Assembly: GCA_964590575.1 (NCBI GenBank)
Contig: CAZPWM010000066.1
Span: forward strand, 1 to 17,479
Direction: 5' to 3'
Source: an uncultured archaeon
Lineage (GTDB): Archaea; Asgardarchaeota; Thorarchaeia; Thorarchaeales; Thorarchaeaceae
DNA length: 17,479 bases
The notes beneath the pieces are model-generated. The model saw nothing but the letters and a program-made list of their open reading frames with translations. It was not told the DNA's origin and made no database searches. How positions within the stretch are numbered: the stretch's first letter is position 1; the number at the start of each line of letters is the position of its first letter. The position numbers were made by a program, and so were the translations under genes. Below are positions 1-17,479 of this stretch, one piece after another.

Positions 1-2
1 AT

Positions 3-275
3 TTCTGGGGAAGAAAAGGTATGCTTTGTGAGATTGAGCATTCTCTAGAGTCTATGACTAACTCGGATGTGAAGTGTGCACAACAGAACCGAAATATTCC
101 ATCAATAAGCCAAGATCCAATTCTCAATAAGCAGAATGAAATCATGTTGAAGCAGAAGAGAAAGGGAGAGCTTGAAGCTTTCAAGGCATTTGGATATCCT
201 CTCGTGGAATTGAAGAAGCTATATATCAGATACCTCAAAACAAAATCCAGCGAGTACGATGTGAAACTGATATAA
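3..275 (+). CDS. Hypothetical protein, probably 5'-truncated by the window edge
   Basis: The frame of ORF 21..275 is open back to position 3 (FWGRKG before the Met). It is co-oriented with the downstream genes. No family recognised. Confidence 0.55.
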   Translation, partial: FWGRKGMLCEIEHSLESMTNSDVKCAQQNRNIPSISQDPILNKQNEIMLKQKRKGELEAFKAFGYPLVELKKLYIRYLKTKSSEYDVKLI

Positions 276-306
276 AGCACGATGTGCTCAATCCCAGTGA
301 GGAGTA
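269..306 (+). promoter_or_regulatory. Putative TATA box (ATATAAAG, 270-277) and Shine-Dalgarno (GAGGAG, 299-304) for the 312 gene
   Basis: AT-rich box about 35-40 nt before TTG312; GAGGAG ends 7 nt before the start codon. Confidence 0.45.
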
Positions 307-311
307 TCTAA

Positions 312-992
312 TTGACAGACAAGGAAAAGATGCTTGAATTATTGGATGAGTTCAAGAACTCAATTGTCAAATTGATGGATGAAAGGGAGAAACTCGACAG
401 TGAAGCTGAGGAACTCCGAACTGCAAGAAGAGAAGCTGAAGAAAAAGTATGGGTTGTAGACGAACAGGTCAAAGAGCTTACAGCCAAACTCGAGAAAGCT
501 GAAACAGCCAGAGACAAGGTAAAAGCAGATCTATCTGTAGCTAAGGAAGAAGTGTCGAGTTTGAGTGCTAAAGCTCAGGAGGCTGAAGCTGGTAAAAGCG
601 AGGCACAGGAAGCTCTACAACGAGAGCGTGACGAACTGCGAAGAGAGATGGATGAGATCAACGAACAACTTGGAAGGGTCTCTGAACTCTATCGTGAAGC
701 ATCTGCAGAAAAGGAAGCTCTGCAGGAGAAAGTTGACGTCAGTGATCTGCTTGCAATCTACATCACTCTGATTGAAACTGTCTTCTACGGTAAACCGCAT
801 GCTAGGATTCTATATACACTCCATGATGTGAAAACTGCAATAACTAGGAAGAATATTGCATCTAGCACTGGAATCCAACCAGCAGTAGTCCTCAAAGCAG
901 TGCATGATTTGAAAGCTGCTGATCTTGTTTCATATGATGATGAATCAGAAGAAGTCATGCTCACCAAGGACGTTCTTATCAAATCCCGATAA
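312..992 (+). CDS. Long coiled-coil protein with C-terminal winged helix-turn-helix
   Basis: Residues ~1-140 are E/K/A-rich with heptad character. The C-terminus PHARILYTLH...ITRKNIASSTGIQPAVVLKAVHDLKAADLVSYD fits a wHTH pattern. TTG start with SD. Confidence 0.8.
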   Translation: MTDKEKMLELLDEFKNSIVKLMDEREKLDSEAEELRTARREAEEKVWVVDEQVKELTAKLEKAETARDKVKADLSVAKEEVSSLSAKAQEAEAGKSEAQEALQRERDELRREMDEINEQLGRVSELYREASAEKEALQEKVDVSDLLAIYITLIETVFYGKPHARILYTLHDVKTAITRKNIASSTGIQPAVVLKAVHDLKAADLVSYDDESEEVMLTKDVLIKSR

Positions 993-1016
993 CTCAGCTA
1001 AAGAGAGAGAAAGCTA

Positions 1017-2021
1017 TTGTCCAGAAAACCAGACATTGGGTCGGCATTACAAAAACATGTGAGAAAATACACGCTAAACGATAAGCTCCGCTCAATAACT
1101 GAGCTCCTAGGAGAAGACGCTCAAAATGTCATTGACTGGGCCTACGATGAAGCAAAGCGTTTGATTGCGGAAAACCCACGCGAAAAAGAGTCTGATTTAG
1201 GAAGGATTGTCTACGAGCTTATTGGGAGTGAAGCTGCAATAATTCTAGTCAAGGAAAATCATGCAAAAGGAAGAATGACTACAAAGAATGAAGTCAAATC
1301 TAGAACTGGGTTAAGGGAGGAAATGCCGGTTTTATATCGAGATGCAGGATTGAGGCATCCTCAAGAGGCGAGGAATCTCAGACACAACCTATTCCATGAA
1401 GCATTTCATGCACTCATCATGCATCTATTCCCAGATGTCAATACAAGTGTCCCGTCCACTGGAGAAGGACTAACACCTGATCTTATGGTAGAACATAAGG
1501 ATCCGGATTGGTTGATATCTGTAGAATACAAAGGGTATCGATCTATTACGCTTCTCAGTGAGTCAGAGGTACTGAAAGGAATGCGCTATCAAGCAGCTTA
1601 TGGAACTGCATGGTTGGTAACAACTTCAACAAAGAGCGTCAAGGACATTTATCGAAAAACAGTTCAATCAAAAGAATTGGTTGAAGTTGGTCTTGCTAGA
1701 CTTAAACGAATCTATAAACGTCGGGCATATACCAATGAACAAAGAGAGAATCGAGGAATTGCAAAAAAAGGAATTTCTCATCTTGAGAAGCAAAGCGACC
1801 TTAATATGAAATCCAAGCTCTGGTCAGCAGAGGAACTTTTGGAATCAATGAAGGAAGGAAAACCTGTTAAAGGACTCGTCATCACAACTGGCTTTGAATT
1901 TATTGAGCTACTGAAAAGCGCTGGGCTCTATGAAGAAGCTGACAATGTACTTAGAGTCATGAAACTCCCGACCTCCATACTTCATAGTGATAAAGTGACT
2001 TCAGTCAGATTAATTGAGTGA
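1017..2021 (+). CDS. PD-(D/E)XK restriction-endonuclease-like fold protein
   Basis: Motif TPDLMV...LISVEYKG (PD...ExK), followed by a helix and AWLVTT strand; 334-aa ORF. Confidence 0.7.
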   Translation: MSRKPDIGSALQKHVRKYTLNDKLRSITELLGEDAQNVIDWAYDEAKRLIAENPREKESDLGRIVYELIGSEAAIILVKENHAKGRMTTKNEVKSRTGLREEMPVLYRDAGLRHPQEARNLRHNLFHEAFHALIMHLFPDVNTSVPSTGEGLTPDLMVEHKDPDWLISVEYKGYRSITLLSESEVLKGMRYQAAYGTAWLVTTSTKSVKDIYRKTVQSKELVEVGLARLKRIYKRRAYTNEQRENRGIAKKGISHLEKQSDLNMKSKLWSAEELLESMKEGKPVKGLVITTGFEFIELLKSAGLYEEADNVLRVMKLPTSILHSDKVTSVRLIE

Positions 2022-2140
2022 TTTTAGCTGTTGAAGTAAGAAAATCGGTCAAGCTCCCAAGCTTTATCAATAGATTCCGTAATTTTCAAAATGACCCTGC
2101 TGGGAAATGGGTCGTATCCTATTAAAAGGGAGCGTAAGAC

Positions 2141-2533
2141 TTGGAAGGCCAAAACGTCATGAAACTACAGGAGACCCTTAGTAATCTCCTAAAGGAACTC
2201 TCAAATAAGTCGCCAATTCTTGGTGCAGCTATTTTTTCAATTGAAGGATTACCATTTGTAAGTAGATTTCATGGTGGGACTGAGGAGGCATCAATAGCCG
2301 CCATTGTCGCAGCTATTCACGCAGCAGGAGACCAAACAGTAAAAGAGCTTAGACAGGGAGAACTCAAATCTATCATCATTCAGGGAGATCTAGGAGCGAC
2401 GGTCGTAATCGCAATATCAACTGATTACCTTCTCACAGTTACAGCCCCTGAAAACGCCAAACTTGGCCTTATCTTCAGCGATGCTAAGAAGACAGCTAGA
2501 GAGGCAGGAAAAATACTTTATCGGGCAATCTGA
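2141..2533 (+). CDS. Roadblock/LC7 (MglB/LAMTOR-like) domain protein
   Basis: ILGAAIFSIEGLPF...IAAIVAAI...ELRQGELKSIIIQGDLG...AKLGLI is the classic roadblock pattern. GGGAG precedes TTG2141; alternative start ATG2159. Confidence 0.9.
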   Translation: MEGQNVMKLQETLSNLLKELSNKSPILGAAIFSIEGLPFVSRFHGGTEEASIAAIVAAIHAAGDQTVKELRQGELKSIIIQGDLGATVVIAISTDYLLTVTAPENAKLGLIFSDAKKTAREAGKILYRAI

Positions 2534-2538
2534 AAACA

Positions 2539-3369
2539 ATGGCAATTATTAGTGAATATCCTTTTAGATACCACCCTTGTTACTCAAACAATCGTAGTTT
2601 ACTCTGGCATAGAATTCATCTCCCTGTAGCACGAGTTTGCAATGTTAAATGCTCATTCTGTTCACATTCAGTTGGATCTTCATGTCACACATCAAAACCA
2701 GGAGTTTCTAGACAGGTAATGACACCAGAGGATGCAGTGGATAGAACAATAATTGAAATCGAGAAGAACCCAAATCTCAGGATTGTCGCAATTTCAGGGC
2801 CTGGTGAACCTTTAGCAAACCCAGAAACATTCGAAACACTAGAATTAATCCGAAGGAAATTCAAAGATGTCGCAATCTGTTTAAGCACCAATGGAACGTT
2901 GCTTGAAGACAATATCATGTGGTTGAGAAAAACACATGTTGAAACAATTACGGTCTCTATGAGTACTGCAAACATCTCTACAGCTTCAGAGATCTATGAA
3001 TGGGCTAGATTTGAAAATAGTGTTCTCAAGAACGAAGAGATGGGTTCAAGAATTGTGGATTCACAACTAAGAGGAATCTCCAAGGCATCTAAAGCGGGTA
3101 TTCATGTTAAGGTCAACTCGATTCTAATACCAGAGGTTAACATGCAGGATATCATACCATTAGCGCATGAGATTCAAAAAGCTGGAGCGGCACTGCAGAA
3201 CATTGTGCCGCTTGTGCCCTATGATAGGTACGCATCTCTTAGAGCACCAACCATCCAAGAACTATCTGATATTCGCAAAAAGGCATCAACCTTCATGAAG
3301 CAGTTTCTACACTGCAAACAGTGCAGAAGTGATGTTGTAGGAATCCCTGGATATGATAGAATTCTTTAG
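2539..3369 (+). CDS. Stand-alone NifB-like radical SAM protein (divergent; no NifX-like domain)
   Basis: HPC, RIHLPVA, CNVKCSFC (CX3CX2C), SGPGEPLAN, CLSTNG, VKVNSILIP and C-terminal HCKQCRSDVVG all correspond to NifB-family motifs. Confidence 0.85.
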   Translation: MAIISEYPFRYHPCYSNNRSLLWHRIHLPVARVCNVKCSFCSHSVGSSCHTSKPGVSRQVMTPEDAVDRTIIEIEKNPNLRIVAISGPGEPLANPETFETLELIRRKFKDVAICLSTNGTLLEDNIMWLRKTHVETITVSMSTANISTASEIYEWARFENSVLKNEEMGSRIVDSQLRGISKASKAGIHVKVNSILIPEVNMQDIIPLAHEIQKAGAALQNIVPLVPYDRYASLRAPTIQELSDIRKKASTFMKQFLHCKQCRSDVVGIPGYDRIL

Positions 3370-4193
3370 TAGAATTTCTTAACAGAAAGGCACCCGACTT
3401 CAACCAATTTATTGATCAGGAACCAAAGAGCCCGAGGATCATAAGGAAGAGATTCTGCAACATCCTTGACTTTCATCGTGCCATCAAATTTCTCAAGGAT
3501 GTCCTCCAATGGTCTTCCATATTGATTCTTCAATTTGCTGAGAGTTATCTCTGGACAATCAGATCTAACAAGTACATCCTCATCAGTGATACGTGTCTTG
3601 AAATCTATCCAGTGATACTTGTCAAGTATCGAAATCAGAGCTAGAGCCTTATCATCGGTGAAACCAATAAGGTCCATGATTTCTGCAACAGTCCGCTTTC
3701 CATTGATGAAGGATTCGAGCTGTTCTAATGCATGGTCAACAGCACCCACCCTGAACGGAATTCGAACGCCCGTCTTCTTCTGGATAGGTACAAGATCCAA
3801 ATCTATTGAGGAGAATGGAAACTCCTTCACGATGTCTAGTGCAAACTCTCTGAAACGACGAATATCACCTTCAAAGTGTCTCAGCTTATCGCCATGCTCA
3901 CTCTCAACTTGGTCGAGAATACGTCTTAGTTTTTCACGATATGGTGCTTCATCTGGCACTGGATCAACAACAAGAAGAACTAGTACTGTTTCACCAACCT
4001 CGATGATTATGTCATAAGCAGCCTTCCTGATGGTCCTTATTGGAGTCTTAGCAAAGATGATGACTGCAGTAACAAAACCAGCAATCAAATCAGGATCAAC
4101 TGTGAGTTCAGCATACGGAATGTTCAGTACAGATTCTCCACCCTCCATTCGGATAAGGGAAATATATCTTACTTTGGAAACATCCAATGCCAT
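3366..4193 (-). CDS. Longin domain + two winged-helix domains (NPRL2/NPR2-like architecture), paralog A
   Basis: N-terminal VRYISLIRMEGG...DPDLIAGFVTAV longin-type signature; two wHTH units (FINGKRTVAEI; FDGTMKVKDV). SD GGAGGT at 4201-4206 on the minus strand. Confidence 0.75.
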   Translation of the reverse strand: MALDVSKVRYISLIRMEGGESVLNIPYAELTVDPDLIAGFVTAVIIFAKTPIRTIRKAAYDIIIEVGETVLVLLVVDPVPDEAPYREKLRRILDQVESEHGDKLRHFEGDIRRFREFALDIVKEFPFSSIDLDLVPIQKKTGVRIPFRVGAVDHALEQLESFINGKRTVAEIMDLIGFTDDKALALISILDKYHWIDFKTRITDEDVLVRSDCPEITLSKLKNQYGRPLEDILEKFDGTMKVKDVAESLPYDPRALWFLINKLVEVGCLSVKKFY

Positions 4194-4196
4194 TCA

Positions 4197-5072
4197 TCAG
4201 ACCTCCTTGTTCCCGTCAGTCGCTGGGGGTGTGTCGACGTAACCCAACACACCAGCATCAATAAGGCGATTAGCCACAGTTTTGATTACCTCTATATTAA
4301 ATGGAAGAAGTTCGCAAATCTTTGACAATGTTCTTGTACCATCACACTGGTCAACAAGTTTGGTCAGTTGATCTCCATAAACACCAACAAGAAACTTTGG
4401 AGGATCGATGATTTTTGTTAAGATTGAGCTATCTTCAAGACGTCTGGTCAATGTTATCCATTTGTATTTGTCTAACATCGACATGATTGCCATTATTTCA
4501 GAGTCTTCAAACTCAGACTGCTGCATAATCTCTTCAATAGTACGTTTTCCATTGATATATCCAAGAACAATCTGCAGTTTCTCATCAGTCCCACCGACAC
4601 TCCAAGGAATATTGGCGTGATGGTCAGGATTTGCTTCGGATTTTGAAACTAATCTAGGTATCATTTTAAGATCGAAAGTTCTGTATGGATACACTTGAAG
4701 AATATCCAATGCATACTCACGGAATGGCCGAATATCGCCCTTCCAAGCTGTAAGCTGTTGTTCATAACTTTTCTCAAATTTCTCAACAATCTTAATCAGG
4801 TTATTTCGATATGGTTCGTCATTTTCAACCTTGTCAACGATGAGTAGACCTACTACATGCGCACCTTCTTCAATAACTACAACATATCCCTCTTTTACGA
4901 ATGTCTTTAGCTGTCTGTTCTCGAATATAATCACAGCAAGAACGAAACTAGCTACTAAATCAGGGTCAACTGACATAGTTCTATAGGTTATACCAATGAT
5001 AGGTTCTCCCCCTTCTTTTCGAACAAGAGAGAGATAGCGGACTTCCGCTGCCAAATCAGCTGTTTCGTTCAC
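4197..5072 (-). CDS. Longin domain + two winged-helix domains (NPRL2/NPR2-like architecture), paralog B
   Basis: Colinear with paralog A (VRYLSLVRKEGG, VDPDLVASFVLAV, PYR, GDIRPFRE, YINGKRTIEEI, LDKYKWI, CDGTRTLSKI). GTG start; ends 3 nt before paralog A. Confidence 0.75.
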   Translation of the reverse strand: MNETADLAAEVRYLSLVRKEGGEPIIGITYRTMSVDPDLVASFVLAVIIFENRQLKTFVKEGYVVVIEEGAHVVGLLIVDKVENDEPYRNNLIKIVEKFEKSYEQQLTAWKGDIRPFREYALDILQVYPYRTFDLKMIPRLVSKSEANPDHHANIPWSVGGTDEKLQIVLGYINGKRTIEEIMQQSEFEDSEIMAIMSMLDKYKWITLTRRLEDSSILTKIIDPPKFLVGVYGDQLTKLVDQCDGTRTLSKICELLPFNIEVIKTVANRLIDAGVLGYVDTPPATDGNKEV

Positions 5073-5107
5073 AATCAGAGGATAACTTGCTGCCCTAAAT
5101 AACCTTG

Positions 5108-6001
5108 TTAGAAGAAATCCATTATGCCACTCTGTGTTACCATGGTAATATCTCCATCACTATCTAAGCTATATCCAATAACCTGTTTCAGATTAGCTAC
5201 GGTATAGGCGCTTCCAATTCTAGTGACAAGGAGGGAACCTTTCATTCCAACAACGTCCCCCACCAGTGGTCTTTGGTCTATTGGATCAGACCTCTTCCGC
5301 CAGGGGGTTGGTTTAACATCTAAAACTGGAAGCGAATAGTGCTTGGACAGATCTTCTAGTGCAACATGGGTTCCAACCTCAATACTCTCGATTCCAACAA
5401 TGAAATCATTAACGATTGACTCCGCAACCCCAATCTCTAGAGATTCCTGAAGACTCTTTATCTTCCGCTCTCCTCGAACTACCTTAGTAATGTTGGATTT
5501 TTTGCCAAGTCGATCCTCTAACCGTCTAGCCTTTCGTCCCCCAGTAATAATCTGAACTATACCACCAAAGTCTGCGCCTTGTTCAATCCACCGAAGACGG
5601 ACCCTATTCTTGGATGAAACTCCAATTTTCAACGTTGAATCATTGAAGACAACCACATACAATGCATAGTCTGACATATCACATTGTATCTTTCTTGCTT
5701 CAGTCGCTCCGCAGATTCGACCATCGCAACGAATGCACGGATCATAATAATCCACAGCAGAACATGGACCACAACGCGTTCCTTGACCAAGAATAGTAGT
5801 ATCCTCAGGGCATTTGACCAACTTGCCTGTCGAGTCAATATTCCCAACACAGCGTTTTGGTCCACTAAAGAACCAATTTAGATGTTTACCCGGAGTTATT
5901 GGCAAGAAGTCGACATTATCAAATCCGTCCCTCCAGACACGAAGCCCAGACTCATAGGTTTCATCTTTGGAAATTCTCCACGCAACATCCACAACCTGCA
6001 A
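5108..6001 (-). CDS. DUF2797-family Cys-rich protein with C-terminal PIP box
   Basis: Cys cluster (RCVG, KCP, CGPC, CIRC, ICG, QCD) followed by YVV...LKIGVS...RWIEQGA, as recalled for DUF2797; ends QSGIMDFF. Confidence 0.75.
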   Translation of the reverse strand: MQVVDVAWRISKDETYESGLRVWRDGFDNVDFLPITPGKHLNWFFSGPKRCVGNIDSTGKLVKCPEDTTILGQGTRCGPCSAVDYYDPCIRCDGRICGATEARKIQCDMSDYALYVVVFNDSTLKIGVSSKNRVRLRWIEQGADFGGIVQIITGGRKARRLEDRLGKKSNITKVVRGERKIKSLQESLEIGVAESIVNDFIVGIESIEVGTHVALEDLSKHYSLPVLDVKPTPWRKRSDPIDQRPLVGDVVGMKGSLLVTRIGSAYTVANLKQVIGYSLDSDGDITMVTQSGIMDFF

Positions 6002-6011
6002 CTTTTTGACC

Positions 6012-7058
6012 TCAAAAACGTTTGAATTGTCCCTTACCTCGAATCATCCATTGAACTCCAGCAATGTTCAAATCATTCTGGCATTGTGGGCATCGACCAT
6101 CCTTGTTTAGGTTATTCATATCGAGATAGACTGAATATCGTTCAATTGCTTTAAAGCCGCACTTTGGGCAGTAAGTGTTCTCATAGTCATGACCAGCAAT
6201 ATTACCTGAATAGACATAGACCAGACCCGCCTTTTTTGCAGCAGCAATATGAGTTTCAAGAGTTTTTGCAGATGTACGTGGTAGATGCGTCATCTTGTAT
6301 GCGGGAGCAAACGCAGTAAGATGAAACGGTGTTTGTTCTCCAAGATTCTCAACAACCCATTCTGCCAAAATGCGTGAGTCCTCTATAGAGTCCCCAACCT
6401 CAGGTATGATGAGATTTGTGATCTCGATGAATATACCCTTTTCTTTCATCATGAGCATCGCGTCAAATATTGGCTCAACTTTTGGAACAGACATCAACTC
6501 TTTGTAGAACTTCTTATTTGCACTTCCCTTGAAGTTGACAGAAGCTGCATCAAGATAAGGAGCAATGTAGTCAATTGCTTCCTGAGTCATATATCCATTC
6601 GTTACGAATGTATTAAACATCCCTTTGTTATGTGCTATCTCCGCTGTGTCGTGTGCCAGTTCCATGAAGATGGTTGGTTCAGTGTATGTATATGTTATTC
6701 CTGAGCAGTCATATTTCTGTGCTAGAATCACAATCTCCTCAGGGTTCAGTTTTTGACCTACAGGCGATTCTCGATGTGCAGAGTGATAGTTTAGACAGAA
6801 TTGACACCGGAAATTACACGATGAAGTACTTATTGAGAACGCGCTACTCCCAGGGGCAAAATGAAACAAAGGCTTCTTTTCAATTGGATCAGGAGCCATC
6901 CCATCAATTAAGCCGTAGACTGTGGAGTAGAGTTTTCCATCCTTTACAGTTCGAACTCGACAGAATCCAGTTTCACCTTCATGTATTACACATCGTCTAG
7001 CGCATAGGTCACAACGAATTCCACTCTTCAGTTTTGTATACAGTGCAGCCTCTCTCAT
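6012..7058 (-). CDS. amrS: AmmeMemoRadiSam system radical SAM enzyme (PflA-like)
   Basis: CDLCARRC...GFCRVR, DPIEKKPLFHF, CNFRCQFCLN, YTYTEPTIF, VTNGY and C-terminal YVYSGN...NTYCPKC...CPQC. The true start is probably ATG7058 (MREAALY) or ATG7070, not 7178, which overlaps the divergent gene. Confidence 0.88.
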   Translation of the reverse strand: MREAALYTKLKSGIRCDLCARRCVIHEGETGFCRVRTVKDGKLYSTVYGLIDGMAPDPIEKKPLFHFAPGSSAFSISTSSCNFRCQFCLNYHSAHRESPVGQKLNPEEIVILAQKYDCSGITYTYTEPTIFMELAHDTAEIAHNKGMFNTFVTNGYMTQEAIDYIAPYLDAASVNFKGSANKKFYKELMSVPKVEPIFDAMLMMKEKGIFIEITNLIIPEVGDSIEDSRILAEWVVENLGEQTPFHLTAFAPAYKMTHLPRTSAKTLETHIAAAKKAGLVYVYSGNIAGHDYENTYCPKCGFKAIERYSVYLDMNNLNKDGRCPQCQNDLNIAGVQWMIRGKGQFKRF

Positions 7059-7165
7059 CTCAAGATGCATGTAAATCGGGTTCTTATGCCTCTTACGGTG
7101 TAGCGGGGCGTGTTTAGTAGTCATTGTTAAAAGGAAAAGTTGCGGATTGGGAAATGGTTTAGCAA

Positions 7166-7612
7166 ATGCCAGTTCCAAAGGAGCTAGAACGGATAGGAGG
7201 TCTATTCAGGCTTGCATCTGAGAGGAATAGGCCGTTTCTTGATCGATGTTCCGAAACAAAATATCTAGCAGTAAGAGATTACAGCAGTGCAACAAGTAAA
7301 GCTTTCGAACTTGCAAGGCAAACTTTGAAGGAAGCTAATTCGGAACTAACCAATCGAGCCGATTGTAAGAAGCTTCTTGGTACCGTGCAAAGAGCTGTAG
7401 AGTCAGGACAGTTGGACACAAGTGTAATCTACGCTCTAGAAAATCTCAGGTCCAAATATCTCGAGAAGGTACTTAGTCCAGCAGTGAAATCATATCTCGA
7501 AGATGATGGACTAAAACTCACTCAGATTGATTTACTCTATAATGACGCCTTAAGAATTGAAGGACTTCTTGAAGTGGTTCAGTTTCTCAAGAAAGTTGAA
7601 CCCGTGATTTAA
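7166..7612 (+). CDS. Hypothetical all-alpha protein
   Basis: 148-aa ATG-started ORF filling the gap between amrS and the convergent 7621 gene; normal composition. Confidence 0.7.
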   Translation: MPVPKELERIGGLFRLASERNRPFLDRCSETKYLAVRDYSSATSKAFELARQTLKEANSELTNRADCKKLLGTVQRAVESGQLDTSVIYALENLRSKYLEKVLSPAVKSYLEDDGLKLTQIDLLYNDALRIEGLLEVVQFLKKVEPVI

Positions 7613-7620
7613 CTATTCAT

Positions 7621-9060
7621 CTACTCCTTCTTCTGGTCGCGATGAACTAATGTTTGGCCATCGACAACCCAAGCGATACCTAACGATTGAAACTCTTCAG
7701 CCCATTTCATTACTATCGCTGGAGCTACCCCTAAAGATCTAGCTATCTCACGGATAGCCATTTCGCCATGTTCTTCAACCATCAAGAATGCCTTTGTCTT
7801 CTCAGTACTATCCATGAGATCAAGATAGCCTTCAAGGGTTTCTTGAGTATGTTCTAGTTTGGCTTTTGTTTCATTCAGATCGTTTGTTGCTCTCTCAAGA
7901 TTAGCTGAGGTTCGCTCAAATTCTGTCTTGAGTCGTTCAAGTTCTCGTGCCTTATCCCCAGACTCATAGGAACGTAGACGAGCTCGTATCTCTTCCATTT
8001 CAGTCAAGCGGTCAGCAGTCTTAGCCTTCTGGTCCTCTAGCTGTCTAACTTTAGTCTTCAAATCACCGAGCTCAATATCTTTCTTGGCGATTTCATCGGA
8101 ATACTCCTTACCTCTCTGTTCTGCTGTATTTGCTCGTGCTTCAGCTTCTGTGACTTTTTCTTGAAGAAGGTCACGTGATGCTTCCAGCGTCTTCACAGTA
8201 CCTCTTAATTCAGAGAGAACCTCCACATCGGTCTGAGGAGTGGCTTTCAGGGTCGCTAGTTCTTCCTCAATCTCTTCATTGATTACCTTAAGGGTTGCAT
8301 TATCTTTACGAAGAGTTTCAATCTCTGATTCTCTCGTAGAAACCTTCTGCTGGGAGATGCTTAGCTCTTGTGTGAGTTCCTCAATGCGTCTCTCAAGCAT
8401 CTTCATTTTATCAGCTATATCCTTTGGGACTTCGATCTTTGGTTTCATGCTGAGCTCTGATGATAGAAACTCTACTTCGGTTGTGGACCGCTGAGTGAAA
8501 TCATCAATGTTCGCTTTGAGGGTTGTTAGTTCTTCATAGGTTACTTTCATCGCATCTTTGAGACTTTCAGTTAAATCTCGTACTTTTTCGAGGATAGGTG
8601 TTGACATTCCTGATGTCAATGACTCTTCGACCTTATGGAACTCCTCATTAACTATAGGCCTCACATCGTTGTCGATATAGGTAGTCTGAAGATTTGTTTT
8701 TGCTGCACGTTTACTTCGAGTGACGATATCGCCTCTCATGCTCACTAGATTTCCTTTTAGCCCTACCAAGAATGATAGAACCACAGGTACAAGGTCTCTT
8801 TCAATACGATCTACCGAACCGTCAACAATCATGATATTACGTTCTAGAAGACCAATACTATCCTGTAACTTCTCAATGCTCTTATCTATCTCGATTCTTC
8901 GTCGTACCTGGTCAGCTGATTCGACTCTCATGACATCGCTCGACATACGACCAGAGTCGATGAGCTCCTGTCTCATCTCGTTGTCTACTCCGAGCTCGGT
9001 AAGAAGCTCATCCACGACGCCTTTATCCCCAGATGGTTTTTTGTCAGGATCTTTTGCCAT
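7621..9060 (-). CDS. Long coiled-coil protein with C-terminal winged helix-turn-helix
   Basis: Extensive heptad-like E/K/L-rich region (~aa 210-415). C-terminal TKAFLMVEEHGEMAIREIARSLGVAPAIVMKWAEEFQSLGIAWV fits a wHTH. No Walker A motif. Confidence 0.8.
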   Translation of the reverse strand: MAKDPDKKPSGDKGVVDELLTELGVDNEMRQELIDSGRMSSDVMRVESADQVRRRIEIDKSIEKLQDSIGLLERNIMIVDGSVDRIERDLVPVVLSFLVGLKGNLVSMRGDIVTRSKRAAKTNLQTTYIDNDVRPIVNEEFHKVEESLTSGMSTPILEKVRDLTESLKDAMKVTYEELTTLKANIDDFTQRSTTEVEFLSSELSMKPKIEVPKDIADKMKMLERRIEELTQELSISQQKVSTRESEIETLRKDNATLKVINEEIEEELATLKATPQTDVEVLSELRGTVKTLEASRDLLQEKVTEAEARANTAEQRGKEYSDEIAKKDIELGDLKTKVRQLEDQKAKTADRLTEMEEIRARLRSYESGDKARELERLKTEFERTSANLERATNDLNETKAKLEHTQETLEGYLDLMDSTEKTKAFLMVEEHGEMAIREIARSLGVAPAIVMKWAEEFQSLGIAWVVDGQTLVHRDQKKE

Positions 9061-9173
9061 GCGAAAACCTCGCGTTCCTCAATCCCAGAAAGGACAGTTG
9101 GTTAGTTAGTCAGACAATACATAAATCTATTCGAGTCAAGCCAAAAAGCATCCGAGGAGCCTGTGAAACCATA

Positions 9174-10010
9174 ATGCGCCTTAAGATTGAGATGCAAGCG
9201 AATGTCCATAACCGTGGTTCTTCGAAATTGACACGAGGAATGATGGTTTGGCATCTTTTCACAGACATCGAAAACCAGTTTGTAGAGATGATTGATGTCT
9301 TCCCACCTGCTAGAGTCACAGAGAAAGCAGAGAAGAACATGGTTGCAGTGATCAAGATTCCAGAACTTAATCCAGGAGAAAGTTTCTCGCCTACTGTGGT
9401 CCTACGAATTGACACTATCACTAGGGACTGGTTAATGGAATCTCAGATATCAACTGAAGAGCATATTGCTAGGAATAGAGGAATTTACTGCTCCATGCAG
9501 AAATATTGGGAAATTGATGATCCACTTGTGCAGGAATTATCACAGAAGGTAGCAGAAAGAACTGGTGATGATGAGTCGTATGCAAGACTCGCATTTGAGA
9601 TGGTACGAGACAGCATGAAGCTTAAGACTCACCTTGACGAACGAATAGGAGCTGCAAGAGCTGTCAGGGAGAAGGAAGGAGACTGTGATGAACATGCAGA
9701 CCTTTTCATTGCATTACTTCGCGCTGTCAGAATTCCTGCTAGAAGAATTGTAGGTCATTACTATCGCGGAGGTCCTGAACCAGAACCTCATGCTTGGGCA
9801 GAGATGTTTCTTGAAAGAAATGGATGGATTCCAGTAGATCCAGCCCTTGGCAATTTTGGTACTATGTCAGAACACTACTTCTCTAGAATTCGAGAGGGTC
9901 TTGTATCTGAACGGCCCACCATTCACCTGAAATGGAGTGGCATTGCGACTGAAGCACCCACTGTTGAAGAAGAGGTAAGAATGGAAATCTTGAAGAATGG
10001 TCATGATTGA
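9174..10010 (+). CDS. Transglutaminase-like (putative cysteine protease) domain protein
   Basis: Catalytic triad motifs GDCDEHA, PHAWAE and GWIPVDP, plus LLRAVRIPAR. Start reassigned to ATG9174 because 9033 overlaps the divergent gene; GAGGAG at 9154-9159. Confidence 0.88.
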   Translation: MRLKIEMQANVHNRGSSKLTRGMMVWHLFTDIENQFVEMIDVFPPARVTEKAEKNMVAVIKIPELNPGESFSPTVVLRIDTITRDWLMESQISTEEHIARNRGIYCSMQKYWEIDDPLVQELSQKVAERTGDDESYARLAFEMVRDSMKLKTHLDERIGAARAVREKEGDCDEHADLFIALLRAVRIPARRIVGHYYRGGPEPEPHAWAEMFLERNGWIPVDPALGNFGTMSEHYFSRIREGLVSERPTIHLKWSGIATEAPTVEEEVRMEILKNGHD

Positions 10011-10753
10011 AAACCAGATATCTTACCCATTGTTTCAAGCTGTACAAACATTTCAGCGCCAAAATGCCAGCAAGAGTGAGTGTCAAAAATGCAGCACTTG
10101 ATGTTTGGTAATAGAGGCGCTTCAAAAGCAGTCCGAAGTGTGTTAGCAAGATGATGGGCCATCATTTCACCATAAGCTGAAACCTGAGGGATTGAGTCCA
10201 TGAAACGACTTTTTGTTCGTTCTAAGGGACCTGGTTTGTAGTCACAGATATGAATAGCTCCGTCAACATAGCGGATGAGGTCAACATGACCTGTCATCTT
10301 ATACCGTTCGGACCAAACGGGAACTTCTATCGCTATCGTTTGTGGATCGTTCAAGATGAACTCTTTTAGGATACTGTGGTCCGAAGAATAACTCAGATCG
10401 TTTCTAGACCGATGATAGTCTCGAAGCATACTAACCAAATCGTCATCAACATGAATGGTCAGAGCTCCTGTTCGTCTAAGCTTCTTTCGAAACCCGACCT
10501 TCTCAGATTTCGACATCTCTGAAAAGTGTAATCTTGAAGCTCGTGTGAAGAACGGGTCTAGGAATGGGTTTATTGGAACATTGCCACTTAGTATTGAATT
10601 CAGATGAGCCCAAAGGGATGCTAAATCACCTGCTTTATGTCCGAGGTTTTTGTGATGCGCTGTGTTCCACTGAAAGCCATAAGCTACCTTCCCGTGCTGA
10701 AAATCGCGTCGTAGGATGTCATTCTTTGCCGGAGGCATGTCCCTCGACAGCAA
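10001..10753 (-). CDS. PD-(D/E)XK nuclease, RecB/Cas4-like motif set
   Basis: IAIEVPV, TGHVDLI, ICDYKPG and PQVSAY (E, GxxD, DxK, QxxxY). Start is TTG10753 or ATG10738. Confidence 0.8.
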   Translation of the reverse strand: MLSRDMPPAKNDILRRDFQHGKVAYGFQWNTAHHKNLGHKAGDLASLWAHLNSILSGNVPINPFLDPFFTRASRLHFSEMSKSEKVGFRKKLRRTGALTIHVDDDLVSMLRDYHRSRNDLSYSSDHSILKEFILNDPQTIAIEVPVWSERYKMTGHVDLIRYVDGAIHICDYKPGPLERTKSRFMDSIPQVSAYGEMMAHHLANTLRTAFEAPLLPNIKCCIFDTHSCWHFGAEMFVQLETMGKISGFQS

Positions 10754-10789
10754 TGTCTGAGTCTAATCTTTTTAATCCATCGAACACCC

Positions 10790-10838
10790 AAAAAAAAGAG
10801 GATTGGGATTTGAGAGAAAATGAATCCTCTCAAACCCA
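10790..10838 (-). terminator. Hairpin followed by T8 tract, putative terminator of the 11187-10830 unit
   Basis: TGGGaTTTGAGAG (10804-10816) pairs with CTCTCAAACCCA (10827-10838); an alternative pairing is AGAGGATT/AATCCTCT. A8 at 10790-10797 is T8 on the minus strand. Confidence 0.6.
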
Positions 10839-11187
10839 TAATCTAAATCTATTACTTTTCCCGCTGGATTTCTTTGATAAGATGACCAGGATTAACACGA
10901 CCACAATCACTCCAGCTGCTATTAATGCCAATAATAGTGGGTCAAGTGGACCAGGTCCTGGGGGTCCTGCAAAGTTATCAAGTTCGAATGGTGCATCAGA
11001 GTATCCATTGCTGCGAGAGAGCCACCTGTAGTTGTGATCCAAGTGAAAGATCATTAACGCTCCGCAGAGGGATTGCACCGGATCCAGCCATAGGTGTCGC
11101 AGGTAGTACTAGAGAAACAAGAAACAATCCAAGTATCTACAGGACATGACTAAAGCTGTCAAAGACTATGACTCTCTGCTCGTTCAT
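10830..11187 (-). pseudogene. Remnant of a secreted, C-terminally membrane-anchored surface protein
   Basis: ATG11187 gives MNEQRVI, then an insert with in-frame TAG (11137-11139), then ILGLFLVSLVLPATPMAGSGA (signal-peptide-like); this frame ends at TGA 10996. A different frame carries SDAPFELDN, a Pro/Gly linker, a TM helix (LLLALIAAGVIVVVLILVIL) and a basic tail. Confidence 0.65.
11130..11174. repeat. 45-bp perfect inverted repeat, copy 1 (partner 13645-13689 inside tldD)
   Basis: caagtatctacaggacatgactaaagctgtcaaagactatgactc is the exact reverse complement of 13645-13689; mismatches occur immediately outside both ends. Confidence 0.97.
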
Positions 11188-11209
11188 AACTTGTATCTGA
11201 TATGCTTTT

Positions 11210-11226
11210 GCTTATATTAGCTAATA
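11210..11226 (-). promoter_or_regulatory. Putative TATA box (AATATAAG) for a leaderless transcript starting near ATG11187, overlapped by the palindrome TATTAGCTAATA
   Basis: The box lies about 24-31 nt upstream of ATG11187; perfect 12-bp palindrome at 11215-11226. Confidence 0.5.
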
Positions 11227-11235
11227 AAGAGATAT

Positions 11236-11277
11236 AGAAAAGGTAGGAACTCAGCTGATAATCAGATTTCAGCTGAG
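11236..11277 (-). terminator. Putative terminator of tldD-tldE
   Basis: Stem CTCAGCTGA (11250-11258)/TCAGCTGAG (11269-11277) about 15 nt after the tldE stop, followed on the minus strand by pyrimidine-rich TTCCTACCTTTTCT. Confidence 0.55.
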
Positions 11278-11291
11278 CATGAAGATGAAGT

Positions 11292-12659
11292 CTACTCTTT
11301 TGCAATCAGTGAAACATTCTTGAAGACGATCTCTGGACCAATGACACCTTGAAGATAGTGAGGTGTTTTCGCGATTTCATCCACATTTTCAAGGAGATCA
11401 TACATGTTACCAGCAATCATGAGACCATGTACTGCCCCTACCATCTTTCCATTCTCAATCAAGATGGCTGGATTGCCGACGATACTAAAGTCACCAGATT
11501 CTGGATTGGAGCTGTGTGCACCTTGCACACCAAGGATATAATAGCCATACTCGATTCCAGAGATTATTTCATCGATTTCGCGATTGCCAGGCTCCACAAC
11601 GACGGTACTAGGTGATATGTCCACAAGTCCTTGCCGCATGTTCCGTTTTGCATTCCCTGTGCTCTTGACACCCATCTTATTGGCCCAATATGTGTCCCAA
11701 AGGAATGATCGAAGAACACCATTCTCGATGATTGGAGTGCGTTGCCTAGGGACCCCTTCATCATCAGCCGAGGAGCTTGCAACACCTCTTGGATGAAGTC
11801 CATCATCAGCAATCGTAAACTTCTCAGATGCGATCTTTTCTCCCAATTTATCTCCAATCTTTGATTTACCCCTAGCAACATTGTCACCTCTGATAGACTG
11901 AACCAAAGTGAAATTCATCAACTGACTGTAGGCATTTGGATGCATAATCATGGTATGCTTTCCAGTTTTGCCTTTAGCGGATTTCTTGCAGATTCTAATA
12001 TTGGTTGCAACATCATCCACAGTCCTTGTTATATCGACGTCCATTCCACGCGCTATATCATATGAGAAGATCATTGGAGTCATTCCTGTTTCAGTCGGCG
12101 CAACTCCACCAAGGGCAACAAAGGCAAAAGTTCCTTTGTCAGAGTGGCTCACTCCATTGCTGTTAGCATATGCTGAACTGAATGCTATGGCACCTGAACC
12201 ACCGAATCCCGGAATGAGTCCTGGTTCGGCTTCAGTCACTAGGCCAAGTGTTTTTCCAGTAATGCCAACAATCTCTCCTGCATCAGCATTTACAACAGAG
12301 TCCTGCCAGAGTCCTTCAATGGTTGGATAACTCTCTGGACGTGTTGGAAATCCAGACCAATCGTCATCATCAGTTGTCGCTTTTGCTGCTGAAATTGCCA
12401 ACTCTACGGCCTCTTTGACAGCATCCTTGGAAGGGATGTTTGTGAAAGCGGATCCCATTTTCTTGCCAATGTATAGACGGATAGCAATCTGAGCCAAGTC
12501 CTTTTTACTCACCTGACTAATCTGGCCCATCTCAATGTCGGATTCAGATTCCAACTCGGATTGCGCTAAGGCTTCAATGTGATCAGCACCCTTACTCTTT
12601 CCAGTTTCCACTATGAATTCGCAGAGATCAAGTAATGTCTGTTCCTCAATCATTCTCAT
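11292..12659 (-). CDS. tldE: TldE/PmbA family non-catalytic subunit
   Basis: DDEGVP...IIENGVLRSFL...STGNA and NPESGDFS motifs; no HExxH; directly downstream of tldD with SD GGAG. Confidence 0.88.
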   Translation of the reverse strand: MRMIEEQTLLDLCEFIVETGKSKGADHIEALAQSELESESDIEMGQISQVSKKDLAQIAIRLYIGKKMGSAFTNIPSKDAVKEAVELAISAAKATTDDDDWSGFPTRPESYPTIEGLWQDSVVNADAGEIVGITGKTLGLVTEAEPGLIPGFGGSGAIAFSSAYANSNGVSHSDKGTFAFVALGGVAPTETGMTPMIFSYDIARGMDVDITRTVDDVATNIRICKKSAKGKTGKHTMIMHPNAYSQLMNFTLVQSIRGDNVARGKSKIGDKLGEKIASEKFTIADDGLHPRGVASSSADDEGVPRQRTPIIENGVLRSFLWDTYWANKMGVKSTGNAKRNMRQGLVDISPSTVVVEPGNREIDEIISGIEYGYYILGVQGAHSSNPESGDFSIVGNPAILIENGKMVGAVHGLMIAGNMYDLLENVDEIAKTPHYLQGVIGPEIVFKNVSLIAKE

Positions 12660-12665
12660 ACGCTC

Positions 12666-14054
12666 CTAATTGGCTCCTCCAAATGTTATGCCACCCTCCA
12701 AAAACCGAATATTCGGTCCTCCAGCCGCAACAAATGCTTCCTGACCCTTCCCACATCTTCCTAGTTCGAATGGAAAGTCTTCATTGGCAACTCCTTCAAT
12801 CTTGAAGAGAGAGTCGGTAGCGATACCAGAGATTGAGAGGTCCGTCACTGGCTTGCCAAGTTCACCATTAACAATCTCATAAGCCTCCTGAATGCCAACT
12901 TGGAAAGAGGCATTCATCTGAGCTTGCCCGCCCCGGAAGTCGGCACAGTAGTAACCAAACTCAATGCCCTTGAACATCTCATCAGGGTTATAATCACCAC
13001 GCTCAAATAGCGTGTTTCGCATCCTGATAATTGGTGGATAGAGATAGCTCTCGGCTCTCGCATTCCCAGTCACTCGTTGTCCGATCTTTGCTGCATATTC
13101 TCGGTTAGTGAGAAGCTCAGTCAAAACGGAATCTTTGATAATCTCAACACGTGATGCACGTGATCCTTCATCGTCATACTTTGAAGTTCCAAGATTGCCT
13201 TCATCAACACCATTGTCAGTCATATTGACACCCTCAGAAGCTACAACCTCTCCCACCTTACCATTGAATGAACTCTGAACCGTGAGGTCCGCCTCCGATA
13301 GATGCCCCAAAGCTTCATGAGCAAGGACACCAATCACTCTGGGCCCAAGTACACACGGGAATGATCCGCCCTTTGCTGGTACACCTTCAAGTTGAAGCTT
13401 GACTCGTTTCGCAGCCTCCAGTCCAATAGTTTCAGGGGTTGCGACCTCATCCATGAATTCCCATCCACGGCTAGTAGATGCATCCTCGTAACGAGCAGCA
13501 CTAAGGCGGACACCTTCCTTTCCCGTGACCCAGGGATAGCTCCATACAAGAACGACATCTGTTTGAATCCTAGACCCATCAGATGTCATTAGATATTTCT
13601 TTCCTGAAGCGGTTCGTATCTTCCCTGTGACAGCAGTTATTCGTGAGTCATAGTCTTTGACAGCTTTAGTCATGTCCTGTAGATACTTGATTTTCTCCTC
13701 AATTGGGACATGACGAGGATCTCTCCTTACATCTAGAGTGACGACATCTTCAAACGCCTTGGTTTCTGCTAGTGTAATTGGCTCTCGTCGTGTAGGCGCT
13801 GCTGCTTTTGCCATCGAATAGGCATCCTTGACAGCATTGCTAAGCCCATCAAGATTCCCCGTGCTCACAAATCCCCATGCGCCATCAACTAATACTCTGA
13901 TAGCGACCCCTTGCTCTATTCGCTGAGTCAGCGCGTTTATCCGGCCATCATCCATTTGTATATACTCGATGAAACCAGATTCACCTCTGAGCTCTACGTA
14001 GCTGGCTCCGAGTTCGCGGCCTGTTTCCACAGCTTTCTCCAACATGTCAAACAA
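12666..14054 (-). CDS. tldD: TldD family metalloprotease, catalytic subunit
   Basis: GVAIRVLVDGAWGF, HEALGHLSEAD (HExxGH), YDDEG, TGNARA...PIIRMRNT and C-terminal GRCGKGQ. Start is TTG14054 or ATG14045. Confidence 0.92.
   Translation of the reverse strand: MFDMLEKAVETGRELGASYVELRGESGFIEYIQMDDGRINALTQRIEQGVAIRVLVDGAWGFVSTGNLDGLSNAVKDAYSMAKAAAPTRREPITLAETKAFEDVVTLDVRRDPRHVPIEEKIKYLQDMTKAVKDYDSRITAVTGKIRTASGKKYLMTSDGSRIQTDVVLVWSYPWVTGKEGVRLSAARYEDASTSRGWEFMDEVATPETIGLEAAKRVKLQLEGVPAKGGSFPCVLGPRVIGVLAHEALGHLSEADLTVQSSFNGKVGEVVASEGVNMTDNGVDEGNLGTSKYDDEGSRASRVEIIKDSVLTELLTNREYAAKIGQRVTGNARAESYLYPPIIRMRNTLFERGDYNPDEMFKGIEFGYYCADFRGGQAQMNASFQVGIQEAYEIVNGELGKPVTDLSISGIATDSLFKIEGVANEDFPFELGRCGKGQEAFVAAGGPNIRFLEGGITFGGAN
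13645..13689. repeat. 45-bp perfect inverted repeat, copy 2 (tldD codons KYLQDMTKAVKDYD)
   Basis: gagtcatagtctttgacagctttagtcatgtcctgtagatacttg, the reverse complement of 11130-11174. Confidence 0.97.
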
Positions 14055-14436
14055 ATTAACATCAACTCGTCAGTATGGCGTGATTCTTTAGATTTGAGGA
14101 TATCTAATAAGGTTATGATATTCGGCAGTGGAAACCACAAGAGCGAATACTGAAGCTGAATCCTTATGGGTGGGATTGCGTGTTGAGTCAGAGAGGAGTA
14201 CCACCAGAGTTTGCTCACCTAACAAATGATGATATTTTTCTTTGTCAAACTAATTTCGCGTTCCTGTCTGCATCGCATCTTAGAATCGGTGGCGCTCCCC
14301 ACAAACAAAGCGGCTCTCCTTCACACGCAGACCATTCTTCCCAAAAAATCACTTCCGAGTATTTGAGTCTTCACAGAAAACATCCATCACGAATCTTTTT
14401 AATCTGAATTCAGTTCCACTAACTTGGTGCCATGAG

Positions 14437-14733
14437 ATGACCTATGCGTTCATTGTATTCTACCGGTTTCAGTTGATGACTCCTGAACAAGCTGGAAAAG
14501 CAAAAGAGTTCTGGAAAGAGTTTGGGAAAGGAAGCTGGCCTGAGCATCTTAAAATCATAGGCGACTACAAATACGCGTGGGGCTCTGATTGGAGTGGATT
14601 CCTATTGCTTGAAACTGAGGACCCACAGACATTCTTCGAATTCTGGCCGATTTTTCGCGATAAAACCAGATGGTATATCGATAATACGCGAACAATCATT
14701 GCAGTCAAGAGGGATGCAAAAGACTGGATGTAG
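14437..14733 (+). CDS. Small dimeric alpha-beta barrel (ferredoxin-like; GYD/DUF3303-like) protein
   Basis: 98 aa with a beta-alpha-beta-beta-alpha-beta pattern (YAFIVFYRF / LKIIGDY / WSGFLLLETED / TRTIIAV). The exact family is uncertain. Confidence 0.65.
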   Translation: MTYAFIVFYRFQLMTPEQAGKAKEFWKEFGKGSWPEHLKIIGDYKYAWGSDWSGFLLLETEDPQTFFEFWPIFRDKTRWYIDNTRTIIAVKRDAKDWM

Positions 14734-14757
14734 AAAATAAACGGTATAGTATAGGAA

Positions 14758-14773
14758 TGGGCCCGAAGGCCCA
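14758..14773. terminator. GC-rich hairpin between convergent genes
   Basis: TGGGCC-CGAA-GGCCCA, a perfect 6-bp stem; T-rich sequence follows on the minus strand. Confidence 0.5.
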
Positions 14774-14799
14774 CTACCTTTGCAGGGATGTTGAGCTAA

Positions 14800-15552
14800 C
14801 TACTTTTCGGGTGGTGGTGCAGAATCTTCCATCATTTGAACGATCCAGCGGACATTCCTGTCGCTAAGTTCGTCACTGGTCCAAATCATTATCGATCCCG
14901 CGGCTCCATTCACTGAAGTCTTCAACGTCGTACGAGGACTTGGGTACTCAAACATGCCTCTGAATCTGGCAATCTCGCCTTTGTACCTGCGAGTGTACAT
15001 ACCAACTTCTTCCTCACTCTGAAGACCATGCCCCTTGAACTCCGCTTGAGATAGGCTGCCTTTCTCAACACCTGTTACAAGTACAGCATCTACATCAGTC
15101 GCCATGTCGTAGAGTTTTTTCGCACCTCCATTCAGGTTGAGAGGTACAATACTCGCTCCAGTTTCTGCAACAAGTATGCTTCGAATTCTACTTGCTATTC
15201 GTTCTGATCCTCGAACTTCTAAGGTGTTGCGATCTAGTTTCAGAATAACAGTCCCATTATCAACCGAGTAGTACGGTTTGGTGGAGTACCCTTCTGCGCC
15301 AAGAGATCTCACGACTACTCGGAAATCAGCCATGAAATCTGCTGTGATTGTTTTTCCAGTTAGTGAAACATTGCTAAAACCAGCACCTAGTTTTTTACTC
15401 TTACCAGATGTTGGTGCGTAGTTTACGGCTTTCAGTTTGGCGACGATGTCATTTGCTGCTAGAAACATATCGTATATTCTAAAGAGTCTAATTGATAGAC
15501 CTAAACCACGTACCGGAATTGGTTTAGCTTTTGGCTTTGGTTCTTTGCTCAA
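14800..15552 (-). CDS. Hypothetical basic alpha/beta protein
   Basis: 250-aa ORF with TTG start, TGAGGA just upstream and a TATA box at 15631-15638. No family recognised. Confidence 0.75.
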   Translation of the reverse strand: MSKEPKPKAKPIPVRGLGLSIRLFRIYDMFLAANDIVAKLKAVNYAPTSGKSKKLGAGFSNVSLTGKTITADFMADFRVVVRSLGAEGYSTKPYYSVDNGTVILKLDRNTLEVRGSERIASRIRSILVAETGASIVPLNLNGGAKKLYDMATDVDAVLVTGVEKGSLSQAEFKGHGLQSEEEVGMYTRRYKGEIARFRGMFEYPSPRTTLKTSVNGAAGSIMIWTSDELSDRNVRWIVQMMEDSAPPPEK

Positions 15553-15630
15553 GTTTCCTCAACTCACTACTGTAATGTTGAGACGTTGTATCAACAGGCC
15601 TCAACTTCCGGTGGAGAGATACATCACTTT

Positions 15631-15638
15631 CATATAAA
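15631..15638 (-). promoter_or_regulatory. TATA box (TTTATATG) for the 15552 gene
   Basis: Near-consensus archaeal TATA; the predicted start site near 15607-15610 would give a leader of about 55 nt. Confidence 0.55.
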
Positions 15639-15849
15639 GCCTAGGTCAAATCCAGAAAATAGCAGTGTATGACAGGTGTATGACCCACATACTATCCCCG
15701 GTAAGGAATAGGGCAATGTGTTGTTCACATGCCATTGAGTAGAGTTTTATTTGGCGCCAAATGTGGAATGCCCCCATTGAAGAGAATCAAACAAAAGGAT
15801 GATATTGGAGAGAAGCACACGAGAGTACTAATGTGAGGACTGACCTGCT

Positions 15850-16317
15850 TTGAGATTACTGTTTGTGCTTGGTTCAGGAGGACACACTACTAGAGGTCTG
15901 ATTCTGAGTAAACAGGTGAAGCATGAGAAATTTTACATAGTGCCATGGGAATCTGAGGTGACCAAGCAGAAAGTCGGAAAGAATTACTTCAGTGTAATCT
16001 CACCCAGATTCAGAGCTAAAGACAGTCGGGTCATGAGTGCTGTGCGAACACTCTTCTTGTTTCTTCACAGTCTATTCATCTTCCTTATTGTTAGACCGGA
16101 TGTTCTCATCAGTACCGGATCTGGACTTACTCTCCCCCCATTTCTTGTTGCTCGAGTTTTTGGAATCAAGACCATCTTCATAGAGAGTCCAAGCCGGGTC
16201 TATAATCCGTCTATTGCTGGTAGACTATTGTTAGGAAAAGTGAATCTCTGGTTGAGTAGTTGGCCAGAACTAGCCAAAAGATATCTAGGTGTTGAATACG
16301 AGGGGGTGATATTCTGA
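15850..16317 (+). CDS. Alg14-like (PssD/Cps14F) N-terminal half of a split GT-B glycosyltransferase
   Basis: VLGSGGHT, RPDVLISTGSG and IFIESPSRV...PSIAGRLL motifs. Confidence 0.88.
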   Translation: MRLLFVLGSGGHTTRGLILSKQVKHEKFYIVPWESEVTKQKVGKNYFSVISPRFRAKDSRVMSAVRTLFLFLHSLFIFLIVRPDVLISTGSGLTLPPFLVARVFGIKTIFIESPSRVYNPSIAGRLLLGKVNLWLSSWPELAKRYLGVEYEGVIF

Positions 16318-16775
16318 TATTTGTGACAGTAGGAACCTCTCTTCCTCATGATGCTCTAATTCAAACAGTCGATGAGATGGTCGGTAATGGGTTAATCGCA
16401 GATGAGGTGATTGCTCAAAGAGGAGAGGGTCACTACATACCAAAGCATATCAAGAGCTTCCGATTCAAGAAGGGACTCGAAGAGTACCTAAGCAAAGCTG
16501 AGATTGTCATTAGCAACTGTGGTGCGGGGACAATCATGGAAAACGTCACTAAAGGGCATCGATTGATAGTGATACAGAATCCGGATATTACAGGTGGACA
16601 TGAGTGGGAACTGGTGACCAAGATGGAGAAAGGCGGGCATCTCATTTGGTGCAGAGACCTTAATTCCTTGAAGACATCAATTGAGAAAGCTAGAAACATG
16701 GAGTTCAAAGCGTTCAAACCCGAACAGTTGAATCTTAAAGTCGTTTTGAACAGATTGGAGAAAATCGATGCATGA
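16314..16775 (+). CDS. Alg13-like (PssE/Cps14G; GT28 C-terminal) half of a split glycosyltransferase
   Basis: IFVTVGT, AQRG, AEIVISNCGAGTIME and H-x-x-EL motifs. Start placed at CTG16314 (see findings); the ORF track gives GTG16323. Confidence 0.85.
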   Translation: MIFVTVGTSLPHDALIQTVDEMVGNGLIADEVIAQRGEGHYIPKHIKSFRFKKGLEEYLSKAEIVISNCGAGTIMENVTKGHRLIVIQNPDITGGHEWELVTKMEKGGHLIWCRDLNSLKTSIEKARNMEFKAFKPEQLNLKVVLNRLEKIDA

Positions 16776-16817
16776 GTTATAAGAGATAGTGAATAGAAAC
16801 AATGTAGTGAATAAAGC

Positions 16818-17479
16818 ATGAGTGAGACTGCATTCAAACACACCAAGTCAAAGAAGCTGGGCTCAGATATTATAATTGGAGATGACGTTGTAATCGAGGC
16901 TGAGGAGGTTATAATTGGCAACGGTGTGCAGATAGGCAGTGATACAGATGAAGAAGCATTCAGAATACCTGGAGGTGTCAGGATAAAGGTTCGAAAACTG
17001 GATATTGGCGATAACACAAAAATCTCCAGAGGTCTTCTAATAAGAGGTGGAAATATTACAATTGGCAAAAACGTCACGATAAGAGAGCATTCTACCATAG
17101 ATGTGAGAGAGAAGTTGTTGTTGGGAGATAGCAGCTACATAAACCCGTATTGTCGCATAATGGGACGTGACGTAGAGATAGGGGGGAATTTCAGAATGCT
17201 CACCTGGTCTTCTATTGGTGGAGGAAGTTGTTTTGAAATCCACTCAAAACTCAGAATGGGCAATAATTGCCACCTTGGGGAATTCTCTTTTATTAACACA
17301 GCAGATGCGGTGTTCATTGGTGAAGAAGTAGGAATAGGCATGCGTTCTGCCATTTTCACTCATGGAGCATATCAGTCATTCATTCAAGGATATCCTGTCA
17401 CTTTCGGCCCGGTACGAATCGAAGACAACTGCTGGCTGCCCCAAGCTGTTGTTCTACCCAATTGCACAATAGGAAGAGG
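16818..17479 (+). CDS. Hexapeptide-repeat (left-handed beta-helix) acyltransferase, 3'-truncated by the window edge
   Basis: Not in the ORF track. Manual translation from ATG16818 gives MSETAFKH...IIIGDDVVI...IIGNGVQIG...IGDNTKI...IGKNVTI...IGEEVGIG...IFTHG...GPVRIEDNCWL..., open to the end of the window. Confidence 0.88.
   Translation, partial: MSETAFKHTKSKKLGSDIIIGDDVVIEAEEVIIGNGVQIGSDTDEEAFRIPGGVRIKVRKLDIGDNTKISRGLLIRGGNITIGKNVTIREHSTIDVREKLLLGDSSYINPYCRIMGRDVEIGGNFRMLTWSSIGGGSCFEIHSKLRMGNNCHLGEFSFINTADAVFIGEEVGIGMRSAIFTHGAYQSFIQGYPVTFGPVRIEDNCWLPQAVVLPNCTIGR

Follow-up and report, generated by a model that had tools for sequence, protein, structure and literature searches.

In eukaryotic nutrient (mTORC1) signaling, the Rag GTPases are switched off by GATOR1, which acts as their GAP. 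The core of this complex (SEACIT in yeast) includes two paralogs, NPRL2 and NPRL3 (yeast Npr2 and Npr3), each of which has an N-terminal longin domain followed by C-terminal winged-helix domains, and the latter serve protein contacts in GATOR1. Paired longin domains are also seen in the GAP complexes FLCN-FNIP and C9orf72-SMCR8 and in the Asgard FLCN/SMCR8-type proteins, where the pair supplies a catalytic pocket for GTPases of the Arf or Rag type (PMC12290439), and in the Rab GEFs Mon1-Ccz1 and Fuzzy-Inturned, which are heterodimers of paralogous longin proteins. Joint action of a Roadblock/longin-type domain and a winged helix-turn-helix (wHTH) protein on a small GTPase is known from MglB, the Roadblock/LC7 regulators, and the actinobacterial conservon. 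The parts of the conservon are the Roadblock protein MfpD/CvnB, the DUF742 wHTH protein MfpC/CvnC, and the small GTPase MfpB/CvnD; MfpD is reported to be a GAP and MfpC to be a GEF. Within the archaea, the accessible text of Liu et al. 2020 (bioRxiv 10.1101/2020.10.19.343400; later Nature) describes an NPRL2-like family, found in most Thor MAGs, that combines a longin domain with a small NPRL2-type C-terminal domain.

Two genes of this kind lie side by side on the minus strand of the 17,479-nucleotide stretch of thorarchaeal DNA analyzed here (hereafter the window). Gene A (4197-5072) is an open reading frame for 291 aa with a GTG start and a TGA stop; gene B (3366-4193) encodes 275 aa from an ATG start, and the spacer between the stop of A and the ATG of B is a mere 3 nt, itself TGA. 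The products are colinear over 273 residues with 38% identity (BLASTP, E = 8e-61), a likeness far above chance, and this bears out their initial annotation as colinear paralogs 3 nt apart. Both belong, as paralogs, to the Asgard NPRL2-like family, and their architecture and distribution fit what the accessible text of Liu et al. 2020 says of it. The novelty implied by the initial annotation was to this extent overstated: the pair is a real but largely known feature, and, with the resemblance of the family already in print, the gain is modest. What is new here is the conserved A/B pair with its type-specific loops, lineage-specific duplication, and gene context, along with gene fusions and operon contexts that link the family to Arf-like GTPases and to Roadblock proteins. 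The accessible text of Liu et al. 2020 mentions no tandem A/B pair, radical SAM/DUF2797 context, or GTPase-fused paralog, although its Figure 5c or supplements may show some of these; likewise, the accessible parts of the papers returned by a literature search on NPRL2-like proteins and archaea contain no tandem pair or heterodimer.

An AlphaFold2 model was obtained for A alone (pLDDT 83.4, pTM 0.77), and the domains of B were placed by full-length alignment to A. In the model, A is predicted to comprise a canonical longin domain and then two winged helices. The longin domain (4683-5048, minus strand; residues ~9-130) has the order strand-strand-helix-strand-strand-strand-helix and superimposes on that of Sec22b (1ifq_B; VIA-align Z 15.3, rmsd 2.3, 119 aligned residues, model range 9-129) and of Sec22 (3egd_C, Z 14.2, in a search of 48,161 chains that did not use Foldseek), so that the longin fold first proposed from the sequence by eye is upheld by the predicted structure. 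The longin matches of highest identity among the rows listed (16%) are Fuzzy (Z 14.0) and Mon1 (Z 11.4); however, these GEFs are tri-longin proteins without wHTH pairs, and by sequence they give no significant match (MON1A, E = 1.3). The linker that follows (4599-4682, minus strand) contains the strand "MIPRL" (residues 137-141) and an insertion specific to the A type relative to B; residues 141-160 of this region are modeled at lower pLDDT (62-75). Opposite the linker B has a 7-residue gap, and its "LVPIQ" aligns with the "MIPRL" of A, in agreement with the hydrophobic-proline strand recognized earlier in both proteins. The two wHTH units described for each chain are likewise recovered, by the model in A and by alignment in B. 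The first unit of A (4407-4598, minus strand; residues ~159-222) has helices at 161-172, 179-185, and 190-202 and strands at 206-210 and 217-220, and aligns to residues ~190-249 of human NPRL2. The second (4233-4406, minus strand; residues ~223-280) has helices at 226-242, 249-255, and 260-272 and strands at 244-248 and 276-278, and its match to Pfam HTH_47 (E = 0.0018) is below the cut-off. In B, the longin domain would span 3813-4178 (minus strand; residues ~6-127, by alignment to A and conservation), and the two wHTH units together 3378-3749 (minus strand; residues ~149-272, by alignment to A).

By three approaches, namely profile comparison, Foldseek, and the Foldseek-independent search, the closest solved proteins to A are NPRL2 and NPRL3. 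The best PDB matches of the family profile are to human NPRL2 (6ces_N, E = 1.7e-4; 8fw5_B, E = 1.9e-4), and the next family, LynD, is about 400-fold worse (E = 0.074), with yeast Npr2 at E = 0.1. HMMER aligns profile positions 120-216 with NPRL2 residues 157-249 and reproduces the alignment to human NPRL2 made by eye in the initial annotation, the quoted part of which is without gaps. A Foldseek comparison with the A model places GATOR1/SEA-complex chains at all of ranks 1-12 (E = 4.3e-7 to 7.3e-5, 323-368 aligned columns), again as the initial annotation would predict. The Foldseek-independent search was run with VIA on 48,161 representative chains, and our statements rest on the 50 entries listed. 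Among these only 8adl_S (Npr2; Z 10.5, 242 aligned) and 8fw5_C (Z 10.3, 247 aligned), which we take as NPRL3 judging by its chain length, match A over its whole length (model residues ~10-288), and the remaining rows align mainly to the longin domain. At the level of sequence, the NPRL2 signal of the family profile is confined to the linker strand and the first wHTH unit, with their order after the longin domain kept. TM-scores to NPRL2/3 are also low (0.31-0.37 globally, with rmsd of ~9-13 A by Foldseek and VIA), which indicates that the domain order agrees but the mutual arrangement does not. The eukaryotic proteins further differ in being 380-570 aa long, as against ~280 aa here, and in their DEPDC5/Iml1 partner, for which Pfam IML1 (PF12257) finds no match at E <= 1 in this genome (91.45% complete). 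As in the eukaryotic core there are two paralogs, here encoded by adjacent genes.

An alternative is that common longin and wHTH modules were joined independently of NPRL2/3, in which case A and B would be general signaling adaptors, and GATOR1 would be no guide to their function. The longin domain is indeed promiscuous: among 60 scanned of the 150 listed distant matches, its partners include Arf GTPase, V4R, MFS transporter, KaiC, PCI/UFL1-like, PKD, and HTH domains. A profile of the longin domain alone also detects no NPRL2 signal in the PDB, its best match being to an unrelated protein (E = 0.14), and the second wHTH unit of several members is equally weakly similar to HTH_47, DUF742, PqqD, and TrmB. 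In a six-frame search of the genome at E <= 1, neither A nor B is matched by the Pfam families NPR2 (PF06218), to which the initial annotation had pointed, or NPR3 (PF03666); HTH_NPRL3 remains below its cut-off (18.7-20.9 versus 27.2 bits; first wHTH unit of A, E = 0.0017 at 18.7 bits), and at E <= 0.01 it matches 5 of 24 members of the family. Single-sequence phmmer searches of the PDB with A and B gave best E-values of just 0.19 and 0.39, and the ESM Atlas returned only archaeal "hypothetical protein" clusters. Against independent joining, however, the profile scores NPRL2 far above every other wHTH protein of the PDB, and, of the 50 entries listed from the 48,161 chains, only Npr2 and the presumed NPRL3 cover the whole chain. 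We regard independent assembly as quite unlikely.

Each of the 85 other genomes in the archaeal family to which the window belongs is matched by the family profile, and the named homologs among 120 matches listed are called Thorarchaeota, Sifarchaeia, or Promethearchaeota archaeon. To judge the conservation of the locus we used 15 fetched loci from 15 genomes, in 13 of which A and B adjoin in the same order with close spacing. In the tree the two types form separate clades (SH-aLRT 99 each), and each has its own invariant loop between the first two strands of the longin domain: "EGGEP" in the A type (G21, G22, E23, and P24 invariant in 18 of 18 aligned sequences) and "EGGES" in the B type (E17, G18, G19, E20, and S21 invariant in 14 of 14). 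Just before strand 2, the catalytic longin subunit of the FLCN/SMCR8-type pairs has a conserved "GP" that is absent from its partner (PMC12290439). At this position A has an invariant G-E-P, that is, G-x-P rather than GP, and B has G-E-S; the FLCN-FNIP and C9orf72-SMCR8 proteins differ further in carrying DENN modules instead of wHTH pairs, and no arginine finger was identified in A or B. The arginine finger of NPRL2 presumably lies in the short turn between strands 4 and 5. In the A model this turn, inspected by eye, has three residues (70-72) and no arginine, and the arginines that are conserved in common between the aligned A- and B-type sequences are R18/R15, R89/R86, R115/R112, and R118/R115.

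The synteny and phylogeny envisaged in the initial annotation thus give a mixed picture: the pair is adjacent in most loci and the clades are well supported, but the genus g15 has the B type only (3 of 3 genomes, 96-99% complete), and a single copy is seen in the sister family (L046) and, at full length, in each of five other Asgard families (5 of 5 genomes examined). As judged from these sequences, the duplication arose within one archaeal family and is accordingly independent of the eukaryotic NPRL2/NPRL3 split; furthermore, an A-B heterodimer cannot be required in the lineages with B only or a single copy. It is conceivable, if unlikely in our estimate, that A and B share a GTPase-related role but do not pair, acting as homodimers or monomers with different clients after subfunctionalization of the duplicates. 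Apart from the single-copy rule outside the family and the B-only genus, such a scenario draws on the Asgard Roadblock and longin domains that have been solved as homodimers, going by the entry titles of 8yqg, 9jue, and 9jq8, and on a Thor-RB homodimer reported in the accessible part of PMC10933270. Against it stand the adjacency of A and B, with order and spacing kept in 13 of 15 loci, and the invariant loop motif specific to each type, which together form the pattern expected of two non-equivalent subunits such as NPRL2 and NPRL3. A prediction of the A+B complex scored 0.01 against a mark of 0.32 and, in the absence of controls, is uninformative on binding either way.

The proposal that the family is connected with small GTPases is supported indirectly by gene fusions and operon contexts. 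The same genome encodes a 650-aa protein in which a longin-like N-terminus is joined to an Arf/Ras-type G domain (Pfam Arf, E = 2.4e-18) and to a homolog of the longin-wHTH-wHTH module of A (E = 2.2e-15). This fusion is conserved: 239 proteins match it at E <= 0.001, and the 120 listed are 589-659 aa long, the named ones being annotated as Arf-like or GTP-binding. The homolog of a further Asgard family (L051), present in single copy, stands in a tight co-directional run with a gene for a longin-like plus Arf-like GTPase (Arf, E = 5.8e-16), and in a third, distant family (L052), a Roadblock/LC7 gene immediately precedes the homolog. An AlphaFold2 model of the 650-aa fusion, considered for the placement of the G domain, is unusable for inter-domain inference because of its low pLDDT (mean 54.7, with residues 1-197 and 280-372 under 50). 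A 274-aa GTPase on contig C30 was considered as a longin-GTPase of the L051 type and set aside, as its N-terminus is disordered with no longin domain visible in the sequence. The Rag family profile Gtr1_RagA (PF04670) has 8 matches in the genome, of which 4 pass the cut-off but none is strong (best 34 bits), and it also matches the E. coli and M. jannaschii controls. In the 17.5-kb window itself, Pfam detects no GTPase gene. A conserved 334-aa neighbor (1017-2021) was rejected as a hidden GTPase; it belongs to no Pfam or NCBIfam family and has weak PPR-like matches in the PDB (E = 1.6e-3).

Upstream of A by 35 nt is a gene for a Cys-rich DUF2797 protein (5108-6001, minus strand; Pfam E = 2e-12), which probably shares a transcription unit with A, and 10 nt beyond it is a co-directional gene for a radical SAM enzyme of the AmmeMemoRadiSam-system type (6012-7178, minus strand; TIGR04337, E = 4.7e-89, 298.7 bits over a 220-bit cut-off). 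The former adjoins the A/B homolog in 13 of the 15 fetched loci, and the latter is present in all 15. The sequencing runs listed were 20 of DNA and none of RNA. Against the regulator reading, these co-directional neighbors hint at no GTPase pathway. On another reading, the wHTH units would be peptide binders resembling RiPP recognition elements (PqqD-type), and A and B would hand a substrate over to the two proteins, radical SAM and DUF2797, encoded just before them. The close co-directional spacing and the radical SAM-DUF2797-A/B order, kept in 13 of 15 loci with the sister family included, are consistent with such a role, as are weak matches to PqqD (TIGR03859, E = 9.4e-4) and to the RRE-bearing LynD, TruD, and MusD (E = 0.07-0.8). 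Yet all RRE-type matches are well below their cut-offs: TIGR03859 scores 19 against a 46-bit cut-off on A and is without a match on B, and Pfam PqqD matches only 1 of 24 members. Moreover, in the five loci fetched from as many other Asgard families, the homolog has neither a radical SAM nor a DUF2797 gene nearby, no precursor-peptide gene was noticed, and the longin domain and the GTPase fusions would be left unexplained. A RiPP-related function is very improbable.

On the other side of the pair, in a convergent neighboring unit, is a Roadblock/LC7 gene (2141-2533, plus strand; Pfam Robl_LC7, E = 2.2e-11), whose product matches solved Roadblock chains (7f8m_A, E = 2.8e-12; 9jue_D, E = 1.3e-10). 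This arrangement recurs in all 15 fetched loci, and the protein is a possible functional associate of A and B. With the conservon the family thus shares neighboring Roadblock genes, and in the second wHTH unit of several members DUF742 (PF05331) comes near its threshold (best 26.6 versus 27 bits, in the L051 homolog; 2 of 24 members at E <= 0.01), with A and B themselves unmatched at E <= 0.01. However, unlike in the conservon, both modules are here in one chain, the topology is that of a longin and not of a Roadblock domain, and no histidine kinase is found nearby.

With two wHTH units per chain, A and B could also be ligand-sensing transcription factors, in which a longin sensor would be coupled to DNA-binding domains, and some relatives do match the DNA-binding families HTH_24, TrmB, and ArsR/HTH_5 (E = 1e-3 to 1e-7). 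In contrast, both units of A are acidic (net charge -3 and -2 for the first and second), and those of B are acidic and neutral (-6 and 0), with a pI of 4.95 and 5.22 for the whole proteins, and thereby appear unlike typical DNA-binding HTH domains. Their best relatives, NPRL2/3, also use winged-helix domains to contact proteins. We give little credence to a role in transcription; the wHTH domains of A and B probably bind protein rather than DNA.

Our leading reading, held at about even odds, is that A and B would serve as a dimeric platform of longin domains, which would bind a small GTPase of the Ras superfamily and govern its nucleotide state. In such a scheme, the likely client would be one of the Arf-like or Rag-like GTPases of the genome, and the wHTH domains would mediate dimerization or partner contacts, as do the C-terminal domains of NPRL2/3. 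We infer all of its elements, namely the pairing of A with B, the binding of a GTPase, and the direction of regulation. Among the modes of regulation, we would assign about one half of the weight to a GAP-like action without a classical arginine finger, in the style of MglB or GATOR1, about one third to a GEF, and the rest to a scaffold or effector. A narrower version, in which A and B form an operon-encoded heterodimer that is homologous to the NPRL2/NPRL3 core, was duplicated independently, and regulates longin-fused Arf-like GTPases without a classical arginine finger, seems to us unlikely.

The origin of the GATOR1 subunits is an open question in eukaryogenesis, and this locus offers a compact NPRL2/3-like pair, each under 300 aa, in a close prokaryotic relative of eukaryotes. 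Such a system could be expressed and assayed for dimerization, GAP activity, or GEF activity with far less effort than GATOR1 itself, and the same genome provides natural GTPase fusions of the module. If the reading of A and B as a homologous heterodimer were true, a GATOR1-like longin-wHTH regulator of GTPases would be older than eukaryotes, and heterodimers would have evolved from homodimers on two occasions.

Two adjacent genes on the reverse strand of the window, A (4197-5072, 291 aa) and B (3366-4193, 275 aa), form a tandem pair in which the TGA stop codon of A is followed by a 3-nt spacer, itself a TGA, and then by the ATG of B. That they are colinear paralogs, as the initial annotation had claimed, is confirmed far beyond chance by BLASTP, which aligns 273 colinear residues at 38% identity (E 8e-61). 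A search of 5.8 billion proteins retrieved 239 homologues of A; the 120 listed are all at least 70% identical to it, and the named ones among them are "hypothetical proteins" of Thorarchaeota, Sifarchaeia or Promethearchaeota MAGs, so that the window comes from an Asgard archaeon. In an AlphaFold2 model of A built on a 24-sequence alignment (mean pLDDT 83.4, pTM 0.77), residues 11-108 adopt a strand-strand-helix-strand-strand-strand-helix order, "MIPRL" forms a short strand at residues 137-141, and two winged-helix units (wHTH) follow at about 159-222 and about 223-280. When compared by VIA-align, residues 9-130 of the model fall on canonical longin folds, with the longin domain of Sec22b superimposed over 119 residues (Z 15.3, rmsd 2.3 Å) and those of VAMP7, Ykt6 and Fuzzy matched as well. 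Thus, the N-terminal longin-type domain, the hydrophobic-Pro strand and the two wHTH units that had been read by eye are all present in the model of A, and the full-length alignment of B to A suggests that B has the same architecture. The wHTH units of the two proteins are acidic or neutral (net charges -3, -2, -6 and 0), a composition that argues for contacts with proteins rather than with DNA.

When searched as single sequences against the PDB, A and B found no match. The best solved protein for the family profile is human NPRL2, a subunit of the Rag GAP complex GATOR1 (6ces_N, E 1.7e-4; 8fw5_B, 1.9e-4), with the runner-up family, LynD (E 0.074), trailing by approximately 400-fold and yeast Npr2 reached at E 0.1. 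Profile positions 120-216 are aligned to NPRL2 residues 157-249, and the stretch that the initial annotation had aligned to human NPRL2 lies gap-free within this alignment. The structure searches point the same way: the first 12 Foldseek hits of the A model are all chains from entries of GATOR1 or of the SEA complex (E 4.3e-7 to 7.3e-5, 323-368 aligned columns), in keeping with the proposed likeness to NPRL2 and NPRL3. Among these chains, 8adl_S is Npr2, and the others were assigned to NPRL2 or NPRL3 by chain length; below them are the longin or Roadblock domains of AP sigma, zeta-COP, LAMTOR and MglB. An independent structure search of the model against 48,161 representative chains, of which the best 50 entries were listed, gave whole-chain matches among these only to 8adl_S (Z 10.5, 242 aligned, residues 11-287 of the model) and 8fw5_C (Z 10.3, 247 aligned, residues 10-288), the remaining entries aligning mainly with the longin domain. 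The resemblance nevertheless has clear bounds. The domain order of A is like that of NPRL2/3, but the mutual arrangement of the domains is unlike theirs, with TM-scores to the NPRL2/3 chains of 0.31-0.37 at an rmsd of 9-13 Å. A longin-only profile found no significant match in the PDB; the Pfam families NPR2 and NPR3, the former of which the initial annotation had named as a check, matched neither A nor B at E <= 1; and HTH_NPRL3, which touched 5 of 24 family members, remained under its 27.2-bit cut-off, at 18.7-20.9 bits. No homologue of the third GATOR1 subunit, DEPDC5/Iml1, was found in the window's genome, which is 91% complete. For these reasons, A and B are described as resembling NPRL2/3, of which they may be distant homologues, but they are not placed in the Pfam families NPR2 and NPR3.

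The history of the pair was traced through 15 loci, each from a different genome and picked non-randomly for long contigs; 14 of the genomes belong to the window's own family and the remaining one to the sister family. In 13 of the loci, an A-type gene is next to a B-type gene, and their order does not vary. One of the other two (genome G387) has the B type only, and when all three genomes of its genus (96-99% complete) were then searched, each had a B-type copy alone; the sister-family locus carries a single copy that is about 30% identical to both A and B. A single full-length homologue, and no tandem, is present in each of five genomes drawn from as many other Asgard families. In a quick IQ-TREE run, the A clade and the B clade each received an SH-aLRT of 99, within an unresolved group that also contains the single-copy forms. 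The duplication is thus confined to this archaeal family and arose independently of the one that separated NPRL2 from NPRL3 in eukaryotes.

Arginines are shared by A and B at four places (R18/R15, R89/R86, R115/R112 and R118/R115), and R89 is kept almost without exception in the family at large. The beta4-beta5 turn in the model of A comprises three residues and lacks an arginine; if, as we take it, this turn is the place of the NPRL2 arginine finger, the model would support the earlier remark that the finger loop has no equivalent here. The two types differ at invariant positions of the beta1-beta2 loop, which reads G-G-E-P in 18/18 aligned A-type sequences and G-G-E-S in 14/14 of the B type. 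A parallel, no more than suggestive, may be drawn with the "GP" motif that has been reported at this structural position in the catalytic subunits FLCN, NPRL2, SMCR8 and C9orf72 and is absent from FNIP2 and NPRL3 (PMC12290439).

Taken as a whole, the longin-wHTH family is linked to small GTPases, though the window itself has no GTPase gene. On another contig of the same genome (C16; L003:211-2163), we found a 650-aa protein, annotated only as "ADP-ribosylation factor-like protein", in which an Arf/Ras-type G domain (Pfam Arf, 2.4e-18) stands between an N-terminus that is longin-like and, at the C-terminal end, a longin-wHTH-wHTH module with homology to A (E 2.2e-15); its AlphaFold2 model (pLDDT 54.7) is too poor for the domain arrangement to be read. 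The fusion is conserved in Thorarchaeota, with 239 proteins at E <= 0.001, of which the 120 listed span 589-659 aa and, where named, are Arf-like or GTP-binding proteins, and it recurs in the sister family as a 652-aa frame. Its unfused counterpart is seen in another Asgard family (genome G005), where a tightly packed, co-directional run (L051:7591-11358) encodes a 351-aa protein with weak matches to the family profiles (E 0.003-0.017), a 276-aa protein whose Arf-like G domain (Arf, 5.8e-16) is preceded by 118 residues with a weak match to the longin portion of the profile (E 0.0098), a 180-aa protein resembling a coiled coil by eye, the homologue of A/B (single-copy, 303 aa) and a protein of 157 aa. 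The components joined in the Thorarchaeota fusion are thus encoded there by separate genes close together in a single run. In a further Asgard family (L052), the gene directly upstream of the homologue is of the Roadblock/LC7 type. The window's genome also encodes a 528-aa paralogue (C56; L004:1504-3090), in which a pair of wHTH units and an additional C-terminal region can be made out by eye, and a 203-aa one with a single wHTH unit by eye (C71; L005:1471-2082). Among representative hits from public genomes and metagenomes (P0160, P0179, P0191, P0194, P0238 and others), the longin domain is joined to V4R, an MFS transporter, a KaiC-like ATPase, a PCI/UFL1-like wHTH and PKD; it seems to be a signalling module of great mobility.

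Downstream of the pair lies a convergent unit that includes a Roadblock gene (2141-2533, forward strand; Pfam, 2.2e-11), whose product resembles Roadblock chains solved from Asgard archaea and which is kept there in 15/15 loci. The same is true of the two genes upstream of it (312-2021, forward), one of which encodes a 226-aa protein that matches coiled-coil (SMC-like) proteins and, weakly, wHTH domains, and the other a 334-aa protein of no family, with weak PPR-like PDB matches only. A NifB-like radical SAM gene (2539-3369, forward; TIGR01290, E 9.7e-64, under the cut-off) converges with B and overlaps it by 4 nt at the 3' ends (3366-3369). Elsewhere in the window are a PmbA/TldD metallopeptidase gene pair (11292-14054, reverse) and an Alg14-like gene (E 3.2e-15) next to a Glyco_tran_28_C gene (E 1.3e-10) (15850-16775, forward), presumably the two parts of a UDP-GlcNAc transferase of the split Alg13/Alg14 type, which serves eukaryote-like N-glycosylation.

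The genes directly upstream of the pair do not fit a GTPase role. A Cys-rich DUF2797 gene (5108-6001, reverse) is separated from A by 35 nt and is preceded by an AmmeMemoRadiSam-type radical SAM gene (6012-7178, reverse; TIGR04337, 4.7e-89); the two are kept there across the family and its sister family, with the order radical SAM-DUF2797-A/B in 13 of the 15 loci, the sister family included, and absent from five more distant loci. The wHTH units could instead be a peptide-recognition element, as their weak PqqD and LynD-type matches might suggest, but all of these fall so far under the cut-offs that we consider this highly improbable. The reading that we favour, at about even chances, is that A and B act on a small GTPase: a dimeric platform of longin proteins would bind the GTPase and control its nucleotide cycle, as a GAP or a GEF. 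NPRL2/3, the only full-length relatives of A among the 50 entries listed, form a GAP; MglB-type GAPs do not need an arginine finger; and GEFs are known among longin heterodimers, Mon1-Ccz1 being an example. In the actinobacterial conservon, a DUF742 wHTH protein has been reported as the GEF (PMC11343762) and a Roadblock protein as the GAP (PMC9769811) of the same small GTPase.

An NPRL2-like family was described by Liu et al. (2020) for most Thor MAGs, and an "NPRL2-like longin domain" has been listed among the ESPs of Lokiarchaeum (PMC9834061); the NPRL2-like nature of the archaeal family is therefore already known. Beyond these, our literature search yielded nothing on NPRL2-like proteins of archaea, and the passages covered make no mention of a tandem pair. 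What is added here is the conserved pair of A and B, which is lineage-specific, the motifs that set the two types apart, and the evidence from fusions and operons.

What the first reader, a model, noticed from the sequence alone, without database searches (positions are those of the whole stretch)
11130..13689. 45-bp piece of tldD copied in inverted orientation into a neighbouring gene, with a microhomology-templated insertion signature
Seen: 11130-11174 is a 45/45 reverse-complement match to tldD 13645-13689. Deleting 33 bp (11134-11166) removes the in-frame TAG and restores ATG AAC GAG CAG AGA GTC ATA CTT GGA TTG..., i.e. MNEQRVILGLFLVSLVLPATPMAGSGA, a clean signal-peptide-like N-terminus. 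This restored allele shares GAGTCATA (8 nt) with one end of the tldD segment and ATACTTG (7 nt) with the other; the two overlap by ATA, which is duplicated around a 30-bp core. Established: short insertions copied from nearby inverted sequence and bounded by microhomologies typify synthesis-dependent microhomology-mediated end joining or replication template switching. Inference: this is a recent, unmutated scar of such a process in a probable Asgard archaeon. A library or assembly chimera remains possible.
Basis: partly seen in the sequence, partly recalled or inferred. Interest (0 to 1): 0.8.

Follow-up and report, generated by a model that had tools for sequence, protein, structure and literature searches.

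The report
Inverted tldD patch in a dead gene's leader
A 45-base stretch of the tldD protease gene really is copied backwards 2.5 kb away in this Asgard archaeon, but it overwrote the start region of an already truncated gene remnant, so it is a mutational scar of a known kind.

Summary
The 45/45 inverted match (11130-11174 vs 13645-13689) is real. It is the only internal exact inverted repeat of 26 nt or more within 10 kb in the 3.4-Mb genome. It is not an artefact. A contig from a second sample spans both junctions without a difference. A 2278-nt contig from another study, about 1.8% diverged, also carries it at the same length, with two substitutions inside the copy.

tldD is the donor, because the segment encodes conserved TldD residues. 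The recipient is not an intact gene. It is the leader and first codons of a truncated remnant of the roughly 1050-aa secreted-protein gene that follows pmbA in relatives. That remnant is fused, out of frame, to the last 48 codons of a different surface-protein gene. All of this lies at the edge of a 3.2-kb tldD-pmbA cassette that sits here only in this species.

Relatives carry a GAGGG box, the true ATG and six codons at this spot. About 31 nt of tldD antisense therefore replaced about 32 native nt, between a 7-8-nt and a 4-7-nt microhomology.

Best reading: a long-range switch-and-return template-switch (or break-repair) scar, fixed in the population and probably neutral. Interest is low to moderate.

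The parts
11130..11174 (-). Derived copy. On the gene (minus) strand it reads as the antisense of tldD codons 122-137. The middle roughly 30 nt are new sequence. The ends (GAGTCAT(A) and (ATA)CTTG on the minus strand) coincide with native leader and signal-peptide sequence.
   Evidence: 45/45 match. Flanks are colinear with the L031, L032 and G041 leaders. Spanned by X3 record 10 with 0 differences, and by X4 record 17 with two substitutions, at 11149 and 11155.
13645..13689 (-). Source segment inside tldD, encoding K Y L Q D M T K A V K D Y D S (residues 123-137).
   Evidence: The residues align with TldD of 7 relatives at the same position, so the segment is native to tldD.
12666..14054 (-). 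tldD, intact, 462 aa.
   Evidence: Pfam PF01523, PF19290 and PF19289. 89% identical to the TldD of metagenome locus L031.
11292..12659 (-). pmbA (tldE), intact, 455 aa.
   Evidence: Pfam PF19289 and PF01523. 80% identical to L031.
11249..11278 (-). 10-bp hairpin followed by a T-rich run just after the pmbA stop. It looks like a terminator.
   Evidence: Fold. A similar hairpin is visible at the same place in the L031 sequence (by eye).
11197..11210 (-). Conserved upstream element CAAAAGCATATCAG of the secreted-protein gene. It is still intact here and may be a promoter or a binding site.
   Evidence: Found 47-72 nt after the pmbA stop in 18 of 28 related loci that hold the pmbA 3' end. The 11-nt core occurs 4 times in the genome, twice at this gene family.
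10996..11136 (-). N-terminal remnant (I L G L F L V S L V L P A T P ... then a stop) of the roughly 1050-aa secreted-protein gene that follows pmbA in relatives. It lacks its own start codon.
   Evidence: Aligns to residues 7-47 of the L031 1074-aa protein with BLOSUM62 local score 94. DNA alignment.
10830..11010 (-). C-terminal remnant (... S D A P F E L D N ... membrane anchor ... K K) of a different surface-protein gene, in another frame.
   Evidence: Aligns to the last 48 residues of the 900-aa protein that precedes the PD-(D/E)XK-like gene in G002, score 166. 70% DNA identity starting at window 11010.
11003..11010 (-). Fusion junction between the two remnants. CAATGG is shared by both parents.
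   Evidence: The G002-like DNA homology starts at CAATGGAT. The L031 sequence reads ...AGCAATTGG... at the matching place (by eye).
11010..14220 (-). The 3.2-kb cassette, colinear with L031: the first codons of the upstream 663-678-aa gene, tldD, pmbA, then the leader and 47 codons of the secreted-protein gene. It sits between the DUF3303 and PD-(D/E)XK-like genes, which are adjacent in other species of the genus.
   Evidence: L031 homology runs from 13993 to 14220. Gene orders. The native tldD-pmbA site on contig C1 is empty.

Best explanation
This is a fixed mutational scar. While the leader of the gene downstream of pmbA was being replicated or repaired, the growing DNA end left its template at GAGTCAT(A) and paired with the same 7-8 bases on the opposite strand inside tldD, 2.5 kb away. 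It copied about 30 nt there, which is why the copy is inverted. It then returned to the original template at (ATA)CTTG. The new 31 nt overwrote about 32 native nt that held the ribosome-binding GAGGG box, the start codon and the first six codons (M L/F K R Y L). The recipient is a dead stub: 47 codons of a roughly 1050-aa secreted-protein gene, fused out of frame to the tail of another gene. It lies at the right-hand edge of a 3.2-kb tldD-pmbA cassette that entered this locus by illegitimate recombination. The patch is about 120 nt from that fusion junction, which itself shows a CAATGG microhomology, so both may stem from one multi-switch event. That link is inferred, at roughly even odds. Shown here: the repeat, the donor direction, the native allele in relatives, the pseudogene context and the presence in other samples. 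Inferred: the molecular pathway, neutrality, and the link to cassette integration.
For: The repeat is 45/45 and unique. Donor direction: the tldD segment encodes residues conserved in 7 of 7 aligned relatives. Native recipient allele: L031 (TldD 89%, PmbA 80% identical) reads GAGTCCAT-CTAGAGGGTATACCA-ATG-CTC-AAA-CGA-TAT-CTT-ATC-CTT-GGA-TTA..., and its flanks match the window on both sides of the patch. G041 and L032 show the same layout. A 428-nt X4 contig (record 18) matches 11168-11211 with 3 differences and then continues with a GAGGG box, ATG and CTC AAG AGA TAT. Among related leaders, 16 of 18 show GAGGG followed by ATG, by eye, and 0 of 18 show tldD-like sequence there. Control: in 16 relatives that hold both tldD and at least 150 nt after pmbA, the longest exact inverted match between the two is 8-10 nt, against 45 here. 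Microhomology: the chance that identity runs on by at least 7 nt is 4^-7, and by at least 4 nt is 4^-4. Real DNA: X3 record 10 covers 11079-11425 with 0 differences. X4 record 17 covers 10584-12817 with 41 differences and one 2-bp gap at 10787, so the patch has the same length there. Pseudogene and cassette context.
Against: The direct ancestor is not available, so the native allele is inferred from relatives that differ from each other. The eighth base of the left microhomology and the ATA of the right one are not the same in all of them (L031 has GAGTCCAT and ATCCTTG). The 2.47-kb donor distance is far longer than the tens of bases typical of short switch-and-return events, so a break-repair route is equally possible. 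No second case exists in this genome, so the process cannot be characterised statistically. I could not see whether the X4 strain's tldD carries changes complementary to 11149 and 11155, because 9 rows were hidden. Neutral drift of the copy is therefore assumed, not shown. Only contigs were laid, not raw reads, so minority alleles without the patch cannot be excluded.
Confidence: 0.72

Rival explanations
1. It is a functional antisense element. The conserved upstream element of the dead gene still fires and produces an RNA whose first roughly 45 nt pair perfectly with tldD mRNA. Alternatively, read-through of tldD-pmbA gives an intramolecular 45-bp duplex. Either way tldD expression or stability would be tuned.
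For: The upstream element is intact at 11197-11210, at the same distance from the leader as in relatives. The copy is antisense to tldD on the strand that this element would transcribe. The patch is kept at full length in a strain 1.8% diverged.
Against: X4 carries two substitutions within 45 nt, against 1.8% over the whole contig, which gives no sign of constraint. The feature is found in one species only: 0 of 16 relatives have more than 10 nt of such complementarity. There is no Rfam match and the local fold is unremarkable, z -0.48. A terminator-like hairpin separates pmbA from the patch. No RNA data could be laid.
Confidence: 0.1
2. A free tldD-derived DNA fragment was captured at a double-strand break in the leader by end joining, rather than copied by a polymerase that switched templates.
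For: The outcome is the same: a short inverted filler with loss of a similar length of native sequence. The site lies about 120 nt from an illegitimate-recombination junction, so breaks did occur here.
Against: Identity with the donor runs 7-8 nt and 4-7 nt into native sequence on both sides. Primed synthesis predicts this. Blunt capture does not, although annealing of resected ends could mimic it.
Confidence: 0.12
3. It is an assembly, amplification or library chimera.
For: The genome is a short-read metagenome bin with k=55 contig-end overlaps, and local depth is only about 4-6.
Against: Separate contig sets, made with a different assembler (Logan contigs), from a second sample (X3, 0 differences across both junctions) and from another study and habitat label (X4, a 2278-nt contig with its own strain differences) carry it. 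A de Bruijn path cannot enter and leave a 31-nt filler through 7-8-nt overlaps.
Confidence: 0.02
4. The two arms are the ends of an invertible segment (phase variation) or a gene-conversion pair kept identical by recombination.
For: They are perfect 45-bp inverted repeats 2470 nt apart.
Against: Inversion would cut tldD in two. No joints or strand changes were seen in the 4 runs laid. No recombinase domain was found among the 7 neighbouring proteins scanned. The arms differ in X4 unless its tldD changed too.
Confidence: 0.03

Closest known systems
Switch-and-return template-switch mutations (Ripley's quasipalindrome model; the four-point model of Loytynoja and Goldman 2017, PMC5453318)
   Same: [quoted passage not shown] It replaces a similar length of the original sequence and creates a new perfect inverted repeat. 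The result would look like a cluster of substitutions plus an indel if aligned naively (passages read).
   Different: The donor is 2.47 kb away rather than within tens of bases. There was no pre-existing imperfect inverted repeat beyond the two terminal microhomologies. The host is an Asgard archaeon. The paper states that it does not model long-range switches.
MMBIR / FoSTeS complex breakpoints with templated insertions (names seen; the mechanisms themselves are recalled)
   Same: Microhomology of 4-8 nt at each switch, an inverted template a few kb away, and proximity to another microhomology junction (CAATGG, about 120 nt away) at the edge of a relocated 3.2-kb segment.
   Different: That the junctions arose in one event is not shown. 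These models were built on bacterial stress amplification and human copy-number variants, not archaea.
Filler DNA and templated insertions of alternative end joining (polymerase-theta type; recalled, with titles only seen)
   Same: A short templated filler between microhomologies at a repaired break.
   Different: Such fillers usually come from within about 100 bp of the break. Whether this archaeon has an equivalent polymerase was not examined.

Membership tests
Switch-and-return template-switch mutation | A fragment identical to the reverse complement of nearby sequence | tested here: met
   45/45 match, 2470 nt apart.
Switch-and-return template-switch mutation | The donor copy is native at its own site | tested here: met
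   It encodes TldD residues 123-137, aligned with 7 of 7 relatives.
Switch-and-return template-switch mutation | The recipient's flanks are colinear with alleles lacking the fragment, and the native stretch is replaced | tested here: met
   L031, L032, G041 and X4 record 18 have a GAGGG box, ATG and six codons at that place. 0 of 18 leaders carry the patch.
Switch-and-return template-switch mutation | Short range: donor within the same few tens of bases | tested here: not met
   The distance is 2470 nt. The event fits the logic of the model but not its usual scale.
Ripley-type quasipalindrome correction | A pre-existing imperfect inverted repeat that is made perfect | tested here: not met
   Relatives' leaders share only 8-10 nt at most with their own tldD antisense (16 loci). 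Only the terminal microhomologies pre-existed.
MMBIR/FoSTeS complex junction | Several microhomology junctions created in one event | not testable with these tools
   A second junction (CAATGG) lies about 120 nt away, but its timing relative to the patch is unknown.
Assembly or amplification chimera | The junctions are absent from independent data | tested here: not met
   X3 record 10 and X4 record 17 span both junctions.
Invertible DNA segment | Both orientations present, with a recombinase nearby | tested here: not met
   No joints in the 4 runs laid, which were contigs only. No recombinase domain in the 7 neighbouring proteins scanned.
Antisense regulatory RNA | Transcribed, with pairing conserved or co-varying | tested here: inconclusive
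   No RNA was laid. X4 has 2 substitutions in the copy, and the matching tldD positions 13664 and 13670 were not visible.

The most novel reading that the evidence does not exclude
Template switching created a regulatory RNA from nothing. The patch placed 45 nt of perfect tldD antisense directly behind the still-intact, family-conserved upstream element of a dead gene. If so, the orphan promoter now makes an antisense RNA against the neighbouring, recently acquired tldD-pmbA protease operon, and that is why the patch is kept in diverged strains.
Probability: 0.1. Interest if true: 0.6.

Novelty: new member of a known kind. Interest (0 to 1): 0.3.

Why it matters
This is a cleanly resolved natural example of a kilobase-range, microhomology-bounded templated replacement in an Asgard (Thorarchaeota-like) archaeon. 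The donor, the recipient, the native allele and the population spread are all documented. My two literature searches returned no listed title or abstract start (15 shown of 37 and of 32) that describes natural templated insertions in archaea. It also shows how a metagenome bin can record a gene-cassette relocation together with its junction scars. It remains a single event of a known mutational class in a pseudogene, so its general importance is limited unless the antisense reading proves true.

Tried and rejected
(1) I looked for more cases in this genome. The exact inverted-repeat scan (at least 16 nt, within 10 kb) found none. The 55-nt pair is made of the two ends of contig C122. One of the two 21-nt pairs lies at a tRNA-Gly gene, and the other has the same T-arm-like sequence by eye. 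The 25-nt pair on C22 (23747 / 27218) is unexplained, and aragorn found no tRNA there.

(2) I looked for another copy of the leader (10750-11300) elsewhere in the genome. Only the tldD arm matched.

(3) I tried to see whether the X4 strain's tldD co-varies with the copy. The first exact look-up of the proteins failed because the start codon differed. With the inner ATG it worked, but the cluster held only TldD at 90-91% identity, reading MTQAV and MTKAV at the site, and not the X4 fragment. A search with the first 175 residues found nothing closer than 76%. The question stays open.

(4) A scan of species-representative genomes for a 21-nt core of the patch gave 0 matches.

The three Thorarchaeota hits I inspected (of 80 listed) were unrelated sequence.

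(6) Rfam gave no match, and the local RNA fold was unremarkable.

(7) In run X5 the contig stops at 11183, so it says nothing about the patch.

(8) A reading as a DGR template/variable pair or as a CRISPR spacer was dropped. The arms are identical rather than adenine-mutated, and no flanking repeats appear.
Full report
**Observation.** The window is one whole contig (C66) of a 194-contig, 3.40-Mb metagenome bin. Positions 11130-11174 and 13645-13689 are perfectly complementary over 45 nt. The next-best inverted pair in the window is 29 nt at 72%. No third copy exists in the genome, allowing up to 3 mismatches. I scanned all contigs for exact inverted repeats of at least 16 nt within 10 kb. Apart from this pair, the scan gave a 55-nt pair formed by the two ends of contig C122 (contig ends in this assembly overlap by 55 nt), a 25-nt pair on C22, two 21-nt pairs, and short palindromes. 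One 21-nt pair lies at a tRNA-Gly gene. The event is therefore far beyond chance and is unique in this genome.

**It is real DNA.** I laid Logan contigs of four runs on 10300-14200.
- In X3, a different sample of the same habitat label and year, a 347-nt contig covers 11079-11425 with no difference.
- In X4, from another study with a marine-sediment label, a 2278-nt contig covers 10584-12817. It has 41 substitutions and a single 2-bp gap at 10787. The patch is therefore present at full length in a strain about 1.8% diverged.
- That contig differs from the window inside the copy at 11149 (A>G) and 11155 (G>A).
- In X1, a possible source sample, the contigs break inside the repeat.
- No joints were reported in any run.

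These are contigs, not reads, so rare alleles could be missed.

**Donor and recipient.** The open frame 12666-14054 (minus strand) has the three TldD/PmbA domains, and 11292-12659 (minus strand) is PmbA. The tldD arm encodes K Y L Q D M T K A V K D Y D S, residues 123-137. This aligns with Q Y M Q D M T K A I R D F D S in the closest relative and with similar residues in six others. tldD is therefore the donor.

**What the recipient is.** In 7 of 7 genus relatives whose tldD-pmbA region I fetched, pmbA is followed by a 1052-1096-aa protein with a signal-peptide-like start (for example M Y R R Y L I L ...) and then a 407-435-aa protein (426 aa in 5 of 7) that starts M K I V V V G Y G P G G .... 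A metagenome contig, L031, has TldD 89% and PmbA 80% identical to the window's and shows the same order. Its sequence after pmbA runs as follows:
- a hairpin;
- the element GCAAAAGCATATCAG;
- a leader containing ...GCAAAGAGTCCAT;
- CTAGAGGGTATACCA;
- ATG CTC AAA CGA TAT CTT ATC CTT GGA TTA TTC CTT GTT TCT CTA GTA ...

The window matches this on both sides, at ...GCAGAGAGTCATA and at ATA CTT GGA TTG TTT CTT GTT TCT CTA GTA. In between it has tldD antisense instead.

L032 and G041 show the same native layout. So does a 428-nt X4 contig (record 18). It matches 11168-11211 with three differences and then continues with a GAGGG box, ATG, CTC AAG AGA TAT.

I examined 28 related loci that hold the pmbA 3' end.
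- 18 carry the A[AT]GCATAT element.
- By eye, 16 of those 18 show GAGGG followed by ATG.
- Some of these loci are the same organisms seen twice, so they are not independent.

As a control, in 16 relatives holding both tldD and at least 150 nt after pmbA, the longest exact inverted match between the two is 8-10 nt.

**Size of the change.** About 31 nt of tldD antisense replaced about 32-33 native nt: the ribosome-binding box, the start codon and six codons. Identity with the donor continues for 7-8 nt on one side (GAGTCAT, plus an A that is not present in all relatives). On the other side it continues for 4-7 nt (CTTG for certain; L031 has ATC where the window has ATA). This is a replacement, not a 33-bp insertion. 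The frame M N E Q R V I L G L ... is not an ancestral protein.

**The recipient was already a wreck, or became one in the same event.**
- After the patch, the frame I L G L F L V S L V L P A T P ... aligns with residues 7-47 of the L031 protein and then stops at 10996.
- From 11010 downward, in another frame, the DNA is 70% identical to the 3' end of a different gene. That gene is the 900-aa surface protein that precedes the PD-(D/E)XK-like gene in G002.
- The joint lies at CAATGG, which both parents share.

On the other side, L031-like sequence runs from tldD up to about 14220 and includes the first codons of the gene upstream of tldD. In five other species of the genus, the DUF3303 gene (window 14437-14733) and the PD-(D/E)XK-like gene (window 10001-10753) are direct neighbours. 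In this genome the usual tldD-pmbA site on contig C1 is empty: the 554-aa gene and an intact 1049-aa secreted-protein gene, with its own leader, are about 200 nt apart.

A 3.2-kb tldD-pmbA cassette with stubs of both flanking genes therefore sits in a new place. Its leader resembles L031, G041 and X4 record 18, not this genome's own C1 leader. Its TldD is only 66-75% identical to the genus relatives' TldD, while neighbouring genes are 82-87% identical to those of G002. This suggests acquisition from another lineage. That is an inference.

**Mechanism.** The inverted orientation, the nearby donor, the similar length of lost and gained sequence, and the microhomology at both ends fit a switch-and-return template switch. 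In that model a nascent end pairs with the complementary strand nearby, copies a short tract and returns. Ripley proposed it for bacteria, and the four-point model generalised it (PMC5453318: abstract and passages read). The 2.47-kb range exceeds that model's usual scale. There was also no pre-existing quasipalindrome. The event therefore sits closer to the microhomology-mediated replicative or break-repair models named in the same paper. With a second microhomology junction about 120 nt away, one multi-switch event is plausible but unproven. Capture of a free fragment by end joining cannot be excluded on sequence alone.

**Function.** The patch removes translation signals from a stub that could at most encode a 47-residue peptide, so it is probably neutral.

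One bolder reading remains. The family-conserved upstream element at 11197-11210 is intact. Its 11-nt core occurs only 4 times in the genome, twice at this gene family. The patch is antisense to tldD on the strand this element would drive, so an antisense RNA could arise.

Several results speak against that reading:
- X4 has two substitutions in 45 nt.
- The feature is restricted to one species.
- There is no Rfam match.
- The local fold is unremarkable, z -0.48.
- A terminator-like hairpin follows pmbA.

I also could not see the X4 tldD positions that pair with 11149 and 11155.

**Taxon.** Homologues of the TldD fragment are named Candidatus Thorarchaeota by their sources. Earlier notes of this scan call the genome Thorarchaeota.

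**Literature.** Two full-text searches listed work on template switching in humans, apes, E. coli and organelles, and on templated insertions in end joining. None of the 15 listed titles or abstract starts in either search (of 37 and 32 papers that hold the terms) describes natural templated insertions in archaea. I read only PMC5453318 (abstract and passages). Other papers were seen as listings only. No supplements were consulted.

**Verdict.** The mechanism class is supported, but the proposed ancestral allele, the 'intact gene' and the 'recent' claim are not. This is a well-documented single scar of a known mutational kind, in an interesting cassette-relocation context.

Noticed in passing
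window 10784-14279; genome contig C1 54170-54372: tldD-pmbA has moved. Relatives keep it between a 554-aa (or 678-aa) gene and a roughly 1050-aa secreted-protein gene. In this genome that site is empty, and a divergent cassette (TldD 89% identical to a metagenome contig, 66-75% to genus relatives) sits between the DUF3303 and PD-(D/E)XK-like genes. This looks like replacement by a copy from another lineage.
   Followed up: partly
window 11197-11210 (minus strand); L024-L048: The element (C)AAAAGCATATCAG is conserved 47-72 nt after the pmbA stop and about 45-60 nt before the start codon of the secreted-protein gene in 18 of 28 related loci. Its 11-nt core occurs only 4 times in this genome. It is a gene-specific promoter or binding-site candidate.
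   Followed up: partly
window 14180-14230: A stub of the first codons of the gene that lies upstream of tldD in L031 (... G V P P E F ...) marks the left edge of the cassette.
   Followed up: partly
run X4, record 18, matching window 11168-11211: A 428-nt contig shares only these 44 nt (3 differences) and otherwise differs. It reads like the intact leader and start of the secreted-protein gene of a closely related organism in the same sample, and is the closest uninserted allele seen.
   Followed up: partly
genome contig C22 23747-23771 and 27218-27242: A 25-nt exact inverted repeat 3.4 kb apart. One copy lies at the 3' end of a 1034-aa open frame. aragorn found no tRNA there. It remains unexplained.
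   Followed up: partly
genome contig C163 1-2556: A homologue (42% identical) of the G002 900-aa surface protein runs off the contig end exactly before the ...F E L D N... anchor tail that survives as a remnant at window 10830-11010. The two share no DNA of 24 nt or more.
   Followed up: partly
window 10787: The X4 strain lacks 2 bp here, in the spacer upstream of the PD-(D/E)XK-like gene.
   Followed up: no
genome contig ends (e.g. C122 1-55 / 8190-8244): Many contig ends overlap other contig ends by 54-55 nt. C122 has inverted 55-nt termini. These are assembly-graph (k=55) effects, not biology.
   Followed up: no
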